Source: Bacteroidales bacterium (GTDB lineage Bacteria; Bacteroidota; Bacteroidia; Bacteroidales; WCHB1-69). Taken from it: DNA of 64,000 nt. Shown piece after piece: positions 1-64,000 of the stretch. How positions within the stretch are numbered: the first letter of the stretch is position 1; the number at the start of each line of letters is the position of its first letter. A program made the position numbers and the translations under genes. Location of the stretch: positions 11,490 through 75,489 of the forward strand of contig JAFVNW010000060.1 of the NCBI GenBank assembly GCA_017506175.1, given 5' to 3'. Below the pieces are notes generated by a model. That model was not told the DNA's origin, did no database searches, and worked only from the letters and a program-made list of their open reading frames with translations.

Positions 1-2
1 AA

Positions 3-701
3 TATTCTCATGCCAATCGCATTAATCGTATGGGAGAAGAAACTTATGATGTGGTAAGGAACAATATTCAGTTGTGCATTGATGAGAAAATGCCATACAG
101 TCTTTCCATAACCATTTCGGAGAACACTTTGCGAAACAAAGATGCGGTATTGCAAGAAATACTCTCATTGGAACCTTTGACCATTGCTTTCAATATGCTT
201 ATTCCCAATAAGCACCTGACCCCATCTGACACTTATTATGAAAAAGCCACAGACTTTATGATCGATTGTTTTAAGCAATTAAGAAATAAAGGGTTATATG
301 AAGATAGGATGATGCGAAAGGTGCAGGCTTTTATTGACAATAAACTATATCTCTACGATTGTTGCGCTTCGGGCGGAAATCAGCTTGTTATTGCACCTGA
401 TGGCGGTATTGGCATTTGTCATGGTTATTTGAATGACCGAAAGTATTTCTCATCAAATGTAAGGGATGAATATTTTGATTTCCGCAAGAGTTCCGATTTC
501 ACATATTGGAAAAAGCGATCACCAATTTTTATGTCTGAATGTCAGGATTGCGAGTGTTTGGGGATATGCGGTGGCGGATGCCCTTATGCGGCAGATTACA
601 TGCATGGTTCTATCTATGCACTGGATGATAGATTTTGCATCCATGCAAAAAGAATTGTTAGGTGGTTGATTGAAGATTTGTACATGAATACAAAAAAATA
701 A
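3..701 (+). CDS. radical SAM/SPASM-domain enzyme, C-terminal portion (5' end lies upstream of the window)
   Basis: The frame is open back to the window edge (YSHANRINR precedes the Met at 30). It has auxiliary-cluster cysteines typical of SPASM domains: DCCASGGNQLVIAPDGGIGICHG ... CQDCECLGICGGGCPY. Confidence 0.8.
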   Translation, partial: YSHANRINRMGEETYDVVRNNIQLCIDEKMPYSLSITISENTLRNKDAVLQEILSLEPLTIAFNMLIPNKHLTPSDTYYEKATDFMIDCFKQLRNKGLYEDRMMRKVQAFIDNKLYLYDCCASGGNQLVIAPDGGIGICHGYLNDRKYFSSNVRDEYFDFRKSSDFTYWKKRSPIFMSECQDCECLGICGGGCPYAADYMHGSIYALDDRFCIHAKRIVRWLIEDLYMNTKK

Positions 702-713
702 GAGACCAATGAT

Positions 714-1817
714 ATGAGTAGTGCCGTCAAAACTTGTATAAATGATTTTATAAATAGGATAACCCCTATTATAAAGGTTGTAGATTACTGTAATTTCACT
801 TGTGATTTTTGCCGTTATCCCGATTACCCATATAAATCGGCTATGCCATTTTCAACTTATAAAACCATTGTGGAGAAAGCATGTGATTATAATATTTCAA
901 ATGGTTGTTATTGTCAAAGTGTTATTTTTCATGGTGGTGAACCTTTATTGTGGGGGTATGACAACTTTGTATCTGCAATCGGATTTCAGAAAGTTTTAAC
1001 AGAACAATATCCCGGAATAGAATTCAGAAACAGTATACAAACCAATGGATCATTATTAGACGACCGATGGATTGATTTTTTTTCAGAGAACAACTTTGAT
1101 GTTGGAATTTCAATAGATGGACCTGAAGAAATAAATTTTCATAAGAATCCTTTAGGTAGTGGAACTGTATTAGAAAAAATACATAAATTGTCACAAAAGA
1201 ATTGTAAATTCGGGATACTATCAGTAATTACTAACGCTCATGCAGGTTATGCTGATAAATACTACGATTTTTTAGTTGAGCAAAACATTCATTCTGTCGG
1301 TTTTTGCTATTGTGTGTACGATGAAGATAAACACGTTACGGTTGAAAACAATATTCTTACGGATTTTTTGAAACGTTTTTTTGTTCGATATTTTGAAGGA
1401 AAATATCAATTGAGTGTAAGGGAATTCGACAACATTCTTAAATTGTGTCTTGGGCATCACACAGGTGCATGTACATTTTCAAAAAGGCAAAGGTGCGGTA
1501 ATTTTTTTTCGATTAGGCCTAATGGCGATGTGTTCTTTTGTGACCCTTATGCATTGGAAGTACCACCACTTGGTAATATTCTAAATGAAACTTTTTCGGA
1601 TATTAAATCAAAGCCTGAATTGTTAAAAATCATTATTTTGGCGAGGGAGAGTATTTTATTAAAATGTGATAGTTGTGAGATTAAAAACGTTTGCGGTGGT
1701 GGGTGTTATAGGCACACTTGGGAGAATGGGGAAAACGCTTTTTGCGATACATTTAAAGTCTTGTACCCTTTTATTAATGCATATATTAATTCATTCAACA
1801 AAATGAGGAAGTCATAA
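714..1817 (+). CDS. radical SAM/SPASM-domain peptide-modifying enzyme (367 aa)
   Basis: CxxxCxxC SAM-cluster motif (DYCNFTCDFCRY), plus GGEPLL and QTNGSLL motifs. C-terminal SPASM pattern CGNFFSIRPNGDVFFCD ... CDSCEIKNVCGGGCYRH. It starts 12 nt after the preceding rSAM gene. Confidence 0.88.
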   Translation: MSSAVKTCINDFINRITPIIKVVDYCNFTCDFCRYPDYPYKSAMPFSTYKTIVEKACDYNISNGCYCQSVIFHGGEPLLWGYDNFVSAIGFQKVLTEQYPGIEFRNSIQTNGSLLDDRWIDFFSENNFDVGISIDGPEEINFHKNPLGSGTVLEKIHKLSQKNCKFGILSVITNAHAGYADKYYDFLVEQNIHSVGFCYCVYDEDKHVTVENNILTDFLKRFFVRYFEGKYQLSVREFDNILKLCLGHHTGACTFSKRQRCGNFFSIRPNGDVFFCDPYALEVPPLGNILNETFSDIKSKPELLKIIILARESILLKCDSCEIKNVCGGGCYRHTWENGENAFCDTFKVLYPFINAYINSFNKMRKS

Positions 1818-1885
1818 TTGTAGTGTGACTTTTGTTTTTCTTAGAACCGATGGGCTCAATGGGATATAACGGAGCGAAAAGTATT

Positions 1886-2032
1886 ATGAGTAATGGAGAA
1901 AGAATTTTGGAGGGCATGAATGATTTCCGTAATTCACCAAAAATCGAGTGTAAAGATTATCCTGTTTGGGATGGTGACAGATGGGATGACTCTTGGTCGC
2001 ATGATAGCTGGCAGGATTCACACGGAAACTAA
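1886..2032 (+). CDS. Trp/Asp-rich small peptide, candidate RiPP precursor A (48 aa from ATG 1886; the ORF track extends it to TTG 1832)
   Basis: MSNGERILEGMNDFRNSPKIECKDYPVWDGDRWDDSWSHDSWQDSHGN. It shares an N-terminal NGERxLE motif and a VWxxDxW core with the ORF at 2219. It is on the same strand, directly after two rSAM/SPASM genes. Confidence 0.6.
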   Translation: MSNGERILEGMNDFRNSPKIECKDYPVWDGDRWDDSWSHDSWQDSHGN

Positions 2033-2040
2033 TTGACAAA

Positions 2041-2079
2041 AACAGAATATTTTTCTATTGAAGAATATTCTGTTTTTCC
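2041..2079 (+). terminator. rho-independent terminator-like hairpin after peptide A
   Basis: Perfect 11-bp stem AACAGAATATT (2041-2051) / AATATTCTGTT (2064-2074) with a 12-nt loop, running into TTTTT. Confidence 0.7.
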
Positions 2080-2218
2080 TTAGTACATGACAAAATTTGT
2101 TAAAGTCTGATAGCCAGCGGATTAGCTATAGACAAGAACGCAGGTATCGGTATTTCATAGTCGTTTCTGTCTCTGAGAAGGAACTCGGTGACGATGTCCA
2201 GACCGTAGCGGTAGTATT

Positions 2219-2437
2219 ATGAGTAAAACGAATGGCGAAAGGCAACTTGAATATTTACAAAATGAGGCTGACGTTTATGACGACGTTTGGTCGCGTGACG
2301 GTTGGGCTGAATGGGGTGATGAGATTAAAAATGAAGTTCTTGGAACATGGAATGATGATATAGGTGATTGGCCAATGAATTCATGGTCAAAAGGAAAATA
2401 CGATGATATTTATGATGTAAAAGGTGAAGGAGATTAA
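2219..2437 (+). CDS. Trp/Asp-rich small peptide, candidate RiPP precursor B (72 aa)
   Basis: MSKTNGERQLEYLQNEADVYDDVWSRDGWAEWGDE...: 6 Trp, 12 Asp, no Cys. The leader and first core motif are paralogous to peptide A, with synonymous nucleotide differences (GGA/GGC, AGA/AGG). Confidence 0.6.
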   Translation: MSKTNGERQLEYLQNEADVYDDVWSRDGWAEWGDEIKNEVLGTWNDDIGDWPMNSWSKGKYDDIYDVKGEGD

Positions 2438-2560
2438 TCAATGAATTAGTACACGATAATAGCTTGCAAGTTGTTTGGTAAAATTGAATATTATAACTTT
2501 ACCCAAATTCAATTCATAAATACCAGTGTTTAACATTAACTATGTAGTACATGTTGATTT

Positions 2561-3043
2561 ATGCCTAAAGCCCTATTAATAGTAGATGTTCAGAATGGCT
2601 TCGTCAATGAGAAGACAAAGCACATCCCGAGGCTTGTTGAGAAACTGCAATACAACTATGACCTTGTCATCGCGACAAGGTTCATCAATTTGCCAGATTC
2701 CCCATTTAGGAGACTAATCAAGTGGAATCGTCTTTCACCAGGCACAAATGAAATAGATCTTGCTTTCAAGCCTAAAGAGGGGATTGTGGTTGTTGACAAG
2801 TACATCTATTCCTGTATTGATGAAACGTTTCTGCGTTTGTTGGAAGACAAGGGGATAGAAGCGGTGGATATTTGCGGAATAGACACTGATATATGTGTCA
2901 CCAAATGCGCTGTGGATCTTTTCGAACGGAATATGACTCCATACGTTTTGAGGGACTATTGCGCCACCCATGCGGATGCTGATATCCAAGAGGCGGCGTT
3001 GGTGATATTGGCGAGATATATCGGCAAATCCCAAATCATATGA
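2561..3043 (+). CDS. isochorismatase-family cysteine hydrolase (nicotinamidase-like)
   Basis: LLIVDVQNGF N-terminal Asp motif and GIDTDICVTKCAVD catalytic Cys motif; about 160 aa, the typical family size. Confidence 0.8.
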   Translation: MPKALLIVDVQNGFVNEKTKHIPRLVEKLQYNYDLVIATRFINLPDSPFRRLIKWNRLSPGTNEIDLAFKPKEGIVVVDKYIYSCIDETFLRLLEDKGIEAVDICGIDTDICVTKCAVDLFERNMTPYVLRDYCATHADADIQEAALVILARYIGKSQII

Positions 3044-3046
3044 TGT

Positions 3047-4204
3047 ATGGAAGCCTATTGTACCAGCATAATTCCCGTTAAGTTTTCCGATGCGAAATTA
3101 ACAAGGGAAATCATCAATGTTTGCAAAGAAAAGCAGATGTTGTTTGATTATAGTAATTATAAGGGGACGATTAATTTAAAGGCTATTCCAGACATTAATG
3201 TTGGACAATTTGATTTCTACTATATTCCATCCTCCAAAACAGATATTCAATGTGCTTTCAGCGAAAGTACATTGACTCTTATCCTTACTTGGAAGAACGC
3301 ATACGCTGATTATTATTCTTTAGTGAATCAATCTTTGGGTGATAGAAAGCAACTCGTCAAGAGAATCCTTGCGTATGCGCCGAATGATGAAAACCTTGTA
3401 CCTCTTATGAAAATACTTGAAAGATATAGGGAGAATGGTCTTGCTATCAACTACGCATTCACATTTTACTCAATATATGACGAGAATTTCACGGAAGTAA
3501 GCGAACAGCACTTGAAAGTGTTGGCAGAACCTTCAATTATTAATATGGACGATATGTTGTCATCAATAGACACAACTGTAGTCTATAATTCAAAGACCAA
3601 AATCAACAAGGAAATTCTAAAGACAATCAAAGACGTAGATATCTACAGTGCACAGAAAACTTTTATAACATGGGCATCCATTGTATCCATGACGAAAAGC
3701 AAAGATGTGTTTGTGAAAAACCATATCACATTGACATTAATAGAACTGCTTGTGCAAAGGATATGGAATTTGTGCTATTCGCAGAACATTAGACTGAACG
3801 ATTGCATCACCAATATAAAGAAACGGTCAAAAGACACAGATAAAATTATTGTTGAAACCTATAGGATTTTAATAGAATCTAAGAATTGTATCTCGGCAAC
3901 CTACTCCAGCAGGTTATCTGGCATATATTCGGCAATTGTAGAGTCAAGCCAACTGTCAAATAATGTAGGAGATTTGGAGCAGAAACTAAATTATCTGATA
4001 GTGTTCACAAACAACATTAACCAGCGAAAGAACCGTTATCTGCAGCAAAGTTCTGAAATATTGCTTTTTCTCATTGCCATTGCCCAAGTGGTTCCTCTTT
4101 TTTTCAATCTGCCCATTGTGACTCATAATATGATTAGTGTAGGGACCGTTGTGGGTGTATGCGTTCTTGGCATACTGCTTATCCGTTCCAAGTATCGAAG
4201 TTGA
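3047..4204 (+). CDS. hypothetical protein with a large soluble N-domain and two C-terminal transmembrane helices
   Basis: 385-aa ORF starting 4 nt after the isochorismatase stop. The C-terminus ILLFLIAIAQVVPLFFNLPIV ... ISVGTVVGVCVLGILLI gives two hydrophobic helices. No catalytic motif recognised. Confidence 0.6.
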   Translation: MEAYCTSIIPVKFSDAKLTREIINVCKEKQMLFDYSNYKGTINLKAIPDINVGQFDFYYIPSSKTDIQCAFSESTLTLILTWKNAYADYYSLVNQSLGDRKQLVKRILAYAPNDENLVPLMKILERYRENGLAINYAFTFYSIYDENFTEVSEQHLKVLAEPSIINMDDMLSSIDTTVVYNSKTKINKEILKTIKDVDIYSAQKTFITWASIVSMTKSKDVFVKNHITLTLIELLVQRIWNLCYSQNIRLNDCITNIKKRSKDTDKIIVETYRILIESKNCISATYSSRLSGIYSAIVESSQLSNNVGDLEQKLNYLIVFTNNINQRKNRYLQQSSEILLFLIAIAQVVPLFFNLPIVTHNMISVGTVVGVCVLGILLIRSKYRS

Positions 4205-4234
4205 CAAAGATAAACACTCAAAACATAAAAATTC

Positions 4235-5137
4235 ATGTCAAATAATTCAATCGAATGCCGCGTTTTCATTATTTCATTGCTCCTCACCGCAACCCTCTTC
4301 TCTTGCGGCAACAAGCACAACAGTCAAACAGAGACTGATATGCACAAGTTCACCCCGAAGTTCCCTCAAAAGACCGTGTGGATTCACCATGGCGGCAATG
4401 AGTCCACCGCAATCACCTTTTCCTCGATGGAGGAGGCGGAATGGAAGTTGGTGCATAATGTGCCCAACTGTTCGTATGAAGATTTTGAAAAAATACTCCT
4501 GTCCGACCCTTCGTCAATGGATTACCCGTTCGATTCACTTTTCTGTGATGAAAAATTTTTCTGCGATGTTTTCCCACCTGTCACCTCCGAAGACGGCAAT
4601 GTGCGATGTTTCGGACTATACCCACATTCCGCACACGAAATGCCTATGATGCTGGCATTTTACAAACAAGACGGAAAAGTTTACAAGGCCGCCGACGAAA
4701 GGAGCGAAGATTGCCACTATTGCCTCAATCCCGACACCATATTCACTTTTCAAACCGGCAGCTCCACTCTCTATTTTGTCTGGGGATACAATGGCTATAC
4801 AGGCAGTGGAGACAGCTACAGGTTGTGTGCTTACGAGTTGGACGACACAGGACTGCACCCCGCTTTCGTTTTTGAAGAGAAGGGCGGATTAAGCGGTTAT
4901 GAAGAAGATGGTCAAAGCCTCTACACTGAAATCTGCACGAATGATGACATGTATGATACTTTGTCGGAACATCATTTTAGAACATTGGGGTATTTTGACC
5001 CAAACGAATCCGCCGTTTATATCCGAACTTATGTGCATAAAGATATAGATGAGTATGGCTGCTCGACCCAAATAACCGATGATTATCGGAAATTTGTTTG
5101 GAACGGCAAAAAGTTTGTGTGTGAAAATATTTTTTAA
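4235..5137 (+). CDS. hypothetical lipoprotein
   Basis: Signal peptide with lipobox (LLLTATLFSCGNK). The C-terminal WNGKKF motif is shared with the next ORF. Confidence 0.65.
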   Translation: MSNNSIECRVFIISLLLTATLFSCGNKHNSQTETDMHKFTPKFPQKTVWIHHGGNESTAITFSSMEEAEWKLVHNVPNCSYEDFEKILLSDPSSMDYPFDSLFCDEKFFCDVFPPVTSEDGNVRCFGLYPHSAHEMPMMLAFYKQDGKVYKAADERSEDCHYCLNPDTIFTFQTGSSTLYFVWGYNGYTGSGDSYRLCAYELDDTGLHPAFVFEEKGGLSGYEEDGQSLYTEICTNDDMYDTLSEHHFRTLGYFDPNESAVYIRTYVHKDIDEYGCSTQITDDYRKFVWNGKKFVCENIF

Positions 5138-5139
5138 AC

Positions 5140-6303
5140 GTGCCCTATGAAGATCTTCAAATTTCCCCTCTGCTATGGCTGGCTGCCCTGATACTGGCTG
5201 CCCTGCTGGGTGGATGCAATAAAAAAAATCCCGCACCGGGCAGCAAGGCGTATTATGCTTCCCTCGAGGAGTACTATAATATCGGATGTGACGGGGATTA
5301 TATTCCTGAACATTTTGCGTATGCAGAAGCACTGCGTGACTTAGGAGAAAAACTGCTGCATGATAAAGCCACTTTTGACCAGGACCTGTCGGCGGAATTA
5401 GACAGTCTGGACATCAAGATGACCTCATCGCCAGATGGTAAATTGAAAATCTACACATGGCACGATGGTTACGAAGGCACGATGGTTTGCCATAATAGTA
5501 TCTATCAAACCTATCGCAATGGTAAGTTCTATGCCAGTTTCATGGAGGATTTTGATGAAGTGCCCTTGCACATCTGGCAGGTGGAATCTGCGAAAGGTCC
5601 TGTTTACCTTGTCCATTTTTTCTTTCAGGAGTCCAGTTCAATGATTGCCTTAGGAGTGAGTTCCTTTGTGTTGGACAGAAAAGGACAACTGAAGCCGACT
5701 GAAGTTTTCGAATGGGACAACGAGACCCACAAAACAGCAGAAGGATTATCTGATTGTATTTATACCGAAAAATATCTTCAGCTTCCACCATCTGCTGATT
5801 GCAAAGGTGGATGGGCTGACAATTTCTTCTTTAACGAATCTGGCAAGGATTTGTATTTGCCCTATTTCTTCAAACAATGGGAACCCTATGCAGATGAAAC
5901 CATGCACGACTATTATCACCATTTTGAATGGAATGGTGAAAAATTCAGATATTTGAATCTAAAATACGACCCAATACTGGGGAAATATTTAGATGAAGCA
6001 GGCTGGCTGACTATCGAATTTGAGGTTGGAAAATCGATTGTCCGGATTGACAAAACGGTTGACGACACTTACCGCTATATCGCGTGGAAAAAGGATAAAA
6101 TGTTTTCTGCCCCGCCAGATCTGATTATAACAGATGGTTGGTATCATGAAGTTGACCACCTGTTCCATTTTGTCAACAAAGACCATGAATACGTTTTCAA
6201 TACGTTGGATAATCATTTGCACATTTATCAAACAGACCCCCAGCGGGGCATAAGGCGAGAAATCGCTAATTATGAAATTGAGGATGTCTATTCCAATTTA
6301 TAG
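5140..6303 (+). CDS. hypothetical lipoprotein (start uncertain: GTG 5140, or ATG 5147 plus a 1-nt indel)
   Basis: Lipobox LAALLGGCNKK. It is paralogous in its C-terminal part to 4235..5137 (FEWNGEKF). The N-region from GTG is acidic; see findings. Confidence 0.6.
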   Translation: MPYEDLQISPLLWLAALILAALLGGCNKKNPAPGSKAYYASLEEYYNIGCDGDYIPEHFAYAEALRDLGEKLLHDKATFDQDLSAELDSLDIKMTSSPDGKLKIYTWHDGYEGTMVCHNSIYQTYRNGKFYASFMEDFDEVPLHIWQVESAKGPVYLVHFFFQESSSMIALGVSSFVLDRKGQLKPTEVFEWDNETHKTAEGLSDCIYTEKYLQLPPSADCKGGWADNFFFNESGKDLYLPYFFKQWEPYADETMHDYYHHFEWNGEKFRYLNLKYDPILGKYLDEAGWLTIEFEVGKSIVRIDKTVDDTYRYIAWKKDKMFSAPPDLIITDGWYHEVDHLFHFVNKDHEYVFNTLDNHLHIYQTDPQRGIRREIANYEIEDVYSNL

Positions 6304-6456
6304 TTTTCCTTCTTTGCTTCTATTTTGTTGATTTTGGAGCGCTTGCCGAAAGTTTTTTTCGACAAGCATTCCATCACCAATTGCTATTTCGTACATTTTT
6401 TCCGTCACTTCGTACATTCCCCGGATTTAGAATCAGTTTCTAAGGTGTTTATATTG

Positions 6457-6464
6457 TACTTTTG
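6457..6464 (+). promoter_or_regulatory. Bacteroidota -7 promoter box (TACTTTTG)
   Basis: Matches the TAnnTTTG consensus, 50 nt upstream of ATG 6514. Confidence 0.5.
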
Positions 6465-6513
6465 CCGCCGATTTTAATCGCACAGGCAATAATTAACCAT
6501 TAACCACCATACT

Positions 6514-7590
6514 ATGGAAGCAAAACAAAACACAGAACAGTCACCTTCAGAAGAGGGTGGCCAACAGCAGCCACACGATGGCTACTGCTTTTTGGGAATC
6601 AGATTTAACTCTGATGCAATCCAAGGCACTGACTACAAGGAAATCGCAGCAAGACTTTTCGTGTCGTCCCGTATTCCATGCGACCGAGTCAATGCAATTG
6701 TCAACAATTTGGAGAGCGGAAAGATGTCGATGGACAGTTTTTTGCGACGGACTGACTTTCAAATCGACCAATTGCGTAATCGTGAGGAAGACTTTACCTA
6801 CAAGATGTCTCTTAAAATCGATGACTGGATTGACAATTTCGGTTTCAGGCCGGAACAAATTGACTTCATCACAGAACATTTCGGCTTCACTTTTGATGAT
6901 CTTAATGGAAAATGCGATTCTGCGCAGGAAAATCTGTCGTTAGAGCCAGATATTCCATTTGTGTTTCATGAGGATGACTTTGCTTTCACCGAGATGGACG
7001 ATGAAGTTGAGTGCGACGTTGAAGGCGACAACGCGGGCTTGGCGGACGAACAGGATGAGCAGAGGTTGATTCCACAGAAAAGCACGTTTGATACCATTGT
7101 CAAGACGTTCAAGGAACTGCCAACGTATAATTACTACTACCGTTTCTTTACGCCGGTCGAGTATTGCCACCCGCATTTCGAGGAGTGCAGTGAGGAGCTG
7201 TGGGTGGTGCTCTACCAGCTTCTTTGGGGTAGCTTGGATGTGAATTGTCATTTGGAGGAACAGCTGGACGGTTCGTTTGAGCTTGTTTTTTGCGATGAAG
7301 ATGGATGGAAAAGCTGCGTTAGCGATCTTGGAATCGATGAAGTGTATGTTCTCGCTATGCGCTTGTTGGTTGATCTTGGGATTTGGATTTTCCATTTGAT
7401 GGATCCTGAGAATTTGAATGCGGAGGTTGAAATCGAATACAGGGAAGGAGAGCTGATTGCAAAAGAGGAGTTTTTCTCCTTTTTCAATCAGGAGGTGTAC
7501 AGTTCCGAAGATACCGTTTTAGCAACACTGTCTAAAATGTATGACAGAATCGTACAGTGCGATTCAGAATCCTTTCCCTATTGCTGCTAA
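6514..7590 (+). CDS. hypothetical, strongly acidic cytoplasmic protein
   Basis: 358-aa ORF rich in D/E (for example DDEVECDVEGDNAGLADEQDEQ). No signal peptide and no recognised domain. Confidence 0.6.
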   Translation: MEAKQNTEQSPSEEGGQQQPHDGYCFLGIRFNSDAIQGTDYKEIAARLFVSSRIPCDRVNAIVNNLESGKMSMDSFLRRTDFQIDQLRNREEDFTYKMSLKIDDWIDNFGFRPEQIDFITEHFGFTFDDLNGKCDSAQENLSLEPDIPFVFHEDDFAFTEMDDEVECDVEGDNAGLADEQDEQRLIPQKSTFDTIVKTFKELPTYNYYYRFFTPVEYCHPHFEECSEELWVVLYQLLWGSLDVNCHLEEQLDGSFELVFCDEDGWKSCVSDLGIDEVYVLAMRLLVDLGIWIFHLMDPENLNAEVEIEYREGELIAKEEFFSFFNQEVYSSEDTVLATLSKMYDRIVQCDSESFPYCC

Positions 7591-7643
7591 GGGTACCCAA
7601 ACCATAAAATAATCAAATCATTAACCATTTAAAAATCAAAACT

Positions 7644-8534
7644 ATGGAAAACAATTCATCAGAGATGCTGCATGAGGAGCAGCAAAAAAACGCTCAAGAT
7701 CAGATTCAACAGGACGCAGGAGCAGAACAGGAAAACCCGAACTCTTCTGAAGATCAAGCCCCTATGGAGGAAGGGGAGAAAGGAACTGCCTTAGGCAGCG
7801 CATTCAGGAAGTTTAGTGGCGCCACGCTGGGCATCGTCTCAGCACTGTTCTCCATCGGGGTTGTGATAAGTGTCCTGTGGGGGATTGTCTTGCTTTGCGA
7901 GACCGGTTACGACCGCTGGTTCGGAGAACTTTACGGTGAAAAAATCGGAAATGAGGGCCTCGTTTATGTATCTTGCGAAAAAGCCATTATGAAACAACGC
8001 CCCAACAAGAAAATCCTTACGGATATCACAAGCCTTGAGGAGCTCAACAACCAGACTGGTATCGTATGCCAGCACGGTAAAAAAGGCATCATTGATTTGA
8101 ACACCGCAAAGTTCTTGTTGCCGGCACGCTACAACGACATCTGGACCACCACTCGCGACACTATTATGGCCGCTACGGATGATACGGTTTACACGATTGC
8201 CCTATCGGGATGGACTGTTGTCAAGCATGAGCCGACCGCCAGCTTCTATCGTGCCATCCGTGCCATCTACGAGGATGATTACTATGATAGGTATGGCGCG
8301 GAGCTGCTAATCTACGAATACACGGACTACACTGGCCGTTGCGGACTGATGAGCAAGGAGTTCAAGAAACTGACCCCCGCAATCTACACAACCATTGACG
8401 CGGTATCTGGACGCAATGATGTTTTCCTTTGCCGTTTTGATGAATGTAATAAAGATGAAGAATATGACGTTAACAACTGCATTGGCGAATTGCGGAACAT
8501 TAAAGGGGAAAGGGTAGAATATGTGCAACATTAA
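7644..8534 (+). CDS. membrane-anchored protein with degenerate WG-repeat-like C-terminal domain
   Basis: Low-complexity N-terminus, one TM helix (LGIVSALFSIGVVISVLWGIVLLC), then repeats resembling WG/KWG repeats (GKKGIIDLNTAKFLLPARYNDIW; GRCGLMSKEFKKLTPAIYTTIDAV). Confidence 0.55.
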   Translation: MENNSSEMLHEEQQKNAQDQIQQDAGAEQENPNSSEDQAPMEEGEKGTALGSAFRKFSGATLGIVSALFSIGVVISVLWGIVLLCETGYDRWFGELYGEKIGNEGLVYVSCEKAIMKQRPNKKILTDITSLEELNNQTGIVCQHGKKGIIDLNTAKFLLPARYNDIWTTTRDTIMAATDDTVYTIALSGWTVVKHEPTASFYRAIRAIYEDDYYDRYGAELLIYEYTDYTGRCGLMSKEFKKLTPAIYTTIDAVSGRNDVFLCRFDECNKDEEYDVNNCIGELRNIKGERVEYVQH

Positions 8535-9042
8535 CAGAGAGCAAAAACTTGCCTACCTCCTCCGTCACGACAAACAGTACAACTTCGACATTCACGGTTG
8601 GCGTGAAGTGCATGACCTTGTGGAAAACCATGGCTACACTCAGGAGGAACTGGCTTCCATCGTAAAAAACAGTAACAAGCAGCGTTTCGAGTTCTCGGAC
8701 GACGGGCTACTCATCAGAGCACGGCAAGGCCACAGCATACAGGTTGATGTGGCACTGACTGAAGCCACTCCGCCCGAATACCTGTACCACGGAACTGTCG
8801 TGAGCAATGTTGCATCCATTATGGAAAAAGGGCTGCTTCCAATGAACCGCCTATATGTTCACCTGTCTGTTGACGAATCTACAGCTCTGAAAGTTGGAAG
8901 CCGAAGAAAAGGAGGAGCGGTCGTTTTGAAAGTCGCTGCACGGAGAATGTGGGAAGCTGGCCACCGTTTTTGGTTTTCACGAAACGGTGTTTGGCTTACA
9001 AAAACGGTTCCTGCGGATTATCTAATAATAGACGATAAGTAA
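8521..9042 (+). CDS. kptA: RNA 2'-phosphotransferase (KptA/Tpt1 family)
   Basis: LAYLLRHD ... HGW ... RFEF ... IRARQGHS ... YLYHGT ... LYVHLS motif series typical of Tpt1/KptA; 173 aa. It overlaps the upstream ORF by 14 nt. Confidence 0.85.
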   Translation: MCNINREQKLAYLLRHDKQYNFDIHGWREVHDLVENHGYTQEELASIVKNSNKQRFEFSDDGLLIRARQGHSIQVDVALTEATPPEYLYHGTVVSNVASIMEKGLLPMNRLYVHLSVDESTALKVGSRRKGGAVVLKVAARRMWEAGHRFWFSRNGVWLTKTVPADYLIIDDK

Positions 9043-9103
9043 AGAAATCACAAAAAATACCAAACTGTCATTCTTTTCAGAAAATATCAAGATGAAAAAA
9101 ATG

Positions 9104-9111
9104 TATCTTTG
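9104..9111 (+). promoter_or_regulatory. Bacteroidota -7 promoter box (TATCTTTG)
   Basis: TAnnTTTG match 15 nt upstream of ATG 9126. Confidence 0.5.
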
Positions 9112-9125
9112 CAAAAAAAAGTGAT

Positions 9126-9647
9126 ATGAAAGAATTTCTGATAATAGGTAATACCGTAGAAATAAAACAAATTGATTCAGCAGATATTTGTTATATACTG
9201 GCTTCTAAAAATTCTTCATATATATATCTTACAAATGGTGAGAGAATTCATGTCCTGATGCAAATCGGAAAGATTTACAAAAAAATCCAGAGCTCTCTCG
9301 AAACATATAAAGATTTTTACAAAATTGGAAGAAGTTTGATTGTAAACAGAACCAATTTGTCCGCTATGAATGTGTCTGAACAGCAGTTGATTTTCTCGGA
9401 CAAACGTTCGGAGGCTTACCTAAAAGGATACACCGCTGGATACTCTGATGGATATTCTGACAGCCGTTTAGGAAAACCATCACGTCTGCCTCTGGATTTG
9501 GGTGTGGGACAAATGATTTTAAAATATGAACCCGGAGACGATGATCAAGAGCCTGAACTAGATAAAATACATCTTCCTAAAAAGCATCTCAAGGAATTAT
9601 TGAAGCGCTTACAAGAAGGCATTATTAATAACAAAAACAAGGAATAA
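9126..9647 (+). CDS. stand-alone LytTR-type DNA-binding domain protein
   Basis: ICYILASKNSSYIYLTNGERIHVLMQIGKIYKKI ... FYKIGRSLIVNRTNL resembles the LytTR fold pattern. There is no receiver domain. The C-terminal part has GYTAGYSDGYSD. Confidence 0.6.
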   Translation: MKEFLIIGNTVEIKQIDSADICYILASKNSSYIYLTNGERIHVLMQIGKIYKKIQSSLETYKDFYKIGRSLIVNRTNLSAMNVSEQQLIFSDKRSEAYLKGYTAGYSDGYSDSRLGKPSRLPLDLGVGQMILKYEPGDDDQEPELDKIHLPKKHLKELLKRLQEGIINNKNKE

Positions 9648-10540
9648 TGAGCAAGAATACAGACATCAACGATTTAGAAGAGGGCTTTGTCATTTTAGGA
9701 GGAACATCTGATTTCTTCCAAAATGGGAGATACAATAGCCGTAGAAAACGACTTCCATGGTGGCTGTGGGTCATCATGGGAATCGTGGTTCTCGCAATTG
9801 CCATTTTTTTCATTTATAAAATCACTAGTAGAACAACGAATGGTGAACTCCAGCCAAGTCTATATTCCGTGAAGGAAAACGTGAAAACGGACATTTGGTA
9901 CAACAATACGGATGCTGCCGTCCCTCCTTGTTCTATTGTGTCGGACACCCTTATTGGCAGCATTCAGCTGCAGATAATCACCCCTTACAATGCGGTACCC
10001 GAACTCCATGTAGGGAAGCTTGATTCCTCCGACAACGACATAGTCTTTGCCACTTTAGCGGCTGACATTCGCCAAGATAACGGCAAAATTGTCGGTGCAT
10101 TCGTGAATGCAGGGGAACCCCTTGCGTGGGGGCTCTCAAAACGCGGTTACTGCGCAATCATTGAAGGCAATATCACACTTGGCGTAGCGGAGAATTCCCC
10201 TTTCTTTGAGCAAGCCACCGAGCAGAGCGGATACTTTTTTCGTCAATATCCCGCAGTGGATAAGGGTGTGATGGTTGAGAACAATCCGAAAAATGCATCT
10301 TATCGGCGTGCACTTTGTATGCTAAACGGAAAAGTTTGCATCATCGCAACGCCTGACCGCGTATTGATGAATGATTTCAGTTCGGCTCTTGCAACGTTGG
10401 GCGTTGAGAATGCCATTTTTCTTATCGGCGGCGATGCTGATGGCTGGTATCGAACAGCGGACGGCACTTTTCATCGATTGGGCGAAAAGTTCATTAAAGA
10501 CAATCCCAACATCAACTACATCGTCTTCCGCGCGCAATAA
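9647..10540 (+). CDS. membrane-anchored phosphodiester glycosidase-like (DUF2233/NAGPA-like) protein
   Basis: N-terminal TM helix (WWLWVIMGIVVLAIAIFFIY). The C-terminal RRALCMLNGKVCIIAT ... LATLGVENAIFLIGGDADGW resembles the RTAIG...NLDGGGS pattern of that family. Its ATG overlaps the upstream stop by 1 nt. Confidence 0.5.
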   Translation: MSKNTDINDLEEGFVILGGTSDFFQNGRYNSRRKRLPWWLWVIMGIVVLAIAIFFIYKITSRTTNGELQPSLYSVKENVKTDIWYNNTDAAVPPCSIVSDTLIGSIQLQIITPYNAVPELHVGKLDSSDNDIVFATLAADIRQDNGKIVGAFVNAGEPLAWGLSKRGYCAIIEGNITLGVAENSPFFEQATEQSGYFFRQYPAVDKGVMVENNPKNASYRRALCMLNGKVCIIATPDRVLMNDFSSALATLGVENAIFLIGGDADGWYRTADGTFHRLGEKFIKDNPNINYIVFRAQ

Positions 10541-10692
10541 CTTCTTTTGAATGATTCCTTTTCCAAGCCGACACCGGTGATTTTCTCCCGCGCCGCGGGC
10601 TGACACACGGATCTGCCATACCCCACGTTACGTTGTTCATTTCATTCCCAAGCATCAAATCCAATAGTAACTCCTCACGTTCTTTTTTGAAA

Positions 10693-10843
10693 ATTTGTCG
10701 AATGGAAAAGACAATCTAAACACTGTTTTGTCGAATGAAAAAGTCAAGGTTGGCTTAAGAATTGTGGATTTCTCCAGATTTTGAGTAAAAAAATGTGGAT
10801 TTCTCCGGTTTTTACATGAAAAAATTTGTGGATTCGGTTTTAT
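10693..10843 (+). repeat. two sets of short direct repeats in the intergenic region
   Basis: TTTGTCGAATGGAAAAGACAA / TTTGTCGAATGAAAAAGTCAA, followed by TGTGGATTTCTCCAGATTTT / TGTGGATTTCTCCGGTTTTT / TGTGGATTCGGTTTTA. Confidence 0.7.
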
Positions 10844-10846
10844 CCG

Positions 10847-10854
10847 TATTTTTG
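10847..10854 (+). promoter_or_regulatory. Bacteroidota -7 promoter box (TATTTTTG)
   Basis: TAnnTTTG match 27 nt upstream of ATG 10881. Confidence 0.5.
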
Positions 10855-10880
10855 CACCGATTTAATAATGCCATAACAAT

Positions 10881-12173
10881 ATGATTTTCAGAAGAAAGCT
10901 ATATGTTCGGATGCTAGATTGGAAGCAGAGGTGGGGCGGGAAATATGCACTGTTGATAAAAGGAGCCCGACGTGTGGGAAAATCCACACTCGTGGAAGAG
11001 TTCGCAAAAAAAGAGTATCGCAGCTATATCCTTATTGACTTTTCGAAGACATCGAAACAATTAGAGGAGGCTTTTGCAGACTATACGAACCTCAATTTTC
11101 TCTTTCTTCAACTACAAACCATCTTCAATGTCACTTTGTTTGAAAGAGAGTCGGTGATCATTTTTGACGAAGTGCAGTTCAATCCGCGCGCACGCCAAGC
11201 CATCAAGCATTTGGTGAAAGACGGTAGGTACGATTATATTGAAACTGGCTCCCTCATCTCCATACGGAAAAATGTTGAAAACATCCTGATTCCCAGTGAG
11301 GAAATGAGCATGGTACTCTACCCCATGGACTTGGAAGAATTCTATTGGGCGACGGGGAATGACACAGCACCTGCTCAAATCAGACAAGTTAATGGCATGA
11401 AACAGGCCATGGGCAATGCCGTTCACCAAAAATGGATGCGGGAATTGCGGCTTTATATGCTCGTGGGTGGCATGCCACAGGCTGTAGATGCGTACCTGTC
11501 AGCCAATCAGCTGCAGGAAGTGGACAGGGTGAAGCGACAGATAATAGAACTCTACGACACCGACTTCAACAAGATTGACCCGTCGGGCAGAGCATCAAAA
11601 ATGTTCAAGAACATCCCGGCACAACTCTCCAGCAATTCGTCCCGATATATGATAGAAACTGCTTTGGGAGAGAAGAAGCCTGGGAATATTGACACCGTTG
11701 TGTACAAGATGGGAGAAAGTATGGTGGTCAATCTGGCACATCACGTCAACGACCCCAATGTCGGATTGGGACTCAACAGCAGCCTCAACACCTACAAAAT
11801 GTATATGGCAGATACGGGGCTGTTCATTACATTGGCTTTTGGGGACAAAAATTTCACAGAGAACATCATATATCAGCAGTTATTAAGCAACAAACTGAAA
11901 GCCAATCTCGGGTATGTATATGAGAATCTTGTCGCTCAAATGCTTCAGACCGCTGGCAATGAATTGTATTACTACACATTTCCCACAGACAATGGAAACA
12001 AGAACTACGAAATCGACTTTCTCCTGTCACGAGGCAACAAGATAGTCCCCATTGAAGTGAAATCATCTGGCTATAAAACACATAAATCCCTTGATACATT
12101 CTGCGAAAAGTTCTCTTCCCGCATCGGCGAAAGAATCCTCCTCTATACCAAAGACTATGCCCAAGACAGCTAA
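10881..12173 (+). CDS. AAA-family ATPase (DUF4143-type ATP-binding protein)
   Basis: Walker A KGARRVGKST, Walker B IIFDEVQ, about 430 aa. The architecture is common in Bacteroides accessory regions. Confidence 0.8.
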   Translation: MIFRRKLYVRMLDWKQRWGGKYALLIKGARRVGKSTLVEEFAKKEYRSYILIDFSKTSKQLEEAFADYTNLNFLFLQLQTIFNVTLFERESVIIFDEVQFNPRARQAIKHLVKDGRYDYIETGSLISIRKNVENILIPSEEMSMVLYPMDLEEFYWATGNDTAPAQIRQVNGMKQAMGNAVHQKWMRELRLYMLVGGMPQAVDAYLSANQLQEVDRVKRQIIELYDTDFNKIDPSGRASKMFKNIPAQLSSNSSRYMIETALGEKKPGNIDTVVYKMGESMVVNLAHHVNDPNVGLGLNSSLNTYKMYMADTGLFITLAFGDKNFTENIIYQQLLSNKLKANLGYVYENLVAQMLQTAGNELYYYTFPTDNGNKNYEIDFLLSRGNKIVPIEVKSSGYKTHKSLDTFCEKFSSRIGERILLYTKDYAQDS

Positions 12174-12355
12174 ACCACTTGTATCCCAGTATATTACACA
12201 GCGTTGCTTTGAAATTGAAAAAGTGGCACAATGTCATTCTTCAATTTCCATTTCCAAAGTTGGCCGTTTTTTTCTATAATATAGTTTGACAACCAATTAA
12301 TTCATCAAAGCCTTTTTTCGAGGTTCATACAAAACACTTTTAACGTATAAAACCA

Positions 12356-13351
12356 ATGAGAAAGAGAAGCCCATTATCATTATTGGCAATCGCCATCATG
12401 CTTTGCCTTGTCTCCTGCTCGTCGCCGGAGAAGACAGCTGAAAAAGCCGCTATAAAAGCCAATACCTGCTGTTCCGATTATTTCAAGGAGTTGGAGAAAT
12501 GCGAAGAGGATTTCTGCGCGAGTTTCGACGCAGGCAAATATGCAAATCGCAAAGAGGCTATTCAGGACTACCGTGCACGCAAGGAAAAGGTCTATGAAAC
12601 ATACGAACAAAAGATGAACGAAGCTCAGGAGGCTTTCAACAAAGGATTGAATTCATTTGGTAGAGATTATAAAGAGAAGAGCCAATACCTGCAATCCTAC
12701 TATGCTTCGCTGGATATGGACAGACTAAGTGAGGTGGAGGCTTCGGCAAAGGATACGGTCCTGCCCGATGCAGTACGCATGGCAGTACGAAGCATCATGC
12801 CATCCAAGCCAAATCTCCAACAAATTCAACAAGAGCTGATCGGGCACTCGCTCTCAGAAGGCTTGGAGCCGGATGAGTGCTGGTTCAGCAAAGACTGGCG
12901 TTGGAACATCGAAGAAGGTGAAGTGCACGACTTGCACATAACCGAAACATTGCGTGACACCCGCGATGAATATTCCTTTATGGCAGATATGGTTTTGCAA
13001 GGAGAATACACCTCTTTCAGAGCCTCCGCGCAAATCACCTACAAACTGCCCGAGGACGAGGACTGGAAAATTGACTACATCCTTTCCAAAGGCTTGCGAA
13101 TAATACCCACTCATAAGTTTGACAATATATTACAATTCAGTATCGAAGATGATGGCTGGGGAGGTGTAAATGCACTAAAGATTCATAATCCGTCAGAAAT
13201 CGAGTTAGGGGCATTTGGATTCTTCTATGCTTATAACGAATGGCACCGTTTTGTAGCAATAATACCTCCTGGAGAAACAAAACAGGTGGGCGGCACCTTT
13301 TGTGGTGGCAATGTCACTAATTACAAAATAGCATACGTGGAACGACATTAG
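12356..13351 (+). CDS. hypothetical lipoprotein
   Basis: Signal peptide with lipobox (IMLCLVSCSSPEK); no recognised domain. Confidence 0.6.
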   Translation: MRKRSPLSLLAIAIMLCLVSCSSPEKTAEKAAIKANTCCSDYFKELEKCEEDFCASFDAGKYANRKEAIQDYRARKEKVYETYEQKMNEAQEAFNKGLNSFGRDYKEKSQYLQSYYASLDMDRLSEVEASAKDTVLPDAVRMAVRSIMPSKPNLQQIQQELIGHSLSEGLEPDECWFSKDWRWNIEEGEVHDLHITETLRDTRDEYSFMADMVLQGEYTSFRASAQITYKLPEDEDWKIDYILSKGLRIIPTHKFDNILQFSIEDDGWGGVNALKIHNPSEIELGAFGFFYAYNEWHRFVAIIPPGETKQVGGTFCGGNVTNYKIAYVERH

Positions 13352-13415
13352 ATGATAGACAATCAATTGTGTAAAAGCTAAAAATATTAAAAGAAAACGA
13401 TAGAGTTAACAAAAT

Positions 13416-13889
13416 ATGAGTGACTCAAACCTTATCCTAATCGGTATTGCCTTCTTTATTCTATTGGCCAGCTACATCACCAGTCTGGTCCTGTCGAAAA
13501 AAGGCAAAATGACCCTTACCTCAAATGGTTGGGACATGGCAATGCTTCTGACATGCCCCATAGCATTGCTTATCGCTTCGTGCTGGGATATGAAAATGCC
13601 CTTGAACACAGCCCAATACGTTTGTCTTAGCATTGCAGGTCTGTGTTTTATTGGGACAGCCATTATGTCTGTGGTGAGCAATCTCGGATGCTGGTGGGGA
13701 ATCGTCCTGTCTATTTTAGCCAAACTATTCATTATATGGTTGACGGCATTTATCATACTTCTGCTTTTAACCATTTTGATTATTTGTGTGATTTTAACCC
13801 TTGTGAGTGACAGCGATCGGGATGAGTATATTCTCTTGAAGTATGATCGTTCATTGCGGGCATACGTGGGATATAGGTACTACGATTAG
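13416..13889 (+). CDS. hypothetical multi-pass membrane protein
   Basis: 157-aa ORF with about four hydrophobic helices. Confidence 0.55.
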   Translation: MSDSNLILIGIAFFILLASYITSLVLSKKGKMTLTSNGWDMAMLLTCPIALLIASCWDMKMPLNTAQYVCLSIAGLCFIGTAIMSVVSNLGCWWGIVLSILAKLFIIWLTAFIILLLLTILIICVILTLVSDSDRDEYILLKYDRSLRAYVGYRYYD

Positions 13890-14109
13890 AGATATTCAAC
13901 ACGATGAATGCGCGACAGGGGAATTGTGCGCAAGATGGGAGTCTTTGGAATGGTATTGTGACCGAAAAGGTGGCTGTTCCTTCCACGGGGGAACTGAAAA
14001 AAATCACGGAACCAGTCGTGTCGTTCCCAAAATAACCGTACTTTTGCGAAATATTTCGCAACGAAATTTTTCGCCATGAAAAATCTTATCATTCACCCCT
14101 CTCGCCACC

Positions 14110-15198
14110 ATGCCCATGACCGATATTCTTGAAAAGAAATTCCTTGAACGCGATGATATAAAACGCCTCCTTGCTGCCGAAGGCGAGGAGTACGAACAAC
14201 TGCTGCAAAAGGCATTAGCCGTGAAACTGTCCGTTCTTGACAACAAAGTCCACCTGCGCGGACTGATCGAGCTGAGCAACATCTGCCGCAAGTCGTGCCT
14301 CTACTGTGGGGTACGCAGCGACAACCGCAAAGTGGAGCGGTACGCCCTCACCGACGATGAGGTGCTGGGGTGTGCCCGGCTGGCGCATCAGCTGGGTTAC
14401 GGCTCGGTGGCCATCCAGAGCGGCGAACGCAACGACCGCGAGTTCACCGACCGCATCACCCGCCTCGTCACCCAAATCAAACAGATTGACGGCGGCTCCC
14501 TCGGCATTACCCTGTCGCTGGGCGAGCAGAGCGAGGCGGTGTATCGCCAGTGGTTTGAGGCGGGCGCGCACCGCTATCTCCTCCGCATCGAGTCGTCGAA
14601 CGAGGAACTCTACTACAAAATCCATCCCCGCGACGAACGGCACGACTTCCACAAGCGGCTGGAGTGTATCGACACGCTGCTGCGCCTCGGCTACTAGACC
14701 GGCACGGGCGTGATGGTGGGACTTCCCTTCCAAACCCTCGACCACCTCGCCGACGACCTCATCTTCTTCCGCAACAAAGATGTGGCGATGGTGGGCATGG
14801 GACCCTTCATCCCGCACCCCGACACGCCGCTTTACCAGTACGCCGACCAAATCCCCTCGCCGGAGGAAAGGATGCGCCTCACCCTCAAGATGATCGCCAT
14901 CCTGCGGCTGATGATGCCGGAAATCAACATGGTGGCGGCCACCGCCAACGAGACCGTCGATCCGATGGGACGGGAAACGGCCATCCAGGCCGGCGCCAAC
15001 GTCATCATGCCGAACCTCACCCCCAATGCGTACCGCGAAGACTACCTCATCTATCCCGACAAAGCGTGCGTGAACGATAAGCCGGAACAGTGCCGCTCCT
15101 GCCTCGACCTGCGGATGAAAGCTATCCACCACGAGGTGCTGTACAACGCGTGGGGCGATTCGGTGGCGTTCACCAAACGCACACAATCAAATTCCTAA
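14110..15198 (+). pseudogene. hydE: HydE-like radical SAM enzyme ([FeFe]-hydrogenase maturase / BioB-like family) interrupted by an in-frame TAG at 14695-14697
   Basis: CRKSCLYCGVRSDN cluster motif, LRIESSNEELY, then LGY-TAG-TGTGVMVGLPFQT. Both ORF-track pieces (14110..14697 and 14710..15198) are in the same frame. Confidence 0.75.
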
Positions 15199-15261
15199 TA
15201 ATTTTTTTGGATATTGCATATTCTCAAGAGTAAAGCCATCTTCAATATCCGAACTTTGTTG

Positions 15262-15269
15262 TATCTTTG
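15262..15269 (+). promoter_or_regulatory. Bacteroidota -7 promoter box (TATCTTTG)
   Basis: TAnnTTTG match 30 nt upstream of GTG 15299. Confidence 0.5.
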
Positions 15270-15298
15270 CAGTCTTAAATTACTGTAAAACTATCCAC

Positions 15299-16567
15299 GT
15301 GCAACGACCTTTAGCCGAAATATTACGTCCCAAAAGCATTGAGAAATACATCGGGCAGACTCACCTGATGGGGCCTGGGGCGTCTTTGCGTCATGCCATT
15401 GAGACGGGCAATCTGCACTCCATGATTTTCTGGGGGCCGCCCGGTGTGGGCAAAACCACGCTCGCTCTGCTGATTTCCGAGGTCACGGGCGCACAGTTTT
15501 ACATGCTCAGCGCCATCAATTCCGGAGTGAAAGACATCCGAGAGGTGATTGAGCAGGCGAAGAAAAACGAAGGCAAATCCATCCTTTTCATCGATGAAAT
15601 ACATCGATTCTCCAAGTCCCAGCAGGATTCGTTGTTGGGGGCAGTGGAGCAGGGAGTCATCACGCTGGTCGGTGCCACCACTGAAAATCCCTCCTTTGAG
15701 GTGATTTCGCCGTTGCTTTCGCGCTGCCAAGTTTATGTACTGAAAAACCTTCAACGCGACGAGTTGGAACGGATCATTGCCAATGCGTGCGATTATTTGG
15801 AGAAAGAGCAGCACATTAAGTTGGAAATCAGGGAGGACGAGGCCTTGCTCCGCATATCCGGCGGCGATGCGCGCAAACTCATCAACGCCATCGAACTCGT
15901 TGCCACGACCGCCGTTCCGCAAAACGGCGTGATCGGGGTGACCAACGAGCTGGTGCAGAAAATCATCCAGAAGAATCTCGCCATTTACGATAAAAAAGGC
16001 GAAAGCCATTACGACATCATTTCCGCTTTCATCAAGTCAATGCGCGGCAGCGACCCCAATGCGGCGGTTTATTGGCTGGCGAGGATGCTGGCCGGCGGCG
16101 AAGATCCGCTCTTCATCGCGCGGCGTATGATTATCCTCGCAGCGGAAGATATCGGCAATGCTAATCCGAATGCATTGCTGCTTGCCAACAATTGCTTCCA
16201 AGCTGTTCACGAAATCGGGATGCCCGAAGCACGCATCATCCTTTCGCAAACCGCCATTTACCTGGCCTCTTCCGTCAAAAGTAACGCCTCCTATCTCGCA
16301 ATTGATGAGGCGTTGGACTGGGTGAAGAAAACCGGCGACCTGCCCGTGCCTCTCCATCTCCGCAATGCGCCAACCCAGTTGATGAAGGACTTGGGGTATC
16401 ATGAAAATTACAAGTACGCACATGATTATGAGCAGAATTTCGTCAATCAGGAGTTCCTGCCCGAACAAATCAGTGGCAAGAAATTCTATGAGCCACAAAA
16501 CAATCCGAGGGAGAATGAGCTTCGTCGTTATCTGCGCAACTGCTGGCAGAACAAGTACCGCTACATC
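15299..16567 (+). CDS. rarA: replication-associated recombination protein A (RarA/MgsA AAA+ ATPase); no stop codon before the next domain
   Basis: [19 protein letters not shown], Walker [18 protein letters not shown], and C-terminal MgsA-type helical region. The frame runs on into a PorP/SprF-like sequence. Confidence 0.85.
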
Positions 16568-17575
16568 TTGCTGATTGCCGTTTTCCTCGCTTCGTTCCTG
16601 CCCTCATTCGCGCAGGACATCCACTATTCGCAGTTCGAAGCCAATCCGCTCTATCTGAATCCCGCCAACACAGGAGCCATCGACGGTGTCTTCCGCGTGG
16701 GCATCAACCAGAAGACACAGTGGCTGGCAGTGACCAAGCCGTATGTCAGTTTTTCCGGCTCTTTCGACGCTCCGGTCTATAAAAGCAACGGTCGGCGGCA
16801 GTTGTTGGGCTTGGGCTGTCAGTTTAATACAGATAGGGCGGGCGATTCTCGTTTCAAATCCCTGCAAGGAAATCTATCGCTCTCATTTACAAAGGCCTTG
16901 GACCGAAAAAACCGCAACAAGCTGAGCCTCGGTATCTATGGCGGGTTTGTGCAGCGCAGCATCAATTATGGTGCCCTGACTTTTGATGAGCAGTTTCAGG
17001 ACGGCGTGTTCAGCGAGGACAATCCCATCTCGGAAACCTTCGGACGCGAAAAATTCTTTTTTTTTGATTGCGGGACCGGCATTGCATGGAGTTACACTCC
17101 CAACAAGCATAGTTTGTTTAGTGTAGGGGCGAGTGTGAGCCATTTATTGGAGCCCAATGTCACCTTTTTCGACGTAAAAACCTCGCTCCACCGCAAATAT
17201 ACCGGCTACTTTGTTTCCAGGATTACAATTCTTGAGAACTTCAGCATTTCGCCAGTGGCGTATGCGAGTTTTCAGCACAAGTATCGTGAAATCGTCTTCG
17301 GTTCGCTATTTGAGTATCAGTATTATCGCAATCGCATCAGCAACCGGTTCGCTGCCGGCGGTGGACTCTATTACCGCTGGGCGGATGCGCTCATCCTATG
17401 CGCCACTGTGCAATGGGAAAACATACGCCTTGGCTTGAGTTACGACCTGAACTTCTCCTCCCTAACCCGTGCCAGCAAGGCGCGCGGCGGATTTGAAATC
17501 TCTTTGTACTACATATTTAAAAAACCGAGTGTCAGAAAGGCAGGTCATGAGCCCTGCCCCTTTGAAATCATGTAA
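16568..17575 (+). CDS. PorP/SprF-family type IX secretion outer-membrane protein (in frame with rarA; start unresolved, TTG 16568 is a candidate)
   Basis: Signal-peptide-like [18 protein letters not shown] followed by IHYSQFEANPLYLNPANTG, the characteristic PorP/SprF N-terminus. There is no in-frame ATG nearby. Confidence 0.7.
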   Translation: MLIAVFLASFLPSFAQDIHYSQFEANPLYLNPANTGAIDGVFRVGINQKTQWLAVTKPYVSFSGSFDAPVYKSNGRRQLLGLGCQFNTDRAGDSRFKSLQGNLSLSFTKALDRKNRNKLSLGIYGGFVQRSINYGALTFDEQFQDGVFSEDNPISETFGREKFFFFDCGTGIAWSYTPNKHSLFSVGASVSHLLEPNVTFFDVKTSLHRKYTGYFVSRITILENFSISPVAYASFQHKYREIVFGSLFEYQYYRNRISNRFAAGGGLYYRWADALILCATVQWENIRLGLSYDLNFSSLTRASKARGGFEISLYYIFKKPSVRKAGHEPCPFEIM

Positions 17576-17586
17576 TTTTTTTTTGA

Positions 17587-19209
17587 ATGAAATACATTGC
17601 TGTTCTCTTGTGGGGCTTCTTTCTTTGGACAGGATTTTGTCGCGCGCAGGTTGTGATGGATGCCAGTGAGCGAAAACAGCAGGTTGATTTCATCAAGCAT
17701 GACACTCTGCCTGTGGAAATCAAGGAGTTGCCATCCGTAATCAATTCTTCTTACTCCGAGTACAACGGTATGCTTTTCTCAGACTCAACTTTCTTCTTTT
17801 CCTCTTTACGCCCCGAAAGCGAGGACGATTTCGCCAACATTTTTTCTCAATTCTGGAGCACGCGTATCTACAAAAGCAAACTGACTATCGGTGGTTATTC
17901 AAAGCCGGAGCCAATGTGCAATGCGATTAACGACGACAAATACTACAATTGCAATTTCACATTCGACAGCACCCGCACGCGCTTATTCTTCTCGCGCTGT
18001 TTGAGGGATTCTGGAAAGGAACTTCAATGCAGCCTTTGGAGCTCGGAGCGCAAGGGCGGGCATTGGCAGAAGGCGCAGCCGCTCAATCGTCGCATCAACC
18101 TGCCCGGTACCACCACCACACAGCCCTGCTGGGTGGACTACGGCGACTACAGTGTGATGTACTTCGTTTCTGATCGTCCCAAGGGATATGGTGATATGGA
18201 TATTTGGTACACGATTTTCCGAAACGGACACTTCGACGACCCCATCAATGCAGGTAGCACCATCAATACGGCGGATAATGAAGTGACGCCTTTTTACGAC
18301 AAAAACATGGGCCGACTCTATTTCAGTTCCGATGGAACGCATCTGACCATAGGCGGTTACGATATATTCGTCTCCCATGGTTCCCTAAGCCAGTGGAGTG
18401 AACCCGTAAATGTGGGCGTGCCTATCAACTCCGAGGCAAATGATATTTATTTTATTGTAAATCAGCATAATAAAGATGGTTTTTTCGCTTCCAACCGTCC
18501 GAAAAGCCCCGATGACGATGCCGACACCTGCTGTACCGACCTCTATTCATTTCATTATCTATATGAAAAGGATACTATGCCACAGGAGGATACGGTCGTT
18601 GCTGACACTATCTCCGTGACGGAGAAGGCGGTTTTGCTCTTGCCGATTACGCTCTATTTCCATAATGACGAACCCGACCCGAAAACCACTGCCACCACTA
18701 CAAAGCAGAATTATCGAAACACATTGGCTAACTATCTGGCATTGAACGATTTATATCAAGATGAGTATTCAAAAGGGTTGAAGGGGGCCGCAGCCGCTGA
18801 AGCGCGTAGGAAAATCGCGCGCTTTTTCGCTGATTCCGTGGAAAATGGATTCCGCAAATTGGAGGAGTTCACCGCCTTGCTGCTTCGCGACTTGAAGGCG
18901 GGCAAAAATGTGGAGATCACCATTTGTGGTTTCGCAAGTCCTTTGCACAGAGCCGATTACAACCTTGCGCTCTCTTCTCGTCGTATCGCCTCTTTTGTCA
19001 ATTATCTTCAAGATTACGCCAACGGGATTTTCCTGCCCTATTTGAGCGGATCTGCCCGAAACCGGCTGACCGTCATCTGTGAGCCGGAAGGCTCCTCTTT
19101 GGCCAAACGCGAGGTGAGCGACAACCCCAACGACCAGCGCAATTCGGTCTATAGTATTGCCGCCTCCAAGGAGAGAAAGATTCAGATTACGAAGTATGTC
19201 GCCGAGTGA
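17587..19209 (+). CDS. OmpA-family protein with TolB-like beta-propeller repeats
   Basis: Signal peptide, repeated (F/Y)FxSxR beta-propeller-like segments, and C-terminal OmpA-like ITICGFASPLHRADYNLALSSRRIASF. This pairing with PorP/SprF genes is common. Confidence 0.75.
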   Translation: MKYIAVLLWGFFLWTGFCRAQVVMDASERKQQVDFIKHDTLPVEIKELPSVINSSYSEYNGMLFSDSTFFFSSLRPESEDDFANIFSQFWSTRIYKSKLTIGGYSKPEPMCNAINDDKYYNCNFTFDSTRTRLFFSRCLRDSGKELQCSLWSSERKGGHWQKAQPLNRRINLPGTTTTQPCWVDYGDYSVMYFVSDRPKGYGDMDIWYTIFRNGHFDDPINAGSTINTADNEVTPFYDKNMGRLYFSSDGTHLTIGGYDIFVSHGSLSQWSEPVNVGVPINSEANDIYFIVNQHNKDGFFASNRPKSPDDDADTCCTDLYSFHYLYEKDTMPQEDTVVADTISVTEKAVLLLPITLYFHNDEPDPKTTATTTKQNYRNTLANYLALNDLYQDEYSKGLKGAAAAEARRKIARFFADSVENGFRKLEEFTALLLRDLKAGKNVEITICGFASPLHRADYNLALSSRRIASFVNYLQDYANGIFLPYLSGSARNRLTVICEPEGSSLAKREVSDNPNDQRNSVYSIAASKERKIQITKYVAE

Positions 19210-19256
19210 GACTCAATCAATCACATTCATTGGTTGATTTCTCCTCACTCCCATAC

Positions 19257-20612
19257 TTAGTTCCCTATTCCCAATGCACCGGTAATCAGTACGATGATGA
19301 GTGCGAGTGGGGCGATGTAGCGGATGATGAAATAATAGATTTTGAAGTACTTGGCCTTAAGGGTGCCTCCGTTAGAAAGCTCGTTCCAGACCTCCTCTTT
19401 GCGGTAGAACCAGCCGAAGAAGATGGTGAAGGCGAGGGCTCCGATGGGCATGAAATAGGTCGCGGTCAGTTCGTCGAACAGGTCGAATACACAAAGCCCG
19501 CCGATGGTGAAGTCGCTCCACGATCCCAACGACAGCGAGCATACTGCACCGATGGCGAAGATGACAAATGAGATCAGGATGGTAGCGGTGATGCGCTTCA
19601 TCTTCAGTTCTTCCACTGCCCACAGCACAAGGATTTCCAGCAGAGAGATGGTGGAAGTGAGGGCGGCGATGGCGAGGAGAACGAAGAACAAGATGGCGAA
19701 AACCATTCCTAACGGCATGTTATTGAATACGTTAGGGAGTGTGATGAAGACAAGGCTCGGGCCACTTTCAGGGCTGAGCCCGAAAGCGAAGACGGCGGGG
19801 AAAATGGCGATGCCGGCCAGCAGTGCAATCAGCGTGTCGGTGCCGGCGATGCAGACACTGGTCTTCAGCAGGTCGTCGTTCTTGCGGATATAGGAACCGT
19901 AAGTGACGAGAAGCCCCATGCCGATACTCAGTGAGAACATGGCCTGTCCAAGTGCGGATAGCACACCTGTGGCTGTGAAGTTGTTGAAATCGGGTTTGAA
20001 CAGGAACTTGAGTCCTTCGCTGGCGCCGTCAAGGGTGACGGAGCGGACGCAGAGCAGAATCATCAGCAGAAAGAGAATCGGCATCAGGATTTTGGTAAAC
20101 TTCTCAATGCCTTTTTGTACTCCCATGACCACTATGACGCCTGTGAGAATCAAGAAAGCGGCTTGGGTGATGAGGGGCAGGTAAGAGCTTTGGGTGAATT
20201 GGGTGAAAATCTCTCCGACGGCTGCCGCATCCTTGCCTGCGAAACCACCGGTGGCCGAAAGAGCAATATAGTTGAGTGTCCAGCCGGCCACTACGCTATA
20301 GAAGGAGTAAATCATGAAGCCGCAGATGAGGCCGAGAATACCGATGCCCATCCAACCCTTATGCTTGGGGCTGAGTACGCGGTAGGCACCTACCACGTTG
20401 CTTTGCGAGCGGCGCCCGATGGCGAACTCCGTCATCATCAGCGGAACGCCGAGGAAAATGACGAAGATGATGTAGATGAGGAGGAAGGCACCGCCACCGT
20501 TCTGACCGAGGGTGTAGGGGAATCTCCAGATGTTGCCCAGCCCGATGGCCGAGCCCGCTGCCGCCGCTATCGCACCGATATTGGAGGTGAATCCGCGTTG
20601 ATTGTTTTCCAT
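19257..20612 (-). CDS. sodium-dependent transporter (neurotransmitter:sodium symporter / SNF family)
   Basis: GLGNIWRFPY signature near the N-terminus; about 11-12 hydrophobic helices. Confidence 0.88.
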   Translation of the reverse strand: MENNQRGFTSNIGAIAAAAGSAIGLGNIWRFPYTLGQNGGGAFLLIYIIFVIFLGVPLMMTEFAIGRRSQSNVVGAYRVLSPKHKGWMGIGILGLICGFMIYSFYSVVAGWTLNYIALSATGGFAGKDAAAVGEIFTQFTQSSYLPLITQAAFLILTGVIVVMGVQKGIEKFTKILMPILFLLMILLCVRSVTLDGASEGLKFLFKPDFNNFTATGVLSALGQAMFSLSIGMGLLVTYGSYIRKNDDLLKTSVCIAGTDTLIALLAGIAIFPAVFAFGLSPESGPSLVFITLPNVFNNMPLGMVFAILFFVLLAIAALTSTISLLEILVLWAVEELKMKRITATILISFVIFAIGAVCSLSLGSWSDFTIGGLCVFDLFDELTATYFMPIGALAFTIFFGWFYRKEEVWNELSNGGTLKAKYFKIYYFIIRYIAPLALIIVLITGALGIGN

Positions 20613-20772
20613 TTTTGATGTTTTTGAAAAAATGAGGACAAAATTAGTGATTTTTTTTCATTCCATCAATTCATAATCATGAATTAACAATTGCTTTTGA
20701 TCAAGGGTATCTTTGGATGATTCTGCATCAGGGTAAAAGTGGAGAGGCGAAATGATGCATTTCCACAGGAGT

Positions 20773-22113
20773 TTATTGTCCTCTTTTCATTCTCCTCAAA
20801 AAAAACCATAGCATCAGCGCGGTTACAATAGCCGCACACAGGTCGGCGCAGGGCATCGCCCACCACGCACCATCCAGCCCGAAAATCGGCGGCAAAAGAA
20901 TGATGAAGGGAATCAGGAAGATGATTTGGCGGGAAAGCGCAAGGAAGATGGAGACTTTCGCCTTGCCGATGGATTGGAAAAAATTGGAGGTCACCACTTG
21001 GAATCCGACGATGAACAACATTCCACAGCACATTCGCATCGCGCGTGCGGTGAGTCGAATCACCTCTTGGTTGTCGGTGAAGGCGCGGGCGATGTACTCC
21101 GGCATCAGTTGCACCGCCGCAAACCCGATGATACTTACTATTGACCCCCATTTCACTGTCAGTTTGTAGGTATCCATTGTGCGATCCATCTGCCTGGCCC
21201 CGTAGTTGAAGCCTACAATCGGCTGCATGCCGTGGGCCAACCCTAGCACAATGGTGATGACCAGCGCCAGAATGCTGTTCACGATGCCGAATGCCGCAAC
21301 GGAGAGGTTGCCCCCGTACTCAATCAGCCGCCAGTTCATGAGAATGGCGACCAAGCTGGAGCAGACATGGATGACGAATGGTGCCAGCCCGATGGCGAAG
21401 ACGCTTCCGATGAGCGAGGTGTCAAGGCGCATTGCCGATTTCGTGAAATGGATGTAGTTTTTTTTGCTGATGAAGTGTGCCAGTACCCAAATCATGCCGA
21501 TGAACTGCGAGATAACGGTGGCGGTGGCGGCTCCGCGGATTCCCCAATGGAAAACGAAGAGAAAAAGCGGCGCCAGAATCAGGTTGCAGCCGACGGTCAT
21601 TAGCACCGAAACCATTGCCTTTGTCGGATAGCCGGAGGCTCGCATGATGCTGTTGAGCCCGAAAAAGATGTGGGTGATGGGATTGCCAATGAGGATAATC
21701 TGGATGAAGTCGCGGGCATAGGGAATGGTTTCCTCGTCGGCCCCGAACAAATAGAGAATGGGGTCGAGGAAGATGAGGGCGAGTACGGAAAAGAGAATGC
21801 TGATTATAATGTTTAGAATCAGAGCATTGCTGAGGATCTGCTGTGCATCGTTCAACTTCTTCTCACCCATTTTGATGGAGGTGAGCGTCCCGGAACCGGC
21901 ACCGACTAGCGTGCCGAGTGCTGTAGCTAAGTTCATCACGGGCAAAGTGATGCCCAATCCAGCCAAGGCAATCGCACCGACACCTTGCCCTATAAACATC
22001 CGGTCGATGACGTTGTACAGTGAAGAGGCTGCTGTGGCTATAATCGCAGGCATAGCAAACGACCAAAGCAACTTTCTAATGTTCCCAGTTTCTAATTCGG
22101 TCGTGTGAGACAT
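20773..22113 (-). CDS. MATE-family efflux transporter
   Basis: 446 aa and 12-TM-like. The N-terminal GNIRKLLWSFAMPAI...SLYNVIDRMFIGQ is typical of MATE/NorM proteins. Confidence 0.85.
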   Translation of the reverse strand: MSHTTELETGNIRKLLWSFAMPAIIATAASSLYNVIDRMFIGQGVGAIALAGLGITLPVMNLATALGTLVGAGSGTLTSIKMGEKKLNDAQQILSNALILNIIISILFSVLALIFLDPILYLFGADEETIPYARDFIQIILIGNPITHIFFGLNSIMRASGYPTKAMVSVLMTVGCNLILAPLFLFVFHWGIRGAATATVISQFIGMIWVLAHFISKKNYIHFTKSAMRLDTSLIGSVFAIGLAPFVIHVCSSLVAILMNWRLIEYGGNLSVAAFGIVNSILALVITIVLGLAHGMQPIVGFNYGARQMDRTMDTYKLTVKWGSIVSIIGFAAVQLMPEYIARAFTDNQEVIRLTARAMRMCCGMLFIVGFQVVTSNFFQSIGKAKVSIFLALSRQIIFLIPFIILLPPIFGLDGAWWAMPCADLCAAIVTALMLWFFLRRMKRGQ

Positions 22114-22154
22114 GTGTCGCGAATCGTTATAGCTCTTGCCTTCTATTTTCTAAC

Positions 22155-22541
22155 TCAATGAAAGTCTCCGCGCAGCTCGCGATATCGTTTTCTTGCATCA
22201 ATGGTATAGAGGCTATCAGGATAAACGGTCAGGATTTTTTGGTAATACTCCATCGCTTTGTTGGAGTCCTTGAGGTTGTAGTCGTAGAGTTGTGCCATCA
22301 AGAAGGTGGCATCATCGCCAAGGAGTTCATAAGTGTACTCTGTAATCACTTTGTTCAGAAGCTGTTCAGCACCGAGGTAGTCTTTTTTCTTCAAGCATAT
22401 TTTCGCTTTCTGGTAATAGACGTCGTCGGCCAATTTCCCGTAAGGGGCAAGGATGAGGATGGAGTCCAGCATTTGCAGGGCATCGTCATCTTTGTTCTGG
22501 AACATCAGGAAGTCGGCTTTGGCATAGTAGCGGAGCGGCAT
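22155..22541 (-). CDS. TPR-repeat protein, C-terminal piece (probably the 3' part of 22505..24025 after a frameshift)
   Basis: TPR-like helices (YYQKAKICLKKKDYLGAEQLL; AMEYYQKILTVYPDS). It overlaps the upstream ORF by 37 nt in another frame. Confidence 0.55.
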   Translation of the reverse strand: MPLRYYAKADFLMFQNKDDDALQMLDSILILAPYGKLADDVYYQKAKICLKKKDYLGAEQLLNKVITEYTYELLGDDATFLMAQLYDYNLKDSNKAMEYYQKILTVYPDSLYTIDARKRYRELRGDFH

Positions 22542-24025
22542 TTGCTTTTTGCATCGGAGGTGAAAAGTCCCTCGTCGCTGTCTTCGTCGGTCTCTTCATC
22601 TTCGACTTCGTTGTCGGAGATGAGGAAGGAGAAGTACATGGCGTCGTTGGCAATGAACTTGGAGGTGGCGGCGCGGAGCACGTCCAGCTGGCTTTTCGCC
22701 CAAGCGAATTCACCGATGTAGAACGACAGTTTCGCATTCTTGAACTTAGCGGCTTGACCAATCAAATCGTTGGGAAGGTCTTTGTCAACTTGCGAGTAGA
22801 GGAGGGTGGCATCCCACACATTCCCCTGATAGAGATAGATGTCGGCGAGGTCGATTTTGTACTGTCCTTTCTCTTTCGGGTCGCGTGCGCTGTTGGTGAT
22901 GGCTTGGTTGAGCAGCTCAATGGCCTGTTCGGGCTTATTGACATAGAAGGCCAGCAGATGTGCGTATTTCCTGGTCCATTCTGCGGTGCTTTGTGTCAGT
23001 CCGAACTCGTCCAAGGTCTGTTTGAACTCGGATTCCAAAGTTTGGGCTTGTATAGGGTTGATAGGGGAGGTGGAGGAGAGTTGTTCATATTTGACATTGA
23101 GGAGCATGAAGCGCGATTCCGTCGAGAATCGGCTTTCGGAACCTTTGGCTATCAGATAGTTGAGTGCTTCAATAGCGACGGGGTAGTCCTTGCTTGCGAT
23201 GGCTTCGCAGGCAAGATCGTACACGCGGGCACCCTCGCCTTTGTACTTGCGGTCGATGGATTTGGCAATGATCAGTGCATCGGCATAGTTGCGATGTTGC
23301 TGGTAAATCCATTGAAGCAGCATCATGTAGCAAGTGTTGTCGGGGGCTTCCGACGAGCGGCGTAGCAGGGCATTCAGTGCTGCTTGATAGCGTTGGTCGT
23401 CTTCATCGCCTGCCAGCAGGTTCTGGAGAATCTGCTGCACATTGGAGAGCTTGCTGTTGTCGTCGTTTTTGACCATGTTCAGGGCCTCCTCCACAACTAG
23501 GTCGGTGCGCCCCATCTCTGTATATACCTTGGTCAGCTCGGTGGTGAACAGCTGGTCGTTGTTCAGCAATTTGCGTCCCCGTTCCAATGTGCTTACCGCG
23601 TATTGGTACTGTTTTCTTGCCAAAAAGGCGTTGTATAGCTCTTTGACGGAATTCTCCTGCGCTGGCACATCCTTGATGGCATCCATATAGACCTTGTCGG
23701 CTGCCGCTTTGTTGCCGCTGGTTTCATAGACGTAGCCCAAGTCGATTTTGTAGCGTTGTGTTTTTGGGGAAATGCGTTGCTGTTTTTTGACAATTTTTTC
23801 CGCCTCTTTGAAATCGCCCAATTGCAGCAGTGTTTGATAATAATAATAATATATGTATGAGTTCGGGTTGGAGTTATAGACTCTTTCAAACATCTGCGCG
23901 GCCTTGTCGTATTCCGCATTTTGGAAATACTGGATGCCCAACTGCTCCTCCTGCGGGCGTTGCTTTTGGGCGAAGCCGCTGAAAGACAGTAGAAAAAGCA
24001 GAAATAGTATGGGCAGTTTTTTCAT
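22505..24025 (-). CDS. TPR-repeat protein with signal peptide (N-terminal piece)
   Basis: Signal peptide MKKLPILFLLFLLSFSGFAQ and multiple TPR-like repeats. It ends in an acidic stretch, then an out-of-frame-looking tail (KSKCRSATMPKPTS). Confidence 0.7.
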   Translation of the reverse strand: MKKLPILFLLFLLSFSGFAQKQRPQEEQLGIQYFQNAEYDKAAQMFERVYNSNPNSYIYYYYYQTLLQLGDFKEAEKIVKKQQRISPKTQRYKIDLGYVYETSGNKAAADKVYMDAIKDVPAQENSVKELYNAFLARKQYQYAVSTLERGRKLLNNDQLFTTELTKVYTEMGRTDLVVEEALNMVKNDDNSKLSNVQQILQNLLAGDEDDQRYQAALNALLRRSSEAPDNTCYMMLLQWIYQQHRNYADALIIAKSIDRKYKGEGARVYDLACEAIASKDYPVAIEALNYLIAKGSESRFSTESRFMLLNVKYEQLSSTSPINPIQAQTLESEFKQTLDEFGLTQSTAEWTRKYAHLLAFYVNKPEQAIELLNQAITNSARDPKEKGQYKIDLADIYLYQGNVWDATLLYSQVDKDLPNDLIGQAAKFKNAKLSFYIGEFAWAKSQLDVLRAATSKFIANDAMYFSFLISDNEVEDEETDEDSDEGLFTSDAKSKCRSATMPKPTS

Positions 24026-24045
24026 CCGTAGAGGTGGTAGAAAAG

Positions 24046-25317
24046 TTAGTCAATGATGTCGAAATGGGTGTAGGGGCGGAGTACTTCAGGCACGACGATC
24101 CCTTCGGGGGTTTGGTAGTTCTCAATGATGGCGGCCATCACGCGCGGGAGGGCGAGGGCGCTGCCGTTCAACGTGTGGGCAAGGCGCATTTTGCCGTTCT
24201 CATCTTTGAAACGCAGCTTCAGACGATTGGCCTGATAGCTTTCGAAGTTGGAGATAGAGCTCACTTCCAGCCATTTCTCCTGTGCGCGGGAGAATACTTC
24301 AAGGTCGTAGGTGAGGGCGGAGGTGAAGCTGATGTCGCCGCCGCAGAGACGAAGCACGCGGAAGGGCAGTCCGAGGCGTTGGAGCAGCGACATACCGTAC
24401 TGTTTCATCTCTTCCAGCGTTTCGTAGGATTTGTCGGGATGTTCCACTTGTACGATTTCCACTTTGTCGAACTGATGGAGGCGGTTTAAGCCGCGTACGT
24501 CTTTGCCGTAGGAGCCGGCTTCGCGGCGGAAGCAAGCGGAATAGGCACAATTCTTGATCGGAAAGTCGCTGGCTTTCAGGATGGTATCGCGATAGATGTT
24601 GGTGACGGGCACTTCGGCAGTGGGGATGAGGTAGAGGTTGTCGAGGTCCACGTGGTACATCTGAGCTTCTTTGTCGGGCAGCTGCCCGGTGGCGTAAGCG
24701 GAGGCTTCGTTCACTACGTAGGGCGGTTCCACTTCGCGGTAGCCGTGTTCGCTGGCGGAGTCGAGGAAGAAGTTGATGAGGGCGCGTTGCATCTTTGCAC
24801 CTTTGCCTTTATAGACGGGGAATCCAGCGCCGGTGATCTTGACGCCCAGCTCAAAGTCGATGATGTCGTATTTCTTTACGAGCTCCCAGTGGGGGAGGGC
24901 GGGTGTCTTGAAGGCGGAGGCATCTCCTTCTTGGTAAACCACCTCGTTGTCTTCTGCGCCTTTGCCGCAGGGAACGGAAGTGTGCGGCATATTCGGCAGC
25001 AGCACCATCAGCTCATTGATCTTACGGTCCTTGTCGGCTAGTTCAGTCTGAAGTGCTTTCTCGTCGGCTTTGAGTTGGGCGGTTTGCGCCTTCATGGCCT
25101 CGGCCTCGTCGCGTTTGCCCTCCTTGAACAATTGCCCGATGGACTTGGCCAGTTTGCCCTGTTCCATCAGATTGTTGTCCAAAGTCTTTTTCGTCTGACG
25201 AATCTGCGTGTCGATTTCGAGGATATTGTTAATCAATTCCGTAGCATCAAAATTCTTAACCTTCAGTCTCTCAATGACATACGAAGGATTTTCGCGAATG
25301 ACTTGTATCTGTAGCAT
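24046..25317 (-). CDS. serS: serine--tRNA ligase
   Basis: N-terminal coiled-coil arm (MLQIQVIRENP...) and class II aaRS motifs (FRREAGSYGKDVRGLNRLHQFDKVE; TLNGSALA). Confidence 0.95.
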   Translation of the reverse strand: MLQIQVIRENPSYVIERLKVKNFDATELINNILEIDTQIRQTKKTLDNNLMEQGKLAKSIGQLFKEGKRDEAEAMKAQTAQLKADEKALQTELADKDRKINELMVLLPNMPHTSVPCGKGAEDNEVVYQEGDASAFKTPALPHWELVKKYDIIDFELGVKITGAGFPVYKGKGAKMQRALINFFLDSASEHGYREVEPPYVVNEASAYATGQLPDKEAQMYHVDLDNLYLIPTAEVPVTNIYRDTILKASDFPIKNCAYSACFRREAGSYGKDVRGLNRLHQFDKVEIVQVEHPDKSYETLEEMKQYGMSLLQRLGLPFRVLRLCGGDISFTSALTYDLEVFSRAQEKWLEVSSISNFESYQANRLKLRFKDENGKMRLAHTLNGSALALPRVMAAIIENYQTPEGIVVPEVLRPYTHFDIID

Positions 25318-25336
25318 AACATTAATTTTTGGGGTG

Positions 25337-25344
25337 CAAATTTA
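25337..25344 (-). promoter_or_regulatory. Bacteroidota -7 promoter box for serS (TAAATTTG on the minus strand)
   Basis: Reverse complement of CAAATTTA, 20 nt upstream of the serS start. Confidence 0.5.
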
Positions 25345-25500
25345 CTGAAATTGCGTGAAGTATGGGACGGATGAGGCCATTTTTTGAAAAAAATTAAGTA
25401 TCCGCGTCATACAGAATTGGATTGGGAATGTAGAAGGCGTTTTTTGTTCAGTCTTTCAAAATATATTTTCCTAAAACACAATTTATTGCAAATAGATTTG

Positions 25501-25508
25501 TATCTTTG
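25501..25508 (+). promoter_or_regulatory. Bacteroidota -7 promoter box (TATCTTTG)
   Basis: TAnnTTTG match 24 nt upstream of ATG 25532. Confidence 0.5.
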
Positions 25509-25531
25509 CAGCCGTTTAAAAATACGTATCT

Positions 25532-26494
25532 ATGGGATTTTTTTCTATTTTTTCAAAAGAGAAGAAAGAAGAGCTGAATAAAGGGCTGGAAAAGTCCAAG
25601 GAAAGCTTTTTCGCGAAGTTGGCGAAGACGGTCATCGGCAAGTCGAAAGTGGATGACGAGGTGCTGGACAATCTCGAAGAGGTTCTGGTGACGTCGGATG
25701 TGGGAGTGGAAACCACTTTGAAAATCATAGAGAGAATCCAGTCGCGCGTTTCTCGTGACAAATACTTGGGGACGGGTCAGTTGAATGAGATTTTGCGCGA
25801 GGAGATTGGGGATTTGCTGATGGAGAACAATCAGGAGAACCTCTCCGATTTTGAGATTCCGAAGATGGAACGCCCGTATGTGATTATGGTGGTGGGCGTG
25901 AATGGAGCTGGTAAGACGACGACCATCGGCAAACTGGCCTATCAATACAAGAACAAAGGATATTCAGTAATGTTGGGCGCTGCCGACACTTTCCGTGCTG
26001 CCGCTGTTGACCAGCTTCAGGTTTGGGCCGAGCGTGCCGGTGTCCCGATTGTGGTCCAACCGATGGGCGCAGACCCCGCTTCTGTGGCCTTCGACACGGT
26101 GAAGTCCGCCGTTGCCAAGAAGTGCGATATTGTGCTGATTGACACGGCTGGCCGTCTGCACAACAAAGCCAACTTGATGCGTGAGTTAACTAAAATCAAG
26201 AATGTTACCGGCAAACTCCTCCCCGGAACCCCTGACGAAATCCTGCTCGTTCTGGATGGCTCCACCGGTCAGAATGCTATTGAACAAGCCAAGCAATTTA
26301 CGGCTGCAACAGAGGTTAATGCGTTGGCAATCACCAAATTGGACGGTACGGCCAAAGGGGGTGTCGTCATCGGCATCTCAGACCAGTTCAAAATTCCAGT
26401 GAAATATATCGGGGTAGGGGAGAGGATTGACCAGTTGCAGGTGTTCAACCGTCAGGAATTTGTGGATTCGTTCTTTCCTGAGGGTGGGTTGTAG
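25532..26494 (+). CDS. ftsY: signal recognition particle receptor FtsY
   Basis: SRP GTPase motifs GVNGAGKTTTIGKLA, DTAGRL and TKLDGTAKGG. Confidence 0.95.
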   Translation: MGFFSIFSKEKKEELNKGLEKSKESFFAKLAKTVIGKSKVDDEVLDNLEEVLVTSDVGVETTLKIIERIQSRVSRDKYLGTGQLNEILREEIGDLLMENNQENLSDFEIPKMERPYVIMVVGVNGAGKTTTIGKLAYQYKNKGYSVMLGAADTFRAAAVDQLQVWAERAGVPIVVQPMGADPASVAFDTVKSAVAKKCDIVLIDTAGRLHNKANLMRELTKIKNVTGKLLPGTPDEILLVLDGSTGQNAIEQAKQFTAATEVNALAITKLDGTAKGGVVIGISDQFKIPVKYIGVGERIDQLQVFNRQEFVDSFFPEGGL

Positions 26495-27033
26495 AGTCGT
26501 TCCCTGCTGAATTCGCAGCCGCAATACAATTGGTTGTAAAACCCGTTTTCCTTTAACAAGGTGTTTCTGCGTTCTTGCAGTCCGCCCTTGCGCCAGTTCT
26601 TGTCCCAGAACTGAACATCGGGGTAGCGCGCGACGGCTTCGTTGCCGGCTTCGGCAATTTGCGCCAAATCTTTCCAGCGCGATGAACCTAAGGTGGTGGC
26701 TATCAGTGGAAAACCATGTTCGTGCGCATATCTCGCAGTTTCTGCCAACCGGTATTTGAAACATTCCAGGCATCGGTTCCCGCGTTCCGGCTCCTGCTCC
26801 ATGCCGGCGGCTACCCGGCAATCCCATTCTGCGTGGTCGTATTCCCCATCCACAATCTCAATGCCCAGCTTCCGTGCGTACTTCGTACACTCGTTTTTGC
26901 GGATTATATACTCTTCCTCAGGGAAAATGTTCGGATTGAAATAGTACAACGTGGGCTGCCAGTCATTTTGCAGCATCCATTCCAAAATGGCCGCCGAACA
27001 AGGCGCACAACAACAATGCAGTAAAACGTTCAT
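26452..27033 (-). CDS. queH: epoxyqueuosine reductase QueH (the ORF track extends to 27075; Met at 27033 preferred)
   Basis: MNVLLHCCCAPCS N-terminal motif and C-terminal LYCGCEFS, typical of DUF208/QueH. The 3' end overlaps the ftsY 3' end convergently. Confidence 0.85.
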   Translation of the reverse strand: MNVLLHCCCAPCSAAILEWMLQNDWQPTLYYFNPNIFPEEEYIIRKNECTKYARKLGIEIVDGEYDHAEWDCRVAAGMEQEPERGNRCLECFKYRLAETARYAHEHGFPLIATTLGSSRWKDLAQIAEAGNEAVARYPDVQFWDKNWRKGGLQERRNTLLKENGFYNQLYCGCEFSRERLYNPPSGKNESTNS

Positions 27034-27144
27034 TATAGAGGTATGATGCATGAGGTACAGGGCATTATTCGCCATTCACATTCATTAAAAAAAAGTAGGG
27101 CCGATGAACATCAACCCTACATTTCTTTCTGTTTATGTTGGATG

Positions 27145-28047
27145 TTAGTCGTCGTATTCGTAGAAGTAGGAGGTCGTGTTGTTGATTGTGTTGGTCATGT
27201 TGCCGATAACTTGGGTGGTGACTTTTTTCTCGGTCATTTGAGTCGGGTATTTGTGGTCAACGCTCGGGTAGGTGTAGGTGTAGTCCCAAGTGGTGTTATT
27301 CCATGCGGAGTTGGTTTCGTGAATTGTGGCGGGCGCATTCTTGGATTGGTTGTAGGCATTGTTGTCGTTGCTATGGCTAAAGAGTTTGTAGAATGGGTTC
27401 ATGTAGTCGCTGTAGGTGTAAGTGAAGACTTGTTCCACATTGGCGGTGTTGTTGCGCACAATGGCCTTTTGAACGTTTACACCATCGTACTCGAAGGAAA
27501 CGACCATTTCGGTTTTGCCTTTGAAACCGCGTTGCGCTTCGGCTTGCATGATTTTGCCGAAATCGCAGGCGAACTCGGGAGCGATGAAACGCATGGCGGA
27601 TTCGGCCATACGGCTCTTCATGAAATCGTCATCGTTGAGGGTGATGTCTATTTTGCTGATGAGTTTGCCGTCGTGTGAGAATTTCATGGTGCCGACTTCG
27701 TCAGAGCCTTCGGTGACTTTAATATTGTCGAAATATCTTCCGTCGTAATTGTAAGTCATCGTGTAGGTGCCGTCGGAGATGCTCTTCACCTGTTTCTTGT
27801 CGTAGGTGAAGGTTTCGGTGTAGCTGTTGTCTCCGATGGGGTCGGTATCGGCATGTTTGATGCTCATCAGCAGGTTGTCTTCCCAATCCCAAGTTTCAGT
27901 CAGGACTTTGTCCTGTCCTTCATATTGGACATAGATTTTCTCGATTTTTTCTTTCGGTTTGTAAACGCCATCCTTGTTGCAGGAAGTGAATCCGAAAACA
28001 ACTGCGCAGACTAAAGCTGCCATTGCGATTTTTTTAATGCTTTTCAT
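27145..28047 (-). CDS. hypothetical lipoprotein
   Basis: Signal peptide with lipobox (VVFGFTSCNKDG); no recognised domain. Confidence 0.6.
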   Translation of the reverse strand: MKSIKKIAMAALVCAVVFGFTSCNKDGVYKPKEKIEKIYVQYEGQDKVLTETWDWEDNLLMSIKHADTDPIGDNSYTETFTYDKKQVKSISDGTYTMTYNYDGRYFDNIKVTEGSDEVGTMKFSHDGKLISKIDITLNDDDFMKSRMAESAMRFIAPEFACDFGKIMQAEAQRGFKGKTEMVVSFEYDGVNVQKAIVRNNTANVEQVFTYTYSDYMNPFYKLFSHSNDNNAYNQSKNAPATIHETNSAWNNTTWDYTYTYPSVDHKYPTQMTEKKVTTQVIGNMTNTINNTTSYFYEYDD

Positions 28048-28239
28048 ATTCGTTGGTTTATAGATGTTTTTTCCGCCTACTCTTTGCGCTTTTCGGCTTC
28101 CGCGAAATTATTGTTGATTTAAATTGTTGGTTTTCAATTGATTGTAATGTTTGGTTTTTCTTAAAAAACAAGTCGCAAATATACAAGATTTTCAAGGTAA
28201 AAAAACAAAAAAAATTTTTTTGATTTTTTATAAATTATG

Positions 28240-28247
28240 TAACTTTG
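28240..28247 (+). promoter_or_regulatory. Bacteroidota -7 promoter box (TAACTTTG) ahead of rnfD
   Basis: TAnnTTTG match 15 nt upstream of ATG 28263, in an AT-rich 200-bp intergenic region. Confidence 0.5.
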
Positions 28248-28262
28248 CGCTCTCAAAATTTT

Positions 28263-29279
28263 ATGCAAATGGGTGATAAATTATTGAACGTTTCCGGTTC
28301 TCCGCACGTGCATGGCGAAGAGTCCGTGAAGAAAATAATGTGGTCGGTGGTCATTGCCTTGATGCCGGCTTTTTTGGTGTCAGTATTCTATTTCGGTCTT
28401 CCTGCATTGCTGCTGACGCTCATTTCAGTGGGCTGTTGTGTCCTGTTTGAATATCTCATTCAGCGTTTTTTGTTGAAGGGTGACTGCACCATCGGCGACG
28501 GTTCAGCTGTGATTACTGGTTTGCTGGTGGCTTTCAACGTACCCGCAAATCTTCCTATCTGGATTTTGATTCTGGGCGATCTCGTCGCTATAGCCATTGC
28601 CAAAATGGCGTTCGGCGGTCTTGGCAAGAACCTTTTCAACCCCGCGATCACGGCGCGTGTGTTCCTGCTCATCTCTTTCCCTGTGCAGATGACCACGTGG
28701 CCGACGCCAGAACCCATCTGGAAACTCGGCTCCTGGGCTGATGCCGTGACCGGTCCCACCCCGCTCGGAATTATTAAAGAGGGTGTCAAGAATGGTCAGA
28801 CGGTCGATGCGCTCTCAAGTGCGCTGCCCAGCAATGTGGACATGCTCCTCGGCCAGATGGGCGGCAGCTTCGGCGAAGTCTCCACCATCGCCATCCTCAT
28901 CGGTGCCATATATCTGCTCTTCCGCAAAGTCATCACCTGGCATATCCCCGTCGCCTTCATCCTTACCGCTTTCGTCTTCGCAGGCATCTTCTGGCTGGTT
29001 GACCCGACGCATTATGCCAACCCCTGTTTCCATTTGGTCACCGGCGGTCTGATGCTTGGCGCCTGCTTCATGGCCACCGATATGGTCACCTCCCCGACAT
29101 CGCCTTGGGGCATGATTGTCTTTGGCTTCGGCTGCGGCCTGATTACCATGATTATCCGTCTGTTCGGTGCCTATCCGGAAGGTGTTTCCTTCTCCATCCT
29201 GATTATGAACGCCCTCGTTCCGCTCATCGATCGGGCCTTCAAACCGAAGAAATTCGGCGCAATTAAAGTGAAAAATTAA
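28263..29279 (+). CDS. rnfD: Rnf electron transport complex subunit D (ATG 28263 preferred over TTG 28245)
   Basis: N-terminal VSGSPHVH motif, about 10 TM helices, about 340 aa (RnfD size rather than NqrB). Confidence 0.85.
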   Translation: MQMGDKLLNVSGSPHVHGEESVKKIMWSVVIALMPAFLVSVFYFGLPALLLTLISVGCCVLFEYLIQRFLLKGDCTIGDGSAVITGLLVAFNVPANLPIWILILGDLVAIAIAKMAFGGLGKNLFNPAITARVFLLISFPVQMTTWPTPEPIWKLGSWADAVTGPTPLGIIKEGVKNGQTVDALSSALPSNVDMLLGQMGGSFGEVSTIAILIGAIYLLFRKVITWHIPVAFILTAFVFAGIFWLVDPTHYANPCFHLVTGGLMLGACFMATDMVTSPTSPWGMIVFGFGCGLITMIIRLFGAYPEGVSFSILIMNALVPLIDRAFKPKKFGAIKVKN

Positions 29280-29377
29280 GGTGGATTGCTTGGGTTCAAG
29301 CACGGGCTCGGCTCCTGCACCAACAAGCAATTCAACAAACGACTAAGCAAATCAACGATTAAACAAATCAAAAAATA

Positions 29378-29980
29378 ATGGGTAAAGCAAAATCATCCTT
29401 AATGACCATGGTGCTGTGTCTGCTGCTGATTGCAGTGGCGGCGGCATCGGCTTTGGCTGGTGTCTATATGCTGACGAAGCCTTCTATTGATCAGGTAGAA
29501 GCGCAGAAGAAAAGCGATGCGATGAAGGCCGTTCTTCCGAATTTCAAGGGCGAAACCAAGTTGGTTCCCATCACGTTGGAGGGCGACAATGCCCCCGTCA
29601 ATGTGAACCTCGCCTATAATGTTGACGGCACCCTTTTCGGTGCGGCAGTTGAAACCTACACCATGAAGGCGTTTAGCGGTAGTTTCACGATCATGGTGGG
29701 ATTTGATACAACTGGAACAATTCTCGGCACAGAGGTCATCAAGGCCAGCGAGACCCCCGGACTGGGAAGCAACATCAGCAACAAGGAGAAATTCTCCGGG
29801 CAGTTTGCCGACAAAAAACTGAACCCCTCGAAGGAGCAGTTCCAATTGAAAGTGAAGAAAGACGGAGGAACGGTGGACGCCATCACTGCGGCGACCATCT
29901 CTTCGCGCGCTTTCTGTGATGCGGTTAACCGCGGAGCGGAGGCTTTTGAACAGGCTAAAAAGAAAGGAGTTAGCAAATGA
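29378..29980 (+). CDS. rnfG: Rnf complex subunit G (FMN-binding)
   Basis: Single N-terminal TM helix, FMN attachment motif DAITAATISSRA, 200 aa. Confidence 0.85.
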   Translation: MGKAKSSLMTMVLCLLLIAVAAASALAGVYMLTKPSIDQVEAQKKSDAMKAVLPNFKGETKLVPITLEGDNAPVNVNLAYNVDGTLFGAAVETYTMKAFSGSFTIMVGFDTTGTILGTEVIKASETPGLGSNISNKEKFSGQFADKKLNPSKEQFQLKVKKDGGTVDAITAATISSRAFCDAVNRGAEAFEQAKKKGVSK

Positions 29981-30567
29981 AAAAACTGAAAATCTTTCTG
30001 AACGGAATCATCAAGGAGAACCCGACTTTCGTTCTGGTATTGGGTATGTGCCCTACGCTGGGCGTCACCACCTCGGCTTTCAATGGCTTCGGCATGGGCT
30101 TGGCCACCACTTTCGTGCTGCTGATGTCCAACATCCTGATTTCCTTGCTTAAGAATGTGATTCCCGACAAAGTCCGTATCCCCGCGTTCATCGTGGTGAT
30201 AGCCACCTTCGTTTCCATGATCGACCTGCTGATACAGGGCTTTGTCCCCGCATTGGGAGAGAGCCTCGGCCTGTTCATCCCGTTGATTGTAGTGAACTGC
30301 ATCGTTTTGGGGCGTGCGGAAGCCTTCGCCTCCAAGAGCAGCGTCCTTGATTCCGCCCTCGACGGGCTTGGCATGGGGCTCGGTTTCACGCTTAGCTTGA
30401 CCATCATCGGTGCCGTCCGCGAAATCCTCGGCGCAGGTGCCATCTTCGGTTGCCAAATCCTCCCCGAAACATACAATATTTTAATATTCGTCCTCGCTCC
30501 CGGCGCTTTCATCGTGCTCGGCCTGCTGATGGCACTTGTCCGCAGTCTTCAAAAAACCGACAAATAA
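29977..30567 (+). CDS. rnfE: Rnf complex subunit E
   Basis: NPTFVLVLGMCPTLGVTTSA N-terminus typical of RnfE/NqrD. ATGA overlap with rnfG. Confidence 0.88.
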   Translation: MKKLKIFLNGIIKENPTFVLVLGMCPTLGVTTSAFNGFGMGLATTFVLLMSNILISLLKNVIPDKVRIPAFIVVIATFVSMIDLLIQGFVPALGESLGLFIPLIVVNCIVLGRAEAFASKSSVLDSALDGLGMGLGFTLSLTIIGAVREILGAGAIFGCQILPETYNILIFVLAPGAFIVLGLLMALVRSLQKTDK

Positions 30568-30585
30568 CCTCTAAATCTTTGAGTT

Positions 30586-31170
30586 ATGGAATATTTATTG
30601 ATGATTATCGCTTGCGTTTTCGTAAACAACATCATATTATCACAGTTCTTGGGCATCTGCCCCTTTTTGGGCGTCTCCAATAAACTCAGTACCGCTCTCG
30701 GTATGGGTGTCGCTGTCATCTTTGTGATGACCCTCGCCACCCTCGTCACCTCCCTTGTCCAGGTTTATGTGCTGGTGCCGCTGGAAATCACCTTCCTCCA
30801 GACCATCGCCTTCATCCTGATCATCGCCGCCTTGGTACAGATGGTTGAAATCGTCTTGAAGAAAACCAGCCCCTCGCTGTATCAGGCGTTGGGTATCTTC
30901 CTGCCTCTGATTACCACCAACTGCGCTGTCCTTGGCGTGGCCATCGGTGTTACTCAAAAACCTGATTTCACCATTTTGGACAGCGTGATCTATACCGCGG
31001 CCACCGCTGTCGGCTTTACCGTCGCCATCCTGATTTTCGCCGGACTGCGCGAACAACTCGAACTGGTGAAGGTACCGAAAGCTATGCGCGGTGTGCCGAT
31101 CGCTCTCATCACCGCTGGCATCCTCTCCATGGCCTTTATGGGTTTCGCCAATCTGGTAAAGACATTCTAA
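30586..31170 (+). CDS. rnfA: Rnf complex subunit A
   Basis: NNIILSQFLGICPFLGVS motif typical of RnfA/NqrE; 194 aa. Confidence 0.88.
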   Translation: MEYLLMIIACVFVNNIILSQFLGICPFLGVSNKLSTALGMGVAVIFVMTLATLVTSLVQVYVLVPLEITFLQTIAFILIIAALVQMVEIVLKKTSPSLYQALGIFLPLITTNCAVLGVAIGVTQKPDFTILDSVIYTAATAVGFTVAILIFAGLREQLELVKVPKAMRGVPIALITAGILSMAFMGFANLVKTF

Positions 31171-31247
31171 TCTTGAAGCAAGGAACTTTTTTAATCAATC
31201 AATCCCCAACGATTCTAACAATCAAACAATCAACGATTAATTCCTCT

Positions 31248-32360
31248 ATGAAACGTATCTTTATAGCCGGCCTCCTTTTGTTGTCGGCTTTTTCTGTGTT
31301 CGCTCAAAAAAAAGTCACTCCGCTTCCGTTGGACAGTGGCTTTCAGTTCAAGCAGAATTATATCTTCTATGCCTTGCCGCAGACTGCTTTCAAGATGAAT
31401 GTTGTCGTGGCACGCACCCACGAAATGGCCGGCATTTATGCAGACTATGCAGGGAAACTGCTCGGATTGACAAACGTCATCACGCAGGATAAAATCGTCT
31501 ATTCTTTAAAAAGTATTGAAATTGAACAAGTTGCGATTCCCGATACGCATCATTTGTATGTGGTGGAGCTTTCACCCAAACAGATGAAGAGTGATCTTTT
31601 CACGGATGTTTGTTTGAAGCAGTCTGCGGCGGGACAGAATGCCGAGGCGCACACCTATCAGCGCAGCAATCTGGAGATTCCGGATTTCTTCCGTTATTAT
31701 TCAGATTTGGCCTATATGGAACAAGAAAATAGCTATGTGGAGACGCAGATTATTGATGGAGTGGTACGTCAGGTGCCGGCTAGCAAGGTGCAGAAGGTAC
31801 CCAAGTCGAATGAACAGCAGGCGCAGGAAGCCGCCGACATGATTGCGAAAATCCGTGAGGACCGGTACGCGCTCCTGACGGGTGCGCAGGAGGTATCCTA
31901 TTCTGCCGATGCATTGGACAGAATGCTCGCCCAATTGGATGAAATGGAAAAGAACTACATTTCCCTCTTTACAGGCTTTGAAATTGAAGAGGTTGAAAAT
32001 CATACGGTCGTGGTCGTACCTTCGGGTGAAAGCACCTTTGCATTTTCAATTTCACCCAAAGCCGGATTCTCAACGGTCGCGGCCGGTGATATCAATGACA
32101 ATTTCACTGTTGTGCTCCGGCCGGTTGACTATGCATCCAGTTGCACCGATTTTACCTCGCAGTTGGGCTGCGCTAAGAATTACAAACCGCGGGACGGCTA
32201 TAGAATCAGATTGGCGGCTCCAGCGCAAGTACTTGTGAATCAGGGCGAAAAGACCATTTATTCAATTGTTATGGCTCCTGTTTACCAATTGGGGAAAATC
32301 GAGACGCTTTCTCGCGGCCATGATGAACTGGATATTGAAAAGTTCGGTCTGATATATTGA
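31248..32360 (+). CDS. hypothetical exported protein (ATG 31248 preferred; the ORF track starts at TTG 31173)
   Basis: From 31248 the protein begins MKRIFIAGLLLLSAFSVFAQ, a clean signal peptide. No domain recognised. Confidence 0.6.
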   Translation: MKRIFIAGLLLLSAFSVFAQKKVTPLPLDSGFQFKQNYIFYALPQTAFKMNVVVARTHEMAGIYADYAGKLLGLTNVITQDKIVYSLKSIEIEQVAIPDTHHLYVVELSPKQMKSDLFTDVCLKQSAAGQNAEAHTYQRSNLEIPDFFRYYSDLAYMEQENSYVETQIIDGVVRQVPASKVQKVPKSNEQQAQEAADMIAKIREDRYALLTGAQEVSYSADALDRMLAQLDEMEKNYISLFTGFEIEEVENHTVVVVPSGESTFAFSISPKAGFSTVAAGDINDNFTVVLRPVDYASSCTDFTSQLGCAKNYKPRDGYRIRLAAPAQVLVNQGEKTIYSIVMAPVYQLGKIETLSRGHDELDIEKFGLIY

Positions 32361-32375
32361 TTTTTGCTTTGACCG

Positions 32376-32918
32376 ATGAATAAGAATTTGATTTTGATGA
32401 GCAAGATGCATTTTAGATTTGTTCCTGTTATTATTGCCGTCATGACGGTTCTTCTTTTTATTTCTTGTAAAAAAGAGCCGACATTGGAGGAGAAAATTGC
32501 AGATGTCTCGTTGCAATATACAAAAGATTATTTGAAGGAGGAGTTGCGGGGAGGCACCGTTGATAGTGTGACCGTGTCGAGCTTTGATTCGTTGAACCGT
32601 TTTGACTACTGCACCACCTCTTTGAATTTCTTGCAAGAGTTTGAAGAGGCTTATCAGGCTGAATATGAAAGTGTTGAGGAAAGCGGCGATGAGGAGGCTC
32701 TGAGTCAGATTAAAGTGCACCTGGCGGCTGTTCACGAAGCGCAAGACTATTATACCGAATGTCTGGACCGTTTCAAGGAAGACGACAAGGACCTCATTCT
32801 GTATCTGGTCAAGGCGAAGTTCTATGTGCAAGGTCGCTCGGAACCTTTTTTCCTCTTTCTCACCCCTGACTTGAAAGTGCATGCTTTCAATCCGCTGGAC
32901 AGTTCGCCCCTGGATTGA
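32376..32918 (+). CDS. hypothetical lipoprotein
   Basis: Lipobox VLLFISCKKEP; 180 aa. Confidence 0.55.
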   Translation: MNKNLILMSKMHFRFVPVIIAVMTVLLFISCKKEPTLEEKIADVSLQYTKDYLKEELRGGTVDSVTVSSFDSLNRFDYCTTSLNFLQEFEEAYQAEYESVEESGDEEALSQIKVHLAAVHEAQDYYTECLDRFKEDDKDLILYLVKAKFYVQGRSEPFFLFLTPDLKVHAFNPLDSSPLD

Positions 32919-32996
32919 GTTTCGCACTGAACTTTTCTCGGTCTTTTTTGTTGTCTTTTTTATCAACAAAGTATTGACAAACGCTTTTTGATGTTG

Positions 32997-33004
32997 TATT
33001 TTTG
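32997..33004 (+). promoter_or_regulatory. Bacteroidota -7 promoter box (TATTTTTG)
   Basis: TAnnTTTG match 32 nt upstream of ATG 33036. Confidence 0.5.
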
Positions 33005-33035
33005 CAAGTTAAAATTTTTAGATAGGTAAATCAGC

Positions 33036-34094
33036 ATGAAGTTATCCCAGTTTAAGTTTTATTTGCCTCAGGAACTGATTGCGCTTCATCCCACGGAACA
33101 GCGCGACGAGGCTCGTTTGATGGTGCTTGATAGAAAGACGCAAACCATTGAGCATAAGTTGTTTAAGGATATTCTCGATTATTTTGACGAGGGGGACGTC
33201 TTTGTAATTAACAACACAAAAGTCTTCCCTTCACTATTATATGGTGAAAAGGAGAAGACCGGTGCCAAAATTCGCGTTTCTTTGTTGCGAGAATTGGATG
33301 AAGAAAGCCGCTTGTGGGATGTCTTGGTGGACCCCGCTCGTAAAATCCGTATCGGAAACAAGCTTTATTTCGGCGAAAACAACGATTTGGTTGCCGAGGT
33401 GATTGACAATACCACCTCTCGCGGGCGTACCATCCGTTTCCTTTATGATGACAACGACCATGACGCCTTCCGTGCCAAGCTTTGTCAGCTCGGTTCCATG
33501 CCGATCCCTGAGGATATTCAGCGGTTGCGCGACATCGTTCCTGAAGACGAGCAGGACTACCAGACCATCTATGCTAAGAACCTGGGCGGCGTTGCAGCGC
33601 CGAGTGCGGGCTTCCATTTAAGCCGCGAACTTTTGAAACGGCTGGAAATCAAGGGCGTGGAGTTCGCCGAACTGACCTTGCACGCAGGCCTCGGCAACTT
33701 CCGCGATATTGATGTGGAGGATTTGACCAAGCACAAGACCGATTCTGAGGCGATGATCATCACGGAAGCTTGCGCCAAGATAATCAACGATGCCAAGGAT
33801 GCCGGACACAAGGTTTGTGCCATCGGAACCACCTCCATGAAAGCATTGGAGTCGTCCACCTATCCCAACGGGCATGTAAAACCCTTCAATGGATGGACCA
33901 ACAAGTTCATCTTCCCGCCTCACAATTTCATGATTGCCCACTCCATGGTCACCAACTTCCATCAGTCGCAAAGTCCAATGCTGATGATGGCGGCGGCTTT
34001 CGGCGGTTATGAGTTCGTGATGCACGCCTATAAGGTGGCTGTGGAAGAGAAGTATCGCTTCCTTACATTCGGCGACGCGATGCTGATACTGTAA
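33036..34094 (+). CDS. queA: S-adenosylmethionine:tRNA ribosyltransferase-isomerase
   Basis: [19 protein letters not shown]...[12 protein letters not shown]-terminus and C-terminal [19 protein letters not shown] motif. Confidence 0.93.
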
Positions 34095-34261
34095 TTTTGA
34101 TGAATTGTGCTTAGTGAGCTGCGAATTGAAATCACGTGTTTTCAGTTCACGGTTCACTAAGCTCTTTTTAAAGGCGGTAGTAGCTCCTTCAGGACCGCTT
34201 TTGGGCCAATCATCGTTTTGGCGGATCATTCAATACTGTTATAATCATCAAATCAACAAAT

Positions 34262-35605
34262 ATGGAAATAGCATTTGTCATCTTGGCCTCTGCCGCCTGC
34301 ATTCTTTTAGTGCTGGTTCTAGTGAAATTGTCTGTCGGAAAATCGAACGGAGACGATGCACACCTCGCTGCGAACTTAGCTGCCGAGAAGGCCAAATCCG
34401 ACTTGCAGGCGCAGACCATCATGCGGTTGCAGGCGGAGAAAAACGATTTGCAGGCGAAAATGGATGGCAGGACTGCGGATTTGGCGGCGGCGAAGACGCT
34501 CAATTCAGAGTTGGAGCGACAGCTCGCATGCCAGAAAGAGGAACTTGCGAGGATGAACGAAAAGCTGAAGGCCGAGTTCCAGAATATCGCCACAATGGTC
34601 ACTGCGGCGAGTGCGAAGGAACTATCGCGGACAAACACCGAAAAGTTGGAGGGTATCTTGAGCCCGTTTGCCGAGAAATTGAACGAGTTGAAACAGCAGG
34701 TGAGCGACGCTTACGACAAGGAGAGCCGCGACAAGGCCGGTCTGCGCGAGGAAATCAAGCAGCTGATGGAACTGAACAAGCAGATGAGCGAGGATGCTGT
34801 GGACCTTACGCGTGCGCTGAAAGGTGACGCCAAGACGCAAGGCAATTGGGGCGAACTCGTTCTGGAACGGGTACTCGACCTCGCTGGTTTGGTGAAAGGC
34901 ATTGAGTACGACAGGGAAGTGGCGATTGAAAATGGCAAGTACCGCCCCGACGTGGTGGTGCATCTTCCGGAGGACAAACACATCATCGTTGATTCCAAGG
35001 TGTCGCTCACGGCATACGAGCGGATGGTCAACTCCGACGACCCGCAGGAATTCCAGCGGTTGCAGAAGGAACACGTCAATTCCATCAAAAAGCACATCGA
35101 CGAGTTGAATGCGAAGAACTATCAGAACCTCAAGGCTTTCGACACACCGAATTTCGTGCTGATGTTCATCCCCGTGGAATCCTCCTTCTCGGCGGCAGTC
35201 CAAATCGACCAGTCGCTGTATAATTACGCCTTGCAAAGGAATGTGGTGATGGTGACGCCCTCCACCTTGCTGGCCACGCTACGCACGGTCGCCAGCATTT
35301 GGCAGCATGAGAAACAGAACCGCAACACGTTGGAAATAGCGAGGATGAGCGGTAAGTTGTACGACAAGCTTTGCGGCTTTCTCTCCGATATGGAGAAAAT
35401 TGACAAGGCGTTAAAGTCAGCGCAGAGTTCCTACAACGATGCTGTCAGCAAATTGTCCTCAGGCACGGGCAACGCCATCGCCACGGCGGAGAAGATTAAG
35501 AAACTGGGGGCAAAAACCACCAAGTCAATCTCTTCTGATTATCTCTTGACGGAGGAGGGGGAGGAGCTGGATGCCTTGCCTGAAGCTAAAAAGGATGAGG
35601 TGTAG
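34262..35605 (+). CDS. rmuC: DNA recombination protein RmuC
   Basis: N-terminal TM helix, long coiled coil, GNWGELVLERVL and RPDVVVHLPEDKHIIVDSK motifs. Confidence 0.9.
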   Translation: MEIAFVILASAACILLVLVLVKLSVGKSNGDDAHLAANLAAEKAKSDLQAQTIMRLQAEKNDLQAKMDGRTADLAAAKTLNSELERQLACQKEELARMNEKLKAEFQNIATMVTAASAKELSRTNTEKLEGILSPFAEKLNELKQQVSDAYDKESRDKAGLREEIKQLMELNKQMSEDAVDLTRALKGDAKTQGNWGELVLERVLDLAGLVKGIEYDREVAIENGKYRPDVVVHLPEDKHIIVDSKVSLTAYERMVNSDDPQEFQRLQKEHVNSIKKHIDELNAKNYQNLKAFDTPNFVLMFIPVESSFSAAVQIDQSLYNYALQRNVVMVTPSTLLATLRTVASIWQHEKQNRNTLEIARMSGKLYDKLCGFLSDMEKIDKALKSAQSSYNDAVSKLSSGTGNAIATAEKIKKLGAKTTKSISSDYLLTEEGEELDALPEAKKDEV

Positions 35606-35646
35606 TCGGAGACATTCCGATTCGCTCAACGGGGAAGTTCTCGCGT

Positions 35647-36909
35647 CTATTCTGTCTTCATACCGATGAAGTAGATGCTGCCGGTGGTGTTTTCTGTGAT
35701 AATGTAGATGAACGGGCGATTGGCATGGAAGATGGCGGTTGGTGTAGGGCGCGGGGCGGAAGAGGTGGTCCTCATCTCCACTACTGTTACGGCGGCGGCT
35801 TCGGTTCCCTTCTCATCCACCTCGATTTTGCATTTCTGGAGCACCCGCGAAATGTAGGCACTTCTGTCGCTCAGGCGCGTGAAATCGGCGGCGGAGGGCG
35901 AGAAAGCGTCTTTCATGCCCAATTGTTTGAGAGGACTGTTCAGTATGATGGAGTATTCGCTGCTGAACTTGGGAAGTTTCAGGTCCACCATGTATTTTGA
36001 GGCCGATTGCATCGCCTGTTGCCAGCTTTCCCCGTTGAGGGAGGCGAGCACGTCGGCGATGGTCTTGCCCTCCGCCGGCAGAAGCACTTCCATGCTGTAC
36101 CCTTCGTTCCCGTAGGGGAGTCGGACCATGGAGAACATATCGTTCTCAACGTACCTCATCTGGTCATTGCGATGCATCATCTCCACCGTCTTCTTCCCTC
36201 CTGTAGCTGTGGTGAAAACCTCGTTTCGGGTCTGTTTCTTGTCGAATTCGTCGCGCCACGATCCCTTGAAATAGATGGCGTTCATTGCATACAGGGAGGC
36301 ATCGGGGGAGGTTTCGTCGAGGATGTAGCGGATCATGCCGTGCGTATGGTCGCTGGCCCATTTGTTGACGATGCCGGCCACGTCAACGCTGGCGAAATCC
36401 ATATTCTTGACCTCTGCCATGTATTGTTCGGTGGCGCTCTGCTTGAAAGCCTTCTTCAGTGGGTAGTTGTTATTGGCGAGGATGGCGTTGGCTATTTCAA
36501 TCTTAATGCTGGGGTCCACCTTGGGCGCCCCCGTGAGCATAAGGTGGAAGAAGTCGTTCATCGCTGACTCGTTTGCAGAGGAGAAACCGAGCGTAGCCGC
36601 CATCTGTTCGCGCGTCTGCCCGCTGGCGCCGTTGGAGAGCATCCCCAGCACGTAGGAGGCGCTGAGAGGGGAGAGCAGCACGTCGCCCTTCTCCGACTCT
36701 TCCACAACGGCGGCCATCCTGAAAGCGTAGTTGTTGCCATCGATGACGAATTGTTGCTGTTCGGACGTCAATTCTATGGGCTCTATGGGGTGTGGCTTGT
36801 CGCCCAAAGTGGAGGGGAGCTTTTGTCCATAGCTGATGCGGCTGCACGAAGAAGATGCCACACTGGTGAGGAGGATGAGCAGGGAAATGATGGTGATATG
36901 ATGTTTCAT
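35647..36909 (-). CDS. serpin-family protease inhibitor, lipoprotein-type signal
   Basis: NAIYFKGSWRDEFD, hinge EKGTEAAAVT, then FHANRPFIYII. The N-terminal LLTSVASSSCS lipobox-like signal suggests surface anchoring. Confidence 0.88.
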   Translation of the reverse strand: MKHHITIISLLILLTSVASSSCSRISYGQKLPSTLGDKPHPIEPIELTSEQQQFVIDGNNYAFRMAAVVEESEKGDVLLSPLSASYVLGMLSNGASGQTREQMAATLGFSSANESAMNDFFHLMLTGAPKVDPSIKIEIANAILANNNYPLKKAFKQSATEQYMAEVKNMDFASVDVAGIVNKWASDHTHGMIRYILDETSPDASLYAMNAIYFKGSWRDEFDKKQTRNEVFTTATGGKKTVEMMHRNDQMRYVENDMFSMVRLPYGNEGYSMEVLLPAEGKTIADVLASLNGESWQQAMQSASKYMVDLKLPKFSSEYSIILNSPLKQLGMKDAFSPSAADFTRLSDRSAYISRVLQKCKIEVDEKGTEAAAVTVVEMRTTSSAPRPTPTAIFHANRPFIYIITENTTGSIYFIGMKTE

Positions 36910-37014
36910 AATGATGCGGTTTGATTTGTCGAATGTTTAACGTTGAATGATTGGGAAAAGTATATTTTAAGGAGATGAAATGGAGAAGGAAAAAGAAAAA
37001 AACGTACCGAAGGG

Positions 37015-37614
37015 TTGGGAAGGGGCATCGGAATCCTCGGCAACTTGTTTGGCGGAAGGATTGGCAGCATCGGCGGTGCCCTCGAGTCGGGTGCGAATGT
37101 ACTTCAAGACAAGCTGGGTGACAAGAGCCCTCAATGGAGAAAAGAGCAGGAGAAGTCGTTTGACGAGGCGCAGGAGGAGGTCCGGCCGCATTTTATCAAA
37201 TCTCCTTCTTGCAACAAATGGGTGTGCTCTGACTGTTGGAACGAGGAGGAGGGATTGTGCATCGACTGCGCTCCCCGCGAGAGCACTTACGTAGCGAAGG
37301 CGCGTAGTGAGGCCATGCGTCGCAACATTGATGAGGCTGCGGAGAAAGCTACTGTGTGGCACGGAGAAATTGAGGCGCGGACGACCTTGTGCCCGCATTG
37401 CGGCAAGCCCGCCGGCAACGGCAATTTCTGCAACCATTGTGGACAGTCTCTGAGAATGCTCAAGTGCCCCAAGTGCGGTGCGACCTTGCAGCCGAACATG
37501 AAATTCTGTGGTGAATGTGGCACACCCGTCGGCGCGAAGAACGTATGCCCCAAGTGCGGAACCGAGAATGAGCCGGGAACCAAATACTGCGGCGAGTGCG
37601 GAGCTAAATTGTAG
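37015..37614 (+). CDS. zinc-ribbon domain protein (start uncertain: TTG 37015, or ATG 36980 plus a 1-nt indel in an A7 run)
   Basis: Four tandem CxxC...CxxC ribbons (CPHCGKPAGNGNFCNHCG, CPKCGATLQPNMKFCGECG, CPKCGTENEPGTKYCGECG) after a Gly-rich N-terminus. Confidence 0.7.
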   Translation: MGRGIGILGNLFGGRIGSIGGALESGANVLQDKLGDKSPQWRKEQEKSFDEAQEEVRPHFIKSPSCNKWVCSDCWNEEEGLCIDCAPRESTYVAKARSEAMRRNIDEAAEKATVWHGEIEARTTLCPHCGKPAGNGNFCNHCGQSLRMLKCPKCGATLQPNMKFCGECGTPVGAKNVCPKCGTENEPGTKYCGECGAKL

Positions 37615-37616
37615 CC

Positions 37617-38627
37617 ATGGAAAACACGATGGAACTCGAGTGTGTCGTTGGCATCGGCGAACGCTCTTTCGCCGCCTGCGCCGCAATCACCCGCGAGGGC
37701 CTCGTCCTGCGCGAGGTGTCGGGGCAGCCTCTCATCATCAACTATGCCGAGTTGGCTGACTTCCGTCTCCTCGACTATCAGGTGGTGTTGCATACACGAC
37801 ATGGGGAGGTGCGTCTTTCAAAGATGGGGCGAGAGACGGAGCATTTCCACGAAAAGTTGTGGCAAGCTTACAACCAGCGCTGCGAGGAGGCGCTGTTCAT
37901 TCAGTCCAAGCCATCCTTCGAGGGAGAGGGGCTCTGCTCTTATGTCGAGCAGGACATATCCTGTCAGGGCATTGCGAAGGTGTTGATGTACGACGATTGC
38001 CTTTGCATCTATCCCCATGACCCAAATGCACGGCGCATCCCACTTTGCTTTTCAATGCCTCCCATAATGGGCGATTACCAGCTCTCTTTTTGTCTTGATA
38101 CGGGCGATGAATACCGTGTTTCCAAGTTGGGACATCACACGCAGGATGTCTTCGATGAGTTCTCTCGCCATCGTGCCGAAATTGTCGGACAATGGGAGGC
38201 CGCGCATCGGGATTTGGTTCGTTCGCTCTCTGCGCGTCTGGGCGATGACGCTGTGCGTTACGATATGATGAAGGGAATGTCCGGCAGTGTTGTCGAGGGG
38301 ATCTTTTCCCTCAATACCGATGGCTTCTGGTTCGCGCTTCTCCATGATGGAAAGGCTGCCGTGGAGATGGTGACGGGTGAGCATACCGCCACCTATCTCT
38401 ATCATTATGAATTGGCGGACGACGTTTTCGAACATCGTCTTCGCCATGCCTTGGAAAGTGTGGCGCTGCACCGCGAGGTGATTTTCGCCGACCTCTCTGA
38501 GACCCCGTTGTACCAGATGGCAGTGCAGAGGAGCTATCATCTGCAATACCTTCGTGCACATCATGCAGGTCGCATCATCCACACGGCGGCCTGGGAAAAA
38601 CAGCTCCGCAGTTTCTTCTCTCGCTGA
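37617..38627 (+). CDS. hypothetical protein, coupled to the zinc-ribbon gene
   Basis: 336-aa ORF starting 2 nt after the upstream stop; no recognised motif. Confidence 0.6.
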   Translation: MENTMELECVVGIGERSFAACAAITREGLVLREVSGQPLIINYAELADFRLLDYQVVLHTRHGEVRLSKMGRETEHFHEKLWQAYNQRCEEALFIQSKPSFEGEGLCSYVEQDISCQGIAKVLMYDDCLCIYPHDPNARRIPLCFSMPPIMGDYQLSFCLDTGDEYRVSKLGHHTQDVFDEFSRHRAEIVGQWEAAHRDLVRSLSARLGDDAVRYDMMKGMSGSVVEGIFSLNTDGFWFALLHDGKAAVEMVTGEHTATYLYHYELADDVFEHRLRHALESVALHREVIFADLSETPLYQMAVQRSYHLQYLRAHHAGRIIHTAAWEKQLRSFFSR

Positions 38628-38782
38628 CCCGCGCCGACCCGCATCGGAGGTCGCATAAGTAGGTCCCTTTGAGGTGGCGGTTGTGCCATCTACGTCCCTG
38701 CTTTACCTGCCGCTTTCCAGTCGTGTTGATATTGTGTTAGTAAATAATTGGCTTTTCACAAAATTATTCGCCTTGAAATATA

Positions 38783-38790
38783 TATTTTTG
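38783..38790 (+). promoter_or_regulatory. Bacteroidota -7 promoter box (TATTTTTG) ahead of the riboswitch
   Basis: TAnnTTTG match immediately upstream of the riboswitch start. Confidence 0.5.
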
Positions 38791-38794
38791 CGGC

Positions 38795-38950
38795 GCTTTC
38801 GGTTTCGCAAGAATCAAAAGGGAACGCTGTGAAAATCAGTGGCTATACCCGTAGCTGTTAGTTCCATGATGCGCCTTTCCAATGTGTCACTGCCCTTTCA
38901 GGGCGGGAAGACGGAAAGTGCGGGGACAAGCCAGAAGACCTGCCAAAGCA
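38795..38950 (+). promoter_or_regulatory. cobalamin (B12) riboswitch
   Basis: AAAAGGGAACGCTGTGAAAATCAGTGGCTATACCCGTAGCTGT core, B12 box GTCACTGCCC...GGGCGGGAAGAC and 3' AAGCCAGAAGACCTGCC. These align element by element with the E. coli btuB leader as I recall it. Confidence 0.9.
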
Positions 38951-39053
38951 CATATTTTCGTTGCTTTCGGGAATAAGGGCGGACGAAGCGACTTAGGTCG
39001 TGTAAATGCTCCCCCAAGCGCCTTTGATGACAAACCATAACCAATAACCATTA

Positions 39054-41225
39054 ATGGACGAACTGTATATTCTTAAAAGAAATGGCAAACGAGAACTTTT
39101 CTCAGCCGAAAAAATCAAAAATGCCATATCGAGGGCATTCCTTTCCGTAAACAGTTTCGCAACACAGGACGTGCTTGTCAATGTGATGGGGCGCTTGAAA
39201 ATCCACAACGGCATCACCGTGGAGGAAATCCAGAACCAGGTTGAGACCGCCCTCATGGCGGAGCACTACTATGAAGTGGCCAAGGCATACATCCTTTATC
39301 GCCAACACCATTACGAGGATCGCGAGGTGAAGGACAAGCTCGATTTCTTCATCAACTATTGCAACGCATCCAACGCGGCCACCGGCAGCAAGTACGACGC
39401 CAATGCCAATGTGGAGCGCAAGAATATCGCCACCCTCATCGGAGAACTTCCCAAGTCGAGTTTCATCCGCCTCAACAGACGTATGCTCTGCGACAAAATC
39501 AAGGACATGTACGGCAAGGAGTTGGCAGACAGATATATGTACCTGCTCAATCATCATTTTATTTATAAGAATGACGAGACCAGCATCGCCAATTACTGCG
39601 CCAGCATCACGATGTATCCGTGGCTGCTCGAAGGAACGAAAAGTATCGGCGGCAACGCCTCTGCTCCCACCAACCTAAAGTCCTACTGCGGGGGCTTTAT
39701 CAATATGGTGTTTATGGTTTCCAGTATGCTCAGCGGTGCCTGCGCCACCCCCGAGTTTTTGATGTACATGGACTATTTCGCCCGCAAAGAGTACGGCAAC
39801 GACTATTATCTCTCCAGCGACAAAGTGGTTGATCTCTCTACCCGCCAACGCACCATCGACAAGGTCATCACCGATTGCTTCGAGCAGGTCGTCTATTCCA
39901 TCAACCAGCCCACCGGTGCCCGCAACTATCAGTCCGTCTTTTGGAACATTTCGTATTACGACCGTTATTATTTCGAGAGTCTTTTCGGGGAATTCCGCTT
40001 CCCTGACGGCACGAGGCCATCCTGGGATTCGTTAAGCTGGCTGCAAAAACGCTTTATGCGTTGGTTTAATGCCGAACGCACCCGCGCCGTGCTCACTTTC
40101 CCTGTCGAGACCATGGCCCTGCTTTCCAAGGATGGCGATATCATCGACACCGAGTATGCCGACTTCACTGCTGAGATGTATGCTGCCGGTCACTCTTTCT
40201 TTACCTACGTGAGCGACAACGCCGACTCGCTGAGCAGTTGCTGCCGCTTGCGCAACGAGATTCAGGACAACGGCTTCAGCTACACCCTCGGTGCCGGCGG
40301 CGTTTCCACCGGTTCGAAGAGCGTGCTCACCATCAACCTCAACCGCTGCATCCAGTATGAGCACCGCAACAACATACCGAAACTGCAATTCGTGGAAGAG
40401 GTCATCGACCTGATGCACAAAGTGCAGATCGCCTACAACGAGAACCTCAAATACTTGCAGTCGAAGGGAATGCTCCCCCTCTTCGATGCCGGCTACATCG
40501 CCATTGCACGGCAGTATCTCACCATCGGCGTGAACGGCATGGTGGAGGCCGCCGAGTATTTGGGTATCTCCATCGACGACAACCTCCAATACCAGCATTT
40601 CGTTGAGGATGTGTTGGGATTGGTGGAACGCTACAACCATAAGTATCGTACCAAGGACCTGATGTTCAATTGCGAGATGATTCCAGCGGAGAACGTGGGC
40701 GTGAAGCATGCCAAGTGGGATCGCGAGGACGGCTACGAAGTGCCCCGCGATTGCTACAACAGCTATTTCTTCAAGGTGGAGGACGATTCCATTAACCTGC
40801 TCGACAAGTTCCGTCTGCATGGCAGTCGCTACATCTCACACCTTACTGGCGGCTCCGCTCTCCATGCCAATTTGGAAGAGCACCTCTCGCAGGCGCAGTA
40901 TCGCCAGCTGTTGCGCGTGGCTGCCCAGGAAGGGTGCAACTATTTCACCTTCAACATCCCCAATACGCTTTGCAACGACTGCGGGCACATCGACAAACGC
41001 TATCTACACGAGTGCCCCGTATGCCACAGCAAAGACATCGACTATCTTACCCGCGTCATTGGTTATATGAAGCGCGTCAGCAGCTTCTCGTTGGCCCGCC
41101 AGCAGGAGGAACGCCGTCGTTTCTATGGCCGCATGGAGGATGAAAAAGAAACACTTCCCAACCTTTCCGACGCGCGCCGCGAGCTTTTACAGCAGCATCA
41201 TTACCATGAATCTGAAGTTTTATAA
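39054..41225 (+). CDS. nrdD: anaerobic ribonucleoside-triphosphate reductase (class III)
   Basis: N-terminal ATP-cone (ILKRNGKRELFSAEKIKNAISRA), Cys-rich Zn site CNDCGH...CPVCH and glycyl-radical motif TRVIGYMKR. Confidence 0.93.
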   Translation: MDELYILKRNGKRELFSAEKIKNAISRAFLSVNSFATQDVLVNVMGRLKIHNGITVEEIQNQVETALMAEHYYEVAKAYILYRQHHYEDREVKDKLDFFINYCNASNAATGSKYDANANVERKNIATLIGELPKSSFIRLNRRMLCDKIKDMYGKELADRYMYLLNHHFIYKNDETSIANYCASITMYPWLLEGTKSIGGNASAPTNLKSYCGGFINMVFMVSSMLSGACATPEFLMYMDYFARKEYGNDYYLSSDKVVDLSTRQRTIDKVITDCFEQVVYSINQPTGARNYQSVFWNISYYDRYYFESLFGEFRFPDGTRPSWDSLSWLQKRFMRWFNAERTRAVLTFPVETMALLSKDGDIIDTEYADFTAEMYAAGHSFFTYVSDNADSLSSCCRLRNEIQDNGFSYTLGAGGVSTGSKSVLTINLNRCIQYEHRNNIPKLQFVEEVIDLMHKVQIAYNENLKYLQSKGMLPLFDAGYIAIARQYLTIGVNGMVEAAEYLGISIDDNLQYQHFVEDVLGLVERYNHKYRTKDLMFNCEMIPAENVGVKHAKWDREDGYEVPRDCYNSYFFKVEDDSINLLDKFRLHGSRYISHLTGGSALHANLEEHLSQAQYRQLLRVAAQEGCNYFTFNIPNTLCNDCGHIDKRYLHECPVCHSKDIDYLTRVIGYMKRVSSFSLARQQEERRRFYGRMEDEKETLPNLSDARRELLQQHHYHESEVL

Positions 41226-41664
41226 TTACGACATCGTTTTCCAGGAGATTCCCGACGAAGTAACGCTTGCCGTCAACCTCACCAATTGTCCGCATAGATG
41301 CCCGCAGTGCCATAGTCCCCACTTGCATCAGGATATCGGACATGAGTTGAATGCCAAGGTGTTGGACGATTTGTTGGCAAAGTACGGACGGCAGATTACC
41401 TGTTTCTGCTTTATGGGGGGGGACCGCTTCCCGAATGATGTTGAGACGTTGGCAGGTTATCTTCGTGCCAAAACGCGGCTCAAAGTGGCGTGGTATTCGG
41501 GTAACGCAATGCTCCCTCGCAATGCCCGCTTGTTCGACTACATCAAGATCGGCGGCTTCAATCCCGAGCGTGGCGGCCTGCGCTCCCGCACCACCAATCA
41601 GCGGCTCTATAGAAATGTGGGGGGCTCCATGCAGGATATCACCTACCGTTTTTGGGAAAAATAG
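41206..41664 (+). CDS. nrdG: anaerobic ribonucleotide reductase activating protein (ATG 41206 preferred over the track start 41125)
   Basis: MNLKFYNYDIVFQEIPDEVTLAVNLTNCPHRCPQCHSP has the rSAM CxxxCxxC motif. It overlaps the nrdD end by 20 nt. Confidence 0.85.
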   Translation: MNLKFYNYDIVFQEIPDEVTLAVNLTNCPHRCPQCHSPHLHQDIGHELNAKVLDDLLAKYGRQITCFCFMGGDRFPNDVETLAGYLRAKTRLKVAWYSGNAMLPRNARLFDYIKIGGFNPERGGLRSRTTNQRLYRNVGGSMQDITYRFWEK

Positions 41665-41789
41665 TGCTGCTGTATGGTAACACTTTTTTGAAGTGTAAAA
41701 AACACTGATGCGATAAATTCAGGTGTATAAAAATATCAGTCAAGCGATTTCTTTGTTGCTGGGGCTGGTCTCTCGTGGGAGATGTTTTC

Positions 41790-41867
41790 TTACACTGGCA
41801 CTGTAGTGCCGGCGCGGGAAATTTCCCCTTCTATTCTAGAAGGGGTGCCGCTAGGCGGGGTAGTAAT
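41790..41867 (+). repeat. left copy of a triple-hairpin repeat element (inverted partner at 42095..42168)
   Basis: Three consecutive hairpins GGCAC-tgta-GTGCC, CCCCTTC-tattcta-GAAGGGG and CCGC-tag-GCGG, followed by GGTAGTAAT. Confidence 0.75.
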
Positions 41868-42094
41868 ATTAAAACATCAGAATTCCTTGTGAAAAACAAC
41901 CATCATCAACGATATTCTAATCAAAGACCACTATATCCATAATCTCCTTGAAAACAGCGAGTTAATGGACTTTGTACGTGCGTATCCGGTTCGGGATCGT
42001 AATAGAGCTTGACGGAGATACGCACATTGAAAAGGCTGACTATTACATTCAATGTGACAATTTAATACTATCAAAAAGGAATGATAATGTCTAT

Positions 42095-42168
42095 ATTACT
42101 ACCCCGGCCTTCGGCCACCCCTTCTTAAAAAGAAGGGGAAAATCGCGACCGCACTTGTCGTGCGTAAA
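42095..42168 (-). repeat. right, inverted copy of the triple-hairpin repeat element
   Basis: The reverse complement reads CGCAC-gacaa-GTGCG ... CCCCTTC-tttttaa-GAAGGGG ... GGCC-gaa-GGCC GGGGTAGTAAT. Same architecture, with base-pair-preserving changes. Confidence 0.75.
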
Positions 42169-42199
42169 ACGGAATTGATTCCAAATCGTACGGGTTGCG

Positions 42200-43120
42200 C
42201 TACATTGCTGTTAGAATGTTCACTCGCGTCGGGGAGACGGAGAGGCGGTAGTCTCCTTTTTTCAGCATCTCTCCTTCAACCTCTCCTAAAATCGACTTTT
42301 CACTCTTGATTTCCAGACTGTTGGTATGGAGTACCGTAACCTCTTTGAGGTGGATGTGTTTTCCGGAGAAAAGCTTGCCGATGTTGGCTACGACTTTCAG
42401 CAGGGGGATTTTGCGAATGGCCACCACATCAAGCATTCTGTCGTGCAAATCGGCCATTGGGACTTGGCGCATGCCGTTGCCATTGTACTGCGCATTGCCC
42501 ACTGCGATAGTGAAGATGCTGTCGGTCAGTGTTTTTTCTTTCGTCTTCAAGGTTACAACCGAGGGCTTGAAGGTGAGCAGTACTTTGACCAATTTGAGCA
42601 GATAGACCGCTCCGGGAAACAGCTTTGGTTTTTTACCTACTGTCTCCGCGATGGTGGAGGCGTCGAAGGCGAATCCTGCAATATTGATGAAATGGCGTTT
42701 GGCGATGACGTTATTGCCGTTCAATGTCTCCACAATTCCTACATCTGTTGGCACGAAATGCCCGGATTTGAAAACCGCCGGCATTTTTTCGATGGTTGGA
42801 TAATGCAGCGAGCGGCAGAAATCATTGCCGGTGCCCAACGGCAGTATGGCTAAGAACACCTCCTCGGTATTGATGCCAGCGTTGTAGATTCCGTTGACGG
42901 CTTCGTTGATGCTGCCATCGCCGCCGCACACCATCAGATGGCGTGCGCCCGCTCGACATAGCAGTTTGGCCGTCTCAATCCCTTTGTTGGGACCATCAGC
43001 GGGGTTGATTTTATATTTGATTCCCTCAAGATCAAATTCGTGCAGGATTTTTTTGAAGATTTCCGCCCGTTTTTTTGTTAAAGCGTTGGGATTAACAATG
43101 ATTTGCCAAAGATGATTCAT
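42200..43120 (-). CDS. diacylglycerol kinase-family lipid kinase (YegS-like)
   Basis: MVCGGDGSINEAVNG and LPLGTGNDF catalytic-domain motifs. Confidence 0.85.
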   Translation of the reverse strand: MNHLWQIIVNPNALTKKRAEIFKKILHEFDLEGIKYKINPADGPNKGIETAKLLCRAGARHLMVCGGDGSINEAVNGIYNAGINTEEVFLAILPLGTGNDFCRSLHYPTIEKMPAVFKSGHFVPTDVGIVETLNGNNVIAKRHFINIAGFAFDASTIAETVGKKPKLFPGAVYLLKLVKVLLTFKPSVVTLKTKEKTLTDSIFTIAVGNAQYNGNGMRQVPMADLHDRMLDVVAIRKIPLLKVVANIGKLFSGKHIHLKEVTVLHTNSLEIKSEKSILGEVEGEMLKKGDYRLSVSPTRVNILTAM

Positions 43121-43163
43121 GATTCACGATTAGTAATCCATAATTATGATTCGGCATTATGAA

Positions 43164-43208
43164 TAAAAAAACTGTGACCCAAATTCCTTGCAAATTCAGA
43201 TCACAGTT
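43164..43208 (-). terminator. rho-independent terminator after the kdd-like gene
   Basis: On the minus strand: AACTGTGA ... TCACAGTT 8-bp stem followed by TTTTTTT. Confidence 0.65.
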
Positions 43209-43232
43209 CACGAATGTCAGTTCACTTAAAGA

Positions 43233-44306
43233 TTAAGCGTAGAGTTCTTCGAAGATTTTTCTCAGTTTGGGGCTTTCGCGGAGTTCTTGGAGGGTGAATT
43301 CGGCGTGTCCGCGGGTGTAGCCGTTGCCGATGATCATGTTCACGTCAGTGCCGATGCCTTCTGCGCCGAGAGCGGCTTTGGTGAAGCTGGTGGCCATGGA
43401 GAAGAAATATACGATGCCATCGTCCTTGGTGCAGAGGATGGCGGGCATTTCCTGATCGGGAACGTTTACGCAAACGATGGTCACGTCAGCCATTTTGCCG
43501 TTGGTCAGTTTCTCGACGAGGTCGTGGATTTCAACGGGGGTCATGCCTTTAACGCTTTCAACCACATCGCAGAAGCCGAGCTCCTTGATACGGTTGGTGC
43601 TCTTCGGGCTGTTGGCCAGACCGATGACCTTACCGGTAACGCCAACGCGTTTCTTGGCTTCGTAGCAGCACATCATACCGCTCTTGCCACCTGCGCCCAT
43701 GATGACCACGTTTTGGCCGTATTGGCAGAGTTTGGCGGTTTGGGCGGGTGCGCCGGCGATGTCCAATGCGCTCAAAACGAGCTTTTCGGGCATGTCGTCG
43801 GGAACTTTTGCGTAGATGCCGCTTTCGAAAAGGATGGCTTGGCCGTCGATGTCAACTTGGTCGATTTCCGGACGGATGGCCTTGATCTTGTCGATGCGGA
43901 GGGGAGTCAGCGAAAGGCTGACGAGGGTAGCGATGCGGTCGCCCTCTTTGAGGTCGATTTTGCCTTTGAGAGCATCGCCGATCTTGGCAACTTTGCCGAG
44001 GAGCATGCCGCCGGAACCGGTTCTGCGGTTACGATGCTTGCCTTGCAGCTCAACATTGAGCATCATCTCTTTCTTGATTTCCTCTTCGATTCTCTCCTGA
44101 CTTGCACCTTCGCCAGCTTGTTGTTTGGCGTAGTTGTGGATGTCGGTAAAGGAAGCGGAGTCGATGTTCAGGGTTTGAACGTCGATCAAAATCTCGTTGT
44201 CGTAGATTTCGCTCATGTCGTTGTCGATTTTGTCGGCCGGCTGCGGAAGAACTCCCTTCGGCTCAATGACACGATGCGTGCCGTATTTGTTACCTTTTTT
44301 CTGCAT
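43233..44306 (-). CDS. kdd: L-erythro-3,5-diaminohexanoate dehydrogenase-like NAD(P) dehydrogenase
   Basis: The N-terminus KYGTHRVIEPKGVLPQPADKIDNDM..IYDNEILIDVQTLNIDSASF matches my recollection of Kdd proteins. Rossmann motif VVIMGAGGKSG. Confidence 0.6.
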   Translation of the reverse strand: MQKKGNKYGTHRVIEPKGVLPQPADKIDNDMSEIYDNEILIDVQTLNIDSASFTDIHNYAKQQAGEGASQERIEEEIKKEMMLNVELQGKHRNRRTGSGGMLLGKVAKIGDALKGKIDLKEGDRIATLVSLSLTPLRIDKIKAIRPEIDQVDIDGQAILFESGIYAKVPDDMPEKLVLSALDIAGAPAQTAKLCQYGQNVVIMGAGGKSGMMCCYEAKKRVGVTGKVIGLANSPKSTNRIKELGFCDVVESVKGMTPVEIHDLVEKLTNGKMADVTIVCVNVPDQEMPAILCTKDDGIVYFFSMATSFTKAALGAEGIGTDVNMIIGNGYTRGHAEFTLQELRESPKLRKIFEELYA

Positions 44307-44362
44307 AGATGTTTGATTTTTAATTGTTTATAAAATGAGATGATTCTCCTTCAAATCGGCGG

Positions 44363-44370
44363 CAAATGTA
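44363..44370 (-). promoter_or_regulatory. Bacteroidota -7 promoter box for the kdd-like gene (TACATTTG on the minus strand)
   Basis: Reverse complement of CAAATGTA, 57 nt upstream of the start at 44306. Confidence 0.45.
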
Positions 44371-44455
44371 CGAAAATAATTCAAAAATACATAATGCCGA
44401 ATGCAGTTTTTTGCCATTGACATTGCCGCCCCCTGAAGACCATCGTTCTTATCTA

Positions 44456-46447
44456 CTACTTCATAACTAATTGTATCGCCGTGCGCGCCGGAATATACAC
44501 CTTCAGCACCCCGTCCAAAGAGAAAAACTCCGTTGTCTCGTCAATGAGTCCGAACCCGCCGAAGAGGGGGGAATCGCTGTTGACGACAATCTTGTATTTC
44601 CCTGATTTGCAGTGAATCGGGAAGTCTGTGAATGACTTCTCTGGGTTGAAATTGAAGACAAAGATGCTGTCACCTCTTTCAAAAGCGAGAATTTGGTTGC
44701 CTTCGTCGCGCACCAGCGGAAGGGGGGCGAAATCCAGTACGTCCGTTTCTTTCACAGAGTGAATGATCGCTTCGTTGAAATGCTGCAAGTATTTGTATTT
44801 CAAGGTGTCGTCGTCGGCAAGATGCCACTGTCGGCGGGCATAATTGTACGACCAGCCGTTGCCCTCCCGCGGGAAGTCGATCCATTCGGGATGACCGAAC
44901 TCGTTGCCCATGAAATTCAAAAAACCTCCGTCGGCCAGTGCCAGCGTGCTGAAGGTGATGAGCTTGTGGAGCGCAATGCCCCGGTCCACCTGCAAATCCG
45001 GTGTGAAAACCGACATCTTGTCGTACATCTTGCTGCCAATCAGCCGGAAGATGATGCTTTGGTCGCCCACCATCGCCTGGTCGTGGCTTTCCGCATAGCT
45101 CACCACGTGCTCCTCCCGCCTGTGGTCTGTCAGCCGGTAGAAAATGTCTCCCGTGTGCCAATGCTCGTCTGCCACCTCCTTGATGGTCTTGCACCAGAAA
45201 TCGGCGATCCCCATCGACATCCGGTAGTCGAAGCCCAGGCCGCCCTTCTCCGTCGGGAACGCCATTCCAGGCATCCCGCTCACATCCTCGGCAATTGTAA
45301 TTGCTTGATTGTTAATCTGATGCACGACTCTGTTCGCCAAGTACAAGTACGTCAGCGCATCTTCATCCACGTTCTCGTCGAAGTACTGTTTGTATTCCAA
45401 AAAATCGACTCCGATGCCGTGGTTGAGGTAGCTCATGCTGGTCACGCCATCGAAGCGGAATCCGTCGAAGCGGAACTCCTCCAGCCAGTATTTGAGGTTG
45501 GAGAGCAGGAACATCAAGGTGTCGTTTTTGCCGTAGTTGAAGCAGCGGGAGTCCCACACGGGGTGTCGGCCGCGCTCGCCGTCGTGGAAGTAGAGGTGGT
45601 AGCTGCCGTCGAAGCGGCTCAGCCCCTCGTGCTCGTTGCTGACCGCGTGGGAATGCACCACATCCAGAATGACGGCGATGCCCATTCCGTGAGTCCTGTC
45701 TATCAGCGACTTGAGTTCCTCCGGCGTACCGAAGCGGAACGATGGCGCGAAGAAGTTGGAAACCTGGTAGCCGAAGGAGCCGTAGTAAGGGTGCTCCTGT
45801 ATGGCCATTAATTGTAAAGTGTTGTATCCCAGCTTCTTGATGCGGGGTAGCACCTTCTCGGCAAATTCAAGGTACGAGCCGATTTTGCCCTCTTCCGCCG
45901 CCATGCCGATGTGCGCCTCGTAAATCAGCGGGTGTGAGCTACGTTGCGGCGCGGCGTTCTGCCACTCGTATTCGTCTGCTTCCCACACTTGGGCGGCGAA
46001 TATCTTGGTGTCGGCATCCTGCACCACGCGCCGCACGTAGGAGGGGAGGCGTTCGTCGGCCCCGTCCTGCCACACCATCCACAGCTTGTAAAGCATTCCG
46101 TGTTTCACAAACTGTTCGGGTAGGAAAATCTCCCAGTCGCCGTTGCCGATGGGGTGCAACGCAAACCGTTCCTCGATTTTCCAGTAGGAGAAATCTCCGT
46201 AGATGTATATTTTTTTGGCGTTGGGTGCCTTCTCGCGAAAGTGGTAGCCGCCTGCCGTTTTATGCAAGCCATAGTAGAGGTGGTTGTTGCATTTTTCGGA
46301 CAGAAGATGCTGTCCATCGGCAAGTTCCAGCTCTTTCAATACGGCCTTGCGGTAACGTTTTTCCAGCTGGTTAGCAAAAGGTTTCAGCCAGGGGTCTATT
46401 TCAACAATCGGGGATTTCTTTTTCACGAGAATGGTTTTTGGTCGCAA
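44456..46447 (-). CDS. glgB: 1,4-alpha-glucan branching enzyme (GH13, eukaryote-like subfamily); non-ATG start (TTG 46447 or GTG 46425)
   Basis: GH13 conserved regions VILDVVHSH, GFRFDGVTSM, IAEDVSG and YAESHDQA; about 660 aa. Confidence 0.85.
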   Translation of the reverse strand: MRPKTILVKKKSPIVEIDPWLKPFANQLEKRYRKAVLKELELADGQHLLSEKCNNHLYYGLHKTAGGYHFREKAPNAKKIYIYGDFSYWKIEERFALHPIGNGDWEIFLPEQFVKHGMLYKLWMVWQDGADERLPSYVRRVVQDADTKIFAAQVWEADEYEWQNAAPQRSSHPLIYEAHIGMAAEEGKIGSYLEFAEKVLPRIKKLGYNTLQLMAIQEHPYYGSFGYQVSNFFAPSFRFGTPEELKSLIDRTHGMGIAVILDVVHSHAVSNEHEGLSRFDGSYHLYFHDGERGRHPVWDSRCFNYGKNDTLMFLLSNLKYWLEEFRFDGFRFDGVTSMSYLNHGIGVDFLEYKQYFDENVDEDALTYLYLANRVVHQINNQAITIAEDVSGMPGMAFPTEKGGLGFDYRMSMGIADFWCKTIKEVADEHWHTGDIFYRLTDHRREEHVVSYAESHDQAMVGDQSIIFRLIGSKMYDKMSVFTPDLQVDRGIALHKLITFSTLALADGGFLNFMGNEFGHPEWIDFPREGNGWSYNYARRQWHLADDDTLKYKYLQHFNEAIIHSVKETDVLDFAPLPLVRDEGNQILAFERGDSIFVFNFNPEKSFTDFPIHCKSGKYKIVVNSDSPLFGGFGLIDETTEFFSLDGVLKVYIPARTAIQLVMK

Positions 46448-46600
46448 ACTTTAGATTTGCAGCTGCAAAAATAATCAAAAAAATGATATGGGAAAGGTTC
46501 AGCAAATTCAGGATACCAAACGAACACTGTTCAATCTATTTTCCTGTATCCCTAACGAGGGGCGGAATAAATGAACAGCCCGATGCAATGTCGTTTGTCG

Positions 46601-46692
46601 GGCTGTCATGATATGGATGTATGGCTGTCATAATATGGATGTAGGGCAGTCATAATATGGATGTAGGGCAGTCATATTATGGCAGCCCTACA
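46601..46692 (+). repeat. 22-bp tandem repeat array (about 3.5 units) ending in a hairpin
   Basis: GGCTGTCATGATATGGATGTAT / GGCTGTCATAATATGGATGTAG / GGCAGTCATAATATGGATGTAG / GGCAGTCATATTATGGCAGCCCTAC. It is preceded by a 9-bp-stem hairpin ACAGCCCGA...TCGGGCTGT (46575-46606). Confidence 0.85.
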
Positions 46693-46848
46693 AACGCGGG
46701 ATTATTGGCAAACTAAAAAATGAGAATTGAAAACAGAAAATTATCTGGAGAAGATTGAAATATGAAAAGATGAAAGTTTGTGGATGACGCTTCTGCGGCT
46801 ATTGCAAAAGGACCAAAAAAGAACCTAAACGCCTGACAATAAATGTAT

Positions 46849-46856
46849 TACTTTTG
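46849..46856 (+). promoter_or_regulatory. Bacteroidota -7 promoter box (TACTTTTG) inside a duplicated promoter module
   Basis: TAnnTTTG match 38 nt upstream of ATG 46894. The surrounding ~55 bp are repeated at about 49114-49170. Confidence 0.55.
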
Positions 46857-46893
46857 CCGGCAAAAAAATATTATTAATCAAAACCAAATAATC

Positions 46894-48396
46894 ATGAAGA
46901 AATTTTTAATTGCATTATTATTTATCCCAATCTTTGTAATGGGACAAAAAACGATTAATGAAGCTACAAAAGATTTTACGGGAAAGACTTTCTTTGACTA
47001 TGATCTTTATACACATGCAGTTGGCACGTATAAATATTATTATGATGACGATGACAACAAAATTATGCATGGAACCTGCGTGATTAAAGGTGACGATTGG
47101 TGGGGATTGCATAAGGAAATCAAATTAAAGACAAATGGCACAGCAACATACACCGACGGCAAACTAAATGGTGCATTAACAATGTCACAAACATTTACAA
47201 ATCCAAAGTCATCTGCTTCTTGGTCGTTTAAAGCAGCTTACACCAATGGTGTACCAAGCGGAACCTGGACATATACTGAAACTGGAATCACAAAAAATGC
47301 GACCATGACCGCTTCCATAACATGGAAAGAGGGCAGGATGTCGGCTCTTAAAAGTGAAACCGGAGTTTCAATAACTATTAATAATGATGGGTATATCGTT
47401 TCAGGAACCGTAGAGGGAAATAGTTTCAAAAATGAATTTTTGATAAATAAGTTTATTAGGAAAAATGGAGAGTGGTCGCAAATAGAATCCGAACAGAAAG
47501 CACTCATTGATTCATATATAGCAGGCACCCTTTCGGAAGATGAACTTTTTGACAAAGGCTATATTATTGAAGATTATCAGTCTAAAATTGATGAATGGTT
47601 CATGTCTCACCTGACGAATGATTATGTTTATATTAAGTGGTTTGATCCAAGTTTTACTTTCCCCGATCATCCAAGATTTAAGGTCCTGAAAAAAGTCGCA
47701 TTACTCTCATTAGAGGAAATATTAGATTACTATGATCAATCTCACCAAAGGTATTCTTCTCTCGATGATAAATGGTACTATACAGGAGTGAATTTTGATA
47801 AAGTTGCAAGGGAACGCAATTATGATGGAAAATATATGACGGACGAAACTATCCAACAATGGAAAGAATTATTCAGCCAAAAGGTGAAGGAGATGGAGGA
47901 AAAGAAGGCTGAGGAGGCCAGACAGGCGGAACAGCGCAGGAAAGAAATGGAAGAGCGAGAGGCAGAGAGAGCAAGGCAGGCTGAAGAAAGAGAAAAAGCC
48001 GAGCAGCAACAAGCAACGGAAAGTGTAATCAAAGGTGCTATGGATTTGTTAACAGCATTGCCCAATGGCGAAGTGAAGTTTTGGGGCGCAGACATCATTA
48101 TTGGTGTTGAATATGACAAGAACCCATACGCTTGGAGTCAATACTTCACCTGCTATTCAGATTTAAGATCGAAGTTAGGCGTGAAACTCAAACCATTTCT
48201 TCCCTTTGATAGATACACCATTGATAATATAAATGGGGATGAGTGTACGTGTACAATTGAGAAATTTATTAGCAAGAAGAAGAGTGAGTTTTGGAAAACG
48301 ACAATCAAACTCAAAGATGGCAAGATATATTTAGATGAATCTTTTGATTTCTCAAATGCCGTAAAAATTGAGACGGATCAGGATGGTAGTAAATAA
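46894..48396 (+). CDS. hypothetical exported protein with MORN/YwqK-like repeats and a charged coiled-coil segment (ATG 46894 preferred)
   Basis: Signal peptide MKKFLIALLFIPIFVMGQ, TYTDGKLNGALT / YTNGVPSGTWTYTE repeats, and an E/K/R/A-rich stretch KEMEEKKAEEARQAEQRRKEMEEREAERARQAEEREKAEQ. Confidence 0.6.
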   Translation: MKKFLIALLFIPIFVMGQKTINEATKDFTGKTFFDYDLYTHAVGTYKYYYDDDDNKIMHGTCVIKGDDWWGLHKEIKLKTNGTATYTDGKLNGALTMSQTFTNPKSSASWSFKAAYTNGVPSGTWTYTETGITKNATMTASITWKEGRMSALKSETGVSITINNDGYIVSGTVEGNSFKNEFLINKFIRKNGEWSQIESEQKALIDSYIAGTLSEDELFDKGYIIEDYQSKIDEWFMSHLTNDYVYIKWFDPSFTFPDHPRFKVLKKVALLSLEEILDYYDQSHQRYSSLDDKWYYTGVNFDKVARERNYDGKYMTDETIQQWKELFSQKVKEMEEKKAEEARQAEQRRKEMEEREAERARQAEEREKAEQQQATESVIKGAMDLLTALPNGEVKFWGADIIIGVEYDKNPYAWSQYFTCYSDLRSKLGVKLKPFLPFDRYTIDNINGDECTCTIEKFISKKKSEFWKTTIKLKDGKIYLDESFDFSNAVKIETDQDGSK

Positions 48397-48417
48397 ACAC
48401 AAAAGATGAGGGTGACT

Positions 48418-48445
48418 GTAGAGACGATGTGCACATCGTCTCTAC
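48418..48445. terminator. perfect 28-bp palindrome between convergent genes (bidirectional terminator candidate)
   Basis: GTAGAGACGATGTG/CACATCGTCTCTAC with no loop mismatch. It abuts the stop codon of the minus-strand gene. Confidence 0.6.
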
Positions 48446-49014
48446 TACATCACCTTCACGCTTGTGAGGCCGCCCTTGTTGCCCATCACAAACAGTTCTT
48501 TCGAGCCGTCGGGGGTGAAATGTTCCACGTAGAGGGGTTCGTGTTCCATGAAGCGGTCGCAGAGGAACGTCTCGCCGGCTTTGAGTTTGGCGTTTTCGGA
48601 TTCGCGGATCACAAACCGGTGCTCCCCTTGGTATTCGAGCAGGCAGCGGCGGTTGGGATTCCATGTGACTTCCAGCCGGCTGCCGACGGGCAAATTATTG
48701 ACATCCAGCGTTGTGCCTATCACGCGGTGCGACGACTGCACACCATCCACCTCGCAGTAGTCGCTCACGAAGGTCTCCCAGTCGGGGTAGCCGATGAAGC
48801 GGGCGAGGATGTTGAGGGTGCTCTCGCGGGTGGAGGCGTAGCCGTCCACATAGCCCCAAAGCCGTTTGAGGGTGGAGGTGGCGACGGTTTCGCCGAGGCG
48901 TTCTTGTATCACCCCGGCGAGAAAGGTGAAATCGGTGGAGGTTTTGATACGATGGTTGGCCGACTCCTCGACGCAGTGGCGCAGCAGGGCGATGTTCTGG
49001 CTGATTTCGGGCAT
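48445..49014 (-). CDS. hypothetical protein, possible HTH-type DNA-binding N-terminus
   Basis: 189 aa. The N-terminal ...FLAGVIQERLGETVATSTLKRLWGYVDG...LNILARFIGYPDWETF looks helix-turn-helix-like. It is divergent from the operator-like repeats at 49074-49135. Confidence 0.55.
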   Translation of the reverse strand: MPEISQNIALLRHCVEESANHRIKTSTDFTFLAGVIQERLGETVATSTLKRLWGYVDGYASTRESTLNILARFIGYPDWETFVSDYCEVDGVQSSHRVIGTTLDVNNLPVGSRLEVTWNPNRRCLLEYQGEHRFVIRESENAKLKAGETFLCDRFMEHEPLYVEHFTPDGSKELFVMGNKGGLTSVKVM

Positions 49015-49034
49015 GATAGCATATTTTGATGCGG

Positions 49035-49042
49035 CAAAAATA
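49035..49042 (-). promoter_or_regulatory. Bacteroidota -7 promoter box (TATTTTTG on the minus strand)
   Basis: Reverse complement of CAAAAATA, 21 nt upstream of the start at 49014. Confidence 0.5.
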
Positions 49043-49073
49043 CGCCAATTTTCGGAATGAGGCGGTGGACGGA

Positions 49074-49135
49074 AGGTTCTTTTAAGGTTCTTTATAGGTT
49101 TACCTAACCCTTGAAAAAGAACCTAAAAAGAACCT
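49074..49135. promoter_or_regulatory. operator-like inverted pair of tandem 11-bp repeats
   Basis: AGGTTCTTTTA AGGTTCTTTAT (49074-49095), an 18-bp spacer, then AAAAAGAACCT AAAAAGAACCT (49114-49135). Confidence 0.55.
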
Positions 49136-49157
49136 AACTGCGTGATTATAAATGTTT

Positions 49158-49165
49158 TATTTTTG
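49158..49165 (+). promoter_or_regulatory. Bacteroidota -7 promoter box (TATTTTTG) inside a duplicated promoter module
   Basis: TAnnTTTG match 84 nt upstream of ATG 49249. Confidence 0.5.
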
Positions 49166-49248
49166 CCGCCGAAAAAAACACAGTAGCTATTGACCCTTGC
49201 GATCTGTGGGAAATGAACTAAAGGGTCCGGATTTAAAAATTAATAAAA

Positions 49249-49602
49249 ATGGGTAAATTTAAAATTGAAAATGTAATTGGTGCAGGCATCGCATTGTTGT
49301 CAGTGATCATGCTTACGTTTCTTCCGTTAATCAAAAGGTATGCTCTATTTAAACTTTTTGGAGACTTTACAGGCCTCGCTCTTGTGTGGATTTTTTTCCC
49401 CTTGGTTGCTGTAGTCAGCCATCTGTTTGGAAAGCTAAAAATGCTTACCGCCTTCCTTATGCTGATTCCCGTTTTATGGGGTTTGGTGTACGTTCACTAC
49501 GGAGCCGCAGGAGCCGGTTACTGGGTTTATGTGGCCATGACCATTATTTTGATTGTCTATACCATTATAGTAAAAAAGAAGATGGCAAAACGGAACGACT
49601 AA
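49249..49602 (+). CDS. hypothetical small membrane protein
   Basis: 117 aa with four hydrophobic helices. Confidence 0.55.
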   Translation: MGKFKIENVIGAGIALLSVIMLTFLPLIKRYALFKLFGDFTGLALVWIFFPLVAVVSHLFGKLKMLTAFLMLIPVLWGLVYVHYGAAGAGYWVYVAMTIILIVYTIIVKKKMAKRND

Positions 49603-49638
49603 CTAAATATTCTTTAACAGTTTAAAAATCAAATAATT

Positions 49639-50355
49639 ATGAAAAGAAATATTCTAACCATAATGGCAGGTGCAGTGCTGGTAGTGCTGGCCGCTGCATT
49701 CGTTTCTTGCGGTTCGAAGGGTGGTGACTCAAAGGATGGGGAGAACAAAGACTCCAAAGTGATTATCAATAAAGATATCATTACTTGGCGCAACCCCGAT
49801 AGCTGGAACACCATACCACAAGAAAGTAGATTCATTGAGACTGCCCAAGGTTCCTATAATCTGACAGATAAGGACGGGAAGATGGAGATTGCCATTGATT
49901 TCGTCAAAACCAAAGAGGTCGGCGACAATGTTATTGAAAACTTGCGCACCATCGATTTACAGTTTGGCGGCTGCACTTTTCAGGCAGACAAATCGGTTAT
50001 TCTCAAGGAGATACAAAATGCCAAAATAGGGGATAAGTTAAAAATTCCTTTCTCCTATATCTACGCTTCCGACAAAGAAAAACAGAGAATCATTGAGGAT
50101 AAAACCCCCAGCATGACCATTGAGTTATGCCTTCCCAAAGAGGTGAGCGAATCCGACTCTGGGGATGATCTGCTCGACGTAGAAGGTGAGTATGACAAGG
50201 CTTCCAAGAAGGTCGCTGATGAGTATGACAAGGCATACAAGAAGGTTTCTGACGAGTATGAGAAGGCTTCCAAGAAAGCTCAAGATGAGTACGACCGCGC
50301 CTATCAAAAAGCCCAGAAGCAAGTTGATGATGCCCTTAATTCATACGGCTGGTAA
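49639..50355 (+). CDS. hypothetical lipoprotein with four tandem 11-aa C-terminal repeats
   Basis: Lipobox AAAFVSCGSK. Repeats EYDKASKKVAD / EYDKAYKKVSD / EYEKASKKAQD / EYDRAYQKAQK (nt 50188-50319). Confidence 0.6.
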   Translation: MKRNILTIMAGAVLVVLAAAFVSCGSKGGDSKDGENKDSKVIINKDIITWRNPDSWNTIPQESRFIETAQGSYNLTDKDGKMEIAIDFVKTKEVGDNVIENLRTIDLQFGGCTFQADKSVILKEIQNAKIGDKLKIPFSYIYASDKEKQRIIEDKTPSMTIELCLPKEVSESDSGDDLLDVEGEYDKASKKVADEYDKAYKKVSDEYEKASKKAQDEYDRAYQKAQKQVDDALNSYGW

Positions 50356-50465
50356 CCCATTCTGTGATACTTTTTCATTTGTGATTTCTATAATGGCTGC
50401 CTCCTATCCTGAATGGTAGGAGGCTTTCTTTTTGTCCATTCCACAAAATTCCGTATTTTTGCGCC

Positions 50466-51833
50466 ATGATTGATAGCACCGACGACATCTCGACCTCCGG
50501 CCGCATCGAGCCTGCGCAATACCACGTTTCGGAACGGTTCTCTGGTCACAGCGAGCTGCCCTCCAAAAGCTACTGCCGGCTCTGTAAGGTGCAACGCTAT
50601 GGGAAATGGTTTGTGCTGAAGTCGTTGAAAGCCGAATACACCTCCGATCCGGTTTATAACGGACTGCTGGACAAGGAGTACCAGCTCATGATGCAGCTCA
50701 ACCACCCGAATGTGGTGCGCGTTTACGGCATGGAGGAAGATGCGGTGATGGGGCGTAGCATCGTGATGGAGTGGGTGGACGGGCTGACGCTGGAGGAACT
50801 GATGCAAGAGAAGCCCTCGATAGAACTTCGCCGCACGATATGCCGCCAGATTTTGGACGCGCTCGCCTACTGCCATGCCCAGCAAATCATCCACCGCGAC
50901 CTGAAACCGAGCAACATTCTCATCACAAGGAATGGCAACAATGTGAAAATCATCGACTTTGGACTTTCCGACAGTGATGTTTTTGCCGTGCTGAAGGAGC
51001 CGGCCTACACAAAGGCTTATGCCGCCCCCGAACAGTTGGCCGGCGAGGAGCTCGACTGCCGCACCGACCTGTACGCCTTCGGCCGGATTCTGAATCAGCT
51101 GTTCCCGTCTCGCTACCGGCGGGTGGTGCGGAAGTGCCTGCAACCGCAGCGGGATAGACGCTATGGCTCGGCGGCGGAGGTGGAAGCGGCGATGACGGCC
51201 TGCGAACGGCAACGCAGAATCCTCCCTTGGGTGGTGCTCGCACTGGCGGTCGTCGGGATGCTGCTGGCCGCCATCCTGCCGTGGATGAGGTTCCAGGAGA
51301 AGCCCGCCCCGCCCGAAGTGCCAACGGAAATGAAGTCCCCAGCATTGCCACAGACGGTAGGGAAGGAGCAGACCCCGACAACTTCCGTAACCGTGGAACA
51401 GCCAATATTACTGAAAGGAGAAGAAGCAAAGACGAAAGCATTGGATGCAGCCGTTGCCCGCCTTCGTTTTGAGATGGACAGTATGTTCAAGCCGCTGGAA
51501 AAAGCCAAAAGGGATGGGAAAATCCAGTATCGGGAGCAGTACGAGTCGAGGAAGTCGCTCATTTTTTGCAAAAGCAGCTTGCGGATAGCGCAGCTGAAAG
51601 CGCAACTACCATTGGAACAGCGGAGTACGTTCCAGGAATTGGCCAATTCCGTATGGAACGGGCACTATAATTCGCATAGCATCATGGCGGACGATGGAAC
51701 ATTCACCATGCCCTCATTGCACGATTATTATACCCAAGGAAAGATATCAAAAGCGGTATTCGATTCCCTAAACAAGGAGTGTTTGGATGACGTATACGAG
51801 GTTGCCCGTTTGCATAAGGAATGGCCGAATTAA
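50466..51833 (+). CDS. serine/threonine protein kinase with a TM helix and an extracytoplasmic C-terminal domain
   Basis: Hanks kinase motifs HRDLKPSNILI, DFGLS and APE. TM helix WVVLALAVVGMLLAAILPW. Confidence 0.85.
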   Translation: MIDSTDDISTSGRIEPAQYHVSERFSGHSELPSKSYCRLCKVQRYGKWFVLKSLKAEYTSDPVYNGLLDKEYQLMMQLNHPNVVRVYGMEEDAVMGRSIVMEWVDGLTLEELMQEKPSIELRRTICRQILDALAYCHAQQIIHRDLKPSNILITRNGNNVKIIDFGLSDSDVFAVLKEPAYTKAYAAPEQLAGEELDCRTDLYAFGRILNQLFPSRYRRVVRKCLQPQRDRRYGSAAEVEAAMTACERQRRILPWVVLALAVVGMLLAAILPWMRFQEKPAPPEVPTEMKSPALPQTVGKEQTPTTSVTVEQPILLKGEEAKTKALDAAVARLRFEMDSMFKPLEKAKRDGKIQYREQYESRKSLIFCKSSLRIAQLKAQLPLEQRSTFQELANSVWNGHYNSHSIMADDGTFTMPSLHDYYTQGKISKAVFDSLNKECLDDVYEVARLHKEWPN

Positions 51834-52188
51834 ACTAATAATTGGCGAGCCAATGGCTGAAAAAGCGGTCATAATGTGTCAAAAATCTATGAATTTTGGG
51901 CACAAATACGGGTAAAAATGGGGTGGTCTGACGAGTCAATCTGGCTTCTGCAAAGGATTTCATTGATATTTTCATGACGAAAAGTTCGTCACGAAAAGTT
52001 CGTTACAACTTTTTCGCGGCAAAATACTAAATTGGGTGAATAAATCACCAGATAATATATTTTCAGGGCCGTTGTTAGGACAATTGTTTTGACAGTAACT
52101 TGAGTGCGGAAAGTGGGGTAAAATATGCAGTTTCCGCACCTGAGTTTGCATTTTTTGTAAAAATAGATAATGCGTGACTTCTGTCCTC

Positions 52189-52944
52189 TCACCGCCCCCA
52201 CTCCGCCTTCATCTTGCAGTATTCGCTTCCATCGGAGGCGTTGACAATGGAGAAAAGATGCTCGCTTTCGCTCTTTTTCTGCAAGAATGTGGCGTACTCA
52301 TCGTCAGCCTTGATCTGTTTCGTGTAGTTGATAATCAACTCTTTCAGATGATGGTGCTGCAGAAAATCGAAGTCGTAACTGTCGATGAACCAGCGCACAT
52401 ACGTTGTGTTGTTGACGTGATGGTTGACATCGATGTCGGAGTATTTTACGCGCTGGGGTAGGAGGGATGAGGTCTCTTCGGGGAGGGCGATTCGCGGTAC
52501 CTTCAGGTTCATCTCAAAGGAGGAGTCCGCACCAATCAGGTAGGGCACGTCGCTTCCAATTACCTCCTCCACTTTCAGCGGGTGGAAGTCGGCGGTGCTC
52601 ATCACAATCCATAGCGATTGGGCGCGCAGGAAGCGGGTGCCGTCGTCGCCAACCACTTCGAAACTACGGGGTTGCAGCAGGTTTTGCGGCGGATTGGCCC
52701 ACGTGCGGATGGTGATGTGGTCGTACTTGCGCGGAAGTCGCTCGATTTGCAGCCCCATGCGGTAAATCGCCCAGAAACCACCCTTCTCGTTCAGCTCCTT
52801 CCAACCAATACCGCGCGAATCCACGTGCAGGTCGGCAGTCGTCTGCATACAACCCAACAGATATTGAAGGTTCACATTTTGGTTTGCATCAATGGTATGT
52901 GATTGAATGTCAAATTGTTGCGAAAAAATTGCGGATGAATCCAT
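52189..52944 (-). CDS. acyl-ACP thioesterase (Met at 52944 preferred over the track start 53031)
   Basis: About 250 aa with a double hot-dog pattern: ...LLGCMQTTADLHVDSRGIGW...GGFWAIYRMGLQIERLP ... DIDVNHHVNNTTYVRW. Confidence 0.75.
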   Translation of the reverse strand: MDSSAIFSQQFDIQSHTIDANQNVNLQYLLGCMQTTADLHVDSRGIGWKELNEKGGFWAIYRMGLQIERLPRKYDHITIRTWANPPQNLLQPRSFEVVGDDGTRFLRAQSLWIVMSTADFHPLKVEEVIGSDVPYLIGADSSFEMNLKVPRIALPEETSSLLPQRVKYSDIDVNHHVNNTTYVRWFIDSYDFDFLQHHHLKELIINYTKQIKADDEYATFLQKKSESEHLFSIVNASDGSEYCKMKAEWGR

Positions 52945-53086
52945 TGGTCTGTTTTTGGGAATGCAAAAGTAGTAAAAATCTTTAACGATGACATCGACTT
53001 TGACATTGACCGCGTGTGCTGGACCTGCCAAACGTGTAAAATTGTCTGCGTCGCGCCATCAATCATTAATAATTAATCATTATTTT

Positions 53087-53094
53087 GTACTTTT
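53087..53094 (+). promoter_or_regulatory. Bacteroidota -7 promoter box (TACTTTTG)
   Basis: TAnnTTTG match 29 nt upstream of ATG 53123. Confidence 0.5.
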
Positions 53095-53122
53095 GCAGGC
53101 TCATTTAAGGAATGATTTAGGA

Positions 53123-54340
53123 ATGAAAAACGAGGAGAAAACGCTGGAGAAGACTGTGGAGGCCGCTGTGATTGCAGGGATTTCCACGCCCGCCTGCCCG
53201 CCCGAGCGGGTGAACGAGTACTTGGACGAGCTTGCTTTTCTGCTGGATACGGCAGGCGGGCAGGCTGTGAAGCGCTTCACCCAGAATCTGCCCTATCCCG
53301 ACCCCAAATTCTACCTCGGAAGTGGAAAGTTGTCGGAAGTGGCTGAATACGTGAAAGAGAACAAAATCGATATGGCGGTTTTCGACGACGAGCTATCCCC
53401 GGCGCAAATCCGCAACATCGAGGGCGTACTGCATTGCAAAATCCTCGACCGCACCCACTTGATTCTGGACATCTTTTCCAAGCGTGCGCAAACCGCACAC
53501 TCCAAAGTGCAAGTGGAATTGGCTCAGTATCAGTATCTTCTACCCAGGTTGACCGGTATGTGGACCCACTTGCAGAAGCAACGCGGCGGCATCGGCATGC
53601 GCGGTCCGGGTGAAAAGGAAATTGAAACCGACCGGCGTATCATCCGCGACCGCATTTCATTGCTAAAGAGGAAGTTACAAGATATTGATCGCCAGAAGCA
53701 GACGCAGCGCAGCAACCGAGGTCAGTTCGTCCGAGTAGCCCTTGTCGGCTATACTAACGTGGGCAAGTCCACCCTGATGAATCTCATCAGCAAGTCCAAT
53801 GTCTTCGCCGAAAACAAACTCTTTGCCACTTTGGACACCACTGTCCGCAAAGTGGTCATCGAAAACCTGCCCTTCCTGCTCTCCGACACCGTCGGCTTCA
53901 TCCGCAAACTGCCTCACAGCCTCGTCGAGTCCTTCAAGTCCACGCTGGACGAAATCCGCGAAACCGATCTCATACTCCACGTCGTGGATATCAGCCATCC
54001 CGATTTTGAAGAACAAATTTCCATTGTCAATCAAACACTTCAGGAAATTGGAGCCGGCAATAAACCCGTCATTACCATTTTTAACAAAATCGACAACTAC
54101 ACTTGGGTGGAAAAAGAACCCGATGACCTGACCCCGAAAACCAAGGAAAACATCACGTTGGAGGAACTCAAACAGACTTGGATGGCGAAAATCAACCACA
54201 AAACACTCTTCATCTCCGCCACCAAACGCGAAAATATCGATGAACTCAAGTCCGTCTTGTATGAAGAGGTGAAAAAACTTCACATCCAGATTTATCCATA
54301 CAACAACTTCCTCTATGACATTCCGCAGGAATTACAATGA
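53123..54340 (+). CDS. hflX: GTPase HflX (ATG 53123 preferred)
   Basis: HflX N-domain (LDRTHLILDIFSKRAQTAHSKVQVELAQ), GIGMRGPGEKEIETDRR, and G motifs GYTNVGKST and DTVGF. Confidence 0.9.
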   Translation: MKNEEKTLEKTVEAAVIAGISTPACPPERVNEYLDELAFLLDTAGGQAVKRFTQNLPYPDPKFYLGSGKLSEVAEYVKENKIDMAVFDDELSPAQIRNIEGVLHCKILDRTHLILDIFSKRAQTAHSKVQVELAQYQYLLPRLTGMWTHLQKQRGGIGMRGPGEKEIETDRRIIRDRISLLKRKLQDIDRQKQTQRSNRGQFVRVALVGYTNVGKSTLMNLISKSNVFAENKLFATLDTTVRKVVIENLPFLLSDTVGFIRKLPHSLVESFKSTLDEIRETDLILHVVDISHPDFEEQISIVNQTLQEIGAGNKPVITIFNKIDNYTWVEKEPDDLTPKTKENITLEELKQTWMAKINHKTLFISATKRENIDELKSVLYEEVKKLHIQIYPYNNFLYDIPQELQ

Positions 54341-54376
54341 TAATCGGACAGAAACCAATCAAAACCACATAATTAT

Positions 54377-55378
54377 ATGAGTGAAAATCCATTTAAAATC
54401 GGCATTACGCAAGGCGACATCAACGGAATCAGCTATGAAGTGATTCTCAAGGCGCTGAGCGACAATAAGATCACAGAACTCTGTACCCCAATCATTTACG
54501 GCATTGCGAAAGTCGCCAGTTTCCATAAAAGCAAACTCGACATGCAGGAATCCACCATCCAGGTCATCAAAAAACTGGAGCAGGTCAATCTGAAGAAAAG
54601 CAACCTGCTCAATCTGGTGGAACAGGAGGTGAAGGTGGATTTGGGAACCTCCACCGAGACGGCTGGGAAAATGGCGGAGCTCTCATTGAATTCTGCTTGC
54701 AATGATTTGAAAAACAAGAAGATAGATGCCATCGTGACGGCACCCATCAACAAGGCGAACATTCAGTCGGCGACTTTCAAGTTCAATGGGCACACTGAAT
54801 ATCTCGCCTCGCAGTTCGATGCCAAGGACGCCACAATGATGATGATTTCCGATGACTGCCGCATTGCTTTCGCCACCAACCATCTGCCGGTGGAGCAAGT
54901 TTCGAAATCATTAAGCAAAGATTTGATAATCAAGAAATTGCAGATTATCAACGCTACTTTGAAAAAAGATTTCGCCTGCACGAATCCTACGATTGCGGTG
55001 TTGGCGCTGAATCCGCATGCGGGCGACAATGGTTTGATTGGAAATGAGGAGAAGGAGATTATCAAGCCCGCCATTGATGCCGCGTTTATGTCCAAAATCA
55101 ACGCCTTCGGTCCTTTTCCCGCAGACGGTTTCTTTGGCACTGGCCATTATCGCAAGTTCGATGCCGTTCTGGCCATGTACCACGACCAGGGCATGGTCCC
55201 GTTCAAGGTCATTTCCCGCGGCGAAGGCGTGAACTTTACCGCTGGTCTGCCCATTGTGCGAACCTCTCCCGCCCACGGTACGGCCTACGATATCGTGGGA
55301 CGAAACCTCGCCTCTGGCAACTCCATGCGCAATGCCATCTATTTAGCCATCGACATCCTAAGAAATAGGTTGAGGTAG
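54377..55378 (+). CDS. pdxA: 4-hydroxythreonine-4-phosphate dehydrogenase
   Basis: GITQGDINGISYEV, VTAPINK, GHTEYLA, LNPHAGDNG and VRTSPAHGTA motifs. Confidence 0.9.
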   Translation: MSENPFKIGITQGDINGISYEVILKALSDNKITELCTPIIYGIAKVASFHKSKLDMQESTIQVIKKLEQVNLKKSNLLNLVEQEVKVDLGTSTETAGKMAELSLNSACNDLKNKKIDAIVTAPINKANIQSATFKFNGHTEYLASQFDAKDATMMMISDDCRIAFATNHLPVEQVSKSLSKDLIIKKLQIINATLKKDFACTNPTIAVLALNPHAGDNGLIGNEEKEIIKPAIDAAFMSKINAFGPFPADGFFGTGHYRKFDAVLAMYHDQGMVPFKVISRGEGVNFTAGLPIVRTSPAHGTAYDIVGRNLASGNSMRNAIYLAIDILRNRLR

Positions 55379-55492
55379 TGCTCTGATTTTGGGAAAAAAT
55401 GTCTTGATTTCTCGAACAAGTTCGCAGTTCACCAATCACGCTTCTACATGTGGCATTTTCGGGATAATCAATTAAAAATCAATAATAAAAGT

Positions 55493-56488
55493 ATGAAGAA
55501 GTTTGTTTTTTGGGTGATGATTTCAATGGTTGTGTGCGGATCGCTTTCTTCTTGCAAGAAAGAGAAGAAAAATGCGCCGGCAGGGCAGGAGACGAAACTG
55601 GAAACCTTGGTTGCGCCGCCCTTCGATGCCGATTCCGCTTTCCATTTCGTGAAGGCACAGACCGATTTTGGACCGCGGGTGCCCAATACCACGGCGCACG
55701 ACAGATGCGGCGAATATTTGCAGAAAACGCTCGCGAAATATGCGGACACGCTCTATGTACAGTCGTTTTCCGCAAAGAATTACAAAGGCACGCAACTGAG
55801 AGGCAAGAATATCATCGGTGTCTTCAACCCCGACCAGACGCGGCGCGTGATTCTGGCTTCGCACTGGGACTCTCGTCACGTTGCCGACCATGATCCCGAC
55901 CCGGCCAACCGCACCACCCCGATTGATGGTGCCAACGATGGTGCGAGCGGTGTGGGCGTTCTGCTGGAAATCGCCCGCCAGCTGTCGGAAAAGGCCCCCA
56001 ACATCGGAGTGGATATCATTTTCTTCGACTTGGAAGACCATGGGACGCCCGAAAATGAAACCTCGCCCCAGGGCGACTGGTGGTGTCTCGGCTCGCAGCA
56101 TTGGACCGCCAATCCGCATATCGCCGGCTACAGCGCCGACTTCGGCATTCTGCTGGATATGGTGGGCGACAAAAGTGCGGTGTTCCGCTACGAGTATTTC
56201 TCCAAAGCCCATGCGCTGAGCGTGCTCTCCAAAGTTTGGGGAACTGCCTACCAACTGGGCTATGGCACGCGGTTTGTGCAGCAAAATTCCAACCCCATCA
56301 CGGACGATCACTATTATGTGAACGAAATCGCGCACATCCCGATGATCGACATCATCCATCAGGAAGACCATACCGGCACGGGTTTCCCGCTTACTTGGCA
56401 CACTCTAAACGACAATATTGAGAACATCGACAAGGGCACGCTGGACATGGTGGGGAAAACGGTGCTGTCGGTGGTTTATGGCGAATAG
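55493..56488 (+). CDS. M28-family glutaminyl-peptide cyclotransferase-like lipoprotein (ATG 55493 preferred)
   Basis: Lipobox GSLSSCKKE. M28/QC motifs SHWDSRHVADHD and GANDGASGVGVLLEIAR. This is the type II glutaminyl cyclase architecture known from oral Bacteroidetes. Confidence 0.8.
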   Translation: MKKFVFWVMISMVVCGSLSSCKKEKKNAPAGQETKLETLVAPPFDADSAFHFVKAQTDFGPRVPNTTAHDRCGEYLQKTLAKYADTLYVQSFSAKNYKGTQLRGKNIIGVFNPDQTRRVILASHWDSRHVADHDPDPANRTTPIDGANDGASGVGVLLEIARQLSEKAPNIGVDIIFFDLEDHGTPENETSPQGDWWCLGSQHWTANPHIAGYSADFGILLDMVGDKSAVFRYEYFSKAHALSVLSKVWGTAYQLGYGTRFVQQNSNPITDDHYYVNEIAHIPMIDIIHQEDHTGTGFPLTWHTLNDNIENIDKGTLDMVGKTVLSVVYGE

Positions 56489-56538
56489 GGTATGGGGTGA
56501 AGTACTACAAATGCGAATAAACGAAAAACAGAGTGACT

Positions 56539-57840
56539 ATGGAGAATTTCCTCGATTCTAAAATCATCGTTTTCAAATTCGGCGGGGCCTCCGTAAAAGA
56601 TGCCGCCGGTGTGAAGAACCTGCAGCGCATCGTGGAACAATACAAGGACAGGAAGCTCTTTGTCGTGATTTCCGCCGTGGGCAAGACCACCAATCTGCTG
56701 GAAAAAGTCTTGGATGCCTATTTTTATGGGCAAACAGATTGGAAACCGCTTTTTAATCAGCTGAAAGACAATCACTTGGAGATTGCCCGCGCACTCACGG
56801 AGCATAACGACCGCATCATTGCCAAGCTGGATAGCGTGTTTGAGCAGTTGGAGCAGAAATTGCAGAGCCCGCATTCCGACCGTTACGAATATGAGTATGA
56901 CCAGATTGTCAGTTTCGGGGAAATACTATCTACCAAGCTGATTTCCACCTACTTGAATATTGTCGGTGTGCGCAACCAATGGCTGGATGCGCGCCGGATG
57001 CTATTGACCGACAAGAACTTTATGGAGGCGAAGATTGACTGGTACGCTTCGGAAACCGCGTTGAAGAATGCCGTTTCCGCCGTTACGTTGAAACACGATG
57101 AGAATCTGTTGATTACGCAGGGCTTTATTGCGGGAACCGGCGACGGCTGCGCCACCACCTTCGGTCGCGAGGGCTCCGACTATTCTGCAGCCATCATTGC
57201 TTATCTGCTTGATGCAGAGAATGTTACGATTTGGAAAGATGTGCCCGGACTGCTCAACGCTGACCCGAAATACTTTCCGGAAGCAGTCAAGTTGGATTCC
57301 ATCTCCTACGAAGAGGCGATTGAACTTTCCTATTACGGCGCCACCATCATCCATCCGAAAACACTCAAGCCGTTGCAAAACAAGCAGATACCTCTTTATA
57401 TCAAGCCGTTTCTGCATCCCGAGGAGAGTGGTAGCGTGATCTCTTTCGCTGGCCAAAAAGATGAAATCCCTTCCTACATCTTCAAGCGGAACCAGCTTCT
57501 GATTACCATCTTCCCGAAGGATTTCTCCTTTATTACCGTTGATAATCTGTCAAAAATCTTCGCGATTTTGTCGAAATACGGTGTGAAGGTGAATCTGATG
57601 CAGAATACCGCTCTGAGTTTTTCCATCTGCACCGAAAACATCCCCCGAAATATCACAAAGGTAGTCAATGAGTTGAGTGGTGATTTCGTGATCAAGTACA
57701 ATGAGAATATGGAATTGGTCACCATCCGCCATTATTCGGAAGACATTGTGAATAAAGTGATTGGGGGGCGCAAAGTGTATGCCGAGCAGCGTTCGCGCGT
57801 CACGGTGCAGGTTGTGGTGAAAGAGGAGAACCTGTTGTGA
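56539..57840 (+). CDS. aspartate kinase (ATG 56539; the track starts at GTG 56533)
   Basis: IVFKFGGASV nucleotide-binding motif, GREGSDYSAA, and two ACT-like C-terminal domains. Confidence 0.88.
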   Translation: MENFLDSKIIVFKFGGASVKDAAGVKNLQRIVEQYKDRKLFVVISAVGKTTNLLEKVLDAYFYGQTDWKPLFNQLKDNHLEIARALTEHNDRIIAKLDSVFEQLEQKLQSPHSDRYEYEYDQIVSFGEILSTKLISTYLNIVGVRNQWLDARRMLLTDKNFMEAKIDWYASETALKNAVSAVTLKHDENLLITQGFIAGTGDGCATTFGREGSDYSAAIIAYLLDAENVTIWKDVPGLLNADPKYFPEAVKLDSISYEEAIELSYYGATIIHPKTLKPLQNKQIPLYIKPFLHPEESGSVISFAGQKDEIPSYIFKRNQLLITIFPKDFSFITVDNLSKIFAILSKYGVKVNLMQNTALSFSICTENIPRNITKVVNELSGDFVIKYNENMELVTIRHYSEDIVNKVIGGRKVYAEQRSRVTVQVVVKEENLL

Positions 57841-57892
57841 AATTTTTCTGAAAAAATCGAAAAAGACTGAAATAACGAGCCGAAAAATCTCG

Positions 57893-57900
57893 TACTTTTG
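57893..57900 (+). promoter_or_regulatory. Bacteroidota -7 promoter box (TACTTTTG)
   Basis: TAnnTTTG match 33 nt upstream of ATG 57933. Confidence 0.5.
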
Positions 57901-57932
57901 CAGCCTAAATTCAAAAAACAAACTTTCAAAAT

Positions 57933-58886
57933 ATGAAAAGAATTTTAATCATTGGAGCCTCCGGACAGATTGGTTCAGAATTGACTCCCGCGTTCCGCAA
58001 AATTTATGGTAGCGACAACGTTGTTGCAAGCGACCTTGTTTATCCGTTAAAACCTGAATTGGCTGAAGCCGGTCCGTCTGTGAAGATTGACGCAACCAAG
58101 CGTGAAGATATCGCCGATGCTGTCAAGAAATTCAATATCGATACGATTTTCAACTTGGCGGCCATCCTTTCCGCAAAGGCGGAGGCGAACCCGATGCTGG
58201 GTTGGAATGTCGGCATTGGCGCGCTGCTCAACTGCCTGGAAGTGGCCCGCGAACTGCACACCGCCGTTTTCACGCCGAGCTCCATCGGCGCGTTCGGTCC
58301 TGAAACCCCGCACGACGGCACCCCGCAAGACACCATCCAACGCCCCAAAACCATCTACGGCGTTACCAAAGTAACCGGCGAATTGCTGAGCGACTACTAT
58401 TTCAAACGCTTCGGCGTGGACACCCGTTCGGTCCGCTTCCCCGGCATCATCTCCAATGTGACGTTGCCTGGCGGTGGCACCACCGATTACGCAGTGGAAA
58501 TCTACTACGCAGCCGTCAAGGAAGGCAAGTTCGTCTGCCCGATCAAGGAAGGTACCCTGATGGATATGATGTACATGCCCGACGCCATCAACGCCATCGT
58601 GCAACTGATGGAAGCCGATCCGAGCAAGCTGATCCACAGAAACTCCTTCAACATCGCTTCCATGAGTTTCGGCCCTGAAACGATTTATGCTGAAATTAAA
58701 AAGCACATCCCTTCATTCACAATGACTTACGAAGTGGAACCCATCAAACAGGGCATCGCCGACTCCTGGCCGAACTATATGGACGACAGCGCGGCACGCG
58801 AGGAATGGGGCTGGAAACCGACTTACGACCTCGCCTCCATGACCGTTGATATGCTGAAAGTTTTGAAGGAAAGATACAATAAATAA
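57933..58886 (+). CDS. NAD-dependent epimerase/dehydratase-family protein, L-threonine 3-dehydrogenase-like
   Basis: ILIIGASGQIGSEL Rossmann motif and YGVTK catalytic YxxxK; 317 aa, the short-chain TDH type. Confidence 0.75.
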   Translation: MKRILIIGASGQIGSELTPAFRKIYGSDNVVASDLVYPLKPELAEAGPSVKIDATKREDIADAVKKFNIDTIFNLAAILSAKAEANPMLGWNVGIGALLNCLEVARELHTAVFTPSSIGAFGPETPHDGTPQDTIQRPKTIYGVTKVTGELLSDYYFKRFGVDTRSVRFPGIISNVTLPGGGTTDYAVEIYYAAVKEGKFVCPIKEGTLMDMMYMPDAINAIVQLMEADPSKLIHRNSFNIASMSFGPETIYAEIKKHIPSFTMTYEVEPIKQGIADSWPNYMDDSAAREEWGWKPTYDLASMTVDMLKVLKERYNK

Positions 58887-58958
58887 TGCAGCATTTCAGT
58901 GCCTGATTTATCATTTAAATCCCTGTTCGTTTTAGCGAATGGGGATTTTTGTTAATGG

Positions 58959-60026
58959 ATGAGAAAAATGCAGATTCCGTTGTTAAAAAAGCAGATTCTT
59001 CTGATGTGGGTTTTTCTGTTGCCGCTCATTCTTTTAGCGCAGAAACCTTCCACGGTGAAGGTCATCGGCACGGGCGACATCATGATGGGAAATACCTATC
59101 CTCCTGAGCATCAGCTGCTTCCGGCAGACGGCGGAAGGCATCTGTTTGATGAGGTAAAGCCCTGTTTGCGTGCCGCCGATGTCGCTTTCGGCAATTTGGA
59201 AGGCGTGCTGATGGACAGTGTGGGGGAGCCCCGGTCGCGTGGCAATACCAGTGTCCCGTATTTCATTTTCAAGATGCCTGAAAAGTATGTGAACCTCCTG
59301 TTGGATGCGGGGTATGACATTGTGAGTGTGGCGAACAATCATGTCAATGATTTTCAATCACTTGGAAGGAATCGCACGCAGCAGGTCCTGAGGAGTGCGG
59401 GTCTGAAATTCGCTGGTTCTTCCACCCAGAAGAGCATTGTTTTTGAGAAAAACGGCGTGAAATACGGTTTCTGCGCCTTCTCTACCGCCTACGATTCTCC
59501 CAGCATTTACAACGCTTCCCGCGCGAAAGACCTGATTTCGGAGTTGAGTGAGAAGTGCGATATCGTGATTGTGTCGTTTCATGGGGGGCAGGAGGGCAGC
59601 CAATACACGCACCTGCCGTTTGCGTCGGAGTATGGGATGGGCAATTCGTGCGGGGATTTGTACGTGTTCGCGCACGCCTGTGTGGATGCCGGCGCCGACA
59701 TTGTTTTCGGTCACGGGCCGCATGTGGCGCGCGCCGTTGAACTCTACAAGGGGCGCTTCATCGCCTATAGTTTGGGCAATTTCTGTACCCCTTATGGAAT
59801 GAACATCACCGGAGTGAGCGGCTATGCCCCGATGATTCAGGTGGAAGTGAAACTTGACGGGCAATTCGTTGAAGGACAGATATTTGCGGCGAAGCAGGTG
59901 TGGGGGCGTGGTCCCAAAATGGATGCGGCGAAGTCGGTTGTCAAGGAGATAAAGACGCTCACGGAGGAGGATTTCCCGGAATCGCTGCTCCAAATTTCGG
60001 ATAGTGGCAAAATCACCCGTAAGTAG
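58959..60026 (+). CDS. CapA-family metallophosphoesterase-like protein (PGA_cap domain), exported
   Basis: Signal peptide, then GTGDIMMG, FGNLEG, SVANNH, VSFHGGQE and GHGPH motifs. Confidence 0.8.
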   Translation: MRKMQIPLLKKQILLMWVFLLPLILLAQKPSTVKVIGTGDIMMGNTYPPEHQLLPADGGRHLFDEVKPCLRAADVAFGNLEGVLMDSVGEPRSRGNTSVPYFIFKMPEKYVNLLLDAGYDIVSVANNHVNDFQSLGRNRTQQVLRSAGLKFAGSSTQKSIVFEKNGVKYGFCAFSTAYDSPSIYNASRAKDLISELSEKCDIVIVSFHGGQEGSQYTHLPFASEYGMGNSCGDLYVFAHACVDAGADIVFGHGPHVARAVELYKGRFIAYSLGNFCTPYGMNITGVSGYAPMIQVEVKLDGQFVEGQIFAAKQVWGRGPKMDAAKSVVKEIKTLTEEDFPESLLQISDSGKITRK

Positions 60027-60028
60027 TT

Positions 60029-61210
60029 ATGAACCAGCTGTATGTCTTCAATCCCGACCACGATTTGGCTCTGGCGCATGGCATGACGCATTACGTCTCG
60101 CCGGCTTCTGCCGTGCAATTCGCCACGGATGCCGCAGTGCTCCCCGCTTGGATTTTTGATGACGGCTATTTGCTTGTAAACAAAGATGTTACGGATTCCG
60201 ATTTTCTTTCTTTGTGTAAAAAGTTGAATATCCGCAGCCGTTGGGTTACCAACGAAGGGTTGACGGACATCTTGAGAGAGGATAACAAGATCGAGGTCGT
60301 GCCTTGGGGCTGGAATTACACCTTCCGTCAGAAAATGGCGGATTCCGGCGTTGACGTTGCATGTTTGCCCACGATGCAGGATTTGGAGAATATCCGCCGT
60401 TTGTCGCATCGCCGCTTGACCATTGCCGCGTTGCAGTTTTTGAATCGGAAAAATGCAGCTAACGACTATCCTCTTCCGCTGGAATTGACTACTATTGAGG
60501 CGGTTGACGATTTTGTGAAGGTGCATGGCGATGTGGTTTTGAAGATGCCGTGGTCGGGGAGTGGACGTGGACTCCGGCGCGTGGTAGGGGAGATGACGGA
60601 GCATCAGCGGGGCTGGGCGAGGCAATCGATACGGAAGCACGGCTGCGTGATGGGCGAGATCTTCCGGAATGTGGTGCAGGATTTCGCGATGGAATTCCAC
60701 TGCGGGGCGGAAGTCGGCTTTTGCGGCTATTCCCTTTTCTCCACTCATAACGGCGTCTATCAGGGGAATGTGCTGATGTCGGATGATGCGATTGAAACCC
60801 ATTTGGCGCAATTCATCTCTCCGATGCAGATTGCTGAAACCCAACATTCGCTCTTGCAATTTTTGGAAGCGGAAGTCCGGCCGTTTTACAAAGGTCCTGT
60901 CGGCGTGGATATGTTTGTCTTTCAAGAGGATAACCAGTACCGCCTTGATCCGTGTGTGGAGATCAACCTGCGGATGACGATGGGGTTGTTGGCGACCGTT
61001 TTTTGCAAGAAATATTTGGAAAAAGAGTCGAAAGGCTTGTTAAAAATGCGGCATTCCTCGAAGAATGGCGCGTTGCTGGCCGAGAAGCGGCAGTTTTCAG
61101 CGCAGACCCCTCCTGTGATTCGGGACGGAAAACTTGTCAGCGGACATCTCTTTTCAACGCCCATCCATGCTGAAACACACTATGCGGTAGAGATGTTTGT
61201 CGGAATGTAG
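60029..61210 (+). CDS. hypothetical protein with ATP-grasp-like features
   Basis: Starts 2 nt after the capA stop. VVLKMPWSGSGRGLRRV (P-loop-like of ATP-grasp) and GVDMFVFQEDNQYRLDPCVEINLRMTMG (E-x-N metal-binding region). Confidence 0.55.
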   Translation: MNQLYVFNPDHDLALAHGMTHYVSPASAVQFATDAAVLPAWIFDDGYLLVNKDVTDSDFLSLCKKLNIRSRWVTNEGLTDILREDNKIEVVPWGWNYTFRQKMADSGVDVACLPTMQDLENIRRLSHRRLTIAALQFLNRKNAANDYPLPLELTTIEAVDDFVKVHGDVVLKMPWSGSGRGLRRVVGEMTEHQRGWARQSIRKHGCVMGEIFRNVVQDFAMEFHCGAEVGFCGYSLFSTHNGVYQGNVLMSDDAIETHLAQFISPMQIAETQHSLLQFLEAEVRPFYKGPVGVDMFVFQEDNQYRLDPCVEINLRMTMGLLATVFCKKYLEKESKGLLKMRHSSKNGALLAEKRQFSAQTPPVIRDGKLVSGHLFSTPIHAETHYAVEMFVGM

Positions 61211-61214
61211 CCGG

Positions 61215-61303
61215 TGGGGAGAGGAAGGGAGGAAGAGATTAAAAGATTAAAGGATTAAAGGAGGAAGGGATGAAAGGATGAAAGGATGAAAGGAGGATGA
61301 GAG
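61215..61303 (+). repeat. C-free purine-rich tract with two sets of tandem 8-mers
   Basis: GATTAAAA GATTAAAG GATTAAAG ... GGATGAAA GGATGAAA GGATGAAA. There is no cytosine on the plus strand over about 90 nt. Confidence 0.8.
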
Positions 61304-61323
61304 CTACTCCTTAACAGCTACTA

Positions 61324-61530
61324 CTACTTTTTAACAAGAACCAATTCACCGAAAGAAATCTTCCTTTTATCTTTATACCCAAGGCGATGATTATATTCAA
61401 AGGAAGAATACACAGGGATTCTTATGGTGTCAGGGAAACTTTTGTGAATCGCACTGTCTTTATCTTCGGCCAACACCATTTTTTCGTATTCTTTTCTGTC
61501 GAGAAACAGTTCGGGCCAATATCCTCCCAT
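61324..61530 (-). CDS. hypothetical small protein
   Basis: 68-aa ORF, AT-rich, 6 nt downstream of 61537..62088 on the same strand. Confidence 0.4.
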   Translation of the reverse strand: MGGYWPELFLDRKEYEKMVLAEDKDSAIHKSFPDTIRIPVYSSFEYNHRLGYKDKRKISFGELVLVKK

Positions 61531-61536
61531 TATCTC

Positions 61537-62088
61537 TCAGTAACATAAAGGAATACAATTTTTATTTGATGCAATGACAGTAGAAAAATCTTGTAAATAT
61601 TGTAAAGTATCATCAAAATCAATGTAAACATCATCGCAGTTCTGGCGTTCATGCATCGGCTTAATAATGTGTGAAACGCCCAGCACACATTGGGAAGGAT
61701 CATAAACACCGATTAATTGTTGATCTTTGATTGTTTCGCTATTTTTGTAATACAAGCATTTTTCTTGTAATGAATCAGGCCATTTATACCAATGTTTCCA
61801 TTCAACATATACTTCATTGAAAACTAATTTCATGTAAAAGATGCTGTCCTTGTATTCAAATGGAAGTGCGTCGTAATAACATACAAAAACTCCTTTGCTT
61901 TTTGCTTCTTCCGAAGAGTGAGTATGACTCCAATGGTCAGTGCCTTTTTTTAGATGAAAAGTGCTGATGAGAGTTTCGCTTATTTCTTCGTGCCTATAAA
62001 TCACAAAGATAAGACTACTACCTATAAGCAATATTACTGCGGCTATTGCTGCAACAATTATTGTCACTCTACGCTTGCTTTTTGTCAT
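61537..62088 (-). CDS. hypothetical membrane-anchored protein
   Basis: N-terminal KRRVTIIVAAIAAVILLIGSSLIFVIY anchor; AT-rich; no recognised domain. Confidence 0.5.
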   Translation of the reverse strand: MTKSKRRVTIIVAAIAAVILLIGSSLIFVIYRHEEISETLISTFHLKKGTDHWSHTHSSEEAKSKGVFVCYYDALPFEYKDSIFYMKLVFNEVYVEWKHWYKWPDSLQEKCLYYKNSETIKDQQLIGVYDPSQCVLGVSHIIKPMHERQNCDDVYIDFDDTLQYLQDFSTVIASNKNCIPLCY

Positions 62089-62134
62089 GGCTTAATAAAT
62101 TTACCATTAGGGTTGGCTTGTAGTCGCTCGCGGC

Positions 62135-62688
62135 TCAGTGCGTGCAGAAGTACTTCCACAACGGCGCGATCATCAGTGCCTGGTAGAAGTCGTTGTTTTG
62201 GAGGTGGCGGAGCACTTCGTCGCGGCTCATCAGCAGCACGTCGATGTCCTCGCTTGGTTCGCGGTGCGGTTCGGTGATGCGTTTCACGCCTTCGGCGAGG
62301 AATGAGTGGTTGTGTTGTTCATCGTGCTGGCATTGGCGCACAGGTCCATCAGCGGGGTCCACACTCCGCCGCCGAAGCCGGTTTCCTCTTCCAATTCGCG
62401 TTTCGCCGCCTGAAGGGGCTCCTCGCCCTTCTCCACCACACCCGCGCAAATCTCCATGCACACCTTGCCCAACCCGTGCCGGTATTGGCGCTCCATCACA
62501 AAGTCGCCCTCTTCTGTGATGGCCACCACATTCACCCAGTCAGGATATTCCAGCACATAATACTCATACATCACAAACCCCGACGGCAGTTGCACCTCGT
62601 CCTTACGGGCTCTCAGCCATGGCCGGTCAATCAGGTACTCGGAGGAGAGAACCCTCCATCGCTTGTCGTTTTCACTCATGATATTCAA
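62135..62688 (-). pseudogene. NUDIX hydrolase split by a frameshift near 62305-62320
   Basis: ORF 62284..62688 carries the Nudix box GVVEKGEEPLQAAKRELEEETGF and ends ...ASTMNNTTTHSSPKA. The natural continuation HSFLAEGVKRITEPH... is in ORF 62135..62461, in another frame. Confidence 0.7.
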
Positions 62689-62739
62689 TTAGTTAGGAAT
62701 GAATAATAAATGCACAAAGGTACAAAATAAAGTTTTTCG

Positions 62740-62747
62740 TAACTTTG
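62740..62747 (+). promoter_or_regulatory. Bacteroidota -7 promoter box (TAACTTTG)
   Basis: TAnnTTTG match 27 nt upstream of ATG 62774. Confidence 0.5.
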
Positions 62748-62773
62748 CGGCCTCGTTTTAATTTTACGCAATA

Positions 62774-63358
62774 ATGAAGAAAATCAGTTTGTTTTTTGCC
62801 ATCGTTTTGTGCGTCACTTGGTCATTTTCACAAATTGTTCCGAAGTTTAAGGGGCATGAGGTGAAGGGGAATATTTACAGGTTTGAAGATTCCTTGAAGA
62901 AAGAGGGCTGCCGGCGAATAGAGATACAGATTCTGCCCTCCACGCAGCAGAAATCCATCTTGATGGAGGGACCGTTCATGGGCCATTCCTGTCCGATTGT
63001 TTTGACCAAGGCACTCTACAGCGACAGCATCGTGAAGGCCGGTGCGCAGGTGTCAATCGTTCCCACCCAAACCGATTTGCGTGAATACGGAAAGGGTTGG
63101 AGCACCCTGCAGGAAGCCGGTAAAATCGTTGCGGAATTCGACAAACTTGAGAAGCAGATTGTCGCCAAATACGGCGAACCCAGTGCGAAAGACCGCGACA
63201 GGGACAAGGATTCCCACTATTTCAGCGCCTGGATATCCGACGGCTATAGGATGAGTTTGTGGATTGAGGATCGCGCCACCGAGTTGGTGCTCTGGCTGGA
63301 ATACACCAACATCGCCTGCGAGGAGGCCGATAGAGGCAAGGGCGGTAACGACTTCTAA
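62774..63358 (+). CDS. hypothetical exported protein
   Basis: Signal peptide MKKISLFFAIVLCVTWSFSQ; 194 aa. Confidence 0.55.
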   Translation: MKKISLFFAIVLCVTWSFSQIVPKFKGHEVKGNIYRFEDSLKKEGCRRIEIQILPSTQQKSILMEGPFMGHSCPIVLTKALYSDSIVKAGAQVSIVPTQTDLREYGKGWSTLQEAGKIVAEFDKLEKQIVAKYGEPSAKDRDRDKDSHYFSAWISDGYRMSLWIEDRATELVLWLEYTNIACEEADRGKGGNDF

Positions 63359-63639
63359 CCTCGGGATGGCCTTCCTTTTTCCCCGTAGATGAAGGTCGTG
63401 TCGGGTTCGAACAGACTCGCCTCGCCGCCCATCAGAATGAAGTCGGCGAGAGGGAATTGCGTGTAGTTGTCGGTCAGTCGTCGTGGGCTTTCAAGGATGA
63501 CCTTGCGTGTGCCCTTGTCAATGGCCACGACGGCATCAGTATAGTATTGTGACGGGTGTGCCAGAAAATCCACGATGAGGTCGTAGATGTCATCGGCAAT
63601 GTCTTGAAAATCTTGAGATTGATATTTTTCCATAATCAT
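63355..63639 (-). CDS. hypothetical small protein
   Basis: 94-aa ORF, convergent with a 4-nt overlap with 62774..63358. Confidence 0.45.
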   Translation of the reverse strand: MIMEKYQSQDFQDIADDIYDLIVDFLAHPSQYYTDAVVAIDKGTRKVILESPRRLTDNYTQFPLADFILMGGEASLFEPDTTFIYGEKGRPSRG

Positions 63640-63768
63640 TTTTTTTTAATTGTATCCATTCATTTAATATGAATGAGGTTGTCGTTTTTTATTTTATTTG
63701 ATCGTAATATAGGATATTAGTGAACCAAAAGAAACGGCGACATTCGGTTCGGCCGATTGAAGCCCGCA

Positions 63769-64000
63769 TTATTTTTCCATTAAGAACAGATATTCTTTGT
63801 ATTGATTGTCAGTGGTTACCCACTCGTTGGTCCAGCGCATACCGCTCATTACATTCTGTTTGTAATCAATCTCTTTTGCATCAATCAAATTGCCGTAAGT
63901 ATTGATAATGTCAAATAGTTCTTGCTTGGTCGCCCGTCCTCCCGAACCATACGAAAGCAGAATGTAATGTGCCTGCGTTTGTTCAATCAGGTCTTTGATC
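63769..64000 (-). CDS. 3' end of a gene whose start lies beyond the window; tentatively DNA methyltransferase-like
   Basis: Open minus-strand frame from the window edge to TAA at 63769-63771: IKDLIEQTQAHYILLSYGSGGRATKQELFDIINTYGNLIDAKEIDYKQNVMSGMRWTNEWVTTDNQYKEYLFLMEK. The ILLSY...G...ELxxI pattern recalls C-termini of some adenine methyltransferases. Confidence 0.4.
   Translation of the reverse strand, partial: IKDLIEQTQAHYILLSYGSGGRATKQELFDIINTYGNLIDAKEIDYKQNVMSGMRWTNEWVTTDNQYKEYLFLMEK

Follow-up and report, generated by a model that had tools for sequence, protein, structure and literature searches.

Does the start of the window (the whole 64,000-nucleotide stretch of Bacteroidales DNA analysed here) encode a single RiPP pathway, in which two radical SAM (rSAM)/SPASM enzymes act in tandem on two Trp/Asp-rich peptides, as an earlier note proposed? 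The genes themselves are present where that note had placed them (Table 1). There are two adjacent rSAM/SPASM genes, of which the first is cut by the window edge, its ORF being open there and ending in a SPASM domain (TIGR04085, 52 bits), and the second contains both the CNFTCDFC and the CGGGC motif. The last 22 residues of peptide A (VWDGDRWDDSWSHDSWQDSHGN) hold four Trp and six Asp; peptide B contains six Trp, 12 Asp and no Cys. The grouping of these genes did not hold: the locus is two separate peptide-modification systems rather than one. Window positions 714..2032 form a well-supported, self-contained two-gene RiPP cassette, in which rSAM enzyme 2 probably cross-links a Trp/Asp peptide. 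The model as a whole, i.e., this cassette with Trp–Asp/Asn cross-linking by enzyme 2, and with peptide B and enzyme 1 left aside, is the reading that we favour, with some reserve.

Table 1. Features at the beginning of the window, in window coordinates
Feature	Position	Strand	Assignment
Enzyme 1, C-terminal 232 aa of 447 aa	3..701	+	FibroRumin-like rSAM/SPASM peptide maturase
Enzyme 2, 367 aa	714..1817	+	anSME-like rSAM/SPASM; predicted maturase of Trp/Asp-rich precursor
Conserved 41-nt element	1840..1880	+	Covariance model R1
Precursor peptide A, 48 aa	1886..2032	+	Leader MSNGERILEGMNDFRNSPKIEC, core KDYPVWDGDRWDDSWSHDSWQDSHGN
AT-rich 18-bp terminator-like hairpin and U tract	2037..2078	+	RNA fold
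Peptide B, 72 aa	2219..2437	+	Lineage-specific Trp/Asp-rich ORF, family-like N-terminus MSKTNGERQLEYL

The same peptide–enzyme pair is found again in dozens of bacteria from gut and rumen, spanning several phyla, and the pairing is far above chance. A Trp/Asp-rich small ORF adjoins the genes for enzymes at least 35% identical to enzyme 2 in about 41 of 51 loci (11/11 from genomes and 30/40 from metagenomes). By an automatic criterion, a small ORF with two or more W-x-[D/N] motifs next to the enzyme on the same strand, it was recovered in 25 of 34 family loci versus one of 66 loci of more distant relatives, and such motif numbers occurred in only 14 of 8733 (0.16%) other small ORFs of the fetched loci. 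The genome loci belong to Bacteroidales, Butyrivibrio, Blautia, other Lachnospiraceae, Clostridiales, Desulfitobacteriaceae and Anaeroplasmataceae. The clade is found in anaerobes of the human gut, the rumen and the horse or rabbit gut, and Blautia acetigignens Sanger_28, which is in culture, carries one member (enzyme WP_262579748.1). Many loci consist of enzyme and peptide alone, the small Trp/Asp ORF being the sole conserved neighbour. No conserved peptidase, exporter or RRE protein was identified across 24 loci, and the 10 kb of sequence added upstream of the window, where the earlier note had thought that they might lie, contained none of the three. Two family loci with adequate flanks (L107 and L114) lack a candidate peptide, and an enzyme subgroup with 43% identity (L098–L101, L112) is flanked by Cys/Asp-rich instead of Trp/Asp-rich peptides.

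Orthologues of peptide A, 71–77% identical, lie 3′ of the enzyme gene in Rikenella, Paludibacteraceae and metagenome loci, with remoter members of the family in Firmicutes. Purifying selection on peptide A is strong (dN of about 0.15 and saturated dS against three orthologues; dN/dS ≤0.16). A profile built from 24 peptides retrieved 67 peptide clusters, all nameless. Twenty-nine precursors have in common an N-terminal Asn-Gly, located within the first 11 residues in all 29, and the core W-x(1,2)-D-x-W-x-[D/N]-x-[H/Y], with an invariant Asp and two almost invariant Trp. Peptide subtypes follow the classes of enzyme identity, which is 67–99% for ECKDYPVW, 50–51% for WSGDWSHDW, 38–41% for AYHDSGWNxSWPDGW and 38–39% for the WNDD repeat. 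Peptide A and enzyme 2 are supported as a conserved, co-evolving pair across phyla, as expected of a RiPP precursor and its maturase. Of the two substrates proposed earlier, peptide A stands by virtue of this pairing; peptide B, which has no homologues beyond its own 90% cluster and lies past a terminator, is a weak candidate, and the conservation beside homologous enzymes that had been suggested as a check was found for the former and not for the latter.

The start of peptide A was placed at the conserved ATG 1886. Longer versions starting at 1832, 1850 and 1859 (MGYNG..., 57–66 aa) were rejected, as they overlap an element conserved at the nucleotide level: it is the nucleotides of the ATGGGATATAAC stretch that are conserved, and this stretch runs into an in-frame stop in L010 and lies out of frame in L126.

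Enzyme 2 has its Cx3Cx2C motif (CNFTCDFC) at residues 26–33, eight further Cys, unchanged throughout 16 homologues and aligned with the auxiliary-cluster Cys of anSME, and a complete SPASM Cys set; it has no N-terminal extension or RRE. Profile searches with subfamily models, which the earlier note had advised, gave no firm anSME placement. The best NCBIfam match is anSME (TIGR03942), with 193.5 bits (cut-off 349.45), followed by the cyclophane/cross-link maturases DynA (147 bits), GrrM/OscB (140; cut-off 310), YhhB (118; 445) and AmcB (109; 425); scores for PapB (97), FxsB (94; 370), DarE (69; 650) and XyeB (62; 450) were lower still. In the PDB it matches anSMEcpe (4K36) with 112 bits and, with 76 bits (E = 1.8e-20), the triceptide synthase ChlB (9GM3). 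The fold, the pattern of Cys for three clusters and a conserved Cys-Asp pair at 276–277 are also common to anSME and enzyme 2, whereas the latter differs in belonging to a distinct identity class and in being tied genomically to Trp/Asp peptides, not to sulfatases (called genes of L001–L007). For every family enzyme tested the best HMM match is anSME, and for most of them DynA comes second. As had been noted, no named family fits: enzyme 2 reached no curated NCBIfam cut-off, and NCBIfam, Pfam and the source annotations hold no name for the family. No description of it was found in the literature searched, although an earlier bioinformatic listing elsewhere is possible. The 324 homologues of enzyme 2 at E<1e-10 are nearly all nameless, and the clade comprises at least 120 enzyme clusters. 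The Trp/Asp peptide and its rSAM partner look like a real but uncharacterised modified-peptide family.

By analogy, the chemistry would most likely resemble that of triceptides or dynobactin, with Trp cross-linked to Asp/Asn side chains. Peptide A would be recognised via its N-terminal leader, where the invariant Asn-Gly is followed by a hydrophobic/acidic helix-like stretch, and would be modified by the adjacent anSME-like enzyme 2, predicted to hold three [4Fe-4S] clusters and to act without an RRE. As in triceptide synthases and DynA, the 5′-deoxyadenosyl radical would remove a hydrogen, most likely that at C-beta, from the side chain of a conserved Asp/Asn, and the carbon radical would then attack the indole of the Trp two residues off. 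The predicted product is a strongly acidic peptide with several small cyclophane rings (−2 Da each).

Dynobactin carries a carbon–carbon link from Trp to the C-beta of Asn on a W-x-N motif, and a link of this kind is what we propose for W-x-D/N; unlike in that system, the family enzymes score 147–166 bits with the DynA model, far under its cut-off of 450, the peptides are highly acidic and repetitive, and ABC exporter genes are absent. The latter features equally separate the family from daropeptides (DarE, PasB), which require an aromatic-X-aromatic motif (PMC12912966), whereas the Trp residues here are 4–5 apart with no W-x-W, and the DarE score is far from sufficient. Triceptide synthases act on aromatic-X-X motifs, with the ring joined to C-beta of the third residue (PMC11499958), and such motifs are present in the Trp/Asp peptides. 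With the triceptide systems (XyeB, GrrM/OscB, FxsB, YhhB, AmcB, ChlB and HtkB) our cassette has in common a precursor with several aromatic-X-X motifs and the small number of genes; its maturase, an RRE-less anSME-like rSAM/SPASM enzyme of about 360 aa, may be of the same type, with scores of 94–140 bits on NCBIfam cyclophane models and the match to the ChlB structure. It differs from them in that enzyme 2 remains under every cyclophane cut-off and scores higher with anSME, in the cores dominated by Trp and Asp with a period of 4–5 residues and an invariant D-x-W, in the anaerobic gut Bacteroidales and Firmicutes hosts, and in having no nearby protease, all characterised triceptides being proteolytically matured (PMC12912966).

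As stated in the earlier note, peptides A and B both lack the KxxxW motif of streptide, and enzyme 2, unlike the RRE-bearing StrB, has no N-terminal extension; likewise, neither leader contains the Gly-Gly motif of the GG-Bacteroidales rSAM system (TIGR04148/04149), whose TIGR04148 model gives enzyme 2 only 38 bits (cut-off 300). SCIFF systems are minimal peptide and maturase pairs in anaerobes, and the cassette resembles them in this respect. Unlike in ranthipeptides and SCIFF, however, the Trp/Asp cores hold one Cys or none, and enzyme 2 lacks the typical N-terminal RRE of their maturases; its PapB score is low. Radical chemistry by PapB connects Cys with the side chain of Asp or Glu (PMC9413430), so that Asp as a radical-bearing cross-link partner has a precedent among ranthipeptides.

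A different chemistry, carried out by the same enzyme–substrate pair in the same cassette, is unlikely without being far-fetched. It might consist of a D-x-W link from Asp or another residue N-terminal to Trp (streptide/PQQ-like), of Trp–Trp or ether links, of His-centred rings in H-D-x, or of an oxidation of Ser/Asp (formylglycine or aminomalonate type) without a ring. The invariant Asp at a fixed −2 position to a nearly invariant Trp would suit the first of these options, but the first and last Trp of the core are asymmetric in a way that favours W-x-[D/N]: D or N is found at +2 of the last core Trp in 27/29 peptides, and D at −2 of the first core Trp in 2/29 only. Successive Trp are 4 residues apart in 45 cases and 5 in 21; the distance of 2 seen in daropeptides does not occur. 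His- and Ser-based chemistry draws on H-[D/E]-x(1,2)-W, present in 21 of the 29 peptides, on the frequent Ser at W−1 and W+3, on the closest enzyme type, anSME, being a Ser/Cys oxidiser, and on rSAM cyclophane enzymes that can over-oxidise Ser to aminomalonate (PMC12186529); the WNDD repeat region of Blautia, however, holds neither Ser nor His. A related enzyme subgroup is paired with Cys/Asp peptides, which suggests that the partner that stays constant is Asp and not Trp. Position W+2 is D, N or H for 86 of 115 Trp, and the W-x-x triplets of peptide A itself (WDG, WDD, WSH and WQD) have Asp at the third position in two only.

The direction of cross-linking is ambiguous, as the next Trp always follows the invariant Asp in the spacing D-x-W, while the preceding Trp is 2 or 3 residues away.

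Extension of the contig upstream of the window, another step advised earlier, yielded full-length enzyme 1 (447 aa, L001 8645-9988) and, immediately upstream of it, a Cys-rich precursor (L001 8457-8630, ...HMSSTCSCSCNCTCGCNCNAPIL...). By far the best NCBIfam match of enzyme 1 is TIGR04136 (345 bits, end to end; cut-off 400), and the peptide, with its Cys-rich core, matches TIGR04135 FibroRuminTarg (E = 5e-5, 23 bits; cut-off 45). Because both scores are under the curated cut-offs, we call the system FibroRumin-like, a divergent relative; this likeness is relevant to 3..701 alone, and a literature search for FibroRumin gave no paper. Enzyme 1 is part of a separate FibroRumin-like Cys-rich peptide system and would be dispensable for the Trp/Asp peptide. 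The tandem arrangement, with both rSAMs acting in sequence on the same Trp/Asp peptides, was dropped once this separate precursor had been revealed, and we regard it as very improbable. The two enzyme genes are indeed 12 nt apart on one strand, L124 holds a similar pairing with a FibroRumin-like enzyme, and a single Cys is kept in the A-type peptides of Bacteroidales (ECKDYPVW); yet the Paludibacteraceae locus L009 has the same Cys-containing A-type peptide without a FibroRumin-like enzyme, the cognate precursor of enzyme 1 lies directly upstream of it, and the rSAM partners of enzyme-2 homologues in other loci are heterogeneous, coming from unrelated subfamilies, or absent.

That enzyme 2 is an ordinary anSME or another non-RiPP rSAM, and the small ORFs non-functional or Trp-codon-rich regulatory leader peptides, is scarcely credible despite the top anSME matches in both NCBIfam and PDB, one source labelling the homologue in Blautia an anaerobic sulfatase-maturating enzyme, and the small ORF lying upstream of the enzyme in several Firmicutes loci, since the anSME score is about half of the cut-off in 11/11 enzymes tested (168–216 bits for ten diverse family enzymes besides that of the window), identity falls sharply from ≥35% within the family to ≤30% for other anSME-like proteins, the called genes of L001–L007 have no recorded Pfam sulfatase domain, the peptide is under purifying selection and conserved at non-Trp positions and in a common leader, and in many loci it is located downstream of the enzyme and followed by a terminator.

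The transcript of the cassette would end at the hairpin directly 3′ of the peptide A stop codon (−20.5 kcal/mol, z = −6.1, 0/200 shuffles as stable). A GC-based terminator scan missed this hairpin, and scans for sigma-70-type promoters and GC-rich terminators were uninformative in this AT-rich Bacteroidales sequence. Peptide B lies downstream of this strong terminator. It shares AGTATTATGAGTAA and MS..NGER.LE with peptide A, its likeness to the family being limited to the N-terminal MS..NGER.LE; no homologues outside its own 90% cluster were found among 5.8 billion proteins, and tblastn against all loci gave weak leader-level similarity only. W-x-[D/N] holds for only two of its six Trp, and no R1 element precedes it. 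We consider peptide B a probable diverged paralogue of peptide A, of local origin, which may or may not remain a substrate; its role as one is uncertain.

Peptide A is preceded by a conserved element (consensus TTAGAACCGAWGRGCUC-RAUGGGAUAUAAC-RGAGC) with a 4-bp covarying stem and a conserved 14-nt loop, which ends 5 nt 5′ of the start codon. In 0.88 Mb the covariance model R1 gave 16 strong matches (E ≤6e-07), to which the same-species locus L088 added two. All of them lie on the enzyme strand, and each one checked ends 3–5 nt short of a small-ORF start codon. Pairing in the stem, which is thermodynamically weak by itself, amounts to 96.6%; 12 cells have changes on both sides, and 0/500 shuffles reached the observed covariation score. 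Rfam gave no match, whether at its gathering threshold or with E raised to 10. In rSAM loci of Bacteroidales the element is also located 5′ of genes for precursors of unrelated chemistry, and it is a candidate 5′-UTR hairpin or operator common to Bacteroidales RiPP precursor genes. As the same element precedes both precursors, the Trp/Asp system and the neighbouring Cys-rich system are suggested to be expressed together.

More tentatively, the Trp/Asp peptides and their anSME-like enzyme might constitute an undescribed RiPP class of Bacteroidales, Clostridia and Mollicutes-like bacteria that live in gut and rumen, with a new cross-link, an intracellular role and a common hairpin, a combination that we consider doubtful rather than probable. 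The cross-link could be of an undocumented type, such as repeated Trp–Asp carbon–carbon rings or a reversed D-x-W link, and the peptides may act inside the cell, e.g., in a metal-binding or redox-cofactor-like manner, because the cassette is devoid of a protease or exporter. In Bacteroidales, one previously unrecorded 5′-UTR RNA hairpin may co-control chemically unrelated rSAM-RiPP precursors (Trp/Asp, Cys-rich and Tyr/Asp).

RRE-less rSAM/SPASM maturases are a main source of new peptide cross-links (darobactin, dynobactin and triceptides), and among them the present clade is notable for its unusually acidic, Trp-dense substrates, with no curated model and no name. The two-gene size and the member in the cultured Blautia acetigignens Sanger_28 make its chemistry directly testable. 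The 5′ element, if real, would offer a handle on RiPP gene regulation in Bacteroidales, and a sequence tag for small precursor genes overlooked by gene callers.

All four ORFs of the locus, described in an earlier note as two tandem radical SAM (rSAM)/SPASM enzymes followed by two Trp/Asp-rich peptides and interpreted there as a RiPP locus, stood up to re-checking of their coordinates, motifs and composition (Table). Enzyme 2 was located by exact-protein look-up on L001, the 82-kb scaffold containing the window; window positions equal L001 positions minus 9287.

Table. Features of the window and further copies of the conserved 5′ element
Feature	Sequence	Position	Strand	Remarks
Enzyme 1	window	3..701	+	ORF left open by window edge; SPASM domain at end
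Enzyme 2	window	714..1817	+	367 aa; CNFTCDFC at residues 26-33; CGGGC
Conserved 5′ element	window	1840..1880		41 nt
Peptide A	window	1886..2032	+	48 aa; 4 Trp and 6 Asp in final 22 residues
Hairpin	window	2037..2078		18 bp; -20.5 kcal/mol, z = -6.1
Peptide B	window	2219..2437	+	72 aa; 6 Trp, 12 Asp, 0 Cys
Isochorismatase-family hydrolase	window	2561..3043	+	PF00857, E = 2e-22; comes after peptide B
DUF805b RNA motif	window	28074..28106	-	RF02914, 39.2 bits, barely over gathering score; directly upstream of 300-aa ORF 27145..28047 (-)
Cobalamin riboswitch	window	38782..38961	+	RF00174, 102 bits; upstream of 723-aa ORF 39054..41225
Element copy	L001	8410-8451
Element copies	L009	5587-5626, 7139-7179
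Element copy	L047	4916-4956
Element copies	L126	696-736, 970-1010
Element copies	L140	3738-3778, 6339-6379

A genome scan with enzyme 2 returned 11 loci at 36-73% identity, after which the next relatives fall sharply to 30% or less. On the Bacteroidales side these are Rikenella, Paludibacteraceae and a Bacteroidales MAG (two copies), the others being Butyrivibrio (two loci), Anaeroplasmataceae, Clostridiales, Blautia acetigignens, Lachnospiraceae and Desulfitobacteriaceae. Forty more loci, at 35-99% identity and often of human-gut origin, came from a scan of metagenomes. The co-occurrence that the earlier note had proposed as a check was borne out: a Trp/Asp-rich small ORF adjoins the enzyme in all 11 genome loci and in 30 of the 40 metagenome loci, on either side, upstream or downstream (51 loci scanned). 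The remaining ten comprise five with Cys/Asp-rich peptides, three truncated loci and two without any such peptide. Under an automatic criterion (an adjacent same-strand ORF of at most 130 aa carrying at least two W-x-[D/N]), 25 of 34 loci of the family (enzyme 2 relatives at 35% identity or more) scored positive, compared with 1/66 loci outside the family and a rate of 0.16% among other small ORFs. Peptide subtypes track enzyme identity classes, which indicates co-evolution. No neighbouring gene apart from the Trp/Asp ORF was conserved across the loci compared; second rSAM genes are common near enzyme 2 relatives, yet of differing subfamilies or missing. On this comparative evidence, enzyme 2 and peptide A are a conserved minimal cassette. 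The isochorismatase-family hydrolase is probably unrelated to it, since it is not kept beside the cassette in other taxa. In a Rikenella MAG (NZ_CANQYJ010000010.1; L008 5974-7332) the enzyme ORF continues in frame, stop-free, through the intergenic conserved element into the precursor, with Gln in place of the usual stop and 18 additional residues; either enzyme and precursor are naturally fused here, or the MAG sequence is in error.

Compared with three orthologues, peptide A has a dN of about 0.15 and saturated dS and is, by this measure, a real gene. A precursor profile search recovered 67 clusters, each nameless or called 'hypothetical protein', and no Pfam domain was found in any of them. 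Asn-Gly occurs inside the first 11 residues in 29/29 precursors, and in an alignment of 24 precursors N3, G4 and D40 are invariant, with W37 and W42 nearly so. The shared core reads W-x(1,2)-D-x-W-x-[D/N]-x-[H/Y]; successive Trp usually lie 4 or 5 residues apart. Peptide B has MS..NGER.LE in common with peptide A, along with 14 nt surrounding the start codon. It is located beyond the 18-bp hairpin, W-x-[D/N] surrounds only two of its six Trp, no conserved 5′ element was found upstream of it, and no homologues were found beyond its own 90% cluster. We read peptide B as a diverged local duplicate and a putative substrate at most.

Bacteroidales rSAM loci share an element conserved as nucleotides, TTAGAACCGAWGRGCTC-RATGGGATATAAC-RGAGC, whose 4-bp stem covaries and whose loop reads RAUGGGAUAUAAC. 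It occurs upstream of peptide A, of a Cys-rich FibroRumin-like precursor and of orthologous precursors in other Bacteroidales loci. In every match checked, 3-5 nt separate it from the start codon, be the peptide of Trp/Asp, Cys-rich or Tyr/Asp type. The stem alone is thermodynamically weak; 96.6% of its cells are paired, three of four pairs have changes on both sides, and none of 500 shuffles reached its covariation score. Across 0.88 Mb, its covariance model, R1, gave 16 strong matches (E at most 6e-07); all share the strand of the enzyme, and a small ORF follows directly in every case checked. Some of these ORFs encode unrelated peptides, Cys-rich and Tyr/Asp-rich, by distant rSAM enzymes (L009, L047, L126, L140). 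In a further 0.59 Mb (Firmicutes, Bradyrhizobium and other loci) R1 matched only in the same-species locus L088, and the element was not found in Firmicutes loci of the enzyme 2 family. An Rfam search with the 41 nt matched no family. The element is either a protein- or ribosome-recognised 5′-UTR hairpin or an operator. A small HTH protein (XRE/HTH_26-like) is common to L001 (6740-7030) and another locus, L124 (1515-1826), where the Trp/Asp precursor immediately follows it; this protein is a candidate regulator that could bind the element.

Extension of the contig upstream on L001 gave a full length of 447 aa for enzyme 1. Its top NCBIfam match by far, TIGR04136 (FibroRumin system rSAM peptide maturase), runs from end to end and scores 345 bits (cut-off 400). 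Outside the window, 15 nt upstream of enzyme 1, the small ORF MISPKVTDYKKIQGKISEFVKVHMSSTCSCSCNCTCGCNCNAPILQNRFVNPARRII matched TIGR04135 (FibroRumin Cys-rich target) at E = 5e-5, under the cut-off; enzyme 1 therefore has its own predicted substrate outside the window. The cassette of enzyme 2 and peptide A is, judged by comparison of loci, independent of enzyme 1. Farther upstream lie a 370-aa protein, the small HTH protein, a 158-aa protein and a 1859-aa membrane protein. The earlier note had seen no peptidase or exporter in the window and placed them possibly upstream; neither was found among the L001 genes upstream of enzyme 1. The 1859-aa multi-pass protein (L001 595-6174) has a faintly PBP2/transpeptidase-like C-terminus and matched no other family.

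For enzyme 2, none of the NCBIfam rSAM/SPASM subfamily models, anSME included, reaches its cut-off. anSME scored highest (193.5 bits; cut-off 349), followed by DynA (147), GrrM/OscB (140), YhhB (118) and AmcB (109 bits). Ten diverse homologues scored 168-216 bits against anSME, and the six of them reporting DynA 149-166 bits. Among solved structures, anSMEcpe (4K36) is nearest at 112 bits, followed by the triceptide synthase ChlB (9GM3) at 76 bits. Eight additional Cys, invariant across 16 homologues, align with the anSME auxiliary-cluster Cys, and as the radical SAM motif begins at residue 26, the enzyme lacks an N-terminal recognition domain.

Recognition of the leader may proceed via the NG-containing N-terminus of the precursor. 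Enzyme 2 would then take a side-chain hydrogen from the conserved Asp/Asn, and the radical residue would be linked to the Trp two residues off, by analogy with triceptide synthases. DynA makes a comparable link, from Trp to Asn, on W-x-N. Triceptide synthases act on aromatic-X-X motifs (PMC11499958), and with PapB there is a precedent for Asp being the partner that bears the radical (PMC9413430). W-x-[D/N] is favoured as the unit because D or N stands at +2 of the last core Trp in 27/29 precursors, against D at -2 of the first core Trp in only 2/29. Against this, the invariant Asp keeps a constant D-x-W spacing in the 24-precursor alignment, so any cross-link could run in either direction, W-x-[D/N] or D-x-W. 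Besides a reversed link, His-centred rings or Ser/Asp oxidation are possible outcomes. In the human-gut contigs L098, L100 and L112, whose enzyme is 43% identical to enzyme 2, Trp/Asp peptides give way to a pair of small Cys/Asp-rich ORFs (...EGYEDCDCDTCFCHHCYCYD..., ...GNCDCDCQCDCYGGGCDWSNG) some 150-500 nt upstream of that enzyme, and upstream there is also another rSAM gene, AhbD/GeoRSP-like. The enzyme group further includes L099 and L101. Peptides of this subgroup fit Asp as the constant partner, and Asp rather than Trp may be constant in the enzyme 2 clade.

The 324 enzyme 2 homologues in the protein database (E<1e-10) are almost all without name, as are nearly all 120 homologue clusters at 37% identity or more; annotation of WP_262579748.1, from Blautia acetigignens, goes no further than 'radical SAM/SPASM domain-containing protein'. 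In the databases and literature searched, neither a curated model nor a source name nor a publication turned up for the enzyme 2/peptide A family, and an earlier bioinformatic listing is possible. Two further loci carry acidic aromatic peptides (L130 5088-5282, ...NWEDSDWDDRESWGDSWGETV; L140 3783-3968, ...YSDYWDSNYWDDEYADGDGSY) beside rSAM enzymes just 26-30% identical to enzyme 2, and such precursors therefore reach past the enzyme 2 clade as defined. The system is best filed with the rSAM/SPASM cross-linked peptides, nearest to triceptides and dynobactin, as a candidate member only.

Follow-up and report, generated by a model that had tools for sequence, protein, structure and literature searches.

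Peptide A, the 48-amino-acid product of a small gene on the plus strand (1886..2032; MSNGERILEGMNDFRNSPKIECKDYPVWDGDRWDDSWSHDSWQDSHGN), is a genuine conserved precursor belonging to a family of Trp/Asp-rich peptides, unnamed so far, that always occurs beside one particular radical SAM enzyme in gut bacteria. In the window (the whole 64,000-nucleotide stretch of Bacteroidales DNA that was analysed), peptide A and a second small open reading frame, peptide B (2219..2437; 72 amino acids; MSKTNGERQLEY...VWSRDGWAEWGD...), lie on this same strand directly 3' of two radical SAM genes: rSAM1, a putative FibroRumin-like radical SAM/SPASM maturase represented by its C-terminal half (1..701; open reading frame 30-701, cut by the window start), and rSAM2 (714..1817), a 367-amino-acid radical SAM/SPASM enzyme and the predicted maturase of peptide A. 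Elsewhere, Trp/Asp peptides with an NG leader are encoded directly beside rSAM2 homologues in Bacteroidales metagenome-assembled genomes and in gut metagenome contigs. We consider it reasonably probable that a ribosomally made peptide with radical SAM modifications derives from peptide A, that rSAM2 is the maturase and introduces triceptide-like rings, that peptide B is a decaying duplicate, and that rSAM1 serves a Cys-rich precursor.

In gut metagenomes from herbivores and humans, about 30 distinct homologues of peptide A adjoin homologues of rSAM2 (36-100% identity). Among 5.8 billion proteins searched, 13 clusters had 69-100% identity to peptide A, all of them containing the sequence ...ECKDYPVWDxDRWxDSWSHDSWQDSH..., and five more members (P0015, P0016, P0017, P0019 and P0021) came from an exhaustive profile search against 1.84 billion representatives. 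Three Bacteroidales metagenome-assembled genomes (Rikenella, Paludibacteraceae and RUG12969) possess an A-like peptide beside an rSAM2 of 58-73% identity. Searching by way of the neighbouring rSAM2 gave more family members than searching with the peptide: a metagenome scan yielded 80 loci with rSAM2, and at loci where the enzyme is 36-70% identical the adjacent small open reading frame is again of A type (for example MMNGEEIILNL...SWSGDWSHDWSGDWAHDSWSNDSWQDSHGW, MSNGMKIIAEIL...DCDWNDDWNDDWNDDWNDDWNDY and MNETNGCRILETI...YHDSGWNDSWPDGWSDSHGG). The start codon at MSNG or MNG is confirmed by the properly spaced Shine-Dalgarno sequence (AGGAGG) that precedes it in distant members; this sequence also suggests that the hosts of the distant members may be bacteria other than Bacteroidales. 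Gene callers skip peptide A in most contigs. The conservation elsewhere of the NG leader and of the W-x-(x)-D spacing, which the initial annotation had proposed to look for, was found for peptide A with its roughly 30 homologues and not for peptide B, which has none.

Alignment of 29 family peptides gives a leader motif, NG-x-x-[ILV][ILVM], that is family-wide (MSNGERILEG... in peptide A), and a C-terminal core of Trp, Asp, Ser and His (...ECKDYPVWDGDRWDDSWSHDSWQDSHGN in peptide A) that usually ends in W-x-D-S-H/Y; this C-terminal block is the most conserved site in the family, and its last W-x-D is nearly universal. The only Cys of peptide A lies in the ECKDYPV block, immediately N-terminal to the first Trp, and is not conserved across the family. 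A profile built without peptide A recovers peptide A alone from the 1406 open segments of the window (E = 2e-25). Neither peptide A, nor peptide B, nor any of eight distant family peptides belongs to a Pfam or NCBIfam family, and the leader motif was absent from Pfam, NCBIfam and the literature searched. Across eight loci the dN/dS of peptide A is 0.08-0.39 (median 0.17), with many pairs synonymously saturated; judging from these substitutions, peptide A is under purifying selection at the protein level. Selection on the protein had originally been proposed for both peptides from the NGER codons, which do differ only synonymously (AAT GGA GAA AGA in A, AAT GGC GAA AGG in B), and the proposal holds for A but not for B, of which the alignable part has a dN/dS of 0.76-1.3.

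Peptide A has four core Trp residues (W28, W33, W37 and W42) and the organization of a triceptide precursor, namely a leader followed by repeated aromatic-X-X motifs. Asp stands at +2 or +3 of 93 of the 106 Trp residues in 26 family peptides (88%): it occupies +2 in 52%, +3 in 42% and -2 in 57%, compared with 21% of core positions overall. Asp, Asn or Glu is found at +2 in 66% of cases family-wide. A second Trp never occurs within three residues of these 106 and occurs at +/-4 in 33%, and Ser is found at W-1 in 40%, at W+1 in 30% and at W+3 in 36% of family Trp. Both VWDGDRW (A) and VWSRDGW (B) were found as originally reported. The placement of Asp at +2 or +3 after most Trp residues, however, describes the A family and not B, where it applies to three of six Trp with about 2.3 expected from composition. 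The aromatic-X-X unit proposed at the outset likewise fits about half of the Trp residues, which have Asp at +2, but many others have it at +3, and for some positions +3 is as frequent as +2; in peptide A itself the first Trp has Asp at +1 and +3 and the third at +3. On spacing, strict aromatic-X-X suits only some Trp, and D-x-W suits equally well.

Peptide A appears to be expressed as a short unit of its own, to judge from a conserved hairpin on its 5' side, its MSNG start and a strong terminator right after its stop codon. The 5' leader element (1845..1875, plus strand), which ends 10 nucleotides before the start codon, consists of AACCGA (1845-1850) and a four-base-pair stem, GCTC (1854-1857) paired with GAGC (1872-1875), around a loop that holds the invariant sequence ATGGGATATAAC (1859-1870). 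Across 16 instances, 93.8% of stem cells are paired, versus 20-39% in slid controls; compensatory changes affect all four stem pairs, and none of 500 shuffles reached the observed score. The peptide start codon follows the loop ATG by 25-28 nucleotides, and the frame of the loop ATG agrees with that of the peptide at some loci and differs from it at others. An N-terminal extension, MGYNxAxxxM, which is a frequent gene-caller start, was rejected: its codons ATG GGA TAT AAC are never synonymously varied and it is out of frame in L008, L020, L049, L063 and the Cys peptide of L013, so that the element is a nucleotide-level one. The Cys peptide, further small Cys-rich open reading frames and Tyr/Asp peptides have this element on their 5' side too. 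It was also considered as a marker of RiPP precursors and rejected as such, since it lies upstream of ordinary genes of 250-300 amino acids in phage contigs and is thus a general 5' leader. An Rfam search of the region gave no match to the element. The intrinsic terminator of peptide A (2038..2080, plus strand) is an 18-base-pair hairpin followed by a U tract, with a folding energy of -19.5 kcal/mol (z = -6.5) that none of 200 shuffles equalled; it is kept in the sister locus L013 with changes on both arms.

The rSAM2 protein contains Pfam Radical_SAM and SPASM domains, and both the radical SAM CX3CX2C motif and the auxiliary-cluster cysteines of SPASM that characterize triceptide enzymes are present. 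Its CX3CX2C motif begins at residue 26, which indicates that it has no N-terminal peptide-recognition (RRE) domain. Cys26, Cys30 and Cys33, together with Cys253, Cys261, Cys276, Cys318, Cys321, Cys327, Cys331 and Cys344, are invariant among 52 homologues. Because rSAM2 scores below the cut-off of every NCBIfam model, it has no curated family name, and the public records of 176 relatives say merely "radical SAM protein". Its score is 193.5 bits on the anaerobic sulfatase-maturating enzyme (anSME) model (TIGR03942; cut-off 349.45). Full-length matches were obtained to the models of DynA (147 bits; cut-off 450), GrrM/OscB (140; 310), YhhB (118; 445) and AmcB (109; 425), and further scores are 100 bits on DarW (650), 97 on PapB (340), 94 on FxsB (370), 69 on DarE (650) and 62 on XyeB (450). 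Compared by sequence with the Protein Data Bank, rSAM2 matches anSME best (E = 2e-31), with E = 2e-20 for the triceptide synthase ChlB, and its AlphaFold model (pLDDT 92.5) has TM scores of 0.77-0.79 to anSME and 0.76-0.78 to ChlB (9GM3/9GMC), so that the fold does not separate them. These NCBIfam, PDB and fold matches place the neighbouring enzyme in the SPASM group that contains three-residue cyclophane synthases.

Given that rSAM2 resembles anSME and the cyclophane synthases ChlB, DynA and GrrM/OscB about equally, formation of Trp-to-Cβ cyclophanes of the triceptide kind is the best reading of its predicted chemistry. Aromatic-X-X motifs define triceptides (PMC11499958, PMC12912966); OscB joins C7 of Trp to the C-beta of Asn or Asp, and YxdB joins C3 of Tyr to the C-beta of Asp (PMC11002830). 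By analogy, rSAM2, having no separate recognition domain, would bind the N-terminal leader through NG-x-x-[ILV][ILVM] and cleave SAM reductively, and the resulting radical would remove hydrogen from a C-beta carbon, either that of Asp or that of the residue at Trp+2. The C-beta carbon would then be joined to the indole ring, with the auxiliary clusters accepting an electron and a loss of 2 Da for each ring. With its four core Trp, peptide A could acquire up to four small cyclophane rings and become a triceptide-like product; peptide B would at most be an optional second substrate of rSAM2.

Possible, if rather unlikely, is a different chemistry of rSAM2 on the same A-type peptides, such as conversion of Ser to formylglycine (in DSW or DSH), ether or C-N links, or four-residue or reverse D-x-W rings. 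The anSME family provides the best HMM match, the best PDB sequence match and the top fold match of rSAM2, and the Cys276-Asp277 pair of rSAM2, invariant in all 52 homologues, aligns with a Cys-Asp pair in the SPASM region of anSME, where Asp277 is the proposed catalytic base. Ser is moreover common at W-1, W+1 and W+3. Formylglycine formation is nevertheless countered by family members such as DWNDDWNDDWNDDWNDDWNDY, which have no Ser in the repeat and show that Ser is not a universal target; and sulfatase-type chemistry by the absence of any sulfatase domain among the called genes over 21 kb of L001 (a contig that extends upstream of the window) and of any C/S-x-P-x-R motif near rSAM2. Ether or C-N links are formed in darobactin and dynobactin, and the W-S-H of peptide A and most of its close relatives is an aromatic-X-aromatic motif of this kind; several members (P0013, P0014, L007 and L009) have W-S-S in its place. 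Reverse rings draw on the enrichment of Asp at -2, which is as great as that at +2.

The relatives of rSAM2 also provide a comparison of substrates. Cys/Asp repeat peptides (CDCDCQCDC) accompany a sister clade of enzymes that share 43% identity with rSAM2, and distant homologues (28-30% identity) pair with Tyr/Asp peptides, one of these enzymes (L055) scoring 278 bits on the DynA model. As Trp/Asp peptides accompany rSAM2 and Cys/Asp peptides accompany the sister clade, Asp is the element common to both types, which points to Asp. A more far-reaching proposal, which we regard as improbable, is that a radical on the Asp side-chain carbon is common to the whole clade and that the peptide supplies the acceptor (indole in the Trp/Asp peptides, thiol in the Cys/Asp peptides of the sister clade), in which case the cores of the A family would be ladders of Trp-Asp rings, some of three residues and others of four residues (or reverse, D-x-W), an arrangement not described for triceptides; as a separate part of the same proposal, AACCGA and its hairpin would constitute a previously undescribed cis-acting RNA element in Bacteroidales and their phages.

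Peptide B looks as though it arose by duplication of an A-type gene and has since diverged and begun to decay; it is lineage-restricted, and its coding status is doubtful. The initial annotation had described A and B as paralogues with a shared leader, and their common descent is likely: both carry AGTATTATGAGTAA, a shared stretch that spans the start codon and points to descent of B from an A-type gene, as well as the leader NGERxLE, and a single BLASTP comparison of the two gives 13/43 identities (E = 0.001). The A-family profile, however, scores a non-significant 3.9 bits on B with composition correction. A copy of the region is found in each of L013, L014 and L015 at 83.7% identity. In L013, a syntenic sister lineage in which peptide A is 85% identical, the A gene, the 5' element and the terminator can be aligned (about 87%); the spacer between A and B is unalignable, and the B copy (the only sister copy read) has TGG changed to TAG at its first Trp, followed by indels and decay. 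The dN/dS of the alignable part of B is 1.3 over 23 codons or 0.76 over 41 codons. The search of 5.8 billion proteins found no homologue of B besides B itself, and no B is present at the other A-bearing loci examined. This lone occurrence, together with the sister-lineage stop, the dN/dS and the chance-level Trp-Asp spacing, suggests little or no constraint on B. In the window and also in L013, an alternative reading frame is open at 2232-2363; its dN/dS of 0.39 comes from only 40 codons, too few sites to support a conclusion.

On these observations it is doubtful that B functions as a second precursor for rSAM2, with two products from the two paralogous peptides. B is an intact 72-codon open reading frame in this lineage with a good leader (NGERQLEY), its sequence is identical in five contigs, and its uncorrected profile score of 23.0 bits (shuffles, 7.9 +/- 3.4) exceeds those of 1995 of its own 2000 shuffles, five of which reach it; this match extends only over the leader and VW..D.W. 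Against these features stand its restriction to this lineage, the stop codon at the first Trp and the indels in the sister lineage, a dN/dS that contrasts with that of peptide A, Trp-Asp spacing at chance level, and its position after the terminator of A with no 5' hairpin of its own; a close variant in a sixth contig (L099) has two changes, one of them synonymous and the other from Trp to Cys.

The rSAM1 protein is FibroRumin-like and is predicted to serve a separate Cys-rich precursor, not peptide A. Its gene begins upstream of the window, the fragment in the window scoring 220 bits on TIGR04136; the full-length protein of 447 amino acids, taken from L001, matches TIGR04136 end to end with 345 bits (cut-off 400), compared with 133 for the next family. 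Directly upstream of rSAM1, outside the window (L001 8457-8630), lies a Cys-rich precursor (MISPKVTDYKK...STCSCSCNCTCGCNCN...) that matches TIGR04135, the FibroRumin Cys-rich target, at E = 2.7e-5 and 24 bits (cut-off 45). Since rSAM1 has its own upstream Cys-rich peptide, the locus is one of three precursor genes in two independent modules, one pairing the Cys peptide with rSAM1 and the other pairing peptide A with rSAM2, and one of the three genes, B, is probably dead. The two-enzyme, two-peptide logic of the initial annotation was thereby overturned, rSAM2 and peptide A also occurring with no rSAM1 in L007, L008 and L017. It is very unlikely that A and B are shared substrates of rSAM1 and rSAM2, with two chemistries on the same peptides. 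The two genes are adjacent on one strand, and Trp/Asp modules often adjoin a second radical SAM enzyme of the Cys-peptide type (L009, L023 and L016); but in L023 this second enzyme, like rSAM1, has its own Cys-rich peptide, peptide A and rSAM2 are found without a second enzyme at the three loci just named, and the single Cys of peptide A is not conserved in the family. No conserved protease or exporter adjoins the rSAM2/A module in the neighbourhoods of the loci examined.

That the small open reading frames arose by chance or are non-coding can be dismissed almost entirely, for although gene callers omit A in most contigs and neither A nor B has a Pfam or NCBIfam match, the frame, motifs and dN/dS of A are kept over saturated synonymous divergence and well-placed Shine-Dalgarno sites precede MSNG in distant members, so that this explanation is refuted for A and is possible for B.

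Neither a description of the A family nor a name for rSAM2 was found in the curated models or the literature searched. Thousands of putative triceptide pathways have already been catalogued (PMC11499958), and for this reason the A family may already be present, unnamed, in triceptide networks. The family is widespread in Bacteroidales of herbivore and human guts, and probably occurs in Firmicutes too. If rSAM2 makes several Trp-Asp rings, its products would be acidic peptides with multiple rings, a family that has no name so far. The antibiotics darobactin and dynobactin are made by members of the enzyme group to which rSAM2 belongs. The locus yields a defined precursor/enzyme pair to express and a leader motif for mining, and the Trp/Asp and Cys/Asp substrates offer a natural comparison for the choice of acceptor by these enzymes. 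The model of the locus is also corrected, to three precursor genes in two modules with one precursor probably dead.

Several known systems resemble parts of this locus. The FibroRumin system (TIGR04136 and TIGR04135) is similar to rSAM1 and its upstream Cys-rich peptide, both of which fall below the curated cut-offs, but this is a separate module that does not include A, B or rSAM2. In ranthipeptides of the PapB type, thioethers link Cys to the C-beta of Asp, and the radical is on the Asp side-chain carbon. The pairing of the rSAM2 sister clade with Cys/Asp repeat peptides recalls these, whereas peptide A has Trp in place of Cys and rSAM2 scores 97 bits on PapB. The daropeptides and their enzymes DarE and DynA share Trp-rich cores with the A family, as well as the full-length DynA match of 147 bits and the aromatic-X-aromatic W-S-H of peptide A; unlike them, rSAM2 is far below the DynA cut-off of 450, W-S-H is not conserved, and the cores of the A family are longer, acidic and repetitive. 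The anSME enzymes (PDB 4K36-4K39) are the best sequence and fold match of rSAM2, with the same length, cysteine spacing and Cys276-Asp277 pair, but rSAM2 is below the cut-off, its partner is a small Trp/Asp peptide without a sulfatase motif, and no sulfatase is nearby.

The triceptide 3-CyFEs (XyeB/XncB, GrrM/OscB, FxsB/MscB, YhhB, YxdB, ChlB and AmcB) differ from rSAM2 in that it scores below every curated family cut-off (at best 140 versus 310, on GrrM/OscB), and the A family differs from their substrates in that it matches no curated peptide model and many of its Trp residues have Asp at +3, not +2. They resemble it in being SPASM enzymes of about 360 amino acids with no separate recognition domain, in their known Trp-x-Asp and Tyr-x-Asp substrates (OscB and YxdB), and in fold (TM 0.76-0.78 between rSAM2 and ChlB). 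On these analogies, peptide A and rSAM2 would be best filed with the radical-SAM cyclophane-type RiPPs.

A conserved 5' leader element made up of AACCGA and a covarying 4-bp stem, which closes a loop with invariant AUGGGAUAUAAC, precedes genes of many kinds in Bacteroidales islands and in phages, with 25-28 nt between the ATG of its loop and the start codon. Rfam has no entry for it. The element is found in the window (1845-1875), at L001 8415-8450, L008 5590-5625 and 7143-7178, L009 5777-5812, L016 5986-6021 and 11737-11700 (minus strand), L019 1482-1517, L049 700-735 and 974-1009, and L063 2742-2777, and also in phage contigs (L100, L101, L120 and others). Because a look-alike of a Bacteroidetes-type promoter is often located directly upstream, the transcript may begin at AACCGA. 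As candidate roles, the element could be a nut-like site, stabilise the mRNA or act in translation.

A third precursor gene, MISPKVTDYKKIQGKISEFVKVHMSSTCSCSCNCTCGCNCNAPILQNRFVNPARRII (L001 8457-8630), is located approximately 660-830 bases 5' of the window start, and is the FibroRumin-like, Cys-rich partner of the radical SAM/SPASM maturase rSAM1. Two other small Cys-rich ORFs led by the 5' hairpin, METARCKWCG...GGYCCPTCYQAG... (L008 5630-5746) and MAECKQCGKEI...GGYCCPACAAAG... (L016 about 11695-11579, minus strand), look like zinc-ribbon mini-proteins. Within B, the 72-residue ORF of the window, an alternative frame encoding MAKGNLNIYKMRLTF... (window 2232-2363) is also open in L013, where it was the frame picked by the gene caller; its dN/dS of 0.39 comes from 40 codons, a number of sites too small to judge by.

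The modules recurrently have as neighbours an RNA 2'-phosphotransferase (KptA/Tpt1 family), FtsZ/tubulin-like proteins and a metallophosphatase (window 8521-9042; L016 6981-10344; L008 3544-4800; L023 72-824), which suggests that they sit in a variable island. Other RNA features of the window are a cobalamin riboswitch (38782-38961, plus strand, 102 bits) and a DUF805b motif (28074-28106, minus strand, 39 bits). A single open frame in L007 (5974-7332) spans a homologue of rSAM2, the predicted maturase of the Trp/Asp-rich precursor A, and an A-like peptide with no intervening stop; the two are naturally fused or the assembly is wrong there. In L039 (1000-5482), the rSAM2 and peptide pair is flanked by a full glmS-like gene (GATase and SIS domains) and another ORF that has SIS only, which gives it the look of an insertion. 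The rSAM2 homologue in L049 may be split or interrupted: its match covers 1633 nt for 341 residues and contains two hairpin-led peptide genes (715-1173).

Two Cys/Asp-rich peptides, ...EDCDCDTCFCHHCYCYDCY... and ...NCDCDCQCDCYGGGCDW... (for example, L029 1276-1437 and 1513-1638), replace the Trp/Asp type ahead of the rSAM2 homologues with 43% identity in L029-L032 and L043. Remoter homologues (26-30% identity) adjoin Tyr/Asp-rich peptides with GDYYDGDYND-type repeats (L052 2075-2230; L055 2301-2537; L063 2783-2968; L049 1015-1173). The homologue in L055 scores 278 bits against DynA, the dynobactin maturase family model, and these Tyr/Asp-rich peptides may be of the published YxD type.
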